Positions 1 through 64,000 of a DNA stretch of 64,000 bases are shown here, in pieces. The notes below the pieces were generated by a model. That model was not told the origin of the DNA. It searched no databases and saw only the letters and a program-made list of their open reading frames with translations. The DNA lies in IMG/VR virus record IMGVR_UViG_3300014775_002125, positions 66,965 to 130,964 of that record. The stretch is one strand, 5' to 3'. The position numbers and the translations under genes were made by a program. This DNA comes from a virus. Numbering within the stretch: the first letter of the stretch is position 1; every line of letters starts with the position of its first letter.

Positions 1-9
1 TATGATTAC

Positions 10-273
10 TTGATTCAACGTGGTGTCAAAAAAGAAAAAGTCAATGCTGTTCTGTCTTTTGCACACAAAACATTTAAAGATGTCAAAGAAAAATCCAAAA
101 ATGGAAAATTAAAGACAATGAGCAAAGACGATGAAACTTTCAAAAATAGTGAGATAAAAAAACCAAGTGGGACTGCTGGCTTCTTTAAAAATAGAACTCT
201 AGAAGAGGACGAAGAAGTACAAGAGCAACTAAGAGAATACAAAGAGTTCTTAAAAAACTCTAAATTACTTTAA
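10..273 (+). CDS. Hypothetical protein, probably 5'-truncated by the window edge
   Basis: Lys/Glu-rich ORF at window start; no recognisable motif. Confidence 0.4.
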   Translation: MIQRGVKKEKVNAVLSFAHKTFKDVKEKSKNGKLKTMSKDDETFKNSEIKKPSGTAGFFKNRTLEEDEEVQEQLREYKEFLKNSKLL

Positions 274-296
274 AAAAACCTAAAGGACAAAGAAAC

Positions 297-698
297 ATGG
301 AAAGACATAACACAGAAGAAGTACTACAGGCGATTCAGCATTTCTTTCGGGATTATCCACACAAGGTAAACACGAAAGACCAAGAAAGACCAGTACTAAT
401 CGACCAGACAAAAATCGAAGGAGTTCACGCTAGAGTCCTTGGGAACGTCATGGATGTTACTTATAGCTACTACTGCCGCCTAGAAGACCTCAAAGACAAC
501 AACAAGGTCAAGCAGCTACCTTTAGTTATGGACAAGATTCTAAGTGCGCTAAAAAAAGACTTTAAGTCTCGCACAGGTCGCTCATTGGTTTTGAAGCCAC
601 TTGGAGATCCGCTAACAGGCGACGTCCAGTACTTGAATAACCAGCGAGGAATTGTGAAGATTGTTCAGACCTGCGAAATTAAGAACATGAAACTATGA
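297..698 (+). CDS. Hypothetical protein upstream of terminase
   Basis: AAGGA-like RBS; ATGA overlap with the terminase start. Confidence 0.6.
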   Translation: MERHNTEEVLQAIQHFFRDYPHKVNTKDQERPVLIDQTKIEGVHARVLGNVMDVTYSYYCRLEDLKDNNKVKQLPLVMDKILSALKKDFKSRTGRSLVLKPLGDPLTGDVQYLNNQRGIVKIVQTCEIKNMKL

Positions 699-2320
699 GA
701 AAACGAAGTGCATATAACAACAAGAGAAGGCAAGAAGAGCTAATTAGATGTGGCTCGGATGTTGTTTATTTCTTGAAGAACTATGCAAAGATTGTAACTC
801 TCAGCGGTGGTACTGTAGACTTCAATCTGTTCCCTTTTCAGGAAGAACTGTTAGATATTTTCCAGCGGAAGAACCGAACAGTTATCCTGAAGGCAAGGCA
901 GATGGGGATTTCTACAGTCACCGCTGGATATGTTACATGGAAGATCATCTTTGAGGCTAACCAGAGTGTTGTCATTGTAGCGACCGACAGGGAGACTGCA
1001 AGAGAACTGATGGATAAAGTCAAGAAGATTCTATTAGAGCTTCCTGATTGGCTTAAAGATGTTCTAGATATTCGTAAGTGGGTTAAGAACAACGACCGAG
1101 AGATTGTTCTGAGAAACGAGTCAAAGATTGTAGCCGCTGCGAAGGGTGTTGATGCTGTTCGTGGTAAGGCTATTAATCTACTTGTTATTGACGAAGCTGC
1201 CTTTATTGCTAACTCGGATAAGGTCTGGACAACCGCTCAACCTACTCTTTCTACTGGTGGGGATTGTATCGTACTGTCAACTCCTAATGGTGTCGGTGGT
1301 TGGTTCTATGACACTTATCAGGGAGCAGCTTTAGGCCCACAACACCCTGATGGTAACAACTTTGAGCCTTATGAGTTGTTATGGGACAAGCACCCGGATC
1401 GCGATGAGTCTTGGTACGATGAGACTATGAAATCGCTAAACAATGACACTAAGAAGTTTGCTCAGGAATTTGGATGTTCCTTTGAGGCTTCTGGTGACAC
1501 TGTTATAGCCGGAGAGATCATCAAGAGTATTAAGAATGAGACTGTAGTGCCACCCATGGCTAAGAGAGGGTTTGACGGTAACTTTTGGGTCTGGAAGGAT
1601 TACGATGTCAGGAAAGATTATCTAATTGTTGCTGATGTTGCTCGTGGTGATGGTGAGGATTTTTCAGCGGCATGGGTAGTAGATTTAAGTAACTTTGAGC
1701 AGGTTGCAAGTTACAAAGGGCAGGTAGGTACTGATGGCTTTGCTGATTTCTTAGAGCAGATAGGTTATGAGTACGGTGAGTGTCCATTGGTTGTTGAAAA
1801 TACTGGTATTGGATTTGCAGTGATTCAAGACTTGCGTAAAAAAGGCTACCCAAACCTCTGGTATACTGAAAAAGGTTCACATAAACGAGTAGAGTCTTGG
1901 AAAGCTGAGAGAATGGTTAATGGTCGCAGTGAGGTTAAAGCTGGGATTGTTGCAGGTATTACAGCTTCCGTTAAGACCCGTCCAATTTTCGTAGACAAAC
2001 TTATTCAATATCTCAATGGCAGAAAAGTTACTATTAGGGACATGAGGGTCGTTGAGGAATTACAGACTTATATATGGCTCAGAGGAAAACCATCAGCCCA
2101 GAAAGGAAAAAACGACGACCTTGTTAGCTCTTTAAGTATTTTGTGTTGGATTCTTGACGAAAACTTTAAGGTTAATGAGAGTAGTGTTGATACCTATATA
2201 GGGATGCTAAAGGGGATTAAAAAAACAAAACCCACCAAAGTTGTCAGGTCCCAGAAGCAACTTGAAAAAACTGACAGTGAAAAAAGAAACTTCTCATATT
2301 TGGGTATTTACAGAGGCTAG
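695..2320 (+). CDS. terL: Terminase large subunit (T4 gp17-like)
   Basis: Walker A-like LKARQMGIST, Walker B LLVIDEAAF, coupling motif STPNG, RNase H-type nuclease ADVARGDGEDFS and NDDLV. Confidence 0.95.
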   Translation: MRKRSAYNNKRRQEELIRCGSDVVYFLKNYAKIVTLSGGTVDFNLFPFQEELLDIFQRKNRTVILKARQMGISTVTAGYVTWKIIFEANQSVVIVATDRETARELMDKVKKILLELPDWLKDVLDIRKWVKNNDREIVLRNESKIVAAAKGVDAVRGKAINLLVIDEAAFIANSDKVWTTAQPTLSTGGDCIVLSTPNGVGGWFYDTYQGAALGPQHPDGNNFEPYELLWDKHPDRDESWYDETMKSLNNDTKKFAQEFGCSFEASGDTVIAGEIIKSIKNETVVPPMAKRGFDGNFWVWKDYDVRKDYLIVADVARGDGEDFSAAWVVDLSNFEQVASYKGQVGTDGFADFLEQIGYEYGECPLVVENTGIGFAVIQDLRKKGYPNLWYTEKGSHKRVESWKAERMVNGRSEVKAGIVAGITASVKTRPIFVDKLIQYLNGRKVTIRDMRVVEELQTYIWLRGKPSAQKGKNDDLVSSLSILCWILDENFKVNESSVDTYIGMLKGIKKTKPTKVVRSQKQLEKTDSEKRNFSYLGIYRG

Positions 2321-2324
2321 ATGA

Positions 2325-4358
2325 ATGAATGAACCTATCTCAACTACAGACAAGATTTATCAGCAGCTTACTAGATTGTTTTCTGGTGGGCTGAATCTGT
2401 TAAATCGCCAAGGATACCACAACCAGCGAAGACAAGATCTAGATAAATACAGGAAAAAATATAAAGCAACAGACGGAAAACAGTACAAGTCTTATCGCTC
2501 TCCTATCTCTAAGCAGTGGCTAAACTATCAGCGGGAACAAGACAGGGCTGCTAGATACGGTGATTTTGATCGTATGGACTTCTACCCAGAAATCCATAAG
2601 GCACTGGACATCTATGCTGGGGAAATGACCACTGCTACGAGACTCAAACCTATCCTAGAGATTCGCTGTCAAAACGAAGAGATTAAATCAGCACTACACG
2701 ACCTTTTCTTTAACATTCTCAGCCTCGAACATAACCTATTTCCTTGGTGTCGTACTATGTGTAAATATGGGGACTTCATGGGTTACATTGAGACTGATCT
2801 AGATCTTGGAGTCACTGGCCTTATCCAGCTTCCTAACAGAGAAGTCGAGAGAATGGAAGGTGAGGACGAAAGCAATAGTAACTACGTACAGTATCAGTGG
2901 AATGGTGGCGGGTTAACCCTAGAGAAGTGGCAGGTGTTACATTTTCGGAACCTAGCCAGTGACAAACACTCTCCTTATGGGACCAGTGTGCTTGATGGTG
3001 TTCGTCAGATCTTTCGGCAGTTAGTCTTGCTCGAAGAAGCTATGATGACTTACAGGGTTGTTCGTTCCCCTGAGCGTCGTCTGTTTAAGATTGATGTAGG
3101 CAACATTCCTGATGACCAGATTGAACAGTACATGGAAGAGGTCATCACAAGCCTAAAGCGCAACCAGATCATTGATAGTGACACTGGACGGGTTGACCTA
3201 CGTTACAACCCACTAAGCGCAGAAGAAGATATCTATTTGCCCACCAGAGAAGGTTCACAGACTGAAGTTACAACCCTAGAGGGCGGTCAGTTTACTGGTG
3301 TTACAGATGATGTTGAGTACATTCTTGGCAAGCTAATGATGGGTATTGGGATTCCCGGAGCTTACCTACAACAAAAACAAGAGCTAGGTACTGATAAAGT
3401 TGCTCTGACTCAGAAAGATATTGAGTTTGCAAAGCACATTCAGAGACTACAGAGGCCAATCATTGAAGGTTTAAAAAACATTGCAATTACCCACTTGTAC
3501 ATTCTAGGCTATGAGGGCGAGGACCTAACGAACTTTGAGCTTTATCTTAATAACCCCTCAAAGATTGCTGAACTACAAGAGCTAGAGCACCTACGAACAA
3601 AGATGGATGTTGCTTCTAGTGCTTCTGATGCTCTTTTTCCCAAGAAGTGGATCTACAGGAACATCTTTGGGATGGCTGAAGAGGAAATTATCAGACATAC
3701 TCTTGGTAGATTCCATGACCGTAAAGTTGACCTTGCTCTAGAAGCTATTGATGGTGAAGGAGAAGACCTAGAAAGCATGGGTGCTGACAGTTTAGGTATG
3801 GGCGGTGACTTAGGTGGAGGAATGGGTGATGCTGGTGGTGATTTAGGAGATTTAGGAGATCTAGGTGACATTGCTGGCGGTGAAGAAGGTGGAGAGCCTA
3901 TGGACACTGGTGATGCTGGTGGTGATGCTGGTGGTGATACTGGTGGTGATACTGGTGGTGGCGACGAAGGAGGTCTCTTAGTCACTCCCGGTAAACGCCT
4001 TGAAAGGAAAGACTACAAATACACCAGAAAAGACGGGATGACAACGACCACTAAATCAAAGGGTAAATTCTATAAGCCAGTAGGAAAAGGTCAAGACAAA
4101 AGACAACACCTAATTCCTCAGAGAAAAGCTAACAAGCAATCTTACGGACACTATGCTTATGTAAGTCCGTCAAGAACCAACGTAATGAACTCTCTCCCAA
4201 GCGTTAAACATTCTCTACAAGGTGTTAAACCAGAGGGTGCCCTAAAAATAAGCATCAAAGAACAGGTTGAGAACTCTATTTATAACGAAGAAATTTTAAA
4301 AGAAAACCTTGAACTTGATGAGTTCCTTAAAGAAATTGAGAGAGTGATTGAAAAATGA
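2325..4358 (+). CDS. Portal protein (T4 gp20-like) with long Gly/Asp-rich C-terminal extension
   Basis: PYGTSVLD, YRVVRSPERRLFKIDVGNIP, TLEGGQ and DIEFAKHIQRLQ are gp20-type motifs; follows terminase. Confidence 0.92.
   Translation: MNEPISTTDKIYQQLTRLFSGGLNLLNRQGYHNQRRQDLDKYRKKYKATDGKQYKSYRSPISKQWLNYQREQDRAARYGDFDRMDFYPEIHKALDIYAGEMTTATRLKPILEIRCQNEEIKSALHDLFFNILSLEHNLFPWCRTMCKYGDFMGYIETDLDLGVTGLIQLPNREVERMEGEDESNSNYVQYQWNGGGLTLEKWQVLHFRNLASDKHSPYGTSVLDGVRQIFRQLVLLEEAMMTYRVVRSPERRLFKIDVGNIPDDQIEQYMEEVITSLKRNQIIDSDTGRVDLRYNPLSAEEDIYLPTREGSQTEVTTLEGGQFTGVTDDVEYILGKLMMGIGIPGAYLQQKQELGTDKVALTQKDIEFAKHIQRLQRPIIEGLKNIAITHLYILGYEGEDLTNFELYLNNPSKIAELQELEHLRTKMDVASSASDALFPKKWIYRNIFGMAEEEIIRHTLGRFHDRKVDLALEAIDGEGEDLESMGADSLGMGGDLGGGMGDAGGDLGDLGDLGDIAGGEEGGEPMDTGDAGGDAGGDTGGDTGGGDEGGLLVTPGKRLERKDYKYTRKDGMTTTTKSKGKFYKPVGKGQDKRQHLIPQRKANKQSYGHYAYVSPSRTNVMNSLPSVKHSLQGVKPEGALKISIKEQVENSIYNEEILKENLELDEFLKEIERVIEK
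3909..3956 (+). repeat. 12-bp tandem repeat GGTGAT(G/A)CTGGT x4 in the portal extension
   Basis: Read directly; encodes GDAG/GDTG repeats. Confidence 0.85.
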
Positions 4359-5116
4359 GTAAAAAGAGAAACACATACTTCCTTCATAAAATCCTAGTAG
4401 AAGAAATCACTAGGCAGATGGTCTCTAAGGGTGCTCCAGAGGTTATCGAAGAGTTATACAAAGAAAGCTTCAAGAAAGGCTCAGAGGTCGCCAAGGAGCT
4501 TTCTCTACTCAAAGAATACTACCAATACACTGCAAAGACACCAGAAGAGTCTTATAGATTCCTTGTAGAGTTCAAAAAAGAATACAATGAACTAAACAAA
4601 GAGAAGATTTACAAAGAACAGACAGAGATCATCAAGAAAATTAACAAAATCGATCAGTCTATTTTCAGTAACTTTCTCAAGGAATACAGAGTGATTAATA
4701 GTCTCAATAGATTCCTTAACGACAAACTAAAGATTTCTGAGAGATTAAAAACTGAAAACATGCTGATGGAAGGTCTGTTAGAAGGCAAGAAGTCAAAGAA
4801 ACTAGAGAAAATTGAGAGCATTGAGGCCAAAAAGAATGAAGAAGAGTTTGTGGGAAAGTACAGTGAACTCGACGAATCTGTAAGTTGGGTTGTCTCAGAG
4901 CTTATTAAATGCCAAACACTTTCAGAGACTTCCCACTTTTTCGGTGAACTTTCTCAGAAAACTATCCAGATCATTGAGTCCAAAAAAGACCACTGTGAAG
5001 GAGAATCAAGGGAAGTTTTAGAACAAGCCCTAGTATACATCAAAGAAAACAACAAGTACTCAGAAGAAAACCTACAAAACGTTATTAGTATCTACGAGAA
5101 CTGTGTGTCACTATGA
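4355..5116 (+). CDS. Hypothetical head-module protein (helical)
   Basis: ATGA overlaps on both sides; Lys/Glu-rich. Confidence 0.65.
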   Translation: MSKKRNTYFLHKILVEEITRQMVSKGAPEVIEELYKESFKKGSEVAKELSLLKEYYQYTAKTPEESYRFLVEFKKEYNELNKEKIYKEQTEIIKKINKIDQSIFSNFLKEYRVINSLNRFLNDKLKISERLKTENMLMEGLLEGKKSKKLEKIESIEAKKNEEEFVGKYSELDESVSWVVSELIKCQTLSETSHFFGELSQKTIQIIESKKDHCEGESREVLEQALVYIKENNKYSEENLQNVISIYENCVSL

Positions 5117-6495
5117 AAATTAAATTCTTACAAAAACAAAAAGTAGTCCTTGATATTAATAAGACCATCAGCGGTAACATTATCATCAATGACAGCCCAG
5201 ACTACGAGATCATGATTAACCCCAAGAACCGTAAGATTATCACGTTTCCCAAGGGTACTTTTAGTGATGGCAATGAGAACGATCAACTAGCGTTCTTTAA
5301 CTTTCTCAGAAGGCAGTCAGCAATTAAACATGATAGCGTACAAGGTGGTTATGTTTTTGGGTCTTATGATGCTCTATATCCTGAAGGTGAAGAAGAAAAC
5401 TCATTGAACTACCTGCTTTATTGTATCTCTGAGTTCTTTAAGGTCAAGCTACCAGAACTCAAAAAGAAACAAGACTACCTAGAGAAACGCAAGCAGTTTA
5501 TCTATGAGCCAGACGATGAGAACTCTACAGACCTTGGAGATGTACCTCACGAAGAACGAAAAGGTTCTATCCATCACGACCTACGACAAAACTACTCTTA
5601 CAGCTACTTTTTATATGAGGGCAAAGAGAGTGGTGCTAAAATCAAGGTTGGCCACAAAGACTTGCAGCGAATTATCCGAGAAGAGTACGAAAAAGCTAAA
5701 AAAATGGGATTAACTCTTAAGGCTGTTAGCAACCAAGAGAAGAAGATTGACAAAGAAACACTGCACAAAATTATCAAAGAAGAATATAAAGAAGCTAAAA
5801 GACTTGGTTGGACTTTGAATACGAATATTCTTTTAGAAGCATATATCGACGGTAAGGACGATAACGAAAGATTTGCAATGATGAGGAGTCTAGCCGACGA
5901 ACCTAAAAAAGGCTACAATATCATAAAAGCCTATAGAATGATCGAATTTTTTGATGATGATAATTTTTATGATTTGGCATTTGAATATTTTAAAAAGCAC
6001 TTTGGAGCAGTCGGTTATACAATCGCAAATTATGTAATCTCTCCCTCTCCTTTCGCACCATCTCTGAAAGGGAAAGACCTAACAGGTTACGATCTTTCAG
6101 GACTGCCCTTAAAGAAAGTCGATTTTACTAGAGCCAACTTGAGCAATGCAAAATTAAAGGGAACTGAGTTGGTTGCAGCAAATTTAAGTAAAGCTAACTT
6201 GAGTGGCGCAGACTTAAGTGGAGCTAACTTGCAATCGGTTAATGCGTCATATGCTGACTTTACCAATGCAATTTTAGATGATGCATACATGAAAACCCGA
6301 CCAGATTATCTAGAAGGGATTAAACTTACAGGTGCTAAATATAACGAGAAAACTATAATTGGCGGTAATAGATGGAGTCCAATTCAGATCGTGACACCCG
6401 AAAGCGATAGGGTAGCACAAGAGCGTGGAATGGTCAGTTCAAAAAAAAACCTCAATGAATACAAGCAAACTAAAAACCTTCATGGGATTAAATAA
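5113..6495 (+). CDS. Head-module protein with C-terminal pentapeptide-repeat domain
   Basis: ANLSNAKLKG, ANLSKANLSGADLSGANLQSVNASYADFTNAILDDA fit A(D/N)LXX repeats. Confidence 0.8.
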   Translation: MKIKFLQKQKVVLDINKTISGNIIINDSPDYEIMINPKNRKIITFPKGTFSDGNENDQLAFFNFLRRQSAIKHDSVQGGYVFGSYDALYPEGEEENSLNYLLYCISEFFKVKLPELKKKQDYLEKRKQFIYEPDDENSTDLGDVPHEERKGSIHHDLRQNYSYSYFLYEGKESGAKIKVGHKDLQRIIREEYEKAKKMGLTLKAVSNQEKKIDKETLHKIIKEEYKEAKRLGWTLNTNILLEAYIDGKDDNERFAMMRSLADEPKKGYNIIKAYRMIEFFDDDNFYDLAFEYFKKHFGAVGYTIANYVISPSPFAPSLKGKDLTGYDLSGLPLKKVDFTRANLSNAKLKGTELVAANLSKANLSGADLSGANLQSVNASYADFTNAILDDAYMKTRPDYLEGIKLTGAKYNEKTIIGGNRWSPIQIVTPESDRVAQERGMVSSKKNLNEYKQTKNLHGIK

Positions 6496-6509
6496 TAGGG
6501 AAAAGATAA

Positions 6510-7145
6510 ATGAATAAAATCCTACTAAGAGAATACTTTAACGGAGACCTGAAGATTACCCATGGAGGTGACGAGGGCTTAAATGAATCTCAAGGTATCG
6601 GCTCTAAGATCACACACTCTGAGAAAGGGATCTTCGTTGAGGGAATCATTCAGTGTGCTAACAAGCCTAATGGTAACAACAGAATCTATCCCCGTCAAAT
6701 CCTAGAAAGAGAAATGGACAGGTACAGCGAACTTGTCAAAACCAAAAGAGCTATGGGAGAGTTAGATCACCCCCAAGAACCCATCGTATCTCTAGGCAAT
6801 GTTAGTCATTTCCTTGTTGACTACTGGTGGCAGGGAGATCATGTGATGGGTAAGTTTAAGATTTGTGAACATACAGACGCAGGTAGGAACCTTAAGGGAC
6901 TATTTATGGAGGGTCTACAAGTTGCAGTATCCTCAAGGGCTCTCGGTTCACTTACAGAACGACATGGGAACCTGATTGTGGGGGACGACCTAGACCTTAA
7001 ATGTTTTGACATGGTACATCATCCATCAACTGACGAGGCTTATATGTTCCTATCTGAGAGCAAGCAATACGGCAGTTACTATGGAGTGGAGTCAAGTGCC
7101 AAGCAAATCTCAAACATCAAAAGAATCTTAAGGAACCGAAAATGA
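6510..7145 (+). CDS. Prohead core protease (T4 gp21-like)
   Basis: NGNNRIYP, AMGELDHP, VSH, VSSRALGS, FDMVHHPS. Confidence 0.93.
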   Translation: MNKILLREYFNGDLKITHGGDEGLNESQGIGSKITHSEKGIFVEGIIQCANKPNGNNRIYPRQILEREMDRYSELVKTKRAMGELDHPQEPIVSLGNVSHFLVDYWWQGDHVMGKFKICEHTDAGRNLKGLFMEGLQVAVSSRALGSLTERHGNLIVGDDLDLKCFDMVHHPSTDEAYMFLSESKQYGSYYGVESSAKQISNIKRILRNRK

Positions 7146-7486
7146 ACAAGAAATCAATCAAAGAACTACTTAAACCCATCATCAAAGAATGTCTCACTGA
7201 AGTACTGGTAGAGAATGGGATTAATCAGTCAGTGTCACAAATTACTGAAAGTCTTATGGAAAACTTTATGTCTGCCCCTAGAACACCTGCTAGAAACATG
7301 CAGCCTTCTACTGGACATAACTACAAAGAGCAAATGAACAGAGACTTTCAGAGAATGACTACAGACGCTTTTGGTGAAACTACACAACCTATTAAGAAGA
7401 GTCAACACACGAGTACTTATGGACCTCTATCTGGCATGGATGATGATGATGCTGGTGTTGATATCTCCATGTTCTTCGGGGAATAA
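7142..7486 (+). CDS. Hypothetical head-associated protein
   Basis: Between protease and scaffold; IIKE/LTE/ITE motifs. Confidence 0.55.
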   Translation: MNKKSIKELLKPIIKECLTEVLVENGINQSVSQITESLMENFMSAPRTPARNMQPSTGHNYKEQMNRDFQRMTTDAFGETTQPIKKSQHTSTYGPLSGMDDDDAGVDISMFFGE

Positions 7487-7491
7487 TAACT

Positions 7492-7884
7492 ATGAGTAAC
7501 CTAAATAAGGGCGTTGGACTACACCACGTTCCATCTTTTCAAACTTCTGGATACCCTTGGATTACTGGGTCTAGCCTTTCTGCCGCTGAGTTAAAAATTG
7601 AGTTTCCTTCAGTTGCTAGAGAATTCACTGTTATCAAGAACGACAGTCACCACACTTTAAGAATCCACTTCAACAGTACCGCAAGCGCCAATACGATCTC
7701 AGGCTTGCATTACATTGAACTCGTAAACACTGGAGATTCTTATAGTTTTCGCTGTAAGGTTCAGGATTTATGGCTATCGAACCCCCACTCAGGGTCTGCG
7801 ACGGCGTTCACAGTTGCAGCAGAGTTAACAAACATTCCACGGTCATCTAGGTTTATCTTAACAGGTTCCGGTATTGACGAGTAG
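7492..7884 (+). CDS. Putative virion structural (decoration-like) beta-rich protein
   Basis: Ser/Thr/Gly-rich; inside head module. Confidence 0.4.
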   Translation: MSNLNKGVGLHHVPSFQTSGYPWITGSSLSAAELKIEFPSVAREFTVIKNDSHHTLRIHFNSTASANTISGLHYIELVNTGDSYSFRCKVQDLWLSNPHSGSATAFTVAAELTNIPRSSRFILTGSGIDE

Positions 7885-7964
7885 TAATCTATTGTTTTTT
7901 GTTAATATTTCCCTGTGAAACGGATTTTGGTGCGATACTTATAAAAGATGACTAGGAGTTTGAT

Positions 7965-9203
7965 ATGCACAATAAACTAGAAAATATTGTCAAAGAAGTA
8001 AAACAACTCAAAGAAAGCCTTGTTCGAGAGACTGAAGAAGCTATCTTAGAGAAATATTCAGAGAACGTAGAGACTAAGCTTGACACTTTCCTGAAAGAAG
8101 AAGAAGAAGGAAAAGACCCTTTTGCGATTGACCCTATGGGAGAAGCTGAGGGAGATTCTAAGGATGGTGATGAGGACGCCGAAGAAGTTAAAGATGAACT
8201 AAGTCTGAAGAAACCAGAAGTTGAAGCAGATGTCGAAGTTGAAGTTGAAGTCGAAGGTGGCGCTGAGGAAGTAGAGGTAACTCTGAATCTTGAAAGTCTT
8301 CAGGAAGAAGTTCGAAAAGTTATCGGTATGTCTCCAATGATTGGTGGTCTGCCCGAAGATAGTGGAGATTCGAATTTCAACGCAACCATCAATAAGCGTG
8401 ATGAATCTGCTGGGACGGATGTCACTGTTCGGGGAGATAACTTGAGCATGGAAGAACTCGCAGCATTCCTTAGTGAGTTTGACGATGAAGGTCAACCCCT
8501 AGAGACCCCAGAACACCCTGTAGAGGAAGCTAGTTGTGGTAGTCATGAGAAACTAGAAGAAGAAGGGGAGTATAATCTAGAGGAAGCAGAGCTTAGAGAG
8601 TTCTTTCAGAAGCTAGTCGGTGAGGGAGAGCATGAAGAAGAGCTAGAAGAAGAGCTAGCATTCGATCATGAAACTGCTCCTCCGGGAATGACTGACCCAT
8701 ACACCAATAAAAGCGTCAAAGAGCAAAGAGACTTAGAAGACGTGAAAAAAACTCTTCGCGCTTTAAGTGAAAGATACAATAAAAACAAAGAAAAAGCAAT
8801 TAAATTAGAAGAACAGCTTGATACTTATAAAGATATTTTAAAGCAACTAAAAGAAAGTTGCGAGAAGCTAAACACTTCTAACACAAAACTAAAATACCAA
8901 CTGGAAACGTACAAAGATAGCACTCTAAATACTCGCCAAAAACGGATTATGGCAGACAAGATTGCAATGTGCGAATCCATTGACCACGCAAAGTTAGTTT
9001 ATGAAACACTAACAGAGGCGGTCAAGACTAGATCATACAAGAAACCTCTACCCGAAGACCTGCGTGAGGCTATGAATGGGAAAGGAAGTTATCTAGTCAT
9101 GAAAGAGTCCATCCATAAAGCAGAGCCCGAAGAGGCAACAAGTGTAGGACTCATTAATGAAGCGTTCCGAGAAAGAATGAAAAAGAACGCTGGATTACTT
9201 TAA
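7965..9203 (+). CDS. Prohead scaffold protein (gp22-like)
   Basis: Very acidic with coiled coil and many LxE sites; directly upstream of the capsid gene. Confidence 0.75.
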   Translation: MHNKLENIVKEVKQLKESLVRETEEAILEKYSENVETKLDTFLKEEEEGKDPFAIDPMGEAEGDSKDGDEDAEEVKDELSLKKPEVEADVEVEVEVEGGAEEVEVTLNLESLQEEVRKVIGMSPMIGGLPEDSGDSNFNATINKRDESAGTDVTVRGDNLSMEELAAFLSEFDDEGQPLETPEHPVEEASCGSHEKLEEEGEYNLEEAELREFFQKLVGEGEHEEELEEELAFDHETAPPGMTDPYTNKSVKEQRDLEDVKKTLRALSERYNKNKEKAIKLEEQLDTYKDILKQLKESCEKLNTSNTKLKYQLETYKDSTLNTRQKRIMADKIAMCESIDHAKLVYETLTEAVKTRSYKKPLPEDLREAMNGKGSYLVMKESIHKAEPEEATSVGLINEAFRERMKKNAGLL

Positions 9204-9224
9204 AACAAAACAAAGGAGATAACC

Positions 9225-11081
9225 ATGGCTGGTTATAAAGTTCTCAAGACCCTCGCAGGTCACTCTCTTGAGCGCGATTCCCAAGAGTCCGCTCGTCAAA
9301 AAAGCATTGTCCGTAAATGGAAACAAACTGGTCTCCTCGAAGGCCTTAACAACGAGCACGACGTTACTACCGTTACTCGTATGCTCGAAGAACAAGCTAA
9401 GTACGTCCACAAAGACTACAAGCGCATGATCCTAAACGAAGCTTCCGGCATGGCTGCTGGCGACGTTCAGGGATTTGCTGCTGTTGCTTTCCCCGTTGTC
9501 CGTCGTCTCTTCGGAAAGCTCATTGCTAAGGACCTCGTGTCTGTACAGGCGATGAACCTTCCCTCTGGTCTCATCTTCTACTTCGACTTCGTTTACGGAG
9601 ACACCCTCGGAACTGGTACTACCGCCTCTAGCGAAAACCGATTTGGTAACCCCCTTGGTGGTTCACAATCCGTTTACGGTACTGACAAAGTAGCAGAAGG
9701 TGTTATCGATGGCGTCTCCCTCGTAGACTCCCTTAAAGGAGATCTCGGTGGTCCCTACAACGCTCTAGGTGTATACTCTGCTCCTACTGCAAGTGTTGAC
9801 CTCACTGCTGGGAACGTTGAGTTCAAGTATAGCGCACACATTCTAAGCTCTTCTAACACAGACACACAGCGAGCATACTACCGTTGGGATCAGGACGTTC
9901 GTGACCTAGAAACTGCAAACGGTGCTGCAAACACTCACTGTATTGCTTACCTAACTGTACCCGTTAGCGAATTTACCCGTCCCGACCTAGACCTACATGG
10001 TGCATTCTTTTCTGATGGTGCTGCCATTTTCTCATCTTCTGATGGTTTCGGTGCTGCTGCCAAGGTACGTCTAGTACGACGTCTTACTCGTAAAGACCCA
10101 GACAACTCCAGTAACCTTCTTTTCACCTTTGTAGGTCTCGGAGAAGGTGCTCTAACTACTGACGGTGTTGTACTCAACAGCGCATCTGCTGGTACTGCTC
10201 TAACTGTTGACCTAACCATGACTTACCCCCAGAAAGACAACATCACTAACGTTGGTGCTGATGCAATTGGTGCGGTTCACGGTCAGGCTTCTTGGGGTCT
10301 AGAATTCAACAAAGATATCCCTGAGATTGATCTTAAGATTAGCTCAACCGATATCTCTGCTGTTACCCGTAAACTAAAGGCTCGTTGGAGCGATGAACTT
10401 TCACAGGACATCCAAGCTTACCATAACATCAACGCTGAGTCTGAGCTAACCAACATGCTCACCGACTACATGGCTGTTGAGCAGAACAGCGAAGTTCTAA
10501 TGGACCTCGTTAAAGGTGCTACTGCTGGTACTTACTACTGGAGCCGTTCACCCGGTCTCTTCGTTGACAAGACCACTGGTGCTCAGATTGGTGCTACCAC
10601 CGCTGCTCCAGACTTCACGGGTACTGTCCGCGAATGGTACGAGACTCTAATTGAGACTTGTGAAGATGTTTCCGCTCAGATCCACCGTAAGACCCTTCAG
10701 GGTGGTGCTAACTTCATGGTTTGTAGCCCCGAAGTTGCTACTATCCTCGAAGCTACTGCTGGATTCGCTGCTAACATCCTAAACGACGCTGATGCTGGTC
10801 AGGCTGGTATCCGTCAGGCTGGTTCCATCAAGAAGCGTTTCGACGTCTACGTAGATCCCATGTTCTACCGTCACGTCATTCTTCTTGGTCGCAAAGGAAG
10901 CAGCTTCCTTGACAGTGGTTACGTCTACGCTCCATACGTAGCATTCCAGACCACTCCAGTCATCCTAGATCCAGACGACTTCACCCCACGTCGTGGTGTC
11001 CTCTCCCGATACGCTCGGAAGATGGTCCGCCCCGATATGTACGGTCTAGTCATCGTTCGTGATCTACTCGGTGGTCAGTAA
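9225..11081 (+). CDS. Major capsid protein (T4 gp23-like)
   Basis: KWKQTGLLEGL, LVSVQAMNLPSGLIFY, TRKLKARWS-ELSQD, GYVYAPYV, FTPRRGVLSRY; strong AAGGAG RBS. Confidence 0.95.
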   Translation: MAGYKVLKTLAGHSLERDSQESARQKSIVRKWKQTGLLEGLNNEHDVTTVTRMLEEQAKYVHKDYKRMILNEASGMAAGDVQGFAAVAFPVVRRLFGKLIAKDLVSVQAMNLPSGLIFYFDFVYGDTLGTGTTASSENRFGNPLGGSQSVYGTDKVAEGVIDGVSLVDSLKGDLGGPYNALGVYSAPTASVDLTAGNVEFKYSAHILSSSNTDTQRAYYRWDQDVRDLETANGAANTHCIAYLTVPVSEFTRPDLDLHGAFFSDGAAIFSSSDGFGAAAKVRLVRRLTRKDPDNSSNLLFTFVGLGEGALTTDGVVLNSASAGTALTVDLTMTYPQKDNITNVGADAIGAVHGQASWGLEFNKDIPEIDLKISSTDISAVTRKLKARWSDELSQDIQAYHNINAESELTNMLTDYMAVEQNSEVLMDLVKGATAGTYYWSRSPGLFVDKTTGAQIGATTAAPDFTGTVREWYETLIETCEDVSAQIHRKTLQGGANFMVCSPEVATILEATAGFAANILNDADAGQAGIRQAGSIKKRFDVYVDPMFYRHVILLGRKGSSFLDSGYVYAPYVAFQTTPVILDPDDFTPRRGVLSRYARKMVRPDMYGLVIVRDLLGGQ

Positions 11082-11114
11082 TATTTGACTACATAAAGAA
11101 CTAACAATTCTTTG

Positions 11115-11150
11115 AACCTCTTAGGCCTCTGGTCTAGGAGGTTTTTTTTT
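11115..11150 (+). terminator. Intrinsic terminator after capsid gene
   Basis: AACCTCTTAGGCC-TCT-GGTCTAGGAGGTT followed by a T run. Confidence 0.85.
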
Positions 11151-11225
11151 GCCCTCATTAATTACTTTACTTCCTTGTTGTCTATCTCCTATATTTATAC
11201 TGGAATATTTTACAAGGAAGGTCTG

Positions 11226-12512
11226 ATGTCTTATCCAGAGTTAACACCCACAAGCAATAGTTCAAAGTCTATCTTGCCATCTACAGGTTCGTTCACAGAT
11301 GTCGATAGTGCCTGTCCTTTGAGGCTTTATTCAGATTCTAGTAGTCCTCTATACAGTGCAGAGTTTATCACAGGTGCAGTTCAACAAGTTACCTACACTT
11401 ATCGCAAACTCGGAGGAGACACACTAGATCTAGAAATCCTACCTCAGACTGTTTACGCAGCTTTTGAGGACGCTGTGATCGAGTATAGCTATATCAGCAA
11501 CCTGTACACGGCTCGAAACTACATGGGGTCAATGTTAGGTCAGAACACCTCTTCATTCGACCACAAGGGAGAATATGAGTCTGGGTCGTTCAGTAGCTCT
11601 ATGGGCGGGAAGAACGCAGCTTTAGTTTATCCTAAATTTGATTACTCTTACCAGAGGCGAGTAGGAATGTTGGCAGCACACGAGGCTAACCTTAATGGTG
11701 ATCGTCCAGTGTATTCAGCCTCTATTGACTTGACTGATGGGATTCAGGATTACGACTTACAGGCTATTATTTCAGCTTCAGCAGCGTCTGGTAGTGTTCC
11801 TTACGCCGACATTGGGAACAAAAAGATTAATGTGCGTAAAGTTTATTATAAATCTCCCAGAACACAGTGGAGATTCTTTGGGTATGGATTTGGAGGCTAC
11901 CACGGGAACGTCACTGGATATGGTTCATGGAGTGATGTGACTTCCTTTGAGATTATCCCTAACTGGCAGAACAAGTTAGCAGCACAGGCTTACGAGGATT
12001 CATGGTACACAAGGATTTCTCATTACTCCTATGAAATTAAAAACAACAAGCTCAGAATTTTCCCACTACCAGAGACTTGGAGTGCCAGTAAGATTTGGAT
12101 TGAGTTTTATGTAGGTGTTAATAGTTTTGTAGAGACTTCAGGTTCAAACGAAGACTCTGGATTGAATGGCGTAAATAGCTTAAACAACGTACCATACAGT
12201 AACTTGCCCTACAATTCTATTAACTCTATTGGTAAACAGTGGATTCGTCGTTATGCTCTTGCTAGTACCTTAGAGACTCTTGGCTTAAACAGAAGTAAGT
12301 TCGGTACGATCCCAATCCCCGGAGAAAGTGTAACTCTAAATGGTGGCGACTTAATTACAAGAGCTAGGGAAGACAAAGAGAAGCTAATCGAACAACTAAA
12401 AGCGATCTTCGAAGAGTTGACACCACAGAAGATTGTAGAGACTGATAAGGCCATTGCTGACGCTGTAAACGGCACTCTGGTTAAAGTTCCTAGACTATTT
12501 TATGTAGGTTAA
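11226..12512 (+). CDS. Neck / head-tail adaptor (gp13-like)
   Basis: C-terminal WIRRYALA..LGLNRSKF..IPG..VTLNG; ATG 11226 has an AAGGAAGG RBS (the track start 11112 overlaps the terminator). Confidence 0.8.
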   Translation: MSYPELTPTSNSSKSILPSTGSFTDVDSACPLRLYSDSSSPLYSAEFITGAVQQVTYTYRKLGGDTLDLEILPQTVYAAFEDAVIEYSYISNLYTARNYMGSMLGQNTSSFDHKGEYESGSFSSSMGGKNAALVYPKFDYSYQRRVGMLAAHEANLNGDRPVYSASIDLTDGIQDYDLQAIISASAASGSVPYADIGNKKINVRKVYYKSPRTQWRFFGYGFGGYHGNVTGYGSWSDVTSFEIIPNWQNKLAAQAYEDSWYTRISHYSYEIKNNKLRIFPLPETWSASKIWIEFYVGVNSFVETSGSNEDSGLNGVNSLNNVPYSNLPYNSINSIGKQWIRRYALASTLETLGLNRSKFGTIPIPGESVTLNGGDLITRAREDKEKLIEQLKAIFEELTPQKIVETDKAIADAVNGTLVKVPRLFYVG

Positions 12513-12522
12513 AGGTTAAAAG

Positions 12523-13005
12523 ATGCCCGAATGGAAAAGACCCACTAATCCTCCCCCTCAGTTATTCACAGGCCAGACTGAGAGAGACTTCGTAAAACAG
12601 ATAAACGATGAAGTAATTGAGAGAGTCATTGGCCAAACTGTAGCTTATTATCCAATTGACATCGAGACCACTGAGTTTCATGATGTTTATGGTGAGGCTA
12701 TTGAGAAGAACTTTTTGAATCCTATCGTAGTTAAGGCAATGGTAAAATTTGAAAGCCATGTAACCACTACTAACAACAGAGGTATTGACAGGATTCAGAG
12801 CATCATTATTTACTTCCACAAACGGCGCCTAACAGAAGACCAAAATCTCTTTATTCGTGAAGGAGACTATGTTAAGTACGGGGATCTATTCTATGAAATT
12901 AAGAAGTTAACAGAAGGTAGATGGTTGTTCGGTCATTCAGAGAACTCTTTTCAAATTGAAGCATCCTGTAGAAGGGCTCGTAGATCACTTTTTGAAGGCA
13001 GATAA
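12523..13005 (+). CDS. Neck / head closure protein (gp14-like)
   Basis: VYGEA and IREGDYV motifs; synteny. Confidence 0.7.
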   Translation: MPEWKRPTNPPPQLFTGQTERDFVKQINDEVIERVIGQTVAYYPIDIETTEFHDVYGEAIEKNFLNPIVVKAMVKFESHVTTTNNRGIDRIQSIIIYFHKRRLTEDQNLFIREGDYVKYGDLFYEIKKLTEGRWLFGHSENSFQIEASCRRARRSLFEGR

Positions 13006-13007
13006 AC

Positions 13008-13826
13008 ATGACAGAATTTAAGAATAGCACCTTTGAGTTAGTGGACAGGTCTTTCTTTGAGTTCTTCTCAGAGGATTTAAAATTACACGCTAGTAGTTTT
13101 GATGGTTGGAACCCTGTGCCTGTTGTTTGGGGTACTCCTGAGAGGGCTTTTCAAGCTAAGAACAATAAAGAACTAAGAGATCAAGATGGCGCCCTAATCT
13201 TGCCAATCGTTTCTGTGTGGCGTACAGGATTGTCTAACAGCCTCCAAAAGAAAGGTAGTGCAGTAAACGTTGTGCCACCAAAGCCCGGAGAAAAAGGCGG
13301 TTCAATTACCATACATCGAGAAGTTAACCAAGAGAAAACTTCAAATTTCCAAAGAAAAGACTTCTACAAAAGTACTCTAGGAGAACTAATTGGTAAGCCT
13401 GCAATGTCCAGTAAGGTTGTTTATGACTCTTACAGTATTGATATGCCTGTTTACTCTATTTTCACCTACAAAGTACAGATCACAGCGCAGTACCAACAGC
13501 AACTAAACCAAATCCTACAGCCTATTCTTAATTACGGGTTTGGTCATAAGTACTTCACGATTCACAAACATAATCACACACTAGAGGTTTTTCCACAGGC
13601 AGACTTCACACCACTGGAAAATGACGTATCAGACTCGGAAAGGTTCTATGAAGTCTCTGCTACTTTCGAAGTCCTTGCTAATACTTCTGGGGACGGTGAT
13701 AATTCCCAAAAGCCCAGAGTTGTCCGTAATGAAAATGTAGTAGAGTTCAGGATTGGGCGTGAACGTAACCTAACTACCACTGATCTTAAAGAATTGTCCA
13801 AAAAAACTATAAAATTAAAAGGTTGA
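13008..13826 (+). CDS. Tail terminator / sheath stabiliser (gp15-like)
   Basis: VPVVWGTPER, ILPIVS; between neck and sheath. Confidence 0.65.
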   Translation: MTEFKNSTFELVDRSFFEFFSEDLKLHASSFDGWNPVPVVWGTPERAFQAKNNKELRDQDGALILPIVSVWRTGLSNSLQKKGSAVNVVPPKPGEKGGSITIHREVNQEKTSNFQRKDFYKSTLGELIGKPAMSSKVVYDSYSIDMPVYSIFTYKVQITAQYQQQLNQILQPILNYGFGHKYFTIHKHNHTLEVFPQADFTPLENDVSDSERFYEVSATFEVLANTSGDGDNSQKPRVVRNENVVEFRIGRERNLTTTDLKELSKKTIKLKG

Positions 13827-13871
13827 CAGTTCAAAGACATATTTATCTATGAACCTATCTAAAGGAGATTT

Positions 13872-16775
13872 ATGATGGCTATTGAAAACTATAAATTTGT
13901 GTCTCCGACAGTTGAATTCCGTGAGGTTTTTCAAGGTCGCCCAAGAAGAGATGCTACTGAAGTCGGACCCGTTGTTATCGGTCGCTTCAGAAAAGGTCCC
14001 GGCATGGTCCCTACCGTTGTTCGTGACCTTAAAGAACTAGAGCAGGTCTTCGGTGGACCTGAAGCTGGAGTAGGTTCCAGAACTAACGACTTTTGGCGAG
14101 AGCGTTTTCCACAGGCTCCGATGTACGCTTCTTACGCTGCATATGCCTACCTACAGAACGCTGGCCCACTAACCGTAATTAATGTTAAAGGGACTGCGAA
14201 TAACGTAACTACCTCCGCTGGCTTTGCTGGTTACCCTAAGAGTGACAACGACCTAAGTCCAGACCCCACTGTAGCCTCTAACGCTGGTGCTTATGGTCTC
14301 TTCTTAATCGATTCAGCATCCCTCGATGGAACTGTATATGGGGCAACTGGACAACTAGCTGCCGTTTGGTACCTAAACAGTGGTAGCTCCATTCGTCTAG
14401 CAGGTGATGAGATTGGCGGTACTACTGATGTTACTTCTGAAGATTCTGGTAGTTATCATTGGTTCTTGGGAGCAGAAGGCAAAGAATTCACTGCTATTAT
14501 TAAACAAACTGGTGTAACTCAAACAGCCATCACCTCTTCTTTTAACTTCGATGAAAGTTCACCCAAGTTTATTCGTAAAGTTTTCAACACCAACCCTGTT
14601 AAAACTAACGATGCTCTTGTTGACACTTCTAAGTCCACTAACTACTTACGCTACTATCTCGGTGAAACTTTTGAAGACGTTGTTGCTCGAAATATCGTAA
14701 GTTCATCTGCCGGAAAAGTTTATGGTTGTATTGTAGCTTTGGCACAGGGTAGTAAAAACTACGCAAACTACCGACACACTGCAAGGTCGGGTAGAACTGG
14801 CTGGGTTATTTCACAACACGTCGGAGATCCTGCAAACTTTAACAAGCGTACAAATAGTCAAAAGCTATTCAGGCTAGTAGAACTAAACACTGGAGAGTAT
14901 GCTACTAGGAACCTAAAAGTTTCTATTGCAAACGTTAGATACAGTAAAAACACAAACAATCAGTATGGACTATTTGACGTAGAGATTAGAGATATTTCTG
15001 ACACTGACGCCTCTAAGTCCATTGTTGAGTCTTTTGTAAATTGTACACTAGACCCGAACTCTAACTCCTACATCGGTAAAAAAATCGGTACCAAGTACAA
15101 GGAGTGGGACTTCAACAGACAGGAATGGGTTGAGTACGGTGAGTATGAAAATGTTTCGAAATTCTTCCGTGTAGAAATCGATCCCACCGTAGATGCTAGT
15201 TTGACTTCTCCTTCTTTGGTTCCGTTTGGTTTCTTTAGTGCTCCTCGTGCTGCTGGATTCTCGTCTAATCAGGGGGCATCAGCTGGCACTGGGGCGATTG
15301 TAACTGGATCTTCATTCACTGGACTGGCTACAGCGGCCCCTCACTCTGCTTTCGGGGCGATTGCACAGGTAAACAACTCGACCGCTAGTTATGTAATGCC
15401 AGAAGCTCCACTCGTGGATTATGCATCAGATAGCCCTGCTAATGATGTTCGAGACGCTTATTTCGGAGTTGCATTCAACAAAAGTGGTTCTACTGAGTAC
15501 TATAAGGGATTTGTAGATTACACAAAGGTCTCTCCAACAGGTCTAGATATCGACGATGAAGAAAATCAGTCTATCTTCACACTAGATGAGATCCGACAAC
15601 AAGGAGTTGGTAGTACTCCAAGATACAATGCTTTCTTCCAAGAAGGTTCATATACTGAGGTTACCACGAACAACCAGTCTATTAGTAGGAGAGGGCCTGT
15701 TAGCCCACTCCCAATTGGGAACACTGGACACAAAGCAGTAATCGATGCTGGTTTTAACAACTTCACGATGCCTGTATTCGGTGGTTTCGACGGATTTGAC
15801 ATTGCCGAGAGAGAGCCTTTAAACCATAGAAGTGGCGGTGGCGCTCTTGAGTCTGGAGTTGACGAAACAACTTCAGCGGCTTATAGTTCCCTAAAAATTG
15901 CTATTGATTCTATTGCTGATCCAGAAGTTATTGATCTCAACGTCGCTTCAATGCCCGGAATCAAGAACGTAGGGCTAACAGATCGTCTAATCGATGTCTG
16001 TGAGGATCGTCGTGATGTTCTAGCGATTATTGACCTAGAAGGTGACTACACGCCAATCACAGAAGGAACTGCGGCTGTACTACCAAACATCGAAACCGTA
16101 CTAAGTAACGTAGATACTCGTAACTTTAACAGTACTTACGCTGCCGCTTACTACCCATGGTGCGCTGCACAGGACCCCAGAACTGGTAACAAAGTCTGGC
16201 TACCCCCCAGTGTTCCAGCTTTAGGTACTCTTGCTTACACTGAAAGAGTTGGTGAGCTTTGGTTCGCTCCTGCTGGCTTCAATCGTGGTGGCCTAAGTCG
16301 TCGTGCTGCTGGTATCAATATCACAGACGTCTCCAGAGTTACCAAAAAGCGTGACCGTGATCGTCTGCAAGATGTTGGTGTCAACCCAATCGCTAAACTC
16401 GGAAGAGACATTGTGATTTACGGTCAAAAGACACTATCAGCAGAGATCATTGACACTAACAGAATCAACGTTCGACGCATGATGATTTACCTTAAGAAGA
16501 CCCTAGCTAACATTGCGAAGGAAACTCTTTTTGAAGGCAACGTTCAGGCTACTTGGGATACTTTCCTAAGCCGTGTTGATCCTGTCTTGAAAAACCTAAA
16601 GTCTACTCTAGGTATTGAAGACTATAAGCTGGTCTTGGATGAGTCTACTACTACAGAAGCTCTCAAAGATCAGAACATTATGTACGCTATTATCGCTGTA
16701 AAACCTGTTAAATCTATCGAGTACATTGCCCTAGACTTTGCACTACTAGATGACAGAGCAGCATTCAACGACTAA
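13872..16775 (+). CDS. Tail sheath protein (gp18-like)
   Basis: FVSP N-terminus; YAAAYYPW, WFAPAGFNRG, NPI, GQKTL, RINVRR. Confidence 0.95.
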   Translation: MMAIENYKFVSPTVEFREVFQGRPRRDATEVGPVVIGRFRKGPGMVPTVVRDLKELEQVFGGPEAGVGSRTNDFWRERFPQAPMYASYAAYAYLQNAGPLTVINVKGTANNVTTSAGFAGYPKSDNDLSPDPTVASNAGAYGLFLIDSASLDGTVYGATGQLAAVWYLNSGSSIRLAGDEIGGTTDVTSEDSGSYHWFLGAEGKEFTAIIKQTGVTQTAITSSFNFDESSPKFIRKVFNTNPVKTNDALVDTSKSTNYLRYYLGETFEDVVARNIVSSSAGKVYGCIVALAQGSKNYANYRHTARSGRTGWVISQHVGDPANFNKRTNSQKLFRLVELNTGEYATRNLKVSIANVRYSKNTNNQYGLFDVEIRDISDTDASKSIVESFVNCTLDPNSNSYIGKKIGTKYKEWDFNRQEWVEYGEYENVSKFFRVEIDPTVDASLTSPSLVPFGFFSAPRAAGFSSNQGASAGTGAIVTGSSFTGLATAAPHSAFGAIAQVNNSTASYVMPEAPLVDYASDSPANDVRDAYFGVAFNKSGSTEYYKGFVDYTKVSPTGLDIDDEENQSIFTLDEIRQQGVGSTPRYNAFFQEGSYTEVTTNNQSISRRGPVSPLPIGNTGHKAVIDAGFNNFTMPVFGGFDGFDIAEREPLNHRSGGGALESGVDETTSAAYSSLKIAIDSIADPEVIDLNVASMPGIKNVGLTDRLIDVCEDRRDVLAIIDLEGDYTPITEGTAAVLPNIETVLSNVDTRNFNSTYAAAYYPWCAAQDPRTGNKVWLPPSVPALGTLAYTERVGELWFAPAGFNRGGLSRRAAGINITDVSRVTKKRDRDRLQDVGVNPIAKLGRDIVIYGQKTLSAEIIDTNRINVRRMMIYLKKTLANIAKETLFEGNVQATWDTFLSRVDPVLKNLKSTLGIEDYKLVLDESTTTEALKDQNIMYAIIAVKPVKSIEYIALDFALLDDRAAFND

Positions 16776-16798
16776 GAAAAGACTATAGGAGATAAAAA

Positions 16799-17347
16799 AT
16801 GAGTTACGGAGTTTTCTGGACTGATAGAAACTCAGAGCCAAAAAGAAATCACAGGTTTAGAGTATCCTTCGAGGGATTGAAAAATGTTCTAGGCGTTGAT
16901 GATGTGAACTGGATGGCTGAGAAGGTTGATCGACCAAAACCAACAACGGCTTACAACGAGCTACAGTACTACCAACACACCTTCAAGTACCCCGGACGAA
17001 CTACTTGGAACGATGTCACGATGACCTTCCGCGACCCTGCGCTACCTGATGTAATGCAAGGTATCTACGAAGTGTTTAGAGACGCTGGCTATGAAGTGCC
17101 TGATAGCCCTGCATTACTAGCTACTATTTCTAAAAGGAAAATGGTTGCTGCTGTAGGTGATATTACTTGCGCTATCATTGATTCAGATGGTGTTGAGATT
17201 GAGAAGTGGATTCTTAGAAATGCTCAGATTGGTGACATTACTCCTTCTGGTTTGTCACACACTGACACTGAGTTTGCTAAAGTTGACTTGACAATTAAAT
17301 ACGACTTTGCAGAGCTGAATGTACATAAGTCCCCTGAAAGCCTATAA
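16799..17347 (+). CDS. Tail tube protein (gp19-like)
   Basis: KYPGRTTWNDVTMTFRD, EKWILRNA, LTIKYD; follows sheath. Confidence 0.85.
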   Translation: MSYGVFWTDRNSEPKRNHRFRVSFEGLKNVLGVDDVNWMAEKVDRPKPTTAYNELQYYQHTFKYPGRTTWNDVTMTFRDPALPDVMQGIYEVFRDAGYEVPDSPALLATISKRKMVAAVGDITCAIIDSDGVEIEKWILRNAQIGDITPSGLSHTDTEFAKVDLTIKYDFAELNVHKSPESL

Positions 17348-17400
17348 TTTACTTGACAAGCACTTTAAAATTGTTTAGACTTCTTTGAGTTGATACACTA

Positions 17401-17429
17401 GGGGTCTCCTCTGGAGGCCCCTTTTTTTT
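17401..17429 (+). terminator. Intrinsic terminator after tail tube
   Basis: GGGGTCTCC-TCT-GGAGGCCCC followed by T8. Confidence 0.85.
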
Positions 17430-17457
17430 GCTTTTTTTAATTTTGAAAGGATTGATT

Positions 17458-18282
17458 ATGCAAACCCCTAGTATTCGTGATTTAATGAAGCTCCCGAAGG
17501 CAGAGATTGTAGTTGAGCTACCGTCTGCTGGAAAGGAAATGTACCCAGAAACTTCAAGCCTTTATGGTGTCTCTAAGTTGACTCTAAAAAGATATGGAGC
17601 GGCTGAGGAGGACATCTTAGCGAACCCTGATTTGCTGCGAGATGGATCTTTCATTGACCATTTGCTTCGTAGTGTTATTCAGGAGCCTATTAACGTCAAA
17701 GAGCTACTTCCAAAAGACAAGGAGAAACTTCTAATTGTTTCAAGGGCGGAGTCTATCGAATCAGAATATAAGACTCCTGTAACCTGTGGGAAGTGTGGAC
17801 ATGAAGATAAGAACTTTGTGTTTGACTTGAAGGGTTTCGAAGACCGTGAAGTTGTTATGGAAGGCGTTCAGAAGGTCGGGGTCAATTTGTTTCGCACTGT
17901 TTTTCCTAGTTGCGATGCAGAGGTTGACTTTAGGATCTTGAACGGAGTTGACTTAGATGAACTTTCAAAAGCTAAAGAAAAAGCTGAAAGTCGCGGGTAT
18001 GCATTCTCTGAGACGTCTGAAGAACTGAAAATGAAGATCGAGAGGATTGTATTTACTACGGATACTGACAGGTTTGTAATGGACAGTGTTCTACAGATTA
18101 AAGAGTTTGTTGGGTTACTACTTTCATCTGACATCAAGTTCTTCAGAAAGATTTACGACAGTGTTCAGCATGGTTTAGACCTGAAAAAACCTCATAAATG
18201 TCCTAAGTGTGGGCATAAGGAGGATGTTGCAGTACCGCTGCGAGAGAACTTTTTTTGGCCTGAACTCTCAACAAATAGCTAA
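17458..18282 (+). CDS. Baseplate hub / tail assembly chaperone (gp26-like)
   Basis: VELPS-G, EEDIL, two CxxC pairs, terminal FFWP; precedes tape measure. Confidence 0.75.
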   Translation: MQTPSIRDLMKLPKAEIVVELPSAGKEMYPETSSLYGVSKLTLKRYGAAEEDILANPDLLRDGSFIDHLLRSVIQEPINVKELLPKDKEKLLIVSRAESIESEYKTPVTCGKCGHEDKNFVFDLKGFEDREVVMEGVQKVGVNLFRTVFPSCDAEVDFRILNGVDLDELSKAKEKAESRGYAFSETSEELKMKIERIVFTTDTDRFVMDSVLQIKEFVGLLLSSDIKFFRKIYDSVQHGLDLKKPHKCPKCGHKEDVAVPLRENFFWPELSTNS

Positions 18283-18442
18283 TACATACGAAGAGATTTT
18301 CCTGTTAACGAAGCATGGAGTTTTATCTTTCACAGAAGCCTACAATATCCCCACGGTCCTTAGAGTCTTTTTCTTAGAGAGGCTCAACAAATACATAGAG
18401 GACGAAAAAGAAGCCTACGAGAACGCCCAAAACAACTCTTAA
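18251..18442 (+). CDS. Tail chaperone extension (gp51/GT-like), probably reached by frameshift
   Basis: YEEIFLL..SFTEAYNIP..LR.FFL; no good start codon or RBS; overlaps the upstream gene at a T7 run. Confidence 0.55.
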   Translation, partial: FFGLNSQQIANTYEEIFLLTKHGVLSFTEAYNIPTVLRVFFLERLNKYIEDEKEAYENAQNNS

Positions 18443-18534
18443 TCCTCCCTCAACCTCATTTAATCTACCTACAATTTTCCCTCAAAGACTATTTATAGGG
18501 TACAACAATATAAGTCCTGTGAGTGCGTCTAAAA

Positions 18535-20841
18535 ATGGCTAATGGAAACAATAATAATAACACGATCAACCAACGTGCTAAAACGGTTGCAGAAGCAAAA
18601 ACTATAGTAGAAGCAAAGACTGTAATCAAGAAGATGGAGCTTGTTAGCGAGGTTTTGAAGGCACAGTTGGATAGGGTCTCCCTAGCCGAAAAGAAACTCG
18701 AAGACCTTGAAAAAGGTTCATTAGAGTACAATAAACAGAAATTAAAGTTTTTGCAAGACCAATACGAAATGAATCAGAGGGTACTTATCTTAATTGAAAG
18801 GGGACAGTACTTTGCAGACACATCCGAAGAGAAACAGAAGGAAAAGTTAGAAAGGCTAAAAGAAGAATTAGATAAACAGGAGGAGTTGTTAGAAATAGCA
18901 GAAGAACGACTCGAAGTAGAAAAAGACTTAGCCAATGAAGCAAAGAAAATCTCAGATAACTTTGGGACACTATTATTCGATACACTGACAATGAAGAGCT
19001 ACAGCAGGTCTATCTTTAAGAATTTCATAGACATTAGAAAGAAGGGCTTGGACTGGAACCAAGTGACCGAGCAAGTAAATGAAAACATGAAGAAGATTGA
19101 CATGCGAACAGTGGCTTTGGAGATTGGTTTCAAGGCTGTGTTTGCTGTTGTAGGTTTGGTCAAGGCGGCGACGATGGACATGGTTAAAGCTCTTGATGAA
19201 GCTGGTTCATCCATTGTTAAATTGTCTGGTACAACCCAAGGACGAGAAATGGTCTCTAGGCTCTATGGAACCGCAGACCAGATGACCACTTTTGGTTTAA
19301 CTATTAGAGAAACTGCCAAGGCTCAGGGGGAATTGTTCCAGAACTTCCGCAAGTATTCAGAGTTAGACAAAAAAACTCAAACACAACTTGCAATGACTGG
19401 GGCGCTTTTTGAGGCGGCTGGAGGTAGTGCTAAAGAGTTCGCAGTATCCATGAACCTATTGAATAACGCTATGGGGCTAACTGTAAAAGAATCCGTTAGT
19501 ATCACAAAGTCTCTAGTAGCATTTGGCCGACAACTAAAAATGGACCAAAAGACGATTCAGACAGGGTTCAATCAGGCTATGAAGGAACTCGCGGGCTTTG
19601 GCTTAGAGGGCGTCCAGATGTTCAAAGAGCTACAAGTCACTGCAAAGAAAGCTGGTGTGGAGGTCTCAGTGTTGACTAAAGTGTTCGGAGACGCCATGGA
19701 TACCTTTGAAGGTTCCTCTAGGGTCGCTGCAACACTCAACACAATTCTAGGCGCCCAGTTCATTGACTCTAACAGGCTGCTCTTCGGTACTCGTCAAGAA
19801 AGAATCATGGAGGTGCTCAGAGGTTTTGAGAGGTCTGGTAAGGATTTCCGGTCTATGAGTTTCTTTATGAAAAAGGAGATCACTAGACAGCTAGGGTTTG
19901 CCAACATTCAAGAGGCTCAAAAGATTCTAGGAAAAACTTCAGCAGAATATGCAAAAAGCCTTGAGGATATGAAGAAGGCTAAGGAAGTACAAAAGCCACT
20001 AGAAGACCTCGCAAAGACCGCCGCAACACTATCCAAGAAGTTCACGGCTCTAAAAACTCAATTCGCATTTATAGCTGAGGGTTTTCTTAAATTTGCTACA
20101 CTTATTGTTGACGGTCTTCTTTGGATGGGAAACACTCTCGGTGGCTGGGGGAGAGTTATCAGTGGGGTTATAATAATTTATGGGACCTATAAGATAGCTG
20201 CATTTGCCTTCGCTGGGTTTACTAAGTTAATGGCAGGATCTTTAGGGCTTCTAGGTCCTGCCTTGGCTAAAGTTGGGCTTGGCATGGGAACGTTTTTAAG
20301 GGCTATTGCTGGAGGTGGTAAGGGTGTTCTGATTTTGGGAGGGATTGCTCTTGCTATCGCTGCTATCGCCGGGTCTTTTGCAGCCTTTAAAAGTAGCCAA
20401 GCAGCCTTTCTAAACGCCCAAGCAAATATGGCAAATGCGGTTGGAAAATTAAAAGACTTCAAAGCAGATCCAGTTATCGGGGAGTTCGATAAGTTCTTTG
20501 CAGTCTTTACTGATTCAAAAATGAAAGGTTTCTTAAAGTTTGCCAATGTATTAAGTCAAGTTAGTAGCAACATGAAGGAGCTTTCAGCAACTAGTCTTTC
20601 TGGTGGCGTTCAAAGTACTACTGGAAGTGCTGCTAGTAACATTGTAAAAAACGTGAGTACTAACCAAAAGAGAGTCATGGTATTAAAAACAAACACGGTA
20701 AAACTAGCAACAAACGACAATACTCCTATATTTAAACTTGGAGCTGTAAACGTGACTCTAACAGGTGATACTCTCATGGATTCAAAGAGGTTTAAAGAAG
20801 CACTGGAAGAGGCTATTAGAAACATGAGATCGCGTCAATAA
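18535..20841 (+). CDS. Tape measure protein
   Basis: Long helical Ala/Lys-rich protein with hydrophobic Gly/Ala segments; follows the chaperone pair. Confidence 0.8.
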   Translation: MANGNNNNNTINQRAKTVAEAKTIVEAKTVIKKMELVSEVLKAQLDRVSLAEKKLEDLEKGSLEYNKQKLKFLQDQYEMNQRVLILIERGQYFADTSEEKQKEKLERLKEELDKQEELLEIAEERLEVEKDLANEAKKISDNFGTLLFDTLTMKSYSRSIFKNFIDIRKKGLDWNQVTEQVNENMKKIDMRTVALEIGFKAVFAVVGLVKAATMDMVKALDEAGSSIVKLSGTTQGREMVSRLYGTADQMTTFGLTIRETAKAQGELFQNFRKYSELDKKTQTQLAMTGALFEAAGGSAKEFAVSMNLLNNAMGLTVKESVSITKSLVAFGRQLKMDQKTIQTGFNQAMKELAGFGLEGVQMFKELQVTAKKAGVEVSVLTKVFGDAMDTFEGSSRVAATLNTILGAQFIDSNRLLFGTRQERIMEVLRGFERSGKDFRSMSFFMKKEITRQLGFANIQEAQKILGKTSAEYAKSLEDMKKAKEVQKPLEDLAKTAATLSKKFTALKTQFAFIAEGFLKFATLIVDGLLWMGNTLGGWGRVISGVIIIYGTYKIAAFAFAGFTKLMAGSLGLLGPALAKVGLGMGTFLRAIAGGGKGVLILGGIALAIAAIAGSFAAFKSSQAAFLNAQANMANAVGKLKDFKADPVIGEFDKFFAVFTDSKMKGFLKFANVLSQVSSNMKELSATSLSGGVQSTTGSAASNIVKNVSTNQKRVMVLKTNTVKLATNDNTPIFKLGAVNVTLTGDTLMDSKRFKEALEEAIRNMRSRQ

Positions 20842-20849
20842 GAGGAAAA

Positions 20850-21755
20850 ATGAAAATGGTAAAGAAAAAGGGTGTAGGACCAATAGAAACAGAGTTTACT
20901 CGTAGAATTGATGAAGACCCATATGTAAAATACCTACACGAAAAGAAGCTACAGACACTAGACATTGAGCATCTTCCTACTGGTCTTGTGGTTCAATTTC
21001 CGGGGTTTATCTCACAGTTTTCTCAGAACTTTAACTCTAACTGGCAATCTAATGACGTCTATGGGAGAATGGACGACATCGCTATCTTCCAGAGAACTAC
21101 AAGATCTATCAGTTTAGGCTTCAGTACTATCGCTTATTCTCTAAGAAATGCTGAACAGAACATGGAAGCTGTTGATAGGTTCATTCAGTTTCTTTATCCG
21201 ATGTATGATACTAGAAGTGAAAGAAGTTTTTCTAATCGGAGGGCAGCAACGGCAAGACAGAAACAAATACAAGGTTCTAATACTAGTGCTAGATCGAAAA
21301 AAAAAGCTAAAGTAACAAAAATAATCACAACGGATACCTTTAAAGATAAAAAAGGAAATTCGATAAAAAAGACTAATAATTACTACACTGTCGGTGGTTA
21401 CAAGGGTGGTGTACTAAAAGCTCCTCCTTTGTTGCGCCTTAAGCTTTCGAATTTAGTTACCAACACCTTAAAAGATAACCCACAGGGAATCTTAAAGACT
21501 GGTCTAACTGGGAAAATAACAAACCTTGGCGTAAATGTTGACGTTGAAGCTGGATTTTTCGACCCCGATGTATTCTTATTACCGAAGAAAATGGACCTAA
21601 CTTTCACATTTGACGTCATTCATTCTCACAAGGTTGGCTGGGAGTTCTCTAGTAAGGTGTTCATGGGAGGCTCTGAGTTTCCTTTGGGTGAAATAAGAAC
21701 TGAACGATACAACCAAGGAAGAAACGTAGACGGAACAGGGGATAATAACGAATGA
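20850..21755 (+). CDS. Baseplate / tube-initiator-like protein
   Basis: VYGRMD, RSISLGF, PPLLRLK, LLPK; position after tape measure. Confidence 0.6.
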   Translation: MKMVKKKGVGPIETEFTRRIDEDPYVKYLHEKKLQTLDIEHLPTGLVVQFPGFISQFSQNFNSNWQSNDVYGRMDDIAIFQRTTRSISLGFSTIAYSLRNAEQNMEAVDRFIQFLYPMYDTRSERSFSNRRAATARQKQIQGSNTSARSKKKAKVTKIITTDTFKDKKGNSIKKTNNYYTVGGYKGGVLKAPPLLRLKLSNLVTNTLKDNPQGILKTGLTGKITNLGVNVDVEAGFFDPDVFLLPKKMDLTFTFDVIHSHKVGWEFSSKVFMGGSEFPLGEIRTERYNQGRNVDGTGDNNE

Positions 21756-22066
21756 GACCTAAAGGCGAAATCTTAGTGAATACCGACGAGCGATTTGAGG
21801 CTTTCGGCAAGAACTTTGAATACATCAGCACAATCACACTACAACAGCCAACCCTCGAAGAAGAAGATACTCTGAGAACTATTGAGTATGAATGGAGCTT
21901 TGGGGATCGTTGGGAGACTGTCGCTCAGAGATTTTACGGGGACAGAAGATACTGGATTGCCCTCGCTCAATACAACCTAAAGCCTACCGATTTTCATTGC
22001 AAGCCGGGAGATATTGTTGATATTCCTTCTCCTGTTGGTAGACTATTAGAATTTATGGGGATGTGA
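21752..22066 (+). CDS. LysM-like baseplate wedge protein (gp53/P2 X-like)
   Basis: GDRWETVAQRFYGD..YW.ALAQYN..PGD.V.IP. Confidence 0.75.
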   Translation: MRPKGEILVNTDERFEAFGKNFEYISTITLQQPTLEEEDTLRTIEYEWSFGDRWETVAQRFYGDRRYWIALAQYNLKPTDFHCKPGDIVDIPSPVGRLLEFMGM

Positions 22067-22069
22067 TAG

Positions 22070-24523
22070 ATGGTTCAAAAAAAAGGTTTTTTCCAGAAGA
22101 TAAAGGAAGGTATTTTTGGACTTTGGACAAGTAATACTGTCCAAGCTAAACCAACAACAAAAGACGCAGAACGTTGGAAGGCTCAGAGTTGGCTATTGGA
22201 TAACATACCCACGCAAGAGAACATAGCCTTCGATGGTATCTTAAACGTTGCTGCTGACCCTCACTTAGTCCTATCTACCCTGCACAACTCTAGGGGGTTG
22301 TCAAGTTTTGTAGAGGATATTTCTAATAGTGAATTGTCCTCTCTTGTTCCTTATATTAAACTATTCAGAGTCATTAGGGATAAAAAAAAGGTTATCGAAC
22401 AAGAGCTTTACTTCGATACCCACCTGAATAATGAGCAGATCGACGCCATCTTCAAAAAAAGAACAGGTAGAGGTGGTGGTGTAGGGATTAAGAAGTTTGA
22501 CTTGAAGTATACTGGTGTAGACCCTGCTGCGGCCAGAACAGTCATCGAATGTGACCTAGAGATTTACTTTAGTTCTCTACAAGAACTCGCTCGTAAGCAG
22601 TCCAATAACGTAGCTTTTATTGACCTAATCTTACCCAACATAGCGAACGCAGGGCCAGCTTCTCAGATTGAACCACAAGACTACCAGTTAAAAGCTGAGT
22701 TTGGATGGAGTGTTCCTAATGCCAACAACCCAGCATTCAGAAACAACAAAGATCTATTAAACGCCATTGAAAACAACAAGTTAACTATTTACCTGTCAAT
22801 GAAAAGGCATACTATTAGCTTTGATAACTTGGGTGGTGCGACTCTACAAGCATCTTATCAAGGCTCTATGGAATCTATCTTCTCTCAGGAAGCTACAGAC
22901 ATTCTTAAGAGTACTGATAATTTTAAAGTTAAAGACGGGAATGAAAAACTGCCCGCAAAAATAGCTAAAAACAAGATTAAGAAACTTAAGGCAGATCGCA
23001 AAAAGCAAAAAACAAGGAGAGATCGCAAAGATCTAACAGATCAAATAAGAAAACTTGAAGGAGCATACCAACAAGCTCTCTCAGCTAAAAAATCTGAGTT
23101 GTATCAATCAATCCTAAATGAAATAATGAGTGATGGTGGATTGTATGCTGTGAAAGTAGAGGAGTCAGACTTTCAACTTTCCACACTACCACCGGGAATT
23201 AAAAATAAACTTGGTGGCGCTGGAGGATTGGGAAGTCTTCTTGGAAAGAGTTCAAAGAAGAAGCGGAAAAATAAACGTACATTTCTAAAAAAACTTAAAA
23301 ACAGAAAAAAGCCGAGATATTTCAAAGGTAAGGGAAAAAAAGTCAAAAAACTAAGCCTTAGCGGAAGTAAAGAGGAAAGGCTCAGAAAGATATCACTAAA
23401 TTTCGTTTTACCGAAACCGGAAAAGGGAAAAAGAACAATTTATTTTATGTATCTTGGTGACATATTGAGGGTTGTTAGGAAGAGGATAGGACCCAGCGTT
23501 GATGCTGAGTTTAATTTTAGATTGATAACTGGAGATTTGGAATTAAGTGGATATGAAGTAAACATAAGCAATATACCGATTTCAGTTGAATTATTTCAAG
23601 CCTTCACACTAAAATATCTCGTTAGAACCTCTAAAACTAAGTGGTTTTTTGGGGATTTTATCAATCAAATACTAACAGGGCTTGTAGCACCTGTTTTAAA
23701 TAACATCGCGGCTACAGAGCATGGGAACAGTGATAAGAAAAACCCTGTCACCAGTAACCCTAAGAGATATAAGATGGGTGTCAGCTTCATCAATGTTGGT
23801 ACAGATGGAAAAAACAAGTGCGTATTTACTAATAGTAAGAATCCGTACAAAAAGAATGAAAATAGAAAGTTTGATAATGGTCAAGTCAGGAAAATAAAAC
23901 CAGCCTCAAATAGAACAGAAATGATAACCTATCTTTACGTACACTGCATGGATCACACGAGAGCCTTAAGAGAAAGGAACTACCAGAAAGACCGTGAGGA
24001 AGGAATCTATCATTTTTATCTGGGGAGTAATCGAGGAATTCTAAAGTCCATGAAGTTCGAACAGCAGAACCTAAAGTACTATGAAGTTGCTCAGGCTCAA
24101 GGAAAGGATCTAACAAAATACAAAAGAATCTACAACGCAACAATAGAGACATTCTACTGTAATGGATTCTTTCCCGGAAACTTCTTATATCTTGATAGTA
24201 GATCTTTAGGTTTTTCTGAAGATTCTAATGTTGATCAGGCAGCAATGATGGGTATTGGTGGTTATTTTAGGATTAAAGGCCAGTCTATTTCATTTGCTTC
24301 TGGTAAACTCGACATGACCATGAACTGCACATGGGAATCTTCTGGGTTGCCGTCACCTAAAGGTAGGAAAGCTGCTGCCAATAATCCCAAATCTTCTGGA
24401 TTGCCGTCACCTAAAGGTAGGAAAGCTGCTGCCAATAAGCCCGAATCTACAACAAACTATCCCTATTACTGGAAGGTAACAAAAGGAGGACATATAAAAA
24501 AGGTAATTGACTTGACAAAATAG
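22070..24523 (+). CDS. Large baseplate hub-like protein
   Basis: Position; C-terminal YNATIE..FFPG..GIGGYF.I; Lys/Arg-rich insert. Confidence 0.5.
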   Translation: MVQKKGFFQKIKEGIFGLWTSNTVQAKPTTKDAERWKAQSWLLDNIPTQENIAFDGILNVAADPHLVLSTLHNSRGLSSFVEDISNSELSSLVPYIKLFRVIRDKKKVIEQELYFDTHLNNEQIDAIFKKRTGRGGGVGIKKFDLKYTGVDPAAARTVIECDLEIYFSSLQELARKQSNNVAFIDLILPNIANAGPASQIEPQDYQLKAEFGWSVPNANNPAFRNNKDLLNAIENNKLTIYLSMKRHTISFDNLGGATLQASYQGSMESIFSQEATDILKSTDNFKVKDGNEKLPAKIAKNKIKKLKADRKKQKTRRDRKDLTDQIRKLEGAYQQALSAKKSELYQSILNEIMSDGGLYAVKVEESDFQLSTLPPGIKNKLGGAGGLGSLLGKSSKKKRKNKRTFLKKLKNRKKPRYFKGKGKKVKKLSLSGSKEERLRKISLNFVLPKPEKGKRTIYFMYLGDILRVVRKRIGPSVDAEFNFRLITGDLELSGYEVNISNIPISVELFQAFTLKYLVRTSKTKWFFGDFINQILTGLVAPVLNNIAATEHGNSDKKNPVTSNPKRYKMGVSFINVGTDGKNKCVFTNSKNPYKKNENRKFDNGQVRKIKPASNRTEMITYLYVHCMDHTRALRERNYQKDREEGIYHFYLGSNRGILKSMKFEQQNLKYYEVAQAQGKDLTKYKRIYNATIETFYCNGFFPGNFLYLDSRSLGFSEDSNVDQAAMMGIGGYFRIKGQSISFASGKLDMTMNCTWESSGLPSPKGRKAAANNPKSSGLPSPKGRKAAANKPESTTNYPYYWKVTKGGHIKKVIDLTK
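24336..24443 (+). repeat. 54-bp in-frame tandem duplication
   Basis: Two near-identical copies (24336-24389, 24390-24443) encoding SSGLPSPKGRKAAAN. Confidence 0.9.
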
Positions 24524-24940
24524 CCTACTAATAGAAACTAAAAACACATACTAACTGTAGAACCATTTAGCAACTATTAGTTAAGCCGTAACCCTAAGTG
24601 GAGGCTTCTTAATAGCTTCTAATTAGTACCTTAAAGTTTCTAGTAGTTCCTTTAAGTCGATTATACTGAGACTTTAGCACAAAAACTCTGATAATTTCCA
24701 AGTAGATTCAAACTATTTTATAACTCATTGATTCCTCTAGGGAACTTTTTTCCAAAAAAACATCTCAGATTTATCTGAATAGACCTCTCCTTAAAAACAA
24801 ACACAAGCAAACTCAGTTTAAAGAACTACCTAATGTTCATTCCGTAGGCTTAATCACTTCCATCTTAGGGATTCCAGTGATTGGGAAAACAATGTAGTAG
24901 TTCGAATACGATATCAGGAATAGTTATCTTAGTTAAGAAG

Positions 24941-24969
24941 ATTATACAAAGAAGTAAAATCTGTGTCAA
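24941..24969 (-). promoter_or_regulatory. Consensus sigma70 promoter on the minus strand
   Basis: Reverse complement reads TTGACA-17 bp-TATAAT exactly. Confidence 0.75.
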
Positions 24970-25011
24970 GAACTATTTTATAACTACTTGGTATACATAG
25001 GAAAAACAACA

Positions 25012-26025
25012 ATGAAGACAAAGACACCCCCAGTAAACGACAGAGATATATTTCAGGAAGTGGAAGCTGACTATGGTTACATCTACGGTGAAGCTGAGAA
25101 TTCCTATGTAGATTTCAATCAGGTAGCAGCGGTAGACCTCCAGAAAACTCAAGAGGTGAACGATAGGTTTCTCAGCGACACTTATAGTTGGCTTCCAGTA
25201 AAGGACGGTAAATTATACGGAAAAATACTACAGGACTACTCAATTCGCTCTTATAATAGTGGTCTAGGAGTTTTATTTAGAGTTGAGATGGCGAATAAAC
25301 TTGAAGAAACTTTAGAAATCTTTAAAGTTCGCTCTGGTGGTTTCACTGTCCCCAAGGAAATCAACATCAACATCTCAGACGAATCTACCATTTACTCAGA
25401 ATTCTACGATAAAACTTTAGAAATCTTTAAAGAACGCCTTGACAATAAAAAATGTTCTGGTATAAGAGAGTTCAGCAGGATACTTTTAGAGGACAAGAGG
25501 ATTCCAGATTCTATTTGTTTCCCCTTGTACTACCTTTTTAAAACAGATGACCAGCTAAATCCTCTCAGTTTGACTTGGACAGACACTAGTGCTTCTGTTT
25601 ACGGCCCAGAGTTTTACGATGACTTAAACTTTAGGTATTTCTTAAAATTCATGTACACTCGTGGTTTTCTAGTAGACCTACACAACCCTACTATGATACA
25701 CTACAAGGCAACTCAGAAGGAAATCTTAGAGAACTCAGTGCCTATGAACGCTGAAGAGTCGCTAAAAGAAACGCTAGAGAACCTTTGGAGTGGTCTAGGC
25801 AACATCAATGAGATTCCTAAAACCTATTATAAATCAAGGGACTACAAGAAACTCCTAAAAAACATCTTGACAAAATACAATGTAGCGAGTAATGTTCCTA
25901 GTAATCTTTTAGGAAACAACAGCAGGTTCAACAAATACATCAGAGAGGCTACTAAGAGGATAATCAATGAGAGAAGTAACTCAGAAAATCGCACAATCAG
26001 CAAAGGAGACTCTCTGGTTTACTAA
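25012..26025 (+). CDS. Hypothetical protein
   Basis: Long ORF; no recognised motif. Confidence 0.6.
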   Translation: MKTKTPPVNDRDIFQEVEADYGYIYGEAENSYVDFNQVAAVDLQKTQEVNDRFLSDTYSWLPVKDGKLYGKILQDYSIRSYNSGLGVLFRVEMANKLEETLEIFKVRSGGFTVPKEININISDESTIYSEFYDKTLEIFKERLDNKKCSGIREFSRILLEDKRIPDSICFPLYYLFKTDDQLNPLSLTWTDTSASVYGPEFYDDLNFRYFLKFMYTRGFLVDLHNPTMIHYKATQKEILENSVPMNAEESLKETLENLWSGLGNINEIPKTYYKSRDYKKLLKNILTKYNVASNVPSNLLGNNSRFNKYIREATKRIINERSNSENRTISKGDSLVY

Positions 26026-27097
26026 CGGGGAGCTTACCACAGAGCTTCCAAGTAAAGGCTCATGGATCTACGAGCACCCTGAAAACATCAATCTATACAA
26101 CCACTTCAATTACATCTTCAGCCTGACTCACAACTCTTTTGGGTCTGTTGTCAAGAACTGTGAGAGCTACAAGACCTATCTTAAGGCTCTTCATGGTATC
26201 GATAAGTATTTTAAGATCGTACAGCAAACAAAAATCAAACTAACACCTGACAACATCTCCAAAGTAATTCCTGTGAGTCCCTTGAAAGAGTACCTGAAGG
26301 CCAAAGAAGACTGCCTCAGAGAAATCATAGGACAACAAGAAGAACTACCAGAAAACTACGAATGGTTCAAAAGACTGTACGTTCTCTCTAAGGTCATGAA
26401 CAACTCTTTGAAACTAGTAGAGGGCGACAAATATTCAGAGTACAGTTTTAAGTATGACATTCATGGCACACTTACAGGACGTTGGATTGCTCGTAGTTCT
26501 AATGGTAGCTTTTTCCAGTGGCCCAAAGAGCGAAGAGCCATCATTAAGCCTTGGAATGATTACTTTGTGGAACTAGACTTTAACGGAGCAGATCTCAGAA
26601 CACTACTAGGTCTCCAGAACGCCTCTCAGCCCTCTCAGGATGTCCATAAGTACAATATGAGTATCTTGGGGTGGGATGACAGAGAGAAGGCCAAGAAAGG
26701 GGCTTTTAGACTGCTTTATGGACGTTCTGGGGAGGACAATGAGCTAACTGAAATCTATGATAGGAACGTCTGGAGAAGCTATGTGAATTCTAAAGGTTTG
26801 ATTGAGAATCCTTATGGTAGGCAGTTGGATATTATTGAGGGCAAGGAGCTACCACACTTAGTACAAGCAACCTCTCATGACATTCTATTGGAACAGACTA
26901 TGAGGGTTTACAAGAAACTTATGGGGTCTAAGAGTTTTGTTGGGTTTATTTTTTACGACGCCTTGATTTTGGATATGAAACGAGAAGATTTAGGAATTCT
27001 TAAAGATCTTGAAGAGACTTTCGCTGACACACGATTTGGTACAATGAAAGTCAACATTAAAAAGGGAACTGATTATTACAACATGGAGGAAATCTGA
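25967..27097 (+). CDS. Minimal family A DNA polymerase-like protein
   Basis: TLTGRW; motif A ELDFNGADLR; motif B REKAKKGAFRLLYG; VQAT..D; motif C-like FYDALILD. Confidence 0.75.
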   Translation: MREVTQKIAQSAKETLWFTNGELTTELPSKGSWIYEHPENINLYNHFNYIFSLTHNSFGSVVKNCESYKTYLKALHGIDKYFKIVQQTKIKLTPDNISKVIPVSPLKEYLKAKEDCLREIIGQQEELPENYEWFKRLYVLSKVMNNSLKLVEGDKYSEYSFKYDIHGTLTGRWIARSSNGSFFQWPKERRAIIKPWNDYFVELDFNGADLRTLLGLQNASQPSQDVHKYNMSILGWDDREKAKKGAFRLLYGRSGEDNELTEIYDRNVWRSYVNSKGLIENPYGRQLDIIEGKELPHLVQATSHDILLEQTMRVYKKLMGSKSFVGFIFYDALILDMKREDLGILKDLEETFADTRFGTMKVNIKKGTDYYNMEEI

Positions 27098-27909
27098 TGA
27101 ATCTATTAGTATCTATTGGAAATGTGAAGAATGTGTCTAGTAAAATTGCTGAGTTCTTTGATGGTGAACTTAAGGTTATTTCTACGAGCGAACTTGGAAT
27201 TACTGGGGACATACCTAAAGAGATTGAAGAGTCCACTGTAAGATTGATTCAAGACAAGCTCACAGAAGACTCGGAATCCTACAAGAAAGTTTATTTTGTG
27301 GTTGATTTAGAGGACCTTCAGGCGTTCTCTTTGGCTTCTCTATTAGGTTTTTATAAAGATTCTGAGAGTTATGTTATTGGTATTGTGAAATCTACTAGTG
27401 GCTTGCAATTCTCCGAGGGCTGTGCGTTTATTTTGAATGTCTTACAGGAAATGCGTAGAAGTAAACTCATTGATTTTCTCACAGTGTTCTCAGAGCAAAT
27501 TATTCAGAAGTACGACGGAGAGATTAACCTACTGAATAGAGACGATAGGGTTGCTGATAAGATTACTCGTAGCCTTGTGGAGATGCTTTATTGGGACGGT
27601 CAGATTGCTATCAAATCTCTTACACCTAACAGTAGACCGTGGGATGCTTTGAGGGTTTATGAGGACTATGACGTACAATCAGAGCTTTCGACGCCTACAT
27701 TTCAACTCGAAGACATGGATTACTACTCATACCACTTCATCATCTCTCAAAAGGACGCACAGGATTCAGAGTTTTTTAAAGAACTGGAAAAAACTCTTGA
27801 CAAAATCACTGAACAAGACTACAAACTATTTATCGAAGAAACAGCCAGCACTTATTGTTTCCGTGTAGGTTACTTGAAGAATCCTGTAGTGTTTAAAAGT
27901 AAAGAATAA
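27097..27909 (+). CDS. Hypothetical protein, possibly a highly diverged tubulin/FtsZ-fold protein
   Basis: N-terminal LVSIG strand and alpha/beta pattern; no GGGTG signature. Confidence 0.25.
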   Translation: MNLLVSIGNVKNVSSKIAEFFDGELKVISTSELGITGDIPKEIEESTVRLIQDKLTEDSESYKKVYFVVDLEDLQAFSLASLLGFYKDSESYVIGIVKSTSGLQFSEGCAFILNVLQEMRRSKLIDFLTVFSEQIIQKYDGEINLLNRDDRVADKITRSLVEMLYWDGQIAIKSLTPNSRPWDALRVYEDYDVQSELSTPTFQLEDMDYYSYHFIISQKDAQDSEFFKELEKTLDKITEQDYKLFIEETASTYCFRVGYLKNPVVFKSKE

Positions 27910-27931
27910 AGAATAAAGAATAGGGGGACCC

Positions 27932-28348
27932 ATGAGAAAACAAGAGCTTGACAACTGGGTTGAGAATGGCGGCGATCTTCCTGATGAACTCACGGAAGAC
28001 GAGAAGAGTTATCTAGAAGGCTTAGGGTGGAGTATTGAAGAACGGTGGCGTGAAAACGGAAAGAAGTGGTATGAAATTAGCTACCACCACGGAAAGAAAC
28101 ATGGAAAGGTTAAATGGTGGTGGGACGATGGATCGAAATACATCGAAGAATACTACCATCACGGAAAGAGACATGGGGATTTTGTGAGGTGGAATAGAAA
28201 CGGACAGAAATGGGAAGAAGAGTGCCACCACCACGGAAAGAAACATGGGGTCTTTAAAGAATGGAAAGACGATGGAACATTAGAAGAACACAAAGAGTAC
28301 GCTTATGGGATTCTCTTGAAGGATTATTTGAAGGAGGAGACAAAATGA
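27932..28348 (+). CDS. MORN-variant / YwqK-like repeat protein (paralog 1)
   Basis: 24-aa WxxNGxKxxExxYHHGKxHG repeats between conserved caps. Confidence 0.85.
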   Translation: MRKQELDNWVENGGDLPDELTEDEKSYLEGLGWSIEERWRENGKKWYEISYHHGKKHGKVKWWWDDGSKYIEEYYHHGKRHGDFVRWNRNGQKWEEECHHHGKKHGVFKEWKDDGTLEEHKEYAYGILLKDYLKEETK

Positions 28349-28632
28349 AGAATGGTGATTTAGTTTACAGTATTATTTTTGACAGGATTCTAAGATTTGG
28401 TAGGGTTCGAGAGGTTCAATTGAATGAGTCAGGAGAACCCGTTAGATACAAAGTGGACTGGTGGCGTTCTGCTAAGATTGATGAGTTTTTCAAGGAAGCC
28501 AAACCCGGATTTATTGACAGCTACCTTGAGAAGCCCATAAACGCCAGCAACATCTACCCAGTTGACTCTGAAATGCTTAGACAATTCACAGAGTTACTAG
28601 AAGAAGTGAAAAAAGATGAAATAAATTCTTGA
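28345..28632 (+). CDS. Small SH3-like hypothetical protein (paralog of 61079..61351)
   Basis: ATGA-coupled to the MORN gene; MKNGDLV..FGRV..YKVDW. Confidence 0.6.
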   Translation: MKNGDLVYSIIFDRILRFGRVREVQLNESGEPVRYKVDWWRSAKIDEFFKEAKPGFIDSYLEKPINASNIYPVDSEMLRQFTELLEEVKKDEINS

Positions 28633-28656
28633 CAATATCTTAGAATGTGTTAGATT
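28629..28656 (+). promoter_or_regulatory. sigma70-type promoter for hsp20
   Basis: TTGACA-16-TAGATT. Confidence 0.6.
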
Positions 28657-28729
28657 GTTTTCAAGAGGGAATGAGAACCCCTTAGTTGTTTTAAAGTTTT
28701 TTTGATTTTACTTATAGGAGATTGAAAGT

Positions 28730-29062
28730 ATGTATGGATTTTTTGGAGAACACGGAAGCTATTTTAACAATGACGTTGAGGCATCTGTCTTGAAGGCTGA
28801 TAACGGTTATGAGGTTGTTGTTGCGGCTGCTGGTATGGTCAAAGAAGGCCTCGAAGTAACTGTAGACAATAGCCAACTCAAGGTCAACTATCAAAGACCT
28901 GACAATCAACACAAAGTCGCTGTTGGTAGTTTCTATAAGAGCTGGATTGTTGGTGATAAGGTAGACACTGAAGGTATTGTTAGTGAACTTAAAAATGGAC
29001 TGCTAACCATCAAAGTGCCACTAAAACCTGAAGCTGCACCAAGAAAAATCACCGTAAATTAA
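28730..29062 (+). CDS. Small heat-shock protein (Hsp20 / alpha-crystallin)
   Basis: AGMVKEGLEVTV, LKNGLLTIKVP, C-terminal ITV motif. Confidence 0.85.
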   Translation: MYGFFGEHGSYFNNDVEASVLKADNGYEVVVAAAGMVKEGLEVTVDNSQLKVNYQRPDNQHKVAVGSFYKSWIVGDKVDTEGIVSELKNGLLTIKVPLKPEAAPRKITVN

Positions 29063-29229
29063 ATTTGAAGTTTTTTGGAAATTATTAGTCACTTTGTGGT
29101 ATGATTGAGGTTAAGAGAGAAGAACAACTGGTAGGACTTTGAATCTCTCTCTTAGCCTCTTTGTTTTGTAAGCATTCTTTTTGTTATGCTCTTAGTCATT
29201 TAGTAAGTATATTTTTTTTGTTTTTTTTG

Positions 29230-29258
29230 TTGACTTTTTGTTTCGGTTACTATATACT
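29230..29258 (+). promoter_or_regulatory. sigma70-type promoter for the SSB gene
   Basis: TTGACT-17-TATACT. Confidence 0.65.
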
Positions 29259-29315
29259 GGTTTTCAAGAGCAATGAGGCTCTTAGTTTTTTTTCATTTTT
29301 TTAGGAGGATTTATT

Positions 29316-30185
29316 ATGACTTTCATGGACAAACTCAAAGGACAGATGAACGCTGATCGGGCTAAACGAGAAACTGGAGGCTCCTCTGGTGGCGAAGGAA
29401 TCTTTTTGCGCCCCGACAAAGAGACCAAGAACTCTTTCCGTGTCCTTACGTTTCGAGACATCCCAATCTTCACCGATGTTTACTTCTACTGGTTGCATCA
29501 ACTGACTGAGAACAAGCGCACCCTGCTTTCTCCCAAAACCTTCGGAGAGTCACACAGAGGCGGCGATGTTTCTTACGACCTCTACAAGCGCATTCTGGAG
29601 TTTTACGGTGGCGACAAGAGTGCCATCAACAAGAACTCCCCGGAATGGAATCACTATCGTTCTTGTATGGAGTCTGCTTGTACTTTGATTCCCGGTTTCC
29701 TTAGAGATGAAGATGGGAACCCGGTTGATAGGAACTCTGATGGGTCTCCTGCAATCAAATTTCTCAAGCTATCGAACACTGCTATGGAGTCTATTGTTAG
29801 TGGCCTTGCAGATGCTGAAGAAGACAGTGGTATTGACAATCCTTTCTGCGCTAAGAAGGGTGTTGACATCACTATCCGCTGGGCTTCAAAGGGTCAATAT
29901 AGCGGTGAGTGGAAGATGAGCGTACAGCAGAAGTCTAAAAAAGCGATGGATGACCTCAAGCTCTACCAAAAGACTTGTGATAAACTTGCTGAGATGTTTG
30001 CTGATGGTGATGAAGGTTTGAAGGAACTCTTTGACTATGAGACACCTGAGAATCTCGTTCCATACCTCAAGGCTTACGCGAAGAATTCTCCGATGCTTGA
30101 CGTTGCCTCTGAAGGTGCTGCTAGTGTTGGAACCCCTCGACAGCCTCACGTAGAAGCTATGGATGACTCGGACGTTCCCTTTTAA
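29316..30185 (+). CDS. Single-stranded DNA-binding protein (gp32-like)
   Basis: LLSPKTFGE, GVDITI, acidic tail MDDSDVPF. Confidence 0.7.
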   Translation: MTFMDKLKGQMNADRAKRETGGSSGGEGIFLRPDKETKNSFRVLTFRDIPIFTDVYFYWLHQLTENKRTLLSPKTFGESHRGGDVSYDLYKRILEFYGGDKSAINKNSPEWNHYRSCMESACTLIPGFLRDEDGNPVDRNSDGSPAIKFLKLSNTAMESIVSGLADAEEDSGIDNPFCAKKGVDITIRWASKGQYSGEWKMSVQQKSKKAMDDLKLYQKTCDKLAEMFADGDEGLKELFDYETPENLVPYLKAYAKNSPMLDVASEGAASVGTPRQPHVEAMDDSDVPF

Positions 30186-30199
30186 TTAACTAACAGCCC

Positions 30200-30292
30200 T
30201 CTTTGAGAGGGCTAACAGGGGATTAAGAGCAGAGCGTCCTCCTCCTACGCTATCCTCCACTGCTTTTAGTCTCCTGTTAGCTCTCTCAGAGA
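30200..30292 (+). ncRNA. Structured RNA element: 33-bp stem with anti-SD (CCUCC) loops
   Basis: 30200-30232 pairs with 30260-30292 with five G-U pairs; internal AGCGT-CCTCCTCCT-ACGCT hairpin. Confidence 0.6.
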
Positions 30293-30309
30293 AACATGGA
30301 GGAGATAAG

Positions 30310-30510
30310 ATGAACTTTGAAAATTATGTAGATAGTATTGTAGAGAAGCTGGACGAAACAAACCATCCCATTCAAACTTTATTCAAAACTCAGAACGAAG
30401 CTATGGACTTCCTTGTAGAGCGTTATGAGTCTGAGACTACTGTAGAAGACACTGTTCGGGCAGCTTTGCTTAGGGTGGTTTCGATTGATAGTGTAGGAGT
30501 AGAGCAATGA
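30310..30510 (+). CDS. Hypothetical protein
   Basis: GGAGGAG RBS; coupled to the next ORF. Confidence 0.6.
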   Translation: MNFENYVDSIVEKLDETNHPIQTLFKTQNEAMDFLVERYESETTVEDTVRAALLRVVSIDSVGVEQ

Positions 30511-30782
30511 AAGATTTCAACTACCGCACTAAAGAATACACCGTCAAAGCACTGGAATACAACAAAGACACCTACAGAGAGGTTGTGAAGTGGCTTGAAG
30601 CAGCAGAAGTGAAACATGAGTTCAATAGGTTTTCATACGAACTCAAGGTCCTCACGGTAGATGGAATCAAGAAAGCAACCTTCGAGTATCCCATGGTTAT
30701 CGTTGAACGAGACACTGGGAGTTTTAACCTGTGGACTAAAGAAGGTTTCAATCGCACCTTCACAACTACAAGAGGTTCGTAA
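30507..30782 (+). CDS. Hypothetical protein
   Basis: Overlapping start/stop chain. Confidence 0.55.
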   Translation: MKDFNYRTKEYTVKALEYNKDTYREVVKWLEAAEVKHEFNRFSYELKVLTVDGIKKATFEYPMVIVERDTGSFNLWTKEGFNRTFTTTRGS

Positions 30783-31006
30783 TGGAATGCTTTGAGATTG
30801 TCAGTGGGCGGAAAGATTACATCGGCAAGAAGGTCAAACTGGTAGAGGAACTAGGCTATGGAATGCTCAAAGTACGAGACTGGAATGACACCGTTTTTAA
30901 AATCCATAGAGATGATGTCAAACCAACAGTCCCTTTCAGAACTCGTAGAGAGATTACAAGCGGACTCTCAGACCCCATTGCAGTTCCTGAGAATGACGCG
31001 CAATGA
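30782..31006 (+). CDS. Small hypothetical protein (SH3-like)
   Basis: TAATG coupling; beta-rich pattern. Confidence 0.5.
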   Translation: MECFEIVSGRKDYIGKKVKLVEELGYGMLKVRDWNDTVFKIHRDDVKPTVPFRTRREITSGLSDPIAVPENDAQ

Positions 31007-31164
31007 TTGGAGCCATCAGTACTATTTGGTCCACGGTGATGGCTACTACGAGATTTGCCCTAAGCTGTTTCGGAGTCTAGTTTATAAAGGTTATTTCAAA
31101 CTAGAGTACTTACAGGACTACAATAAAAACGAATATGTTCTAATCAAACCACTAAGCGTTTGAC

Positions 31165-31200
31165 AAAAAGCTCAGGGAATTAACTCTGAGCTTTTTTTTT
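31165..31200 (+). terminator. Intrinsic, possibly bidirectional, terminator
   Basis: AAAAAGCTCAGGG-AATTAA-CTCTGAGCTTTTTTTTT. Confidence 0.85.
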
Positions 31201-31210
31201 GAACTAAGGC

Positions 31211-31239
31211 TTGACAATGCCTCAGAGAACTGCTAGAGT
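31211..31239 (+). promoter_or_regulatory. sigma70-type promoter
   Basis: TTGACA-17-TAGAGT. Confidence 0.65.
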
Positions 31240-31280
31240 ATTTGTAGGTTGATAGGAAAATACAGAAACAAGGAGAGGAA

Positions 31281-31682
31281 ATGATGAGAAAAGAAACGAA
31301 AGATTATGTCTATAAACTATTGGATGTTAGAAGAAGTGGAGAAGAACTTACAAATGCTGAGTTGAACTTCGTTGTTGACCAACTTTCTGAATTACTCCCA
31401 AAAGAAAACGAAGAAACAGCAACGCATGAAACAAAACTTGACACAGAAGAGCAAGGAGGGTGTTGTAAGTCTTATTGTGACGGCTCTCTTTTAGATAAAG
31501 TATCAGATGTTTTTAATGGTTGTAGCAGTGGATGTGACACGAATTGTGGCTTCTGTAAGTTTGATGAGCATGGAAACTTTTTGTTCAAGATGAAAGCAAG
31601 GTGGGACCACTCTTGGAATGAGAAGGCCTACGCTGCCATGGGAATCCTGCCGCCAAAGGAGGATCTGAATGAAAAAGACTAA
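31281..31682 (+). CDS. Hypothetical Cys-rich protein
   Basis: AAGGAGAGG RBS; seven Cys. Confidence 0.55.
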   Translation: MMRKETKDYVYKLLDVRRSGEELTNAELNFVVDQLSELLPKENEETATHETKLDTEEQGGCCKSYCDGSLLDKVSDVFNGCSSGCDTNCGFCKFDEHGNFLFKMKARWDHSWNEKAYAAMGILPPKEDLNEKD

Positions 31683-32631
31683 CCTGATTGTTGATGGAAC
31701 AAATCTAGCTTTCATGGCTTATTATAAGATCGACAAGTTCAACTCAGAAGGTCAGCACATTGGAATGGTCTCTGGTTTCTTCGATAGGCTTTGTAACATC
31801 CTGAGTTTTACTAAACCTAATAGAGTCTTCGTGTGCTGGGAGGGTAAGGGTTCCAGAGAGTATCGCAAGAAGCTACTACCGGAATACAAAGGTCATAGAA
31901 CATTCAGACCCCCGTATTTCCTCCAAGACTCTGGGTTTTCTGAGAAAGAACTAAAAGAAAACCAGATGTGGCAACTAAATGAAGTCAAGAAGGTCCTAGA
32001 GTTTACACCAATTAAAAGTGTAGCTGTCGAAGGACTTGAAGCTGACGACTGTGTTGCAATGCTCTGTGAACGTTATGAGAACGACAAGAACATTATTGCT
32101 AGTAGTGACTCAGACTTCTACCAACTTCTTAAAGGCGGTACAGTTCAATTCAATCTCAGAAAAAACCAGTTGATTTCTGAGAGCGATGTGGTAGAATTGG
32201 AAGGCGTCTCTAGGGTAAACTACTTATTGGCTAAGAGTATCTGTGGGGATAGCTCAGATAATATTAAAGGGATGCACAGAGTAGGCTTTAAGTCGCTTGC
32301 AAAACGCTTTCCATCGTTCAAAGCAGGTGTGGAACTAAACCTTGGAGACCTTTTGGAAATCTGTGAAGAAAAGAACAAAGCTAAAAAAGTCCTGAAGATC
32401 TATGAGCAACTTCCACAGAGCGTTGAGATTATTGAACGTAACCTGCAAGTAGTCTCTCTTCAAGGGGTTTCTGAGAAAAGACAAGAAGAATACAAAAAAC
32501 TTCTTGACATTATCTCAGGTTCTGGTAGATTACAACTCAAGAGATTCACAGAGTACTTGGCGAGATTGGAGGTTGATCTCAGTCAGTACTCAAACATTAA
32601 CACTCAACTATATATGATCGATAGACGCTGA
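31669..32631 (+). CDS. 5'-3' exonuclease / RNase H (FEN family)
   Basis: IVDGTN, YKGHR, EADD, SSDSDFYQL, GDSSDNIKG. Confidence 0.92.
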   Translation: MKKTNLIVDGTNLAFMAYYKIDKFNSEGQHIGMVSGFFDRLCNILSFTKPNRVFVCWEGKGSREYRKKLLPEYKGHRTFRPPYFLQDSGFSEKELKENQMWQLNEVKKVLEFTPIKSVAVEGLEADDCVAMLCERYENDKNIIASSDSDFYQLLKGGTVQFNLRKNQLISESDVVELEGVSRVNYLLAKSICGDSSDNIKGMHRVGFKSLAKRFPSFKAGVELNLGDLLEICEEKNKAKKVLKIYEQLPQSVEIIERNLQVVSLQGVSEKRQEEYKKLLDIISGSGRLQLKRFTEYLARLEVDLSQYSNINTQLYMIDRR

Positions 32632-32654
32632 TAAAAAGATGACTAGGAGGAAAC

Positions 32655-34025
32655 ATGAAGAACAAAGAGAGTGTGGATCTGGCTGATTATGGCCCTAAGT
32701 TCCAGAAAAGCCTCATGCGGATTCTCTTCTATGACCGCTTGTTTTGTGACCAGATCTCTGAAATTATGCCATACGACTTCTTTACAGGTGAGACTGAGAG
32801 GTTTTACTATAGGTCACTCTTAGACTTTAAAAAGAAATGGAAGGCACACCCAACAAACTCTGCGTTCGACAAAAACATCCTAGCAATGGTCAAGAAGGAA
32901 GTCGGCAAAGACAAAGAGAAACGCAAAGAACTTCTGGAATACTGGGAGGAAATGCAAAATGCTGAGAGAGAACAGAGCGGCGACGAAATGACTAAGGAGG
33001 TGGCTCTAGAGTTCTGCCACCGCCAACATCTCAAGAAGTCACTCATCGAGTCCAGCAAGATGATCTCCAAGCAAGAAACTGTAGATAAGATTAAAGATTT
33101 CTTGATGAGCGAGTTTAAGAAGGGGTCTGATAATAACCTCGGTAGCTCTATCCTTGAAGATTTTGATATGGTTTTTGAGGAAGATTTCAGAGAGACTATC
33201 GCGTACCCTTGGCCAGAGATCAACAAGATTACTAATGGTGGGATTGGCAGAGGAGAGCTTGGAGTATTCGTAGCGTCTACTGGTGGTGGTAAGTCTCATA
33301 TCCTTGTTGATTGTGCCACTGCTGCTTATCAGGCTGGACTTAACGTTATCTACTACACCTTCGAGCTTTCTGAGAGTGTAGTCATGAAGCGAATTTACAG
33401 CAACCTTATGAGTACGCACATTGATCTCCTTAAGCCAGCTAAAAAGAGAATCTACAAGGAGCTTATCAATATCAAAGACAAACATGATAACTTCCTGCAT
33501 GTCAAAAAGTGGCCTGATAAGGTTAAGAGCCCTAATGATATTCGCAACTCTCTTTATAAAGTCGAGACCCTGTTTGGAAAACGACCTGACTTAATCTTGG
33601 TGGACTATGCTGATAACCTGAAAGCTGACAAAGCTGACCGTGAGTATAGATATGAAATTAACAACGTCTACGTGGAACTAAGAAACATTGCGAACGAGTT
33701 TAATGCAGGGCTCTTAACGGCTTCACAGGCTAACAGAACTGCGGATAACTTGCCAATCCTAACTCCGAAACATATTGCTGAAGCCTACGCAAAGTTTTTT
33801 CCTGTAGACTTCGCAATGACTATCGGAAGAACAGCTGAGGATAAATCTAATGGTCTCGGTAACTTAAATGTCGTCAAGAACAGAAACGGATTTGACCATG
33901 AAACTTACCTCTCAAAAATTAGTGGTACACAGAGTCAATTTCGCATAATTAAAAAACTTACCGATTTCGAAGTAAAAGCTCTGCTCGAAAAAGCTAAAGA
34001 GCAAACTGGTGGAAACAAGAAGTGA
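32655..34025 (+). CDS. Replicative DnaB/gp41-like helicase
   Basis: ASTGGGKS Walker A, FELS, LVDYAD, TASQANR, VVKNRNG. Confidence 0.92.
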   Translation: MKNKESVDLADYGPKFQKSLMRILFYDRLFCDQISEIMPYDFFTGETERFYYRSLLDFKKKWKAHPTNSAFDKNILAMVKKEVGKDKEKRKELLEYWEEMQNAEREQSGDEMTKEVALEFCHRQHLKKSLIESSKMISKQETVDKIKDFLMSEFKKGSDNNLGSSILEDFDMVFEEDFRETIAYPWPEINKITNGGIGRGELGVFVASTGGGKSHILVDCATAAYQAGLNVIYYTFELSESVVMKRIYSNLMSTHIDLLKPAKKRIYKELINIKDKHDNFLHVKKWPDKVKSPNDIRNSLYKVETLFGKRPDLILVDYADNLKADKADREYRYEINNVYVELRNIANEFNAGLLTASQANRTADNLPILTPKHIAEAYAKFFPVDFAMTIGRTAEDKSNGLGNLNVVKNRNGFDHETYLSKISGTQSQFRIIKKLTDFEVKALLEKAKEQTGGNKK

Positions 34026-34040
34026 ACGTAAGGAGGAACA

Positions 34041-34727
34041 ATGAACTCAAACACAATTAGAGACATTAGGCAGTTTTTGGCAGGAGGGGTTGATGAAAAA
34101 ACGGCCTATAATCAAAAAGAACGGATAACCCGAAAGATTACTACTAGGTTTCTCTTAGAGCAAGCTGTATATATTTCTGGTGCCTCTGAGTATGTCTGTT
34201 TCTTCAAACCAGATAATTTAAGAGCAGACGACTATGATGAGGTGTTTTTAGGGAGTGGTGTTAGGATGTTTGACCCTAGAAAAGACTATGAAGATGCCAA
34301 ACAGAGAGAGTGTTGGAAAAATTATGAGAATATACCCTATTTTTACGTAGTTGATGGGAAGATCTTGGGGCCCGTTTGTAATGATAGAGAAGAAAAAGAG
34401 CATAGCGTTGAGGAAGCGTTGAGTTTGATTTTCCCGGAATCACCAAAAAAGCTGCTTCTTTACACTAATAGTTCTAAAAGTGACGGTTTTTTCTTAGATT
34501 TGACAAAAACCTGTGAAGAATTGAGTGAAAAACTGGCAGACGAAACGCATGAACGTTTTGGTGGGGATATTGAATGGTATAGGTCCTTGTGTCTGCCTCT
34601 TATCGTAAATCTTAAGCGCTGGATATGTGACGGTGAAGACCGTCGTAAGGGAGGCAAATTCAGTGTTGGCCCCCCTTTCTTCCCCAATGCAGATAAACAA
34701 GTATTTTATTGGGAAGTGGTAGAGTAA
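34041..34727 (+). CDS. Hypothetical protein
   Basis: AAGGAGG RBS; no motif recognised. Confidence 0.6.
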   Translation: MNSNTIRDIRQFLAGGVDEKTAYNQKERITRKITTRFLLEQAVYISGASEYVCFFKPDNLRADDYDEVFLGSGVRMFDPRKDYEDAKQRECWKNYENIPYFYVVDGKILGPVCNDREEKEHSVEEALSLIFPESPKKLLLYTNSSKSDGFFLDLTKTCEELSEKLADETHERFGGDIEWYRSLCLPLIVNLKRWICDGEDRRKGGKFSVGPPFFPNADKQVFYWEVVE

Positions 34728-34773
34728 TAAAGTAATAGATTTTTCCTAACAAATGACAACAAGGAGATGCATA

Positions 34774-36639
34774 ATGGAAAAGAGTAGTAGGATTCTGGGT
34801 GATATCGTTCAGTGGATGAAGTATTCTAAATACGATGAGAAGAAGAAGCGGCGAGAACTGTTTTTTGAAGCAGTAAACAGAAACCGAGGGATGCACCTGA
34901 AGAAATTCAAGCACATTCCGGGGTTTGAACAGGAAATCGTAGACGCTTATATGACCGTATACGACAAGGAAGTTCTTGGTTCAATGAGAGCTATGCAGTT
35001 CTCTGGGCGCCCCATTGAGATTAACCCTGCGAGACAGTACAATTGCTCTTATCTCGCTATGGATGACTGGAGGGCTTTCTCTGAGATTATGTTCCTTCTT
35101 CTTGGTGGGACTGGTGTAGGTTTCTCTGTGCAGAATCATCACATTGAGAAGCTCCCAGAGATTAAAAGGCCAAGCAAAAGAAAGCGCCGTTATCTAGTAG
35201 GGGACTCAATCGAGGGCTGGGCAGACGCTGTTAAGGTTCTCATGAAATCCTATTTCTCAGGGACTAGCACCATTGTTTTCGATTATACTGACATTAGAGC
35301 GAAAGGTGAGCGTTTAGTTACTTCTGGTGGTAAAGCTCCCGGTCCCCAACCGCTCCATGACTGTATCCACAATATCCGTAAGGTGCTGGAAACTAAAGAG
35401 AACGGTGAGAAACTAACAAGCCTTGAAGTTCACGACATTGTTTGCTACATTGCTGATGCTGTTCTTGCTGGTGGTATTCGTAGGGCTGCTCTGATCTCTC
35501 TCTTTGATTTTAACGATGAGCAGATGATTGCTTGTAAGGCTGGTAACTGGTGGGAGTACGCGCCACAAAGGGCTCGTTCTAATAACTCAGCGGTTGTTCT
35601 TCGACACAAGATTAAAAAAGAAGAGTTCATGAAGTTCTGGGAGAAGATCGAGGCATCTAATAGTGGTGAGCCCGGAATTTACTTCTCTAACAATGCTGAT
35701 CGCGGAGTAAACCCATGTTGCGAAATCTCCCTGAAAAGCCACCAGTTCTGTAACCTAACCACTGTGAATGTCTCGGATGTTTACACTCAGGAAGAACTAG
35801 AGAAGCGAGTAAGGGCTGCTGCATTCATCGGGACCCTTCAGGCAGCTTATACGGACTTCCATTACCTTAGAGATAGCTGGCGTCGGGTCACTGAGAAAGA
35901 TGCGCTTATTGGTGTCTCTATGACTGGTATCGCTTCTGGTGGGGTTATGAGCCTTGACCTGAAGAAAGCAGCACAGGTCGTCAAAGAAGAGAACGCTAGG
36001 GTTGCTAAGATTCTAGGAATTAACCCTGCTGCTCGTACCACTTGTGTAAAACCTGAAGGTACTGCATCGATCATTCTGGGAACCTCTAGTGGTATTCACG
36101 CATGGCACGACCAGTACTATATCCGTCGAGTCCGTGTAGGTAAGAACGAAGCAATCTATCCGTATCTCAAAGAAGTTGCCCCAGAGATGCTAGAAGACGA
36201 ACTGTTCAACCCATCTACTCAGGCAGTCATCAGTGTCCCACAGAAGGCCCCTGAAGGCGCTATCACTAGGGACGAAGATGTTATGGAAATGCTTGAGAGA
36301 GTCCGTAAGTTCAACGTCGAGTGGGTTCAAGAAGGTCATCGCTCTGGTCAAAACACTAACAACGTCTCCGCGACTGTTAGCATCGGACAAGACGAGTGGG
36401 AGAAAGTCGGTGAATGGATGTGGGAGAACCGTCATAACTTCAACGGCCTCTCAGTTCTACCAAAAGATCTAGGGTCCTACAAACAAGCACCATTCGAATC
36501 CTGCACAAAGGAAAAGTATGAGGAGCTACTAGGAACTCTTAAAACTCTAGATCTCTCCAAGGTGCTAGAAGATGTTGATAATACTGATCTAGCCGGAGAG
36601 GTTGCTTGCGGCGGCGGCGGTTCCTGCGAGATCATCTAA
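34774..36639 (+). CDS. nrdJ: Class II (B12-dependent) ribonucleotide reductase
   Basis: YNCS, GTGVGFSV, GGIRRAA, NPCCEISL, TTCVKPEGT, C-terminal ACGGGGSCEI; no beta subunit nearby. Confidence 0.9.
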   Translation: MEKSSRILGDIVQWMKYSKYDEKKKRRELFFEAVNRNRGMHLKKFKHIPGFEQEIVDAYMTVYDKEVLGSMRAMQFSGRPIEINPARQYNCSYLAMDDWRAFSEIMFLLLGGTGVGFSVQNHHIEKLPEIKRPSKRKRRYLVGDSIEGWADAVKVLMKSYFSGTSTIVFDYTDIRAKGERLVTSGGKAPGPQPLHDCIHNIRKVLETKENGEKLTSLEVHDIVCYIADAVLAGGIRRAALISLFDFNDEQMIACKAGNWWEYAPQRARSNNSAVVLRHKIKKEEFMKFWEKIEASNSGEPGIYFSNNADRGVNPCCEISLKSHQFCNLTTVNVSDVYTQEELEKRVRAAAFIGTLQAAYTDFHYLRDSWRRVTEKDALIGVSMTGIASGGVMSLDLKKAAQVVKEENARVAKILGINPAARTTCVKPEGTASIILGTSSGIHAWHDQYYIRRVRVGKNEAIYPYLKEVAPEMLEDELFNPSTQAVISVPQKAPEGAITRDEDVMEMLERVRKFNVEWVQEGHRSGQNTNNVSATVSIGQDEWEKVGEWMWENRHNFNGLSVLPKDLGSYKQAPFESCTKEKYEELLGTLKTLDLSKVLEDVDNTDLAGEVACGGGGSCEII

Positions 36640-36664
36640 ATAACTAAAAAATTGTAGTAACTTT

Positions 36665-36710
36665 AGGGCTCTATTGGCTATTTAGAATGTAGCTGATAGA
36701 GCTTTTTTAT
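36665..36710 (+). terminator. Terminator-like hairpin after nrdJ
   Basis: AGGGCTCTATTGGCTA..TAGCTGATAGAGCTTT followed by T run. Confidence 0.7.
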
Positions 36711-36725
36711 TTTGGAGACATTAAA

Positions 36726-37418
36726 ATGAACACAGATAAGTGGTTAGAGTACGTAGCAGAAGGCAGCATGGCTGAAATGAACAAACAGCTACGACGAGTC
36801 GCTTTCCAAACCAAGGGGAAGCGAATGGAGCAGGGTGGTCATCTAACAATGGAAGGCGAGAATCTTGTCAGAGTACTCAAAGAATATGTAGAGTTAGTGA
36901 TTGAGAACGCTTCAGGTATGAGTGAGCCTTTAGGTTATTATAAAAAAAATATTAGCCCCGCTGAGAAACTACTAGGAAGATTCTCAGATAAAATTGCAGA
37001 CGCCAAGAACCTTAAAGAATCTATCAAATATCAACAAGCTCTCATGGAATACGACTATGTTGATGATGGTTTTCTTAATGACTTCTCGATGCTTGAAGAA
37101 ACTGAGGGTGTTGTGAATGAGATGAGTTCTGTTGCTAGTGCTCATGGTGGCCTTAAAAAAGAGCTAAAAGAAGCTGAGTGTGCTGCTTGTAAGGCTAACA
37201 AAGAAGGCGAGAAGTGCAAGGAGTGTAAGAAAAAGACGCACCCTCTAATGGACCCTGATTATGAGAAATACATTAGGAGTTTAAAAGGCGGTGATCGTGG
37301 TAAAAGTTGGGACGAAACCTTTTTGAAACAAACAGAAGTCTCCGAGCAAACAGAAATCGAAGCAGCAGAAATTCAAGCTGCTCTCAAAGCACTCGAAGAA
37401 AGAGCTATGAAATACTAG
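36726..37418 (+). CDS. Hypothetical protein, possible head-internal protein
   Basis: LxE-rich; CxxC..CxxC. Confidence 0.55.
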   Translation: MNTDKWLEYVAEGSMAEMNKQLRRVAFQTKGKRMEQGGHLTMEGENLVRVLKEYVELVIENASGMSEPLGYYKKNISPAEKLLGRFSDKIADAKNLKESIKYQQALMEYDYVDDGFLNDFSMLEETEGVVNEMSSVASAHGGLKKELKEAECAACKANKEGEKCKECKKKTHPLMDPDYEKYIRSLKGGDRGKSWDETFLKQTEVSEQTEIEAAEIQAALKALEERAMKY

Positions 37419-37480
37419 CAACCCCTCATAAAATCCTCACAATTCTCTCAAAAAAACTTCAAAAAACTTCAAAAAAAAGC

Positions 37481-37508
37481 TTGCGATCCTCAAAAAGTGT
37501 GCTATAGT
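37481..37508 (+). promoter_or_regulatory. purA promoter with phased A-tract UP region
   Basis: TTGCGA-16-TATAGT preceded by AAAAAACTTC units at 10-bp period. Confidence 0.55.
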
Positions 37509-37551
37509 GTCTAGCAGATAGGCTAATAGCAACTTATAAATTGGAGGAAAC

Positions 37552-38559
37552 ATGAACAAAATCAATTCGGATGTCGTAGTATGCTTGCAGAACGGCGATA
37601 GTGGCAAAGGGAAAGTTACTTATCATCTACTCGGCACCAAACCTTATGATTACTGTGTGCGATTTAACGGAGGACCTAACGCTGGACACACACTCTACCA
37701 CAAAGGCCACAAGTTCGTCACTCACCAAATCCCCACAGGTGTATTCTTCGGAGTTAAGAGTATCATTGGTAACTCCTGTGTGGTTGACGTTGAGAGACTT
37801 AGGAACGAAATCAACGTACTTCAAGCCGCTGGCATCGAAGTTTTGAAATACCTAAAGATCTCAAAGAGAGCCCACGTTATCACCGATTCACACAGAGATA
37901 TTGACAGTAAAGGTGCAGGTATCGGTAGTACTAAGAGAGGCATTGGGCCATGCTACGCGGATAAAGCTAACAGGACGGGACTTAGAGCAGAACATGTACT
38001 GACTGAAGACTGGCTCATTGACTTGTATGAAGAGTTTACAGGGTACGATAGGGAAATCAACATTCTGTTTGAAGGCGCCCAAGGTTTCTCTCTGGATATT
38101 GACTATGGTGATTATCCCTTCGTTACTTCTAGTTCCTGCACGGTCGCTGGAGTACTGAAGAATGGAGTCTCTTGGAATACTATTAGGGACGTTTATGGCA
38201 CTATCAAAGCTTACGAGACCTACGTAGGAGCTAAGAAGTTTCAACCAGACGGAGAGATCTATGAGAAAATTGCAAAGATTGGGAAAGAGTTCGGGGCAAC
38301 TACTGGGAGGCCACGGCAAGTCAATTGGATGTGCTTGGATACTGTTAGAAAGGCTGCTGAGATTAACGGAGTGAATAGGCTAATTGTGAACAAAGTAGAC
38401 GTTTTAGAGACTGTTGGCGTTTGGAAAGCTATCGAGAACAGAACTCTGAGAACGTTTTTAGGGGAGGAGGGGCTTAGAAGAGCGCTCCAAGATAAACTAG
38501 AGGGTGTTGTGAGTGACTTTTACTACTCTGGGAATCCTCATGTTGTGGAGGGCTTGTGA
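37552..38559 (+). CDS. purA: Adenylosuccinate synthetase (short form)
   Basis: GDSGKGK, GGPNAGHT, GSTKRGIGP.Y.DK, FEGAQG..LD, GATTGRPR, NKVD. Confidence 0.9.
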   Translation: MNKINSDVVVCLQNGDSGKGKVTYHLLGTKPYDYCVRFNGGPNAGHTLYHKGHKFVTHQIPTGVFFGVKSIIGNSCVVDVERLRNEINVLQAAGIEVLKYLKISKRAHVITDSHRDIDSKGAGIGSTKRGIGPCYADKANRTGLRAEHVLTEDWLIDLYEEFTGYDREINILFEGAQGFSLDIDYGDYPFVTSSSCTVAGVLKNGVSWNTIRDVYGTIKAYETYVGAKKFQPDGEIYEKIAKIGKEFGATTGRPRQVNWMCLDTVRKAAEINGVNRLIVNKVDVLETVGVWKAIENRTLRTFLGEEGLRRALQDKLEGVVSDFYYSGNPHVVEGL

Positions 38560-38560
38560 T

Positions 38561-39088
38561 ATGGTCGAACTGGAAATCTCTGAGGAAACTTTAAGAAAAG
38601 CTAAAGAAAAGGCTGAAGAAATGGGTAGGCTGCGGAATTCCATTACTAAAGGTCTTGGTAATCTTGCGGGTTTCGTCGGTGAAGAGGTACTTAGAAACTA
38701 CATTGACGGCATTGAGTCTAACACTTATGACTATGATATCGTTAAGGGTGGCTACAAGATCGATGTGAAGACTAAAAGAACTACAGTGAAACCCAAAGAT
38801 TACTATGAGGCGTCGATAGCTGCTTACAATACTCGCCAGAACTGTGATATTTATGCGTTCGTCAGGGTGCTTCAAGACTTCTCTAAAGCTTGGATATTAG
38901 GCTGGGAGTTTAAAAAAGATTACTTCGAGAGAGCTAGAAGGCTTTATAAAGGACAAACTGATGGCTCGAATAAATTCAAAGTGAAAGCTGATTGTTATAA
39001 TTTGAGATATTCAGAACTTCGACAGTTTAAAACACCACAGGAACGGAGGATTTATGAGTCGAGTGCAGAAAATGTTTCGACTAGCTAG
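38561..39088 (+). CDS. PD-(D/E)XK-like nuclease fold protein
   Basis: GE..YD..IDVKT motif. Confidence 0.55.
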   Translation: MVELEISEETLRKAKEKAEEMGRLRNSITKGLGNLAGFVGEEVLRNYIDGIESNTYDYDIVKGGYKIDVKTKRTTVKPKDYYEASIAAYNTRQNCDIYAFVRVLQDFSKAWILGWEFKKDYFERARRLYKGQTDGSNKFKVKADCYNLRYSELRQFKTPQERRIYESSAENVSTS

Positions 39089-39434
39089 AAGAGAAGCCGT
39101 CAAGTCGGATAGTAGGCATAAGCACGGTGCGATTCTAGCGAAGTCTACGAGGGTATATAATAGCTCTTATAATATTAATCGTTACTGTCAACTGGCTGAT
39201 CACCACAGAGAGGACGCTGGGCATGGTACGCTTCACGCTGAGATTGGAGCTATACTAGGAATTGATAGAAAAAAGTTGACAGGCGCCGATGTGTATGTTA
39301 TAAGATTATCAGCAAACGATGAGTTGGCTTACAGCAGGCCTTGTGAGATGTGTCAGCAAGTTTTGAAACATGTTGGTGTGAAACGTTGCTATTATTCAAT
39401 TTCGCAAGACGAATGGGGAGTGCTAAAGTTATGA
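39054..39434 (+). CDS. Cytidine/dCMP deaminase-family protein
   Basis: HGA, HAE and PCEMC zinc motifs. Confidence 0.85.
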   Translation: MSRVQKMFRLARREAVKSDSRHKHGAILAKSTRVYNSSYNINRYCQLADHHREDAGHGTLHAEIGAILGIDRKKLTGADVYVIRLSANDELAYSRPCEMCQQVLKHVGVKRCYYSISQDEWGVLKL

Positions 39435-40276
39435 GTGACGGCAAAGAGTGTAATAAATGTAAGGTCTACAAGCCTTACTCGGAGTTTAACAAGAGTGTTG
39501 CGAGTAAAGATGGGTACGTATATAGCTGCAAAGAGTGTCGCAAAGAATACTACAAGCAAAATAGAGAGAAGATGATTGAGAGGGAAAGAGAATACTACAA
39601 GCAGAACAAAGAGAGGATCGCTCAACGCCACAAAGAATACTATCAGAGAAATAAGGACAAGATTGCTGAGAAAGACAGAATCTACAGAGAAAACAATAAG
39701 GACAAGATTGCTGAGTATAAGAAGAGATGGAGAAGAGACAACAAAGAGAAGAACACTCAACGCCACAAAGAATACTATCAGCAGAATAAAGAGAGGATCA
39801 CTCAACGCCACAAAGAATACTATCAGCAAAACAAACAGAAGACCATAGAAAAGAACGCTGAGTACCAGAAAGAAAGGTATCAAAACGACCCAGCTTACAG
39901 GCTCAGAAAATTGGTTTCAGTGGTCGTCAGAGACGCACTAAATAACAACAACGGCAGCAAGGAAGGCAACTCTACTTGGGATGCTCTGCCTTACACTCCT
40001 CAGCAACTTAGGGAGCACCTAGAAGCTCAGTTCGAAGAAGGCATGACATGGGACAATTACGGACACGACGGCTGGCACGTTGACCACATCTACCCTCAGA
40101 GTTTGCTCCCATACGAATCGATGGATGATGATAACTTTAGATTAGCATGGGATCTCAGAAACTTACGGCCTCTTTGGGCCGCTGAGAATATCTCGAAAGG
40201 CAATGAAATCATAGAAGGTGCTGAAGAATTATTACTAGAGATTAAAAAAGATCTTGACAATAACTCAAAGGAGTAG
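39431..40276 (+). CDS. HNH endonuclease with Zn finger and 15-aa repeats (putative homing endonuclease)
   Basis: CNKC..CKEC; WHVDHIYP..NLRPLWAAENISKGN; 45-nt repeat units (39621, 39756, 39801). Confidence 0.8.
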   Translation: MSDGKECNKCKVYKPYSEFNKSVASKDGYVYSCKECRKEYYKQNREKMIEREREYYKQNKERIAQRHKEYYQRNKDKIAEKDRIYRENNKDKIAEYKKRWRRDNKEKNTQRHKEYYQQNKERITQRHKEYYQQNKQKTIEKNAEYQKERYQNDPAYRLRKLVSVVVRDALNNNNGSKEGNSTWDALPYTPQQLREHLEAQFEEGMTWDNYGHDGWHVDHIYPQSLLPYESMDDDNFRLAWDLRNLRPLWAAENISKGNEIIEGAEELLLEIKKDLDNNSKE

Positions 40277-40282
40277 TATAGT
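40254..40282 (+). promoter_or_regulatory. sigma70-type promoter
   Basis: TTGACA-17-TATAGT. Confidence 0.65.
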
Positions 40283-40355
40283 GAACACTAGTTGGCTAGA
40301 AGAGTTTAATCACATAAAGCAAAGCATCCTAGAGAAATGCAAGGAGGAAATTGAA

Positions 40356-40619
40356 ATGCGAAAAGAAGCTGTCAACCACCCCGCCCATTACAATCAAAAT
40401 ACGACAGAGACTATCGAAATTATTAAAGCTATGGGTTGTGCTGAAGCGTTTTGTCAAGGTAACATAGTCAAGTACATAACGAGATATAGATACAAAGGCG
40501 GTCTTGAAGATCTTAAAAAAGCTCAATGGTATCTTGGTTATTTGATTAAAATGCAGGAAGAACAAGAAAAAAACAAAGAGCAACCCGAAGAGATCTGGAA
40601 CAAAGCAGAAATTATCTGA
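40356..40619 (+). CDS. DUF3310-family protein
   Basis: VNHPAHY, GNIVKYITRYRYKGGLEDLKKAQWYL. Confidence 0.85.
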   Translation: MRKEAVNHPAHYNQNTTETIEIIKAMGCAEAFCQGNIVKYITRYRYKGGLEDLKKAQWYLGYLIKMQEEQEKNKEQPEEIWNKAEII

Positions 40620-40628
40620 GAAAAAAGC

Positions 40629-40657
40629 TTGACAGGGAGTCTCGTAGGATATATAAA
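40629..40657 (+). promoter_or_regulatory. sigma70-type promoter
   Basis: TTGACA-17-TATAAA. Confidence 0.6.
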
Positions 40658-40701
40658 GGACTCAAGACGGCAATAAGGCCACAAAGAACTAGGAGGGCGC
40701 T

Positions 40702-41100
40702 GTGAATTTTGAAGAGCAGATGCAGGAAGCAATGACAACAACTGAGGAGAACACTACAATGACACTACAGGAAGAATTCGGAATGGAAGAGGAGTTCGGA
40801 ATGGAAGAAAGCAATGGACCAGTAACTTCTAGGTCGAAAGATGAGCATGTCCAGAATTTCATTAAACTGCTCGTCGAGACGCATAAGAAAATCGAGGTGC
40901 TTAAGGACCAGATCGCTCTTTACAAAGAACACGTCAAAGATACTAAGAAAAGCTATGTGGAGAACGATTGGTTAGACAAGGTTGAGCTTAAAGTAGCAGA
41001 GAAAGTCCATAAACTTCTCGTGAAGGATCAAGGTGATGAGATCGACATGATGGTCAAAATTCGTGAGATTGCTGGAGATCTTGTCCGGCCTACAGAATAA
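40702..41100 (+). CDS. Hypothetical coiled-coil protein (possibly DsbA/GapR-like DNA binder)
   Basis: AGGAGG RBS; helical pattern. Confidence 0.4.
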   Translation: MNFEEQMQEAMTTTEENTTMTLQEEFGMEEEFGMEESNGPVTSRSKDEHVQNFIKLLVETHKKIEVLKDQIALYKEHVKDTKKSYVENDWLDKVELKVAEKVHKLLVKDQGDEIDMMVKIREIAGDLVRPTE

Positions 41101-41127
41101 CTAACAACGGACATAAGGAGTTTAATC

Positions 41128-41454
41128 ATGATGTTTTCAGTTAACGGTTGGGTGCAGTTGGATATGTTTGAGGGTGACTTGGAAGATTTTGGGCTCGCAA
41201 GTGATCATGTGGATCGCTTGGTGACGCTACCAGTACTCGACTATTCCTATGAGGTCGATGAGGTGGTCGTTGCTAATCTTCAGGGTAATCTCTCAGAGGT
41301 TCCCGTGGTTGATTCGATGGACGTTGTTTGCCTCGCTAATAGTGTTCATACTCTCTGGAACGCCGACGCTGAGGAGTTCGAGTATTATGTAAAGAAAGAG
41401 CATATTGTTAAGGTGATCTTCTGGGGCGACGAGGACGAGGAGGTTGCAGAATGA
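41128..41454 (+). CDS. Acidic hypothetical protein, possible diverged GroES-like co-chaperonin
   Basis: Size; N-terminal FSVNGWVQL and C-terminal YYVKKEHIVKVI loosely resemble the GroES ends. Confidence 0.3.
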   Translation: MMFSVNGWVQLDMFEGDLEDFGLASDHVDRLVTLPVLDYSYEVDEVVVANLQGNLSEVPVVDSMDVVCLANSVHTLWNADAEEFEYYVKKEHIVKVIFWGDEDEEVAE

Positions 41455-42245
41455 ACCATGAGCATGAAAAGATTTCCTACGATCTTTACGGTGATGGTAT
41501 CGGTAGGGTTGAGTTGATTCAATCTACTGGCACCGATGAGACCGTTGTCAGATCTGCTCGTGTTTCTTTCGGGCGCGATGGAGCTAAAGAGGAATTGACG
41601 GATCGTGATAAGAAGCTCATTAACTATCTTATCAAACACCAGCATACGTCAACCTTGGAGCACTGTTCGATTACTTGTAGAATTACTGTTCCGTTGTTTG
41701 TTCGTAGTCAGCATCACAGGCATCGCACTTGGAAATACAATGAGATTTCAAGAAGATACACTGACATGGACTTAGCGTTTTACGAGCCCAAAGAGTTCAG
41801 AACACAGCACAAGTCTAACAGGCAAGCTAGTAATCCTGATGACACTATCAACCCGCACATCCACGGAGATACTGTCAGTGAGTTAGTAAAAGAGCACCAT
41901 GAGTATTCTTTGAGCCTGTACAATGATATGATGGAGGCTGGGGTGTGTCGTGAACAGGCTCGCGGTGTCCTCCCTCAAAACCTTTACACAACCTACTGGG
42001 CTACGGTAGATCTGAACAACCTCTTTAAGTTTATTTGCTTGAGGTTGCATGAGGGCGCCCAGTGGGAGATTCAAAAGATTGCTGAGGCGCTCTTTAGAAT
42101 GTCCTTTAAGCTCTGGCCGTACACTAGTGAAGCTCTTGCAAATAACTGCTGGGATGACTACACTAGAGGAAAGCTGCAAGAGATCCTAGAGGAAGAGAAG
42201 AGGTACGCTGCTCAGATGTCTTTTGATTTTATTGGCGGTTGTTAG
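41451..42245 (+). CDS. thyX: Flavin-dependent thymidylate synthase
   Basis: HTSTLEH, RHRTWKYNEISRRY, EQARGVLP, LRLHEGAQWEI. Confidence 0.95.
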   Translation: MNHEHEKISYDLYGDGIGRVELIQSTGTDETVVRSARVSFGRDGAKEELTDRDKKLINYLIKHQHTSTLEHCSITCRITVPLFVRSQHHRHRTWKYNEISRRYTDMDLAFYEPKEFRTQHKSNRQASNPDDTINPHIHGDTVSELVKEHHEYSLSLYNDMMEAGVCREQARGVLPQNLYTTYWATVDLNNLFKFICLRLHEGAQWEIQKIAEALFRMSFKLWPYTSEALANNCWDDYTRGKLQEILEEEKRYAAQMSFDFIGGC

Positions 42246-42251
42246 TGAGTC

Positions 42252-42887
42252 ATGAGAATACTATTAGGCAACTCTCTGGAGTGCCTTAAGCAGTTGCAAG
42301 AGCCTGAGCATTTGTTAGTTCTGTGGGAGGGTCGAGAAATCCTCCCTCAGAGCTACATGCCGGGCTACTCGGAGTCTATGGCTGACAAGTACCGTAAGTT
42401 ATTATTTAAGGCAGTTTTAGACGGCAAGGTAATAAATAGAACGCCAGCCCAGAAGATCCTCAAAGTAGACAATGAGCTTATCTTAAAAACACCATATGAA
42501 AAAGATAAAATTGTTGGCTTTGATGAGATCTGGGTGTATGATGAGAGCTACTGTAGGTATTTCCATGAAGCGCGTTGCAGGGTGTGGGGAGCGACTCTTT
42601 ACGATAGCTTCCAGTCAGACATTAGGCTACCAACAGCAAAACTAGACAAGGCTTGGAAAAACGGAGAAGTTGAATATACTGGCACTCCTTGGAATTATAT
42701 CACTCGCAGAAGGTTATTGGTGAAGGAGCCGATTGCAAGTTACGACAAGGTAGCAGCTAGAATGTACATGGAAGAGCAGTGTTATTATCTCATGACTAAA
42801 CAGCCCAACATCACCCACACCTTCCGCAGAAAACTACAACACCACAGACCCACCAATAGGAATATGAAAAATGTCCAATTCATCTAA
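42252..42887 (+). CDS. Hypothetical protein
   Basis: ORF in operon chain. Confidence 0.5.
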   Translation: MRILLGNSLECLKQLQEPEHLLVLWEGREILPQSYMPGYSESMADKYRKLLFKAVLDGKVINRTPAQKILKVDNELILKTPYEKDKIVGFDEIWVYDESYCRYFHEARCRVWGATLYDSFQSDIRLPTAKLDKAWKNGEVEYTGTPWNYITRRRLLVKEPIASYDKVAARMYMEEQCYYLMTKQPNITHTFRRKLQHHRPTNRNMKNVQFI

Positions 42888-43425
42888 GAGATTCGGAATT
42901 ATCCCAGCGGTCTCAGAGAAAAGATACCCGTTTCCTTTTCACGATGGTTTCTACCCAGTGGACCATAGAACATTGATGCATAAGAATTTAGAAAAACTTA
43001 AAGAAAAAGGCTGCGAGGTTGTTTATTGCATCGTTGAGTATGAGACTGATAACTACTTCAAAGATTATTATAGGCATCTTGCAGGGTACATGAACATGGC
43101 GATCTTTTATTTAGACTACCATGAGAACCACAGGATGTTTTGCACGGACCCCTTATGGCAATCTTTGTGGGCTATCAACACTGTATACAACACAAACAAT
43201 AAGATTTCTCGCAGTATGATTGCAGACTCTTATGTTATTACTGACTTCTTTGAGGATGCTTATAACTTCTTAGTGGTGGACGAGGGGGAAGCTAGGGTGT
43301 TCTACAAAGAAAATCTCAGAGAATTCAAAAGAAAAGCCTTGACTTCTTTAAAGGGTGAGGGTATAACTGAATTCAATTGGGAGAGACTACTAGCTGACTT
43401 AAAACAAACTGGAGGTGTTCTGTGA
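42871..43425 (+). CDS. Degenerate nucleotidyltransferase-like protein
   Basis: N-terminal GIIPA..R..FYPV..L..GC.VVYCIV resembles NTP-transferases, but GxGTR is missing. Confidence 0.3.
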   Translation: MSNSSKRFGIIPAVSEKRYPFPFHDGFYPVDHRTLMHKNLEKLKEKGCEVVYCIVEYETDNYFKDYYRHLAGYMNMAIFYLDYHENHRMFCTDPLWQSLWAINTVYNTNNKISRSMIADSYVITDFFEDAYNFLVVDEGEARVFYKENLREFKRKALTSLKGEGITEFNWERLLADLKQTGGVL

Positions 43426-43607
43426 TTCTTTTTTATTATTTGATGTTTACTCTTGGTACTTCACAGGTTCTTAGGCATATGTTGAAAACTGACGAGACTA
43501 TCCTACAATCTTGGGTGATGTTTACAGCAGTCTTCACTATGCTCTTGTCTATTCTGTGGTCTGTATGGTTCGTATTCTCTACTATCATTGGTTTCTTTGG
43601 AGGTTGA
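43422..43607 (+). CDS. Small membrane protein
   Basis: Two hydrophobic segments; GGAGG RBS. Confidence 0.55.
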   Translation: MILFYYLMFTLGTSQVLRHMLKTDETILQSWVMFTAVFTMLLSILWSVWFVFSTIIGFFGG

Positions 43608-43608
43608 T

Positions 43609-46600
43609 ATGGAACGCAAAGAATCTAAAATTAAGTTCGTAAATCTACATGCCCACTCTGTTCAAGGCTCTCACTTCGATGCTTATGGTCTTGCTGAGGA
43701 GCATATGGTAGCTGCTTGGGAGAATGGTCTTGAAGCGCACTCTCTGACAGACCACGGGAACATGATGGGTATCTCTCCAGCAATCCAACAAATCAAGAAG
43801 ATGGCTAAGGATGGGAAGAACCTCAAGCTACAATATGGAAACGAAGCGTACTTTATTGAGTCTATCAAGGACTGGCAGGAACTAAAAGATAGCTCTGCTG
43901 AGAAGACTAAAGATTCTGATAAGGTACAAAGTGAAGACGACCAGAAAGAGTTTAAGAGCCAACTAAGAAAGAAAAGACACCTAGTAATCCTTGCAAAGAA
44001 CGAGGTAGGGCTCAAGAACCTCTACAAAATTACTAGTGTGTCCCATGAAAAGCCATACATGTTCTACAAGCCTCGTGTTGACTTTGAGCTTCTGGAGAAA
44101 TACTCGGAAGGTCTCATCGTAACCTCAGCGTGTCTTGGTGGTGTTGCTGCGGGCTGTCTCTGGGATTTCTATGAGGCTCCCCCAGAAGATGCCCCGGAAG
44201 GTACAAAGGGAACTTTCAACCTTGAAGCCTCTCGTGTAGAAATGATTAGGGTTTTCAAAGAGTTTCAGAGGATTTTGGGTGACGACTTCTATGGAGAGGT
44301 GCAGTGGAATAAAGTACCTGAGCAGCACATCCTAAATCACATGGTTATCGACGTATGTTCTGAGCTTGGCATTGAGGTTATCTCTGCTGTAGACTGTCAC
44401 TATCCACGCAAAGAAGACTGGAAGGGCAGAGAGTACTACAAGCGCTTGGGATTCCTTGGGCGCAAGTGGATTCCTGAGTGGATCTCTAAGCCTGTCCCAG
44501 AAAACATTGATGACATGGACTACGAGATCTACATTAAGAATGGCGATGAGGTCTGGGAGTCTTACCTTAGATACAGGGAATACTCAGAGCAACCTTACGA
44601 TGATGACTTTGTGCTAAGAACCATTGAAAGAACCTACGAGTTGTCTCAAGAGAAGATCGAGGAGTTCTTTCCAGATACGACTGTTAAGTTCCCTCAGTTC
44701 GTTCTTAAGGATGGTGAGGATGCTGATGAGAAACTTGAGAAGATGGCTTGGGATGGTCTAAAAGAGTTCGGCCTTCACAACAACCAAGAGTATATTGAGA
44801 GACTTAACCATGAACTGGATGTTATTAAGAAGCTCAAGTTCTCTGCTTACTTCTTGACTACTAGTGAGATTCTGGAAGAAGGCCGTAAGATCATGCTTGT
44901 AGGTCCTGCTCGTGGTTCTGCTGGTGGCTCCTTGGTGTCCTTCTGTTGTAAGATTACTGAGATGGACCCTGTGAAGTATGGTTTGGATTTCTCACGATTC
45001 CTTAGAGAAGACCAGACAGACTTCCCTGATATTGATATGGACTTTGCTAGACGTGATGAGATGGTTAGTCACTTGCAAAAAGTCTGGGGGAAAGAATCTG
45101 TCGTAGCTATCACGAACCTTACAACACTTGGGGTCAAGAACACTATCAAGGATGTCTGTAAGTTGCTGGAGGTTCCTTTCCAAGAGGTCAACAGCATCAC
45201 CTCTAAGATGGATTTTGACGTCATTCCTAAAGCGAAAGAGAAACATGGGATTACTGCTGGTGTTTACTCTCCGACCTATGAGGAATACAAAGAGTTCTCT
45301 CAGCCCTTGCAGAATCTAATCGCTCGCTACCCAAAGGTCGATGAGATTGTTCCGTTGATTGTTGGACAGATTCGAGGGCGCGGTAAACATGCTGGTGGTA
45401 TTCTTATTGGAGACGACTTGACTGAACAGCTTCCTCTGATCAGTGTTAAGAGTGATTTCCAGTCTCCATGGATCGAGGGAATTAATGGGCGCCAACTAGA
45501 ACCTATGGGCTACCTGAAATATGACCTGCTTGCCATTAGCACTATGGACATGGTTGAGCGATGCATTGGACACATTCTCAGGGAGCAACTAGGACGTGAG
45601 GCCAGCTTTGAAGAGGTTCGCAAGTTTTATGATGAGAACCTGCACCCTTCTGTAGCTAACACAAAAGACTTGGAAGTTTGGGAGAATATCTTTCATGCTG
45701 GTAATTTCTTTCAAACATTCCAAGCTACTGCGGAGAATGCTCAAAACTTTATCAAGGAAGCTAAACCTACTAGTGTTGTAGATTTTGCAGCACTCACAAG
45801 TATTCAGCGTCCCGGCCCGCTTATGGCTGACGTTGATAAGCTCTACTTGGACCGTAAAGCAAACCCTGAAGCTATTACCTATGACCACCCTATCATTGAG
45901 GAGGTTCTCAGAGATACTTATGGGCTGCTAGTTTTCCAAGAGCAGATCTCTAACTTGGCTTACAGGCTTGGCGATGGGATTACAGAGAGTGATTCACAGA
46001 AGATTCGAAAGCTCTTGACAAAAACTGGACTAGGTGATACTGATAAAAAGCTAGAAGAGTACCGTAAGAAGTTTGTAAAGGGTTGTCACGATAAAGGGTT
46101 GAGCTATCAGAAAGCTAATAAGTTGTGGCGTGAGATGGCTAACTTTGCAAAATACGGATTCAACAAGTCACACGCTGTCAGTTACTCTCTGGTCTCTTAC
46201 ATGTGCGCGTGGCTAGCTCACTACTACCCTATACAATGGGCCGTGAGTGTTTTGAATAGTGTGAACACCGAGAAGATCGGACAAGCTATCTCAGACTGTC
46301 GCTCAAGAGGTTTTAAAGTGCGTGAAGCTAACGTCTTGACTTCTGGTATTGAGTGGAGCTATGAATTACCTAACACAATCATTCAGCCGCTAACAGGTAT
46401 CAAAGGAGTCGGTGAGAAAGCTGTTGAAGAGATTATCGCTAACAGACCATACACAGACCTTGAGGACTTCCTGTTTAACGACCGAACGGACTATAAGAAG
46501 GTTACTAAGGCCTCTCTGGGTAAGTTGGCACTAGTTGGAGCTATGGATGACTTGAAGGACGACAGGTTTGTTTCTGAGAGTCATTTCTACGAGGTCATCA

Positions 46601-47073
46601 ACCAAAGCCACAAGCGCACTGAGAAAGGCTATCAGAAGTTCTTGGACAGCATTGAGGAGCTTAAAAGTGAGTTTCCATATGATTGGAGCCGCGAAGAACG
46701 CATTCAGAATGTTAAGAAATTCTACTGTTACTATCCGTTTGACGTTGTGTTGTCTCCAGAGTTCCTACAAAGAATGAAGGACAATAACTGTCAGCCTATC
46801 TCGAAGTTCAACCCTGAGAACGGCGACAAGTTTTTGTGGTTCATTGTGGAGAGTGTTGTCACGAAGGCCACTAAAAACGGCAGAGAGTATTTGAAAATTA
46901 CAGCAATCGATAACGTAGGAGGCCGCAAGACTATCAGTCACTGGGGGTCTGTAAGAGACTGGATGCCGCTTGTGGACGTTGCTTATTATGGTATCTTGCA
47001 CTTCGATGGTCGTTTCGGTTACAGTTTCAAGAAGACTAAAAATCACAAGTCGGTCTTAAAATTAGCACAGTGA
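43609..47073 (+). CDS. dnaE: DNA polymerase III alpha subunit (family C)
   Basis: PHP NLHAHS/LTDHG; ARGSAGGSLV; PDIDMDF; KHAGG; KYDLL; VFQEQ; YGFNKSHA; IKGVG. Confidence 0.96.
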   Translation: MERKESKIKFVNLHAHSVQGSHFDAYGLAEEHMVAAWENGLEAHSLTDHGNMMGISPAIQQIKKMAKDGKNLKLQYGNEAYFIESIKDWQELKDSSAEKTKDSDKVQSEDDQKEFKSQLRKKRHLVILAKNEVGLKNLYKITSVSHEKPYMFYKPRVDFELLEKYSEGLIVTSACLGGVAAGCLWDFYEAPPEDAPEGTKGTFNLEASRVEMIRVFKEFQRILGDDFYGEVQWNKVPEQHILNHMVIDVCSELGIEVISAVDCHYPRKEDWKGREYYKRLGFLGRKWIPEWISKPVPENIDDMDYEIYIKNGDEVWESYLRYREYSEQPYDDDFVLRTIERTYELSQEKIEEFFPDTTVKFPQFVLKDGEDADEKLEKMAWDGLKEFGLHNNQEYIERLNHELDVIKKLKFSAYFLTTSEILEEGRKIMLVGPARGSAGGSLVSFCCKITEMDPVKYGLDFSRFLREDQTDFPDIDMDFARRDEMVSHLQKVWGKESVVAITNLTTLGVKNTIKDVCKLLEVPFQEVNSITSKMDFDVIPKAKEKHGITAGVYSPTYEEYKEFSQPLQNLIARYPKVDEIVPLIVGQIRGRGKHAGGILIGDDLTEQLPLISVKSDFQSPWIEGINGRQLEPMGYLKYDLLAISTMDMVERCIGHILREQLGREASFEEVRKFYDENLHPSVANTKDLEVWENIFHAGNFFQTFQATAENAQNFIKEAKPTSVVDFAALTSIQRPGPLMADVDKLYLDRKANPEAITYDHPIIEEVLRDTYGLLVFQEQISNLAYRLGDGITESDSQKIRKLLTKTGLGDTDKKLEEYRKKFVKGCHDKGLSYQKANKLWREMANFAKYGFNKSHAVSYSLVSYMCAWLAHYYPIQWAVSVLNSVNTEKIGQAISDCRSRGFKVREANVLTSGIEWSYELPNTIIQPLTGIKGVGEKAVEEIIANRPYTDLEDFLFNDRTDYKKVTKASLGKLALVGAMDDLKDDRFVSESHFYEVINQSHKRTEKGYQKFLDSIEELKSEFPYDWSREERIQNVKKFYCYYPFDVVLSPEFLQRMKDNNCQPISKFNPENGDKFLWFIVESVVTKATKNGREYLKITAIDNVGGRKTISHWGSVRDWMPLVDVAYYGILHFDGRFGYSFKKTKNHKSVLKLAQ

Positions 47074-47082
47074 AAAAAAGTC

Positions 47083-47111
47083 TTGACAATAACTCAGAGG
47101 TCTGATAGAGT
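47083..47111 (+). promoter_or_regulatory. sigma70-type promoter
   Basis: TTGACA-17-TAGAGT. Confidence 0.65.
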
Positions 47112-47149
47112 GTTTACAGGTTGATAGGAAAATATAAGGAGGAAAGACG

Positions 47150-47305
47150 ATGGATATTGTTAGTGCGTTATCAGTGCTGGTCGCTTTATGGAGCTTCTTT
47201 GAATTGCTAGACAGTCCCAATAGCTGGACGTTCAAAGCAACACTACTAGCTTCATCAGGGCTTTACATTCTAATTATGATCTTGCAGTATGGAGGGATTA
47301 TTTGA
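47150..47305 (+). CDS. 51-aa membrane protein not in the ORF track
   Basis: AAGGAGG RBS; MDIVSALSVLVALWSFFELL..LLASSGLYILIMILQYGGII*; TGATG coupling to the next gene. Confidence 0.65.
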   Translation: MDIVSALSVLVALWSFFELLDSPNSWTFKATLLASSGLYILIMILQYGGII

Positions 47306-47571
47306 TGGTGAAGATGGCTAAGAAGGCTAAGAAGGGTCGTAAAAAACCTAAGTGCGTGTCGTGTGGTAAAACTCCGAGAAGCAAGAAGGAGTTCGGAAAC
47401 TGGCGAATCCAAGCTAGTGAGACAGATATCAGTGTGATGTGTCTTCCCTGTTACGCAGAGTTTGCTGAAAGGATGGCAAATGAACAAGACAACGATACGA
47501 GTGACGGTGGACGAGCAGAGTTGGAAGCAGACGAAAGCGAATCTACAGTATCACAACTTGAAGAGTCCTGA
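47305..47571 (+). CDS. Small Zn-ribbon protein
   Basis: CVSC..CLPC; basic N-terminus. Confidence 0.55.
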   Translation: MVKMAKKAKKGRKKPKCVSCGKTPRSKKEFGNWRIQASETDISVMCLPCYAEFAERMANEQDNDTSDGGRAELEADESESTVSQLEES

Positions 47572-47743
47572 GTTTTTTGAGATTGTTTTCAGGATGTTCA
47601 ATGAGAAAGACCCAGAGTTTATGTGTGGATTCTTGAGATATCTTGAAAAAACTAAGAGAATAAGTCAAAAAGAACAACAAAAATTGACGTTATTGCAAAG
47701 ACAAACAATATTTAAAGGAGACGAAGAGAGTGATTTGGAGTAA
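47480..47743 (+). CDS. Hypothetical protein (RHH-like N-terminus)
   Basis: IRVTVDEQSW strand-helix pattern. Confidence 0.4.
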   Translation: MNKTTIRVTVDEQSWKQTKANLQYHNLKSPEFFEIVFRMFNEKDPEFMCGFLRYLEKTKRISQKEQQKLTLLQRQTIFKGDEESDLE

Positions 47744-47990
47744 AACTAAGGAAGGCGATAGTTATCTAATGTGCAAACACAAGGCTCTGAAAGACTTGGA
47801 GCCCTGTAAGAACACTAATTGTAGAATGCATATGGACTATGAGGACGAGTTGAATTGTGTGTTTGTTTCATTACAACTCAACGAAACCCTAGAGCCCCAT
47901 GAGATCACTGAGAGAACTAAGGTCAGGCCAAGCTGTCAATCAAAAGCACTCTCTAAGTTTAAACAGAAATTTAACGTTCTTCATAAATGA
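47730..47990 (+). CDS. Cys-cluster protein with degenerate sigma-region-4-like HTH
   Basis: C..C..CR..LNC, then EITER..KALSKF. Confidence 0.35.
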   Translation: MIWSKTKEGDSYLMCKHKALKDLEPCKNTNCRMHMDYEDELNCVFVSLQLNETLEPHEITERTKVRPSCQSKALSKFKQKFNVLHK

Positions 47991-48009
47991 CATGTCACAG
48001 GAGAAAACA

Positions 48010-48462
48010 ATGAAGAAGAAAACTGAACTACTATTTGAAAGCCGAGTTGCTGCTAACTTCATGCAGTCCGCTGGTCTTTCACGAGAAACCTCAAACAACC
48101 TACTTGAAGAGATGTATGGTTCCTCCATCGATGAGTACGGAGATCTCTATGAGGTGGAAGAGGAAGAGATGGAAACAGATGTCGAGGGTGAAGAAGCTCC
48201 CGAAGGAATGGGTGACGAGCCAATGAGTGAACCCGTCGGTGACGAGCCAATGGATGAGCCAATGGGTGACGATTCTGGTAAAGAGGCTAAACTAGAACAA
48301 ATCTTCAAAGATCTTGCTGATCTAGTTGGCGTTGAAGTAGAAGTCGAAGGTGGTGGTGAACCAATGGACGAGCCAATGGACGAGCCAATGGGTGACGAAG
48401 AACTCGAAGAGATGGACGATGCGGTTCTTGAAGAAACTGTGAGAGCTATTCTAGCTAAGTAA
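48010..48462 (+). CDS. Acidic low-complexity protein with DEPM repeats (scaffold/internal-protein-like)
   Basis: AGGAG RBS; GACGAGCCAATG repeats; shares VEVEVEGG with the scaffold. Confidence 0.6.
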   Translation: MKKKTELLFESRVAANFMQSAGLSRETSNNLLEEMYGSSIDEYGDLYEVEEEEMETDVEGEEAPEGMGDEPMSEPVGDEPMDEPMGDDSGKEAKLEQIFKDLADLVGVEVEVEGGGEPMDEPMDEPMGDEELEEMDDAVLEETVRAILAK

Positions 48463-48488
48463 ACTAAAACTAAATAAGAAAGGGATGT

Positions 48489-49109
48489 ATGATGTCTGAA
48501 GTCGAAAACAACGAAGACTACGAGATCGTCATTACCCCTGAAAACGATGAAGAGGGTCTTGAGGTTAAAGTGCAGCAAGACCCTTTTTTTGTTCTCAGTG
48601 GTGGGCTTGACGACGAGAATGTTGAGGGCCTTTTGAATTTCCTAATTGCTGCTCTAGAGCATGATGGAGAGATTGATTTGTTGAAGATTTACATGAGTAC
48701 TCCGGGAGGTTGTTCGGACTCTGCTCATGGGCTAACAGATCTGATGGTACTTTTGCAGGACATGGGTAAGATTATTGAGACGTTCGCTGTTGGTACTTGT
48801 ATGTCTGCTGGTGTTATGTTAGTTTCTTGTGGTACTCATGGTTTTCGGAAGGCCACTAAGTACACTAGGTTTATGATTCATCCAGTAATTGCGGGCCTTC
48901 CTGCGGGTACTGCTCCAGAGATTGAGGTGAATAACAAAGAAACTCAGCGTCACCAGAAAGATTATGTTGACAAATTGGTAATGATGAGTAGTATGGAAGA
49001 CAAGGAGTTGCTCAGAAAGAAACTAAAGAAGATCATGAAGAAGAACACTGATTATTTCTTTAGTGCTGAGGAAGCTTTGGAACTAGGGTTTATTGATATT
49101 ATTGTTTGA
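48489..49109 (+). CDS. clpP: ClpP-family serine protease
   Basis: STPGG; CMSAG (Ser), FMIHP (His), TDYFFSAEEALELGFID (Asp). Confidence 0.88.
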   Translation: MMSEVENNEDYEIVITPENDEEGLEVKVQQDPFFVLSGGLDDENVEGLLNFLIAALEHDGEIDLLKIYMSTPGGCSDSAHGLTDLMVLLQDMGKIIETFAVGTCMSAGVMLVSCGTHGFRKATKYTRFMIHPVIAGLPAGTAPEIEVNNKETQRHQKDYVDKLVMMSSMEDKELLRKKLKKIMKKNTDYFFSAEEALELGFIDIIV

Positions 49110-49133
49110 AATTGTTAGGGAGGTTTTTGTAGT

Positions 49134-50735
49134 ATGATTGTTAAAAATGTTGAAATGTCTGATAAGATTTTAGAGGCCTGTGAGGTGATGAGCAGTACTG
49201 TCGGTGCTACTTTTGGTCCGAACAGTGGTCTTGTGTTGTTGAGTAATGGCACTGATAAACCTTTCTTGACTAAAGATGGGGTGACAGTCGCTGCTAACTT
49301 GACTCACGATGATCCTGCGGTCGATGCGGTTCTCAAGGTTCTGCTTCAAGCTTCTGAGAAGACTGCTGATGAAGCTGGTGATGGTACGACGACTACTGCT
49401 ATTTTGGCGACGAAGGCTCTGGTGGAATACTATCAGAGTCGAGGGGAACTTAATAATCCTTTCATGGTTGTGCGTCATTTGAAGGAGATCTTGAAGTTCA
49501 TTAAAGGTTACATTGGTGAGACTTTGATGATTGATGTTGATACCTTTGAGAAGATTGAGAAGGTTGCGTTGACTTCTACAAACGGTGACAAGGAACTCTC
49601 AGCGATTGTCAGGGAGTGCTTTGAACGTGTGGGTGTCGATGGTAACTTCACGATTGAGGCAAAACTTGGAGAGCCTTATGTGCGCGAGACAGTTGGCTAT
49701 GAGTATGACGCTGGATACAACTCTCGTAACTATGTCAGGCACCAAGAGGGTTCTACACTGAAGTTTAAAGATGCGATTGTCTTGACTGTGGGTAGGATTC
49801 TGGGGCGTGACGATGTTGAGGGCGGGCTTGTGACGGCCATGGAGTTCGCTAGTAGGGCCGATAAACCTCTGGTAGTTATTGCTCACGACTTCGATCAGGC
49901 TATTATTTCAATGTTTGTCAACGCTATGCTTCAGGGGAAACTTAAGTGTTGTACCATGAAGGCTTGTGAGTTCGGTGAGGATCAGGAGTCTTTCCTCAAG
50001 GATTTGTCAGTAATTACAGGCGCCTATTTGTTTGATCATCTGTCTACTAAGAAGCTAGCTGAGATTACCTTTGAGGACTTTGGACATGTTGAGCAGGCTT
50101 TGATTGGTGTCTCTAATAGTACTTTCATTGGCTCAAGTGCGAACGAAGAAGATATTGATAACCATGTGGAGAAACTAAAAGACTTCTACACTGGTGAGCA
50201 AGACGGATACCTCAAGGAAGTTATTCAGAAGAGAATTGGTAGACTTGAGAGCCATTCAGTTTTCTTGAACGCTGGAGGTTCTACTCAGCAGGAACTTGTA
50301 GAGAGATCACACAGACTTGAGGATGCTCTACGCGCTTCTCTTGAGGCTAAGGAGTGTGGTGTTGTTCCCGGTTCTGGTGTGAGTTACTACAGGATCGCTC
50401 AGGCTATTGAAGAGAAGTTTGGCAATGAGGCTGATAGAGATTTGGTCTTGGCTACAAAAATTCTAAAAACTTCTCTGCTAGAACCATCCTCTAGACTATT
50501 TAGTACTAGTGGGTGCGGAAAGGCATCCAGTCTGCTTGAATACATCCGTAATGACTCAGAGTGGACAGGAGTTGATTTGAAGTCAGAGTGGCCGAATATC
50601 ACTAAATGCGACCTTCTAGAAGCTGGTGTGGTAGACTCTAGACAAACATGTGAGAGCGCGATAGAGAATGCAATCTCAGTTTGTGCGACTTTGATCGCCT
50701 GTGCAGGAGGGGTACTTTTCCACAAGGGCGACTAA
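49134..50735 (+). CDS. groEL: Group I chaperonin (diverged GroEL)
   Basis: TFGPN, TKDGVTVA, GDGTTT, RLEDAL, GVVPGSG, GVVD. Confidence 0.92.
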   Translation: MIVKNVEMSDKILEACEVMSSTVGATFGPNSGLVLLSNGTDKPFLTKDGVTVAANLTHDDPAVDAVLKVLLQASEKTADEAGDGTTTTAILATKALVEYYQSRGELNNPFMVVRHLKEILKFIKGYIGETLMIDVDTFEKIEKVALTSTNGDKELSAIVRECFERVGVDGNFTIEAKLGEPYVRETVGYEYDAGYNSRNYVRHQEGSTLKFKDAIVLTVGRILGRDDVEGGLVTAMEFASRADKPLVVIAHDFDQAIISMFVNAMLQGKLKCCTMKACEFGEDQESFLKDLSVITGAYLFDHLSTKKLAEITFEDFGHVEQALIGVSNSTFIGSSANEEDIDNHVEKLKDFYTGEQDGYLKEVIQKRIGRLESHSVFLNAGGSTQQELVERSHRLEDALRASLEAKECGVVPGSGVSYYRIAQAIEEKFGNEADRDLVLATKILKTSLLEPSSRLFSTSGCGKASSLLEYIRNDSEWTGVDLKSEWPNITKCDLLEAGVVDSRQTCESAIENAISVCATLIACAGGVLFHKGD

Positions 50736-50739
50736 TTGA

Positions 50740-51132
50740 ATGAAGACCTATAACATAGACGTCGAAACAGCACTACAAAAAGTGATTGAAAACCAGATGG
50801 ATGCGAGGGAAAGATCAGCAACGATCATCGCAAACATTAAAGATATGCACCACAAGATCGAGCAGTTAGAAGAGGATGTAAAGGGTAGCAGTAATAATTT
50901 TGTTGACATTGTACAAAGGTTCACAGAGATTACTCCACAGATTCAGAAGATCCAGTTGTTAGAAGAGATCATTTTGAACCATAAGGAGCCTCAGAAAAGC
51001 CTACAATGGCAAGTTACTGATTCCCAAGAACGCTGGAAAAGGTTCGATAAGTATCGCTGGTTGTTGATCACTGGGGTTTCTGGTTTGACGTTTACGACTT
51101 TAGGTCTGTTGATCAAACAAATCATAGGATAA
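50740..51132 (+). CDS. Coiled-coil protein with C-terminal membrane anchor
   Basis: Heptad pattern plus terminal hydrophobic helix. Confidence 0.55.
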   Translation: MKTYNIDVETALQKVIENQMDARERSATIIANIKDMHHKIEQLEEDVKGSSNNFVDIVQRFTEITPQIQKIQLLEEIILNHKEPQKSLQWQVTDSQERWKRFDKYRWLLITGVSGLTFTTLGLLIKQIIG

Positions 51133-51136
51133 AACA

Positions 51137-51331
51137 ATGAACCTAACAAAAATTGATGGTAGCACATTGAGCCTCTCTCCATCTAGTATCAAAGCTATTC
51201 AAAGCATTGTACAGGACGGTAAGAGTTTGACCAAAGTTACCACGAACGCTGGAGATTTTCTTGTAGTAGAATCTCTAGATCAAGTAAACGAAAGACTACG
51301 ACAAGCACCTCGACAACTTCTCCTCGGATAA
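51137..51331 (+). CDS. FlbD/SwrD-like small protein
   Basis: LTKIDG..LSPSSIKAI..VVESLDQV matches the FlbD pattern by eye. Confidence 0.5.
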   Translation: MNLTKIDGSTLSLSPSSIKAIQSIVQDGKSLTKVTTNAGDFLVVESLDQVNERLRQAPRQLLLG

Positions 51332-51426
51332 TCTTCCAAAAAACTTCAGAAACACCTTGACATTCCCTCAAATCTTTAGTAATATATAAAGCAAGGAAGA
51401 GAAACTTATATATACTACTGGAGGTT

Positions 51427-51816
51427 GTGATGGATACCAAGAGAACTTTACTTAGTCCACTAATAGTTTCCAACGCTTCTTATCTGTTGGCTTCTTTGGC
51501 TGCTTCAGGTAGGGAGTGTTATCTTCTTTCTGTGTTGCTACTAGCAAACTTCTTGCTGTCTGTAGTCTACCACCTGAATAGAGAGAGAAGGTTCAGGGGC
51601 CTTGATGTTTTCTTTGCACATGTAAGCGTAGCCCATGTTCTTTTGTTGGTCGCTACAGGTTGCTTTGAGATTCTCAGTGCCTTTGTTGGACTTATTGTTT
51701 TCCTGTTGTCCCTTCATTATCATAACCTAGATGAGATACACGAAGATTCTTATGAATTTAATCACACAGTCTGGCATATTCTGTCAGGGCTTTCAGTAAT
51801 TATCATGTGCTTATAG
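51427..51816 (+). CDS. CREST-superfamily (hemolysin III/ceramidase/TMEM8-like) membrane protein
   Basis: SN, SVVYH, LD and HTVWH motifs in hydrophobic helices. Confidence 0.6.
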   Translation: MMDTKRTLLSPLIVSNASYLLASLAASGRECYLLSVLLLANFLLSVVYHLNRERRFRGLDVFFAHVSVAHVLLLVATGCFEILSAFVGLIVFLLSLHYHNLDEIHEDSYEFNHTVWHILSGLSVIIMCL

Positions 51817-51825
51817 GAGAAATAA

Positions 51826-52296
51826 ATGCAAGGTTACAAAGAATATCAAGAAAAACTAGAGACTTTACTAGAGTTTAGTCCACAAACTCATGACATGGAA
51901 ATCCTTCAAGTCCCTGTTATTGTTTCTATTCCTAAGTCAGCTAAGAACAAAGAGGGAATCTTTATTGGGGTTGACCGTTTAAAGCAAGACCTACGAGGGG
52001 TTGAAGACATTACCACCGTGAACAGTTTGGATCAGGTCCGTACAGAGAACTTCTTGGTTGTCAAACTTATTATTAAAATTAACATGAGGTCTGTGCCGGA
52101 TGAACCTTCTGTTTTTATTAGACGTAAGCTAGTGCCAAGAATTAAAGAACTGTTCGCTAGGAAGGATGTTTATGTTGAAGGTGACTCACCAAGACTTGTA
52201 AGGACTGGTAAGCCAGACTTTCCGAAAAGGAAGCGTCGTGTCAATAAAAACCCATTCGAAAAACAGAAAGATAAGTTCGCTGGTAAGGTCGATTAG
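51826..52296 (+). CDS. Hypothetical protein
   Basis: AGGAG RBS. Confidence 0.55.
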   Translation: MQGYKEYQEKLETLLEFSPQTHDMEILQVPVIVSIPKSAKNKEGIFIGVDRLKQDLRGVEDITTVNSLDQVRTENFLVVKLIIKINMRSVPDEPSVFIRRKLVPRIKELFARKDVYVEGDSPRLVRTGKPDFPKRKRRVNKNPFEKQKDKFAGKVD

Positions 52297-52312
52297 AAAA
52301 CTGGGAGGGGTT

Positions 52313-52933
52313 ATGGAAAGCTTTAAAAAACTAAAAAAAGCACTTGACAGAGAAGATATTAAGGTATATGTTGGGGGAGAACATTGTTTCTTAATTGTTG
52401 ATAATGATGAGAACTGGGTGTTAGAGGAGAGGACAGACTGGGAGAGACAGTGGGAATTCCTCGCCCCTTACAGTAGACAGGGTGTGTTCGTAGTCTTTGA
52501 TGATGGCGACATGAACTTAGAGATTCTCAGAAGGCAAGGTGCTAGACTGATAGATGTCAGGTCCGTGTTGGAAGCTCATAACCCACTCTCAGGTACACAC
52601 AACGCTTCTCTAGAGTTGGCGTCGAGGATCTTTAGTGGTTCGAAACTAAGCAGTGATCTCAGAGAAAGTGCAGAGCTTTACTGTAAGATCTTGAAGTTCT
52701 ACAGGTCTGCTAGTATCTGGGAGAAAATGTCTGTTACGATTACTACAAAGTTCTATCAATACTTCTCGTCAAGGTTTACTGAGAAAGAGGTTGTAGAGCG
52801 AGTAAATGCCAGTCGAGTATTTTTTAACGAAGAAGAGAAGAAAGACATTGACAAAGTTTTATTTAATGATATAGTAGAACTCAGAGCATTGAGACAAGAA
52901 CTAGAAACAAGCAGGAGAATAAAAGATGTCTGA
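52313..52933 (+). CDS. Hypothetical protein, possibly a degenerate RNase H-fold 3'-5' exonuclease
   Basis: D..IL..IDV..SL....LYC pattern; catalytic acids not evident. Confidence 0.3.
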   Translation: MESFKKLKKALDREDIKVYVGGEHCFLIVDNDENWVLEERTDWERQWEFLAPYSRQGVFVVFDDGDMNLEILRRQGARLIDVRSVLEAHNPLSGTHNASLELASRIFSGSKLSSDLRESAELYCKILKFYRSASIWEKMSVTITTKFYQYFSSRFTEKEVVERVNASRVFFNEEEKKDIDKVLFNDIVELRALRQELETSRRIKDV

Positions 52934-53507
52934 TGAAATTTTAGAAAACTGGAAAAGCTACCTTGAAGAAGTGGAGAGGTCAGATATTACAATCTATGGA
53001 ATCGATAGTGAAGAACATATACAAGACTGGGAAGAGGAAGAAGTGGAAGAAGATGAAGATTATGTGCCTGTTGTAGATCAAGCTTGGAAAATTACTACAA
53101 TTGGCACATCAAAAGATTTAGCCTTTGTTGCCGTTGATTTAACGGATAACAACAAGGTTTACGGAGCAGCCTACTTTTCTCGAAGTGGCAATGATTACTC
53201 TTTCGACGTAGAAGTCCACCCAGATGCCCAAGGAATGGGGGTTGCTGGGGAACTGATTGATGCATGTATAGAACGCTATAAAGAATATTATGACAGTTAT
53301 CATGACAGTTATTATGATGATGAGCTTCCCAAGCTGGGAGTACATGTAGTAAACAAAAATCTAGTCAAGCATTTAATCAAAAAAGGGTTTAAGATTGATC
53401 GAAAATCTCCTAATGGTGAAGAGTGGTGGATGGAGTATGTAGAAGATAGAAAATAATAGTATGTTAGAACTCAGAGCATTGAGACAAGAACTAGAAACAA
53501 GCAGGAG
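52875..53507 (+). repeat. Exact 43-bp direct repeats (52875-52917, 53465-53507) flanking a GNAT gene
   Basis: TAGAACTCAGAGCATTGAGACAAGAACTAGAAACAAGCAGGAG occurs twice. Confidence 0.92.
52926..53456 (+). CDS. GNAT-family acetyltransferase
   Basis: VHPDAQGMGVAGELI acetyl-CoA motif; KKGF. Confidence 0.8.
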   Translation: MSDEILENWKSYLEEVERSDITIYGIDSEEHIQDWEEEEVEEDEDYVPVVDQAWKITTIGTSKDLAFVAVDLTDNNKVYGAAYFSRSGNDYSFDVEVHPDAQGMGVAGELIDACIERYKEYYDSYHDSYYDDELPKLGVHVVNKNLVKHLIKKGFKIDRKSPNGEEWWMEYVEDRK

Positions 53508-53513
53508 GGTCAA

Positions 53514-53708
53514 GTGACTAACGAAACAGTGAACAAAGTGGCAGAAAAGATTGTGGAGAGGATCTTTGAATCCAGTCGAAGCGGATATACAAAAGGAGTT
53601 ATCCCAGACTTAAAACACAAAACGCTAGTCACAATTGAAAACCTGCTAAGACTTATGGACTATGAGGAGTTAGAAGAAGTTGAAAGACAAGTTGAAAATG
53701 GTGCTTGA
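53514..53708 (+). CDS. Small hypothetical protein
   Basis: AGGAGG RBS from the second repeat copy; GTG start. Confidence 0.5.
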   Translation: MTNETVNKVAEKIVERIFESSRSGYTKGVIPDLKHKTLVTIENLLRLMDYEELEEVERQVENGA

Positions 53709-53919
53709 ATCAATGGAAGACACAGAGATATTGGTCGAAGACTTTAACGAGGAGTACGACTATATCGAGATTGCTGAGGGCCACATCTATCACCACAAGG
53801 GCATCGATACTGTTGAGGTTCTTAGGAATGGAGACGGCATTCCCTATTACTTCCCAACGCCAGATGACACCGCTGATCTACGCAACATCTTAGAATGCCT
53901 TGACTTGGAGTTAGATTGA
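53698..53919 (+). CDS. Small acidic hypothetical protein
   Basis: ORF in overlapping chain. Confidence 0.45.
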   Translation: MVLESMEDTEILVEDFNEEYDYIEIAEGHIYHHKGIDTVEVLRNGDGIPYYFPTPDDTADLRNILECLDLELD

Positions 53920-54125
53920 TGAAAAAACCGAAAGTGATTGCAAGAGATGATTGGAAGCAGCTTGAAGGTATTCTGGAGCGTATTCTAGGGACCAGCAAGT
54001 CAGCAAAGAAAGAGTGGTTTAATGTTCCTATTGACTACTTTGATGGTAGGACACCGAAGCAAGTAATACAAAACGGAGAACTGAAAGAGCTACTGGAGTT
54101 CTTTGAGGTTATGTTGGAGGGTTAA
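53916..54125 (+). CDS. Stand-alone Xre/MbcA/ParS toxin-binding (DUF2384-like) domain
   Basis: ILG..AKKEWFNVP..FDGRTP..I..G..ELLEF. Confidence 0.7.
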   Translation: MMKKPKVIARDDWKQLEGILERILGTSKSAKKEWFNVPIDYFDGRTPKQVIQNGELKELLEFFEVMLEG

Positions 54126-54128
54126 CAG

Positions 54129-54386
54129 ATGGATTTGAGAGGCAACGCTCGAAGATTGACAGAGATTTTAAGGAAACAGGAAGAAGTCAAGGAGTCTCTG
54201 AGAGTCCGATTAAAAGGACACATCAAAAGACACAAGATCAAACAAAAGGATTTAGCTGACGCTGCTATGTTGAGCCAAGGGCGTGTCTCTCAGATCTTGA
54301 ACGGTACATTTGATCCATCACTTGAGAGATTGATTGTTCTCAGTGAGATTGCCGGATTAAGTGTGAAGGTGACGAACAGTGATTAA
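54129..54386 (+). CDS. XRE-family helix-turn-helix protein
   Basis: IKQKDLADAAMLSQGRVSQILNG..PSLERL. Confidence 0.85.
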   Translation: MDLRGNARRLTEILRKQEEVKESLRVRLKGHIKRHKIKQKDLADAAMLSQGRVSQILNGTFDPSLERLIVLSEIAGLSVKVTNSD

Positions 54387-54582
54387 CTGGTTTATTTTAA
54401 CTTTTTACACTTACACAGTATTAACTAGAGCGACTGATGGTAATGTGGAAGACACCTTCATTCCTATGATCCTCTTTGCGTTCTGTGTGTTTGCTATGGT
54501 AATCTGCTTCTTTTTTCTAGCTGCGGTCTTCGGGTTTGGTATGTTGGCCCAGCATCTAATCTTAATGTTTTGGAAAGGATAG
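54379..54582 (+). CDS. Small membrane protein
   Basis: Long hydrophobic stretch. Confidence 0.5.
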   Translation: MINWFILTFYTYTVLTRATDGNVEDTFIPMILFAFCVFAMVICFFFLAAVFGFGMLAQHLILMFWKG

Positions 54583-54584
54583 AC

Positions 54585-55247
54585 ATGAACAGAAAACTTA
54601 TTGTCTCTCTTGATTGTTCTTTGGCTAAGGCTTTAGAGATTGTTAAAGAGACAAAAGACATCGAACAAGTTTATGGATACAAAGTTGGTTTGCACCTAGC
54701 ATTGACGTTTGGTTTGATTCGAGCCTCTAATGAGATTAAACTGAGAGCGCCATTCAAGAAGGTTGTCTACGACCATCAGAAAGGTTGTACAGATGTCCCT
54801 CATGTTGGTAAGAACTTCGCAGACGTGGTTAAGACTACGAGAGTTGATGAGGTTATTCTTTTCCCGTTGACTGGCTTAGTGTCGTTAGAGAACTGGGTCA
54901 GGGAGCTACAGAAGAGAGATGTTCCAGTAATTATCGGCGGCAGGATGACTCACGATGGCTTCTCAAAGGAGGCAGGTGGGTTCATTACCACTGAGGATTC
55001 CTTGAAGATTTATCAGAAAGCCTCAGAGTTAGGTGTGGATCGATTCGTACTTCCACCAAAAGACTCTGAGTTCCACAAGAGATTCGTAGAAGTTGTAAAG
55101 TCTGATCACTTAATTTACAGTCCCGGATTTGGCGCTCAGGGTTGTGAAGAAAATAACTTTACAAATTATCCGATTGTTGGTAGAAGTATTTATAACTCTG
55201 ACAATGTACGTCAGGCAACTTTGGAATGGGTTGAAAAGATTTGCTAA
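54585..55247 (+). CDS. pyrF: Orotidine-5'-phosphate decarboxylase
   Basis: LIVSLD, YKVG, DHQKGCTDVPH, SPGFGAQG, IVGRSIY. Confidence 0.85.
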   Translation: MNRKLIVSLDCSLAKALEIVKETKDIEQVYGYKVGLHLALTFGLIRASNEIKLRAPFKKVVYDHQKGCTDVPHVGKNFADVVKTTRVDEVILFPLTGLVSLENWVRELQKRDVPVIIGGRMTHDGFSKEAGGFITTEDSLKIYQKASELGVDRFVLPPKDSEFHKRFVEVVKSDHLIYSPGFGAQGCEENNFTNYPIVGRSIYNSDNVRQATLEWVEKIC

Positions 55248-55267
55248 AGATTAAGAGGAGAAAGACT

Positions 55268-56287
55268 GTGAAAATTAAGAAAGCTTTGTGTTTCGATGAT
55301 GTTCTGCTTAGGCCACGTTTCTCTGACATTAGAAGTCGCTCTCAGGTTGACCTGTCAGTTAAGCTCAACGATAAGATTACTCTGAGGCTCCCATTCATCG
55401 CTAGCCCTATGGATACTGTCAGCGGCGTTCAGACTGCTATTGAACTTGGGAAACTTGGAGGACTCGCAATTATTCACAGGTACAACACAATCGACGAGCA
55501 GGTCTCAATGGTTGAGGAGGTTGTAAGTCATGGAGTTCCTGTAGGTGCTGCGATTGGCGCGACTGGGGACTTCAAAGAACGGGCTGACGCTTTGATTGCT
55601 GCTGGTGCTGGTGTGATCTGTGTGGACATTGCGAACGGCTACCATGTACTTATTAAGGAAGCTATGGATCACCTCAAAGCAAAACACAAAGATGTTTACT
55701 GGATGACTGGGAATGTCTCTTGTTTCGGTGGGTTCCTTTATAATTCACACGCTGGTTCTGACTGTGTTCGCGTAGGAATTGGAGGAGGATCTTGCTGCAC
55801 CACGAGAATCAAGACAGGCTGTGGTGTCCCTACGTTCTCTTCGGTACTGGATGCAAGCAAAGTTAAAAACCAAACAGAGTCTCATATCATTGCTGACGGT
55901 GGCCTAAAATCCTCTGGAGACATCGTAAAGGCACTCGCAGCAGGAGCAGACTTAGTAATGCTCGGCAGTCTCTTCGCTGGCACTGACGAGGCTCCGGGAG
56001 AGATTCTAGAGGTTGACGGCAGGAAGATGAAAGAGTTCCGAGGTATGGCTAGCAAAGACGCTCAGATGGACTGGAGAGGTAGTGCTGCTGGTGGTGTTGA
56101 AGGAGTCTCGACGCTCACTCCATACAAAGGCCCACTGAAAGATATTGTGGAGTCACTGGCCCAAGGAGTACGTTCAGGACTGTCTTATGTCGGTGCAAGG
56201 ACTATCGAAGAGCTTCAAGATAACCCAGAATTCATTGAGATTTCCTCCGGTGGACTAGCAGAATCTAAACCTCACGCCCTCAAATGA
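55268..56287 (+). CDS. guaB: IMP dehydrogenase / GMP reductase family protein (no CBS domain)
   Basis: [38 protein letters not shown]; IMPDH versus GMPR not resolvable by eye. Confidence 0.85.
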
Positions 56288-56302
56288 CCTCAAAACCCCT
56301 CT

Positions 56303-56397
56303 AAATCTGCAAAAAACTGTTGATAGCCACCCTAAGTATCCCCCCAAAACTAATAATAATATCCCTTTTTCAAATAAAATCTGCAAAAAACTGTTGA
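56303..56397 (+). repeat. 21-bp direct repeat AAATCTGCAAAAAACTGTTGA (56303, 56377)
   Basis: Second copy runs into a TTGACA-16-TATACT promoter (56394-56421). Confidence 0.8.
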
Positions 56398-56488
56398 CAT
56401 CCAGATAAGCATGGGTATACTTACAGGTAAGAAGAAACTTGTAATGACAGCAAGATTTATTAGAACACTTTAGAAGGAGGTAAAAATT

Positions 56489-57016
56489 ATGAACCTTTAT
56501 GTTGCCACTAAGTTAGCTTCAGATTGGGCTACAAATATCAATGCTACGAACTGGAAAACAGCTAGTAGTTGGGAGATGTCTTGTAGAGTTTTTAATAATT
56601 CGACGACCCAAGTTATCACTCACTATTTCTATGAACTAACTTCGGGTGGTACTAAGGCAGGAGATTTCGAGAAGTTCAGAGTGCTTTTGTGGCATTCTTT
56701 AGGGGAACATGGCTACACTAGTTGGATTTATATGGGACTGACAGTTCTTTTGTCCTTGTTTGTTCTCTTTGTTCTTTATAAATTCCTAAAGTTTACCTAC
56801 AAAAAACTAACAGAGAAGTCTAGGAAGGCTCGCGAAAATGAAAGATACGAAAGAAAACTGAGGGTAATTCATATCGCTGCTAGACACAAGACGCTCTCAA
56901 AGCAGTACAATAGGATGGTGGATGAGGGCCTTCAGGATACTAAGACTGCTGTTAAGTTGAAGGCAGAGATATTCGAAAACCTTAGAGAGATCGAGGAGTT
57001 ACGCAAAAATGATTGA
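56489..57016 (+). CDS. Membrane-anchored hypothetical protein
   Basis: AAGGAGG RBS; one TM helix followed by a basic coiled coil. Confidence 0.6.
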   Translation: MNLYVATKLASDWATNINATNWKTASSWEMSCRVFNNSTTQVITHYFYELTSGGTKAGDFEKFRVLLWHSLGEHGYTSWIYMGLTVLLSLFVLFVLYKFLKFTYKKLTEKSRKARENERYERKLRVIHIAARHKTLSKQYNRMVDEGLQDTKTAVKLKAEIFENLREIEELRKND

Positions 57017-57695
57017 GGTGATTGAGGAAGGAACTAAGAAAACATTTGTAGTTGACCACTTGGGAATTTGTGATAATAATACTGTAGAGGGCTTTCAGTT
57101 CTACAATATAGCGACTCGAAAGTTCTATCTGGCTAAATGGCATCTTGATAATAGAGTAAATGCAGGAAAACCCAAACACTTCCAGCAACATATGGTCATC
57201 AAGGCTAAGAATTACTTCAGGTTCGGGATTGCTGGAGGTGCTGGAGCGGTTTGGTTGAGAGCGAGTGATGAACAGGGGAATCATTATAAAGACTTTGAAG
57301 CATTGAAAGCCTTTGAACGTTCTGTGTTTAAGCCCTCAAAGAAAGATTTCACTGTCAAATACAAAAAACAGAAATGGCTAGTAAACTCTAATGGTTTCGT
57401 TCAGAATAGTGATGAGGTACTGTGGGTTGACCTGAGAGAACATTATGGGCAAATTAAAAAGTGGAGCAGATCTGTGAGGAACCCTGAGAAGTTGGTGATT
57501 AAATTAAAAAAACCACCTTCAGTTTTTTTCAGGAGTTCAAAGAATACTTATGGATTCATGGAAGAGCTTGATTTAACTAAAGATTTCGCTTATTGGACAA
57601 GGAGGACGACAGACTTTAGAGAGCCAAATGTCTTCATGAATCGTCAAGGTGTCATCAAGTTTGCTCAGAGAATCATGCAAGAAGACTACACATAA
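57009..57695 (+). CDS. Hypothetical protein
   Basis: GAGGAG RBS. Confidence 0.55.
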   Translation: MIEVIEEGTKKTFVVDHLGICDNNTVEGFQFYNIATRKFYLAKWHLDNRVNAGKPKHFQQHMVIKAKNYFRFGIAGGAGAVWLRASDEQGNHYKDFEALKAFERSVFKPSKKDFTVKYKKQKWLVNSNGFVQNSDEVLWVDLREHYGQIKKWSRSVRNPEKLVIKLKKPPSVFFRSSKNTYGFMEELDLTKDFAYWTRRTTDFREPNVFMNRQGVIKFAQRIMQEDYT

Positions 57696-57709
57696 GAACT
57701 GGAGGGGCT

Positions 57710-58267
57710 ATGAGAAAACAAGAGCTAGAAAATTGGGCAGAGAACGGCGGCGATCTTCCTGATAACCTCACTGAAGACGAGAAGAGCTACCTAAAGGGCT
57801 TGGGGTGGGAGGTCATAGAGCGTTACTCTGAGGGCTGGAAATGGGGTGAATTACACTTACTGAAAGGGAAACCACATGGAATTTCAACAGAGTGGTTCTG
57901 CAACGGACAGAAACATAGAGAGGATCACCTCCTTCATGGAGAACTTCATGGAAAGGCAACAGAATGGTTCAGAGACGGACAGAAGTATTGGGAATGTTTT
58001 TATCAACACGGACAACTTCATGGAGAATCAGTAGAGTGGTTCGAAAGCGGACAAAAACTTTTTGAAGATAACTACCACCACGGAAAACAACATGGGACTT
58101 ACAAGGCGTGGAGAAAAGATGGAACGCTAGAAGCACACAGAGAACACCACTACGGAAAGAGAAATGGGGTTTGGAAGTGGTGGAATGAAGACGGAACATT
58201 AACAGTACACAAGGAATACGCCTACGGAATTCTCTTGAAGGACTATTTGAAGGAGGACAAACCATGA
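57710..58267 (+). CDS. MORN-variant / YwqK-like repeat protein (paralog 2)
   Basis: Conserved caps plus ~5 repeats. Confidence 0.85.
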   Translation: MRKQELENWAENGGDLPDNLTEDEKSYLKGLGWEVIERYSEGWKWGELHLLKGKPHGISTEWFCNGQKHREDHLLHGELHGKATEWFRDGQKYWECFYQHGQLHGESVEWFESGQKLFEDNYHHGKQHGTYKAWRKDGTLEAHREHHYGKRNGVWKWWNEDGTLTVHKEYAYGILLKDYLKEDKP

Positions 58268-58818
58268 GAAAAGAGCAACTCGACAACTGGGTAGAGAACG
58301 GCGGCGACCTCCCTGAAAACCTTACTGTAGACGAGAAGAGTTATCTGGAAAACTTAGGGTGGGAATGTCATGAGGGGTGGTATGAAAACGGACAACAAAA
58401 GTGCTATGAATGTAACTACCTCCACCGAAAGAAACATGGAGTCCGGAAGGAGTGGTTTAGCAACGGACAGAAAGAGTTTGAAGGTTACTACCTCCACGGG
58501 GAATTCCACGGAAAACGGGAAAGGTGGTATAGCAACGGACAGAAGAGCTTTGAACGGCACTACCTCCACGGGGAACAACACGGAAAGTTTGCAGAGTGGT
58601 GGGATGATGGACAGAGGGAGTATGAATATCACTACCACCACGGAAAACCACATGGGAAACGTGCGGAATGGTATAGAAACGGACAGAAGAGGTATGAATA
58701 TGACTACCATCACGAAAAACAACATGGGGTTTGCAAGAGGTGGTATGAAGACGGTGAAACATTAAAAGAACACAAAGAATACGCCTACGGAATTCTCTTG
58801 AAGGATTTCTTGAAATAA
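58264..58818 (+). CDS. MORN-variant / YwqK-like repeat protein (paralog 3)
   Basis: Conserved caps plus ~5 repeats. Confidence 0.85.
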   Translation: MRKEQLDNWVENGGDLPENLTVDEKSYLENLGWECHEGWYENGQQKCYECNYLHRKKHGVRKEWFSNGQKEFEGYYLHGEFHGKRERWYSNGQKSFERHYLHGEQHGKFAEWWDDGQREYEYHYHHGKPHGKRAEWYRNGQKRYEYDYHHEKQHGVCKRWYEDGETLKEHKEYAYGILLKDFLK

Positions 58819-58821
58819 CCC

Positions 58822-58850
58822 CTTGACATTCAGAAAAGCTATGGTATAGT
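58822..58850 (+). promoter_or_regulatory. sigma70 promoter, identical 29-bp copy at 60201-60229
   Basis: CTTGACATTCAGAAAAGCTATGGTATAGT. Confidence 0.8.
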
Positions 58851-58895
58851 GGGTTTTGTCAGGGCAATGAGGCCACACACAAACTGGAGGACACT

Positions 58896-59783
58896 ATGAA
58901 CATCGGTTACCCCTGTATCTGCCTCACACTGGGCAAGAAGATCACCACTAATCGTACAATGCGTAAAACTACATTCGAACAAAAAGGAATCGCTTATGCC
59001 TCTGAGTTGGCTCTCAAGAACTGCCAAGACCTATTGAAGATCCTTGAGTGGAACGAAGAGCATGGCATCAAACTCTTCAGGGTGTCTTCAGAGATCTTTC
59101 CGTGGGCATCTGAGTATAACCTCAAAGACCTTCCAGATTACGAGGAGATCTGCGAGGCTCTCACAAAGGCTGGCAACTTCGCAAAGGCCCACAACCACAG
59201 GCTTACAAGTCATCCGGGGCCATTCAACAAACTGTGCAGCCCTAAAGAGAATGTCATCAAGAACACCATCAGAGACTTGGAGATTCACGGAGAACTGTTT
59301 GATTTGATGGGCCTTAGTCGTACACCATACAACTCTTTCTGCCTACACGTTGGGGCTGCTTATAACGACAAAGAGGCTACACTAAAGCGATTCTGTGAGA
59401 ACTTTGAGTTGCTGCCGGAGTCTGTGAAGACAAGGCTCGCAGTGGAAAACGATGACAAAAGCTCCCTGTACTCAACCAAAGAGCTTTACGAGGGTGTGCA
59501 TAAAGTCATCGGCGTTCCAGTAATTCATGACTTTTACCATCACACTTTCAACACTGGCAGTCTCTCACAGGAAGAAGCCCTTAGTCTTGCTGCTAGTACT
59601 TGGGGCGACATCACACCTGTTACGCACCATTCAGAGAGCCGTGCAGTAGAGCAGAACGACCCTAAGATCAAGGCCACCGCTCACTCAGACTACATCACAT
59701 ATCTCCCAGAAACTTACGGGATTGACGTAGACATCGTAGTAGAATCCAAGAAAAAAGACCTTGCGATCCTACCTTTTATTTAG
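58896..59783 (+). CDS. uvsE: UV-damage endonuclease
   Basis: IGYPC, RTMR, FRVSS..FPW, SHPGPF, LAVENDD, HHS, HSD, VESKKKD. Confidence 0.92.
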   Translation: MNIGYPCICLTLGKKITTNRTMRKTTFEQKGIAYASELALKNCQDLLKILEWNEEHGIKLFRVSSEIFPWASEYNLKDLPDYEEICEALTKAGNFAKAHNHRLTSHPGPFNKLCSPKENVIKNTIRDLEIHGELFDLMGLSRTPYNSFCLHVGAAYNDKEATLKRFCENFELLPESVKTRLAVENDDKSSLYSTKELYEGVHKVIGVPVIHDFYHHTFNTGSLSQEEALSLAASTWGDITPVTHHSESRAVEQNDPKIKATAHSDYITYLPETYGIDVDIVVESKKKDLAILPFI

Positions 59784-59791
59784 GACAAACC

Positions 59792-60205
59792 ATGAGAAAA
59801 CAAGAGCTTGACAACTGGATTAAGAACGGCGGCGACCTTCCCCAGAACCTTACTGAAGACGAGAAGAGCTATCTGAAAGGCTTGGGGTGGGAGGTCAATG
59901 AGGCTTCGTATGCTAATGGACAGAAGCATTGGGATTATAACTGCCTCCACGGAAAGTTGCATGGGAAATATAAATGTTGGCATTCTAATGGACAGAAGGG
60001 TAGGGTTACTCACCATCTGAACGGAAAAAGACACGGAAAGTATGAATGGTGGCATAAAAACGGACAGAAACGTTATGAAAAGTGTTACCACCACGGAAAA
60101 AAGCATGGGGTTTGGAAGAGTTGGGACGACGACGGAACACTATATAGACACGAAGAATACGCCTACGGGGTTTTCTTGAAGGGTTTCTTGAAGCGAACCT
60201 CTTGA
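59792..60205 (+). CDS. MORN-variant / YwqK-like repeat protein (paralog 4)
   Basis: Conserved caps plus 3 repeats. Confidence 0.85.
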   Translation: MRKQELDNWIKNGGDLPQNLTEDEKSYLKGLGWEVNEASYANGQKHWDYNCLHGKLHGKYKCWHSNGQKGRVTHHLNGKRHGKYEWWHKNGQKRYEKCYHHGKKHGVWKSWDDDGTLYRHEEYAYGVFLKGFLKRTS

Positions 60206-60229
60206 CATTCAGAAAAGCTATGGTATAGT
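60201..60229 (+). promoter_or_regulatory. sigma70 promoter overlapping the paralog 4 stop codon
   Basis: Identical to 58822-58850. Confidence 0.8.
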
Positions 60230-60252
60230 AAGGGAAACAAGGAGGGGAAACT

Positions 60253-60669
60253 ATGAGAAAACAAGAGCTTGATAGATGGTTGAAGGATGGCGGCGATCTC
60301 CCTGAGAACCTTACTGAAGACGAAGAAAGTTATCTGGAAGAAAACGGGTGGCTATGTAACAGAACCTACTACGAAAATGACTTCTTAGTGAGAGAGGAAC
60401 ATTATCTAGACGGCAGATTTCATGGAGAACAGCGTTGGTTTTGCGAATCGGAACCAGAAAAAGTAATCGTGAAAAGTTATAGGCACGGAGAGAAGCATGG
60501 GGTTTGGGAGTATTACGGGAGACTTAATCCGTCAGAGGAACTAAGGGGCTACCACCACGGAAAACCACATGGAGTCTGGAAATCGATCAATGATTATGGG
60601 GTGCTAGTTTTACACAAAGAGTACGCCTACGGGATTCTCTTGAAGGATCATTTGAAGGAGGAGTTTTGA
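60253..60669 (+). CDS. MORN-variant / YwqK-like repeat protein (paralog 5)
   Basis: Conserved caps; diverged repeats. Confidence 0.8.
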   Translation: MRKQELDRWLKDGGDLPENLTEDEESYLEENGWLCNRTYYENDFLVREEHYLDGRFHGEQRWFCESEPEKVIVKSYRHGEKHGVWEYYGRLNPSEELRGYHHGKPHGVWKSINDYGVLVLHKEYAYGILLKDHLKEEF

Positions 60670-61010
60670 TGAGAAAAGAACGACTTGATAACTGGCTCAA
60701 AGAGGGCGGCAAACTTCCGATGGAACTAACAAATGAAGAGACTTTCTATCTGAATTCTCACGGCGCGTTTGATCGTTCTCGGAAATCAACAACGGGTGGA
60801 TATATAATAGGTTGGGAATTGAACGGGAGAAAACATGGTACTTTCCTTACGGATATGACAGTAGAAGGTGTTTCCTATCGGAGTGTTGTGAATTACCACA
60901 AAGGCAAGCCACACGGGGAGATGAAGAGTTGGCATCATAGAGTGTTAGTTGATCATAAAAAGTATGCCTACGGAGTTCTCTTGAAGGATTTTCTCAAAAA
61001 AACCTCTTGA
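60669..61010 (+). CDS. MORN-variant / YwqK-like repeat protein (paralog 6, most diverged)
   Basis: MRKERLDNWLKEGG..HKKYAYGVLLKDFLK. Confidence 0.75.
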   Translation: MRKERLDNWLKEGGKLPMELTNEETFYLNSHGAFDRSRKSTTGGYIIGWELNGRKHGTFLTDMTVEGVSYRSVVNYHKGKPHGEMKSWHHRVLVDHKKYAYGVLLKDFLKKTS

Positions 61011-61078
61011 CATTTAAAAAAATTAGTGTATAAAGATTATCAAGACGGCAAAGAAGCCACAAACAAGGAGAGTATATC

Positions 61079-61351
61079 ATGAAGGTTGGTGACAAGGTTT
61101 GCAAAGTATTTTTTCATAGTTTCTTGATGTTCGGTACGGTTTCTCGAAAGTATATTCAAGCTGGTGACTGTGAACGAAATGATTGGCTATATCTGGAAGT
61201 AGACTGGGAGGTGACACAAAAAATGAAGGTTATGTTTGAAGGTGATGAAGAGAGGTTGAAGGTTTTCCTGAACAGACCTGTGAGAGTCGATCAGGTAATC
61301 CCCTTGTCTACCAGTGAACAACAAAAACTGTCAGATTTTCTAGCAACTTAA
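61079..61351 (+). CDS. Small SH3-like protein (paralog of 28345..28632)
   Basis: MKVGDKV..FGTV..LEVDW; AAGGAG RBS; promoter at 61007-61034. Confidence 0.6.
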   Translation: MKVGDKVCKVFFHSFLMFGTVSRKYIQAGDCERNDWLYLEVDWEVTQKMKVMFEGDEERLKVFLNRPVRVDQVIPLSTSEQQKLSDFLAT

Positions 61352-61430
61352 AAAACTCTGGCGGTTTATTAATCGGAGTTCATAGTTCTGTTAGGGGCGT
61401 TAAGCTCCACACAGACGGAGTATAATAACA

Positions 61431-61640
61431 ATGGAAATCATAAACCTAAATAGCAGACTAAACGAGCGAGAAGTTAAACAAGAAGATGAGCGGTTGTTAG
61501 GTAAGTTGAGAAGGTTGCAAGAAATAGAACAAGTGCTAGTAGAAGTTTCAAAGAAAACCGAGTGCGCTGAGACCCTTGCAAGGATACGTTCAGCTTCTCG
61601 TAACATTTTAGTTCTCGCAAAGGAGGCTGTGAATGACTAA
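61431..61640 (+). CDS. Small hypothetical protein
   Basis: Helical ORF with GGAG upstream. Confidence 0.5.
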   Translation: MEIINLNSRLNEREVKQEDERLLGKLRRLQEIEQVLVEVSKKTECAETLARIRSASRNILVLAKEAVND

Positions 61641-61878
61641 AAAGAAACACTCAAGACGTTCAGCAGACTTGACAAAACTCAAAGATGTGTGTATTATCCC
61701 AGAGATGCACGAAGGGATTGATGGCACTGATCTAGTCACTAAGGTCGCTGAACTCAAGAAGATGGCTCGTGATGAATACAACTTATTGTGCAAGACCACC
61801 ACTGTCGAAGTAGATCTTCCCGGTGGCCACAAACAGAAGCTAACTATCATCGCAGCTTACTCACCAAAAACTAAGTAA
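61633..61878 (+). CDS. Small hypothetical protein
   Basis: AAGGAGG RBS. Confidence 0.55.
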   Translation: MTKKKHSRRSADLTKLKDVCIIPEMHEGIDGTDLVTKVAELKKMARDEYNLLCKTTTVEVDLPGGHKQKLTIIAAYSPKTK

Positions 61879-61915
61879 AAACTAAAAATCATTTACAATT
61901 CAGGAGGCTATCTAT

Positions 61916-62188
61916 ATGAAATGGGATGCGTTCGCGGCAGGTGTTTGTGCTGCTCTTATTGTTATTTTTAGACTTGACTGGGCTGCTTATTATGTTATGC
62001 TTGGTATCGCTTATGGCATTGCTTCGGACGATGAGAGCTTTGGCCTTACAGCAACGGCGAACTTCATCATGAACCTTTTATGGCCTGTGAGTCTCGTAAT
62101 GACTATTTATTTTTCTGTCAGGGCTTGGCTCGGCTTTGAGTTCGAGCCAGAGGACACTGAAGAACCCAAGGAGCCTGACGATAAATGA
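61916..62188 (+). CDS. Small membrane protein
   Basis: AGGAGG RBS; hydrophobic helices; LLWPV motif. Confidence 0.6.
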   Translation: MKWDAFAAGVCAALIVIFRLDWAAYYVMLGIAYGIASDDESFGLTATANFIMNLLWPVSLVMTIYFSVRAWLGFEFEPEDTEEPKEPDDK

Positions 62189-62517
62189 TGTTGCTCAAGA
62201 TTTTGGGGCTGTTCTTTCTGGGACATACTGTGAATTGGATGCAAGTGTGTGCGCCCAAATTGCCAGTACTCAAGGATCACTTCTGGCTTACTCTGGTTTC
62301 TCTCTCAATCCTTTGTGGCCTTTTGTTTGTCAAAGGATTTACTCTAGGACTCGATGACTACGGCAGTTTTCAGCTTCGTATTGTATCTTTTGTAGCTGGA
62401 ACTGTAGTCTATCCTGTCCTTGGGTCTCTCTTTCTCAACGAACCTCTCATGACTCTCAAAAACTTTATCAGCATTGTACTTTGTAGTTTTATTATTGCAG
62501 TTCAAATTAAGCTCTAA
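62185..62517 (+). CDS. 4-TM DMT/SMR-like membrane protein
   Basis: 110 aa with four hydrophobic segments; LFLNEPL..K..ISIVL. Confidence 0.5.
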   Translation: MMLLKILGLFFLGHTVNWMQVCAPKLPVLKDHFWLTLVSLSILCGLLFVKGFTLGLDDYGSFQLRIVSFVAGTVVYPVLGSLFLNEPLMTLKNFISIVLCSFIIAVQIKL

Positions 62518-62534
62518 AAACAAGGAGTTACATC

Positions 62535-62786
62535 ATGTCGGTATTCAAAGTCACTTCTATTCGCAAGCCTTTCAAAACTGGAACTAGCCCCTTCGTTCGT
62601 AAGACCTTCGGTAGTGAAGAGTTCTTGAGTCGTGAGGGTAGGTTGTTCAAAAAGATCAAAGTTGTCAGGTCAGATAGGTACAATGGCAGCACAGAAATCA
62701 CCTTGAAGTCATTGAAAACAAACCACATTTACAACGTCTCGATGAACTGCCTACTCAGTACAGTAGACATCGAAGAAAAAAAATAA
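62535..62786 (+). CDS. Small basic hypothetical protein
   Basis: AAGGAG RBS. Confidence 0.55.
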   Translation: MSVFKVTSIRKPFKTGTSPFVRKTFGSEEFLSREGRLFKKIKVVRSDRYNGSTEITLKSLKTNHIYNVSMNCLLSTVDIEEKK

Positions 62787-62888
62787 AATATAATCACTTG
62801 ACAAAACAGTAACTCTCTGCTATAACCTAAGAGTAGGCGAGAGTTACTGTTCTTGTCTTTCACCCTTTTACTAACCTTGGAGGTTGTC

Positions 62889-62969
62889 ATGGAACGAGAA
62901 AAGATGTGTGCTGTCGTTATTTATGGTTACTGTTTCCTCATCGCTTTCTTCTTCGCGTATTTTATCTAG
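62889..62969 (+). CDS. 26-aa hydrophobic peptide not in the ORF track
   Basis: GGAGG RBS; MEREKMCAVVIYGYCFLIAFFFAYFI*. Confidence 0.5.
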   Translation: MEREKMCAVVIYGYCFLIAFFFAYFI

Positions 62970-62978
62970 GAGTCTATT

Positions 62979-63179
62979 GTGAATCCTGTCATCATCACCC
63001 TGTCCATCGTCTTGTTTTTAGCTTACACTTTCGTCTGTTCGGAAGTTTATAGGCGACACAAAGGCACAAGCGACACAGTGCTACAGTCTTTCATCGCGTT
63101 CACGGCAATATTCAGCCTTTTACTTGGTGCTGGGGTGGGTCTCTGTAGGTTGTTCTTCTTTATCCTTTCATTGTTTTAG
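62979..63179 (+). CDS. Small two-TM membrane protein
   Basis: AGGAG RBS; GTG start. Confidence 0.55.
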   Translation: MNPVIITLSIVLFLAYTFVCSEVYRRHKGTSDTVLQSFIAFTAIFSLLLGAGVGLCRLFFFILSLF

Positions 63180-63190
63180 GAGGTTCGAAT

Positions 63191-64000
63191 ATGTTTGTCA
63201 TTGACGCTCCAATCAATCCATTTCAGCCGAGTTTTCTGTATATGTATCCGTCTTTTTTGTTTTATTCTAAGGACGCAGACAAAGACCATCAGACAATCAA
63301 GGAAACATTGGATGAAATTGAAAATGGACTAGAAGTAAGAAATGTACCAGACAATGTATTTGAAGAGTTTGAAAGTTCCTACAAGGATGGACTGACAGAG
63401 TTCAATAGAAAGCAAAGAGAAAAATATGGGTTCGACGGGGCGTTCTGTAAGATGTACTCTGCACCTAAACTTAGAGAAAAATGCTTCAAGAACTTGGTGC
63501 AACTCATGTTCAACACAATGGAGAGAGATAAAGGACAATTTTTTGTTCCCAAAAAGGTGGTGTCTGACCTTGTAAATCAATTTGTCAAGCCTAAAGTCAG
63601 GTCTTTAATGAGTCAAGGAGAGTTTTATAGAGCCTTTTTGTTGATGAGGGCGTTCTTTTTTAAGAGTAGTGTGTTGTCGCCTCTTATGGAGGGTTACGAG
63701 TATTTGTTGGGAGGTGAACACAAGTTCAAAAAAGGTCAGAAAGTAGCCTTTAGAAAGAACTTGACAGGAATACGAACTGGTGTTAATCTTTTCAATACAA
63801 TCACTCTGGTTACTGATTCAGAAAAAAAGATCATTGAGTGTGATGTATCTGAGAAAAGTTCAGCAATCATACTCGAAGAAAATCCAGTGATTCCAGATGA
63901 GTACTGTGAGGGTTGCAAGGTTTACAAAGTACTTGTTGACGTTATCCCTCATCCAGTGTATATCAGAGAGAAAGCACTCAAGTTTGACAGGAGGAAGTGA
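63191..64000 (+). CDS. Hypothetical protein
   Basis: AGGAGG RBS; ends with TGA at the window edge. Confidence 0.6.
   Translation: MFVIDAPINPFQPSFLYMYPSFLFYSKDADKDHQTIKETLDEIENGLEVRNVPDNVFEEFESSYKDGLTEFNRKQREKYGFDGAFCKMYSAPKLREKCFKNLVQLMFNTMERDKGQFFVPKKVVSDLVNQFVKPKVRSLMSQGEFYRAFLLMRAFFFKSSVLSPLMEGYEYLLGGEHKFKKGQKVAFRKNLTGIRTGVNLFNTITLVTDSEKKIIECDVSEKSSAIILEENPVIPDEYCEGCKVYKVLVDVIPHPVYIREKALKFDRRK

Follow-up and report, generated by a model that had tools for sequence, protein, structure and literature searches.

What is the role of a long hairpin that stands between the gene for a probable single-stranded DNA-binding protein (SSB) of a phage and the next small gene, and that carries at its tip two sequences resembling the anti-Shine-Dalgarno (anti-SD) end of 16S rRNA? 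The original prediction, made for the window (the whole 64,000-nucleotide stretch of phage DNA analyzed here), offered two answers: a translational switch or pseudoknot acting in cis, or a small RNA released by RNase III that covers GGAGG-type ribosome-binding sites in trans. The features of the locus are collected in Table 1.

Table 1. Features of the hairpin and of the surrounding operon (coordinates are those of the window)
Feature	Position	Strand	Evidence or remark
Sigma-70-like promoter TTGACT-17-TATACT, start of operon	29230..29258	+	Consensus scan, 10/12
SD AGGAGGA of SSB-like gene, possible long-range partner of the loops	29303..29309	+	Sequence; identical in L002
Gene for 289-aa probable gp32-like single-strand DNA-binding protein	29316..30185	+	ORF; PF08804 below threshold; ESM Atlas; homologues P0001-P0004
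Small 8-bp hairpin with 3-nt loop, mutually exclusive with base of long stem	30195..30213	+	-12.3 kcal/mol
5' arm of 33-bp stem, purine-rich	30200..30232	+	Fold, repeat search, stem scan, alignment
Apical 5-bp sub-hairpin with 9-nt loop CCUCCUCCU (30238-30246)	30233..30251	+	RNAfold, unpaired probability
8-nt 3'-side bulge AUCCUCCA, second anti-SD motif	30252..30259	+	8/8 identical in L002; unpaired
3' arm of 33-bp stem, pyrimidine-rich	30260..30292	+	Fold, repeat search, stem scan, alignment
GAAACAUGGAGGA (30291-30303), holding SD GGAGGAG of next gene (30298-30304)	30291..30304	+	13 nt unchanged in L002
66-aa ORF served by GGAGGAG	30310..30510	+	ORF; absent from L002
Canonical intrinsic terminator ending operon (A-tract, 6-bp GC-containing stem, U9)	31165..31200	+	Read from sequence

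Structure and strand of the hairpin

The two arms pair over 33 uninterrupted positions with five G-U pairs and no mismatch, exactly as originally described. Every non-Watson-Crick position of the stem is G-U. Together with the sub-hairpin stacked on its top the helix reaches 38 bp, and the whole element forms one 93-nt hairpin inside the mRNA. The minimum free energy of -61.6 kcal/mol was attained by none of 200 shuffled sequences (-35.5 +/- 3.9 kcal/mol; z -6.65), and the stem is the longest uninterrupted one on both strands of the whole 130,964-base record, the next being of 19 and 17 pairs. On the minus strand, in contrast, the hairpin folds no better than its shuffles, both in the window (z -1.39) and in the related phage locus L002 described below (z -1.68, as against -6.05 for its plus strand), indicating that the structure under selection is that of the plus strand, most likely in the form of RNA, as had been read from the wobbles. 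No other copy of the element was detected in the same genome by DNA search, by stem scan or by a survey of intergenic anti-SD-like 5-mers, and within the hairpin no credible ORF for a peptide was found.

Conservation in a related phage

The comparison is that of two sequences, the window and L002, a single locus obtained from a metagenome scan, the SSB of which is 86% identical. The same hairpin is present at the same place in L002, where again none of 200 shuffles was as good. Between the two phages, 18 of the 32 aligned pairs are unchanged, 6 carry a one-sided change, 6 are changed on both sides and still paired, and 2 are broken; the paired cells amount to 96.9%, and this value falls to 43-59% once the partners are slid by 1-3 columns. 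Conservation and covariation in relatives, on which the original prediction had staked itself, were thus found in this relative, together with both CCUCC motifs. The stem occupies 33 positions in both phages, with a matched loss of one nucleotide in each arm, and in L002 a 2x2 U-U internal loop divides it into 25 and 6 bp. The sub-hairpin stem of L002, UGCGA/UCGCA, has both outer pairs flipped as read from the sequences, while its minimum-energy fold forms only 4 of the 5 pairs.

The open parts of the tip were kept. The loop of L002 reads CGUCCUCCUU and retains UCCUCCU, and the bulge AUCCUCCA is identical at all eight positions, as compared with the neutral background given by the four-fold sites of the adjacent SSB gene, which are only 55% identical (57/103). 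Downstream of the stem, the 13-nt run GAAACAUGGAGGA around the SD (alignment columns 109-121) is unchanged as well, even though a different gene comes next in each phage.

Further relatives were sought in several collections. Scans with the SSB protein gave 0 relatives in viral contigs, with the single protein and with a 5-sequence alignment alike, and 0 in genome contigs, while tblastn of the homologue P0003 and blastn of the segment 29316-31200 gave 0 matches to phage records. A profile search of 1.84 billion representatives returned only the SSB-like family's own 50% cluster, the 15 members of which (P0001-P0015) are located on other contigs and include a clade at 52% identity, composed of P0003, which is encoded on an 84-kb contig, P0004 and P0005. 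Pattern scans of viral contigs for the loop motifs plus the 3' conserved run yielded 1, 3 and 0 matches, and these loci (L003-L006) were rejected as unrelated sequence with no hairpin. The 40 pattern matches in genome contigs carry no enclosing long stem and were set aside as chance (all were scored, and the folds of the best 10 of the 40 were viewed).

Location within the operon

The hairpin, internal to an operon, is no terminator. The candidate role of rho-independent terminator was rejected after inspection of the sequence beyond the stem, AACAUGGAGG, which has no U-run, in accordance with the absence of a U-tail noted at the outset, and no plus-strand terminator-like site is listed there. 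Another terminator of this phage, at 29107-29170, consists of a hairpin and a U-rich tail. A promoter-like site (31211-31239) lies beyond the terminator of the operon, and none was detected by consensus scan on the plus strand from 29317 to 31095. The promoter that starts the operon (29230-29258) is present with its leader in L002 too. The strand that folds is the sense strand of every neighboring gene; the products of the neighborhood include SSB, a 5'-3' exonuclease and a DnaB-type helicase.

The SSB stop codon and the stem are 14 nt apart in the window, as compared with 16 nt in L002, and from the stem to the SD there are 5 nt in both, the start codon of the next gene being at 30310. In L002 the hairpin and SD stand before the homologue of a 91-aa gene, with no 66-aa ORF. 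In both phages a 5-codon mini-ORF, beginning with AUG at 30296, runs into the start of the next gene; among the variant rows listed, about 40 of roughly 199, one from run X3 abolishes this AUG (30297 T to C). An RNA-labelled library contained a 1034-nt contig extending from the start of the SSB gene through the hairpin to 30336; being an assembled contig, it gives no readable RNA starts, ends or levels, and its depth is flat across promoter and genes, so that carry-over of DNA is possible. Run X9 had no cover from 29612 to 30297.

The hairpin was originally placed after an SSB gene. The position holds, and the designation of the gene as SSB is weakly supported. No Pfam or PHROG match was obtained at default cut-offs; the gp32 family PF08804 was matched below threshold by three of the five family members, at best with E 0.037 and 14.5 bits against a cut-off of 26.8. 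Among the feature matches in the ESM Atlas, 29 of 30 were clusters labelled SSB or gp32, and the protein has an acidic C-terminal tail (...DDSDVPF). The AlphaFold model was unusable (pLDDT 36), and a PDB sequence search with the protein returned nothing meaningful.

Anti-SD motifs at the tip and their complementarity

Between the arms stands a segment of 27 nt, AGCGU / CCUCCUCCU / ACGCU / AUCCUCCA. The sub-hairpin and the two anti-SD-like motifs ascribed to this segment are indeed present, the 5-bp sub-hairpin being paired and the 9-nt loop and 8-nt bulge being open in RNAfold, with an unpaired probability of 1.00 in 500-nt and 1256-nt contexts. For both motifs the unpaired probability is 0.91-1.00. 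Among 52 plus-strand CCTCC sites, the only triple CCTCC cluster is that in the hairpin. Loop and bulge resemble the end of 16S rRNA, ...AUCACCUCCUUA.

The SD of the next gene is complementary to the tip, as originally noted, with predicted duplexes of -14.2 kcal/mol for the loop and -11.9 kcal/mol for the bulge. The SD of the SSB-like gene itself is predicted to pair at -12.8 kcal/mol with the apical loop and -12.0 kcal/mol with the bulge, through 8 nt of complementarity between UCCUCCUA and UAGGAGGA and 7 nt between AUCCUCC and GGAGGAU; an open motif located 3' of a stop codon thus matches the SD of its own message, the arrangement of the icaR type. In the prediction for all 137 ORF starts, the loop pairs at -10 kcal/mol or better with 34. 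Of these, 28 belong to the 61 ORFs of the replication/early half and only 6 to the other 76. In this list the SD next to the hairpin takes rank 5 and that of the SSB-like gene rank 11, so the complementarity to GGAGG is generic and indicates no specific target. The SD sites are identical in both phages, and hence there is no covariation between loop and target.

The pseudoknot that had been proposed in cis, between the apical CCUCC and GGAGGAG of the next gene, found no support. Judging from A-form geometry, it is sterically implausible while the stem stands, because only 5 nt connect the SD to the base of the helix, which with its 33-38 bp or so has a length of about 90-105 Å, whereas the reach of the linker is about 30 Å.

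Possible functions of the hairpin

We favor, tentatively, the possibility that the motifs at the tip reduce the use of GGAGG-type ribosome-binding sites by pairing with them. The polycistronic mRNA runs from the promoter near 29230 through the SSB-like gene, the hairpin and several small genes to the terminator near 31200, and the rigid stem presents two single-stranded cores of the 16S anti-SD, in the CCUCCUCCU loop and the AUCCUCCA bulge. The likely partners would be sites able to reach the tip: AGGAGGA of the SSB gene itself, located about 900 nt farther 5' in this mRNA, in an icaR-like 3'-to-5' contact, and strong ribosome-binding sites on the mRNAs of other early or replication genes; the adjacent SD would be an unlikely partner because of its tether of 5 nt to the stem base. 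A perfect duplex of such length would also be a natural substrate for host RNase III: compared with the criterion of about 20 bp or more of continuous duplex, the element offers 33 bp plus a 5-bp coaxial helix. Cleavage would leave the SSB message and the small genes behind it on separate RNAs and may free the tip as a small hairpin RNA. A processed or long-range site-masking RNA is conceivable. As another fate, the 33-bp duplex might simply be destroyed by RNase III. We consider it improbable that the excised tip goes further and serves as a 'free anti-Shine-Dalgarno' RNA of the phage, which with its two sites would titrate the strong GGAGG sites characteristic of the early/replication genes and shift translation from early to late as it accumulates alongside SSB; if true, this would amount to a temporal switch that acts on ribosome binding across a whole gene class.

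Alternatively, the hairpin might be purely a device of processing or stability, the long duplex serving as an RNase III site between cistrons, as an obstacle to 3' exonucleases, or as both, so that the abundance of the SSB message is uncoupled from the small genes, the CCUCC loops being kept for another cause such as recognition by a nuclease or a protein. The classical analogues are the RNase III sites of T7 and lambda. With such early-mRNA hairpins of phages (T7 R-sites, lambda N leader, sib) the element shares a long intercistronic duplex and the lack of a terminator function; in T7 sites an internal loop directs a single cut, whereas the window stem is uninterrupted, unique in its genome and equipped with conserved, sequence-specific loops. 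An uninterrupted 33-bp duplex between cistrons of one operon, with its length retained through matched one-nucleotide losses, agrees with a processing role, as does the mRNA of T4 gene 32, reported to be unusually stable and processed by RNase E near the stop codon (PMC3014915). We find this explanation somewhat less likely: it gives no reason for the constancy of the open loops, set against differences at 14 of the 32 pairs in the arms, the stem lacks an internal loop of the T7 type, and no second stem of this kind occurs in 131 kb, so that the phage does not use it as general punctuation.

A switch of the adjacent gene in cis was also considered. The small hairpin said to exclude the long stem does exist (Table 1), and when it forms, the released CUCUCUC (30281-30287) of the 3' arm would pair with GGAGGAG and silence the next gene, the balance being tipped by ribosomes that terminate on the SSB gene 9 nt upstream. 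Both alternatives exist in both phages, the small hairpin has one two-sided change (G-C to A-U) in L002, and the spacing on both sides of the stem is similar or the same in the two phages; when the small hairpin was forced, the SD paired with the released CUCUCUC, not with the loops, and a similar small helix was formed in L002. Against these points, the alternative fold is less stable by 12.0 kcal/mol in the window and 9.8 kcal/mol in L002, and in folds of the growing transcript the small hairpin appears first but is displaced once position 30286 is reached, the long stem taking over as soon as the 3' arm is transcribed. Moreover, the unchanged loops are left without a role, the SD of the window has no consistent partner when longer contexts are folded, that of L002 pairs weakly (with a probability per base of about 0.23 at most), and the gene to be regulated is not conserved, being a 66-aa ORF here and a 91-aa gene in L002. 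A switch of this kind is thus unlikely. Sequestration of the SD by flanking SSB coding sequence was examined separately and rejected, its partners varying with the folded context and being weak in L002.

The chance is slight that the hairpin acts as plus-strand single-stranded DNA in replication, for instance as a signal for priming or helicase loading. With DNA parameters, too, the fold of the plus strand is significant (-27.4 kcal/mol, z -4.72), and the element is located in a replication gene cluster, but G-T wobbles are weak in DNA, neither flanking repeats nor an AT-rich unwinding region surround the element (GC 0.42-0.51), the folding strand is the sense strand of all neighboring genes, and the unchanged CCUCC motifs with the adjoining conserved SD point to translation. 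Least probable of all is a decoy of the 16S rRNA 3' end, in which the AUC-CUCC motifs would bind a protein recognizing the 16S tail (an assembly factor, nuclease or toxin): the likeness to 16S rRNA and the display of two copies on a rigid scaffold agree with it, but the motif lacks the A of AUCACCUCC and there is no evidence for any protein partner.

Comparison with known systems

The nearest analogues of the element are the cuckoo RNAs, the icaR 3'UTR and the RNase III hairpins considered above. Cuckoo RNAs of Alphaproteobacteria (CcsR1-4 / RSs0680a-d, alpha-r14, NfeR1) display the anti-SD-like CCUCCUCC in the open loops of hairpins whose stems vary by compensatory changes, and have been proposed to occlude ribosome-binding sites; they are free-standing sRNA genes with 2-4 adjacent hairpins of 24-50 nt, each loop carrying CCUCCUCCC (PMC4615179). 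Anti-SD-like loops and compensatory changes of the stem are common to both, and the window loop CCUCCUCCU agrees with CCUCCUCCC at 8 of 9 positions. The window differs in having one 19-nt apical sub-hairpin on a 33-bp stem, with a bulge as the second motif, and in being located within an mRNA, with no promoter of its own (by consensus scan) or terminator. No Rfam model matched the window at gathering score; when E values up to 10 were admitted for 30100-30400, none of the 14 matches was to a cuckoo, ar14 or CcsR1 model, and those of the hairpin itself were miRNA-precursor models below threshold (best mir-641, 31.6 bits against 100).

The icaR 3'UTR of Staphylococcus aureus is reported to carry an anti-SD motif that pairs with the SD of its own mRNA, blocks initiation and creates an RNase III substrate (PMC3868564), and a 14-bp contact between 5'- and 3'-UTR is reported for hbs of B. 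subtilis (PMC5737220). Compared with that account of icaR, the hairpin has in common an anti-SD-like motif located 3' of the stop codon and complementary to the SD of the same mRNA; it differs in that the motif is CCUCC instead of UCCCCUG and is shown twice on a very long stem, that it stands in an intercistronic spacer with more genes to follow, and that its pairing is a predicted one. In T4 genes e, soc, 49 and I-TevI, hairpins sequester the SD, with SD or AUG inside the helix (PMC3014915). Those cases are likewise phage RNA structures opposing a ribosome-binding site, but in the window the SD lies outside the hairpin, with the complementary motifs about 100 Å away.

Possible implications for phage translation control

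In the full-text literature, as represented by titles and the starts of abstracts, no such phage element was found described. To our knowledge, sequences that display a ribosome-docking motif in bacteria and phages are limited to free-standing sRNAs (cuckoo RNAs and sRNAs with C-rich loops) and a few 3'UTR motifs such as that of icaR. If the proposed pairing is true, it would be new to find a conserved and covarying anti-SD display set in the mRNA for a phage replication protein. SSB supply and the control of translation would then be linked in a way that differs from the T4 gp32 operator, and phages could tune or time the translation of whole classes of genes.

Genomic context of the long hairpin

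The window represents the right-hand 64 kb of the 130,964-base virus record, and coding is almost wholly plus-strand (129 ATG ORFs of at least 80 aa, versus 23 on the minus strand). All the sequence elements listed in the original prediction were found in place (for details see the table). The stem of the long hairpin starts 14 nt 3' of the UAA of the SSB-like gene (probably encoding a gp32-like single-strand DNA-binding protein), and its 27-nt tip comprises a sub-hairpin of 5 bp that stacks coaxially on the main stem and closes the loop CCUCCUCCU, and a bulge of 8 nt, AUCCUCCA. The Shine-Dalgarno (SD) sequence GGAGGAG follows 5 nt 3' of the stem, and then the AUG of a 66-aa ORF.

Coordinates of the long hairpin and associated features (window numbering; G000:C1, whole-record numbering; L002, the relative locus)
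Feature	Position	Strand	Description
SD-sequestering type of hairpin	11114-11144		14 bp, 3-nt loop; AGGAGG in 3' arm paired with AACCUCUU
Hairpin 3' of hsp20 gene	29107-29170		14 bp, 25-nt loop, then UUUGUUUUGU; probably a terminator
Depth spike	29201-29267		many loose ends
Sigma-70-like promoter	29230-29258	+	TTGACT-17-TATACT
SSB promoter-leader cassette	29230-29315		promoter, 6-bp hairpin (29266-29283), U-rich unstructured stretch, AGGAGGA
SSB-like gene	29316-30185	+	ORF, 289 aa, C-terminus ...DDSDVPF
Small 5' hairpin	30195-30213	+	-12.3 kcal/mol; 14 nt in common with 5' arm of long stem
Long stem	30200-30232 x 30260-30292	+	33 uninterrupted pairs, 5 G-U
Mini-ORF	30296-30313; L002 ~3982-3999		5 codons; AUG within conserved GAAACAUGGAGGA
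66-aa ORF	30310-30510		small gene gained or lost exactly between conserved SD and 91-aa gene
Canonical terminator	31165-31200	+	stem plus U9; then another promoter-like site
Second-longest stem of genome	G000:C1:56076-56134		outside window; 19 pairs, 2 G-U, 21-nt loop
C-rich unstructured intergenic tract	G000:C1:61500-61560 (window -5464 to -5404)		two CCUCC/CCCUCC motifs; immediately 5' of promoter-like TTGTCA

Since no plus-strand promoter-like site was found after the sigma-70-like promoter up to position 31095, and a canonical terminator follows, the hairpin lies inside an operon with the order SSB, hairpin and four small genes. A 1034-nt contig (29303-30336) of the RNA-labelled library X3 spans both gene and hairpin, such contigs revealing no ends and being possibly of DNA origin. 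In the same run, a variant (T to C at 30297) abolishes the AUG of the mini-ORF, of which the UGA overlaps the AUG of the next gene in both phages. The promoter-proximal spike in sequencing depth is strongest for runs X3 and X9 (about 10-fold or more) and smaller for X1 and X4 (about 3-4-fold); with its many loose ends, the segment is therefore probably repeated or widely shared.

Fold stability and strand

RNAfold gave -61.6 kcal/mol for the long hairpin against -35.5 +/- 3.9 for shuffled sequences (z -6.65; 0 of 200 shuffles as good). When the entire record was searched on both strands for stems free of interruptions, with G-U permitted and loops of 3-60 nt, it turned out to be the longest by far, followed by stems of 19 and 17 pairs. 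The genome has 52 CCTCC sites on the plus strand, of which the only cluster of three falls in the hairpin, and a survey of the genome's intergenic anti-SD-like 5-mers found none elsewhere in a comparable structure.

The proposal that selection acts on RNA rather than DNA was supported as regards a plus-strand, single-stranded fold. For the reverse complement, the fold energy is -42.6 kcal/mol (z -1.39), a value reached by 25 of 200 shuffles, and all five non-Watson-Crick positions of the stem are G-U on the plus strand, the sense strand for every neighbouring gene, and A-C on the minus strand. With DNA parameters, however, the plus-strand fold is still significant (z -4.72), so that a role as single-stranded DNA remains compatible with folding alone. 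RNA is the economical reading of the selected plus-strand fold.

Conservation in a relative locus

The SSB-like protein has hardly any homologues, only four at cluster level among 5.8 billion proteins (97, 86, 52 and 52% identity); when its profile was run against 1.84 billion cluster representatives, it matched its own 50% cluster only, and its gp32 resemblance lies below threshold or in language-model features only. No relatives were found in viral contigs, genome contigs and phage records, and a metagenome scan yielded one, the mosaic locus L002. Its upstream genes are 95-98% identical to those of the window (91-94% at four-fold sites), while its SSB is 86% identical (55% at four-fold sites, 57/103) and the downstream 91-aa gene 44%. 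A hairpin lies at the corresponding place, 16 nt past the stop codon (-56.6 kcal/mol, z -6.05; minus strand, z -1.68). The 66-aa ORF is missing in L002, the hairpin and SD being directly 5' of the 91-aa gene; thus it is the SSB 3' end and the SD that the element accompanies, not one particular downstream gene. L002 has the promoter-leader cassette twice (~2440-2533 and ~2906-3000), with a further gene, of 123 aa, driven by the extra copy, and its version of the hairpin 3' of hsp20 has diverged with arms that still form.

The expectation of covariation in relatives was borne out by L002, in which the fold is kept and the open motifs are unchanged. Among 32 aligned stem pairs, 18 are the same in both sequences, pairing is retained in 6 with a one-sided and 6 with a two-sided change, and 2, adjacent U-U/U-U in L002, are broken. 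Paired cells amount to 96.9%, against 43-59% with partners slid by 1-3 columns (0-1 two-sided changes there), in a two-sequence alignment for which the shuffle control has little power (10/500). The arms are swapped in a 3-bp block, and one nucleotide is lost per arm at matching places, both stems having 33 positions; the L002 stem carries 5 G-U, mostly at positions unlike those of the window, and no A-C. As read from the sequences, the two outer pairs of the apical sub-hairpin are flipped (AGCGU/ACGCU in the window, UGCGA/UCGCA in L002), the L002 minimum-energy fold forming only 4 of the 5 pairs (GCGA/UCGC), with the outer U paired to a main-stem G. The small 5' hairpin shows one two-sided change, G-C to A-U. 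None of the 8 bulge positions differs, the apical loop retains UCCUCCU, and the 13-nt run GAAACAUGGAGGA is identical. Arms that vary but still pair, together with invariant loops, are what one would expect of a functional RNA whose loops are sequence-specific.

Known RNAs for comparison

Rfam gave no match at gathering scores and, at E up to 10, only sub-threshold miRNA-precursor models, indicating a generic long hairpin. Cuckoo RNAs, alphaproteobacterial small RNAs with anti-SD-like loops, share the loop motif and variable-stem logic, but are free-standing, multi-hairpin small-RNA genes (PMC4615179); the phage hairpin does not qualify as a member, since it differs in architecture, is no autonomous gene and matches none of the family's models. 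The closest mechanistic precedents are the UTR contacts of Staphylococcus aureus icaR (PMC3868564) and B. subtilis hbs (PMC5737220). In T4, the messages for SSB (gene 32) are specially stabilised, with processing near the stop codon, and gene 32 autoregulates its translation via a different, 5' operator (PMC3014915). The SSB leader cassette recalls that operator in its layout, a structured part preceding a U-rich ribosome-binding region free of structure. No description of phage anti-SD display after ssb was seen among the matches listed by full-text searches, judged by titles and abstract starts. The hairpin would belong with anti-SD-displaying RNAs and intercistronic processing hairpins.

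Possible roles of the hairpin

Both tip motifs are fully accessible in predicted folds, with predicted pairing of -14.2 kcal/mol to the adjacent SD and -12.8 to the AGGAGGA of the SSB gene itself, and for 34 of 137 ORF starts the predicted duplex with the loop reaches -10 kcal/mol or lower. Across the whole record, strong GGAGG-type sites precede 28 of 61 ORFs in the replication/early half (window 24037-64000) compared with 6 of 76 in the rest; by translation initiation, the phage genes seem to fall into two classes. We tentatively favour, at somewhat below even confidence, an SD-masking RNA on a duplex that doubles as a likely RNase III substrate. The main rival, a purely processing or stability role, would draw on the same duplex and is judged only somewhat less probable.

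A cis switch between the small 5' hairpin and the long stem could control the adjacent gene, as in the forced small-hairpin fold the SD takes CUCUCUC, freed from the 3' arm, as its partner rather than the tip loops. This fold is, however, worse by 12.0 kcal/mol (9.8 in L002), the long stem wins in growing-transcript folds once the 3' arm is made, and in longer contexts the SD partners are inconsistent, the SD of L002 being mostly free; the switch is therefore possible but rather unlikely, and it gives no explanation of the invariant loops. With standard geometry (about 2.8 A per helix pair and 6 A per free nucleotide), the predicted pseudoknot between the tip motifs and GGAGGAG would have to span about 100 A with a tether reach of about 30 A, and was rejected for the intact fold, in which GGAGGAG is held 5 nt from the base and the motifs sit atop a 33-38-bp helix. 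A role as operon terminator was rejected for lack of a U-run.

On comparison of two sequences, the hairpin is real and unusual, an RNA structure maintained in evolution, and its anti-SD loops are apparently sequence-specific. As an SD-masking RNA, its tip motifs would pair with GGAGG-type ribosome-binding sites able to reach the tip, the candidate partner being the 5' site of the SSB mRNA itself, in the manner of icaR, or alternatively sites on other messages, and the supporting duplex may serve as an RNase III substrate as well.
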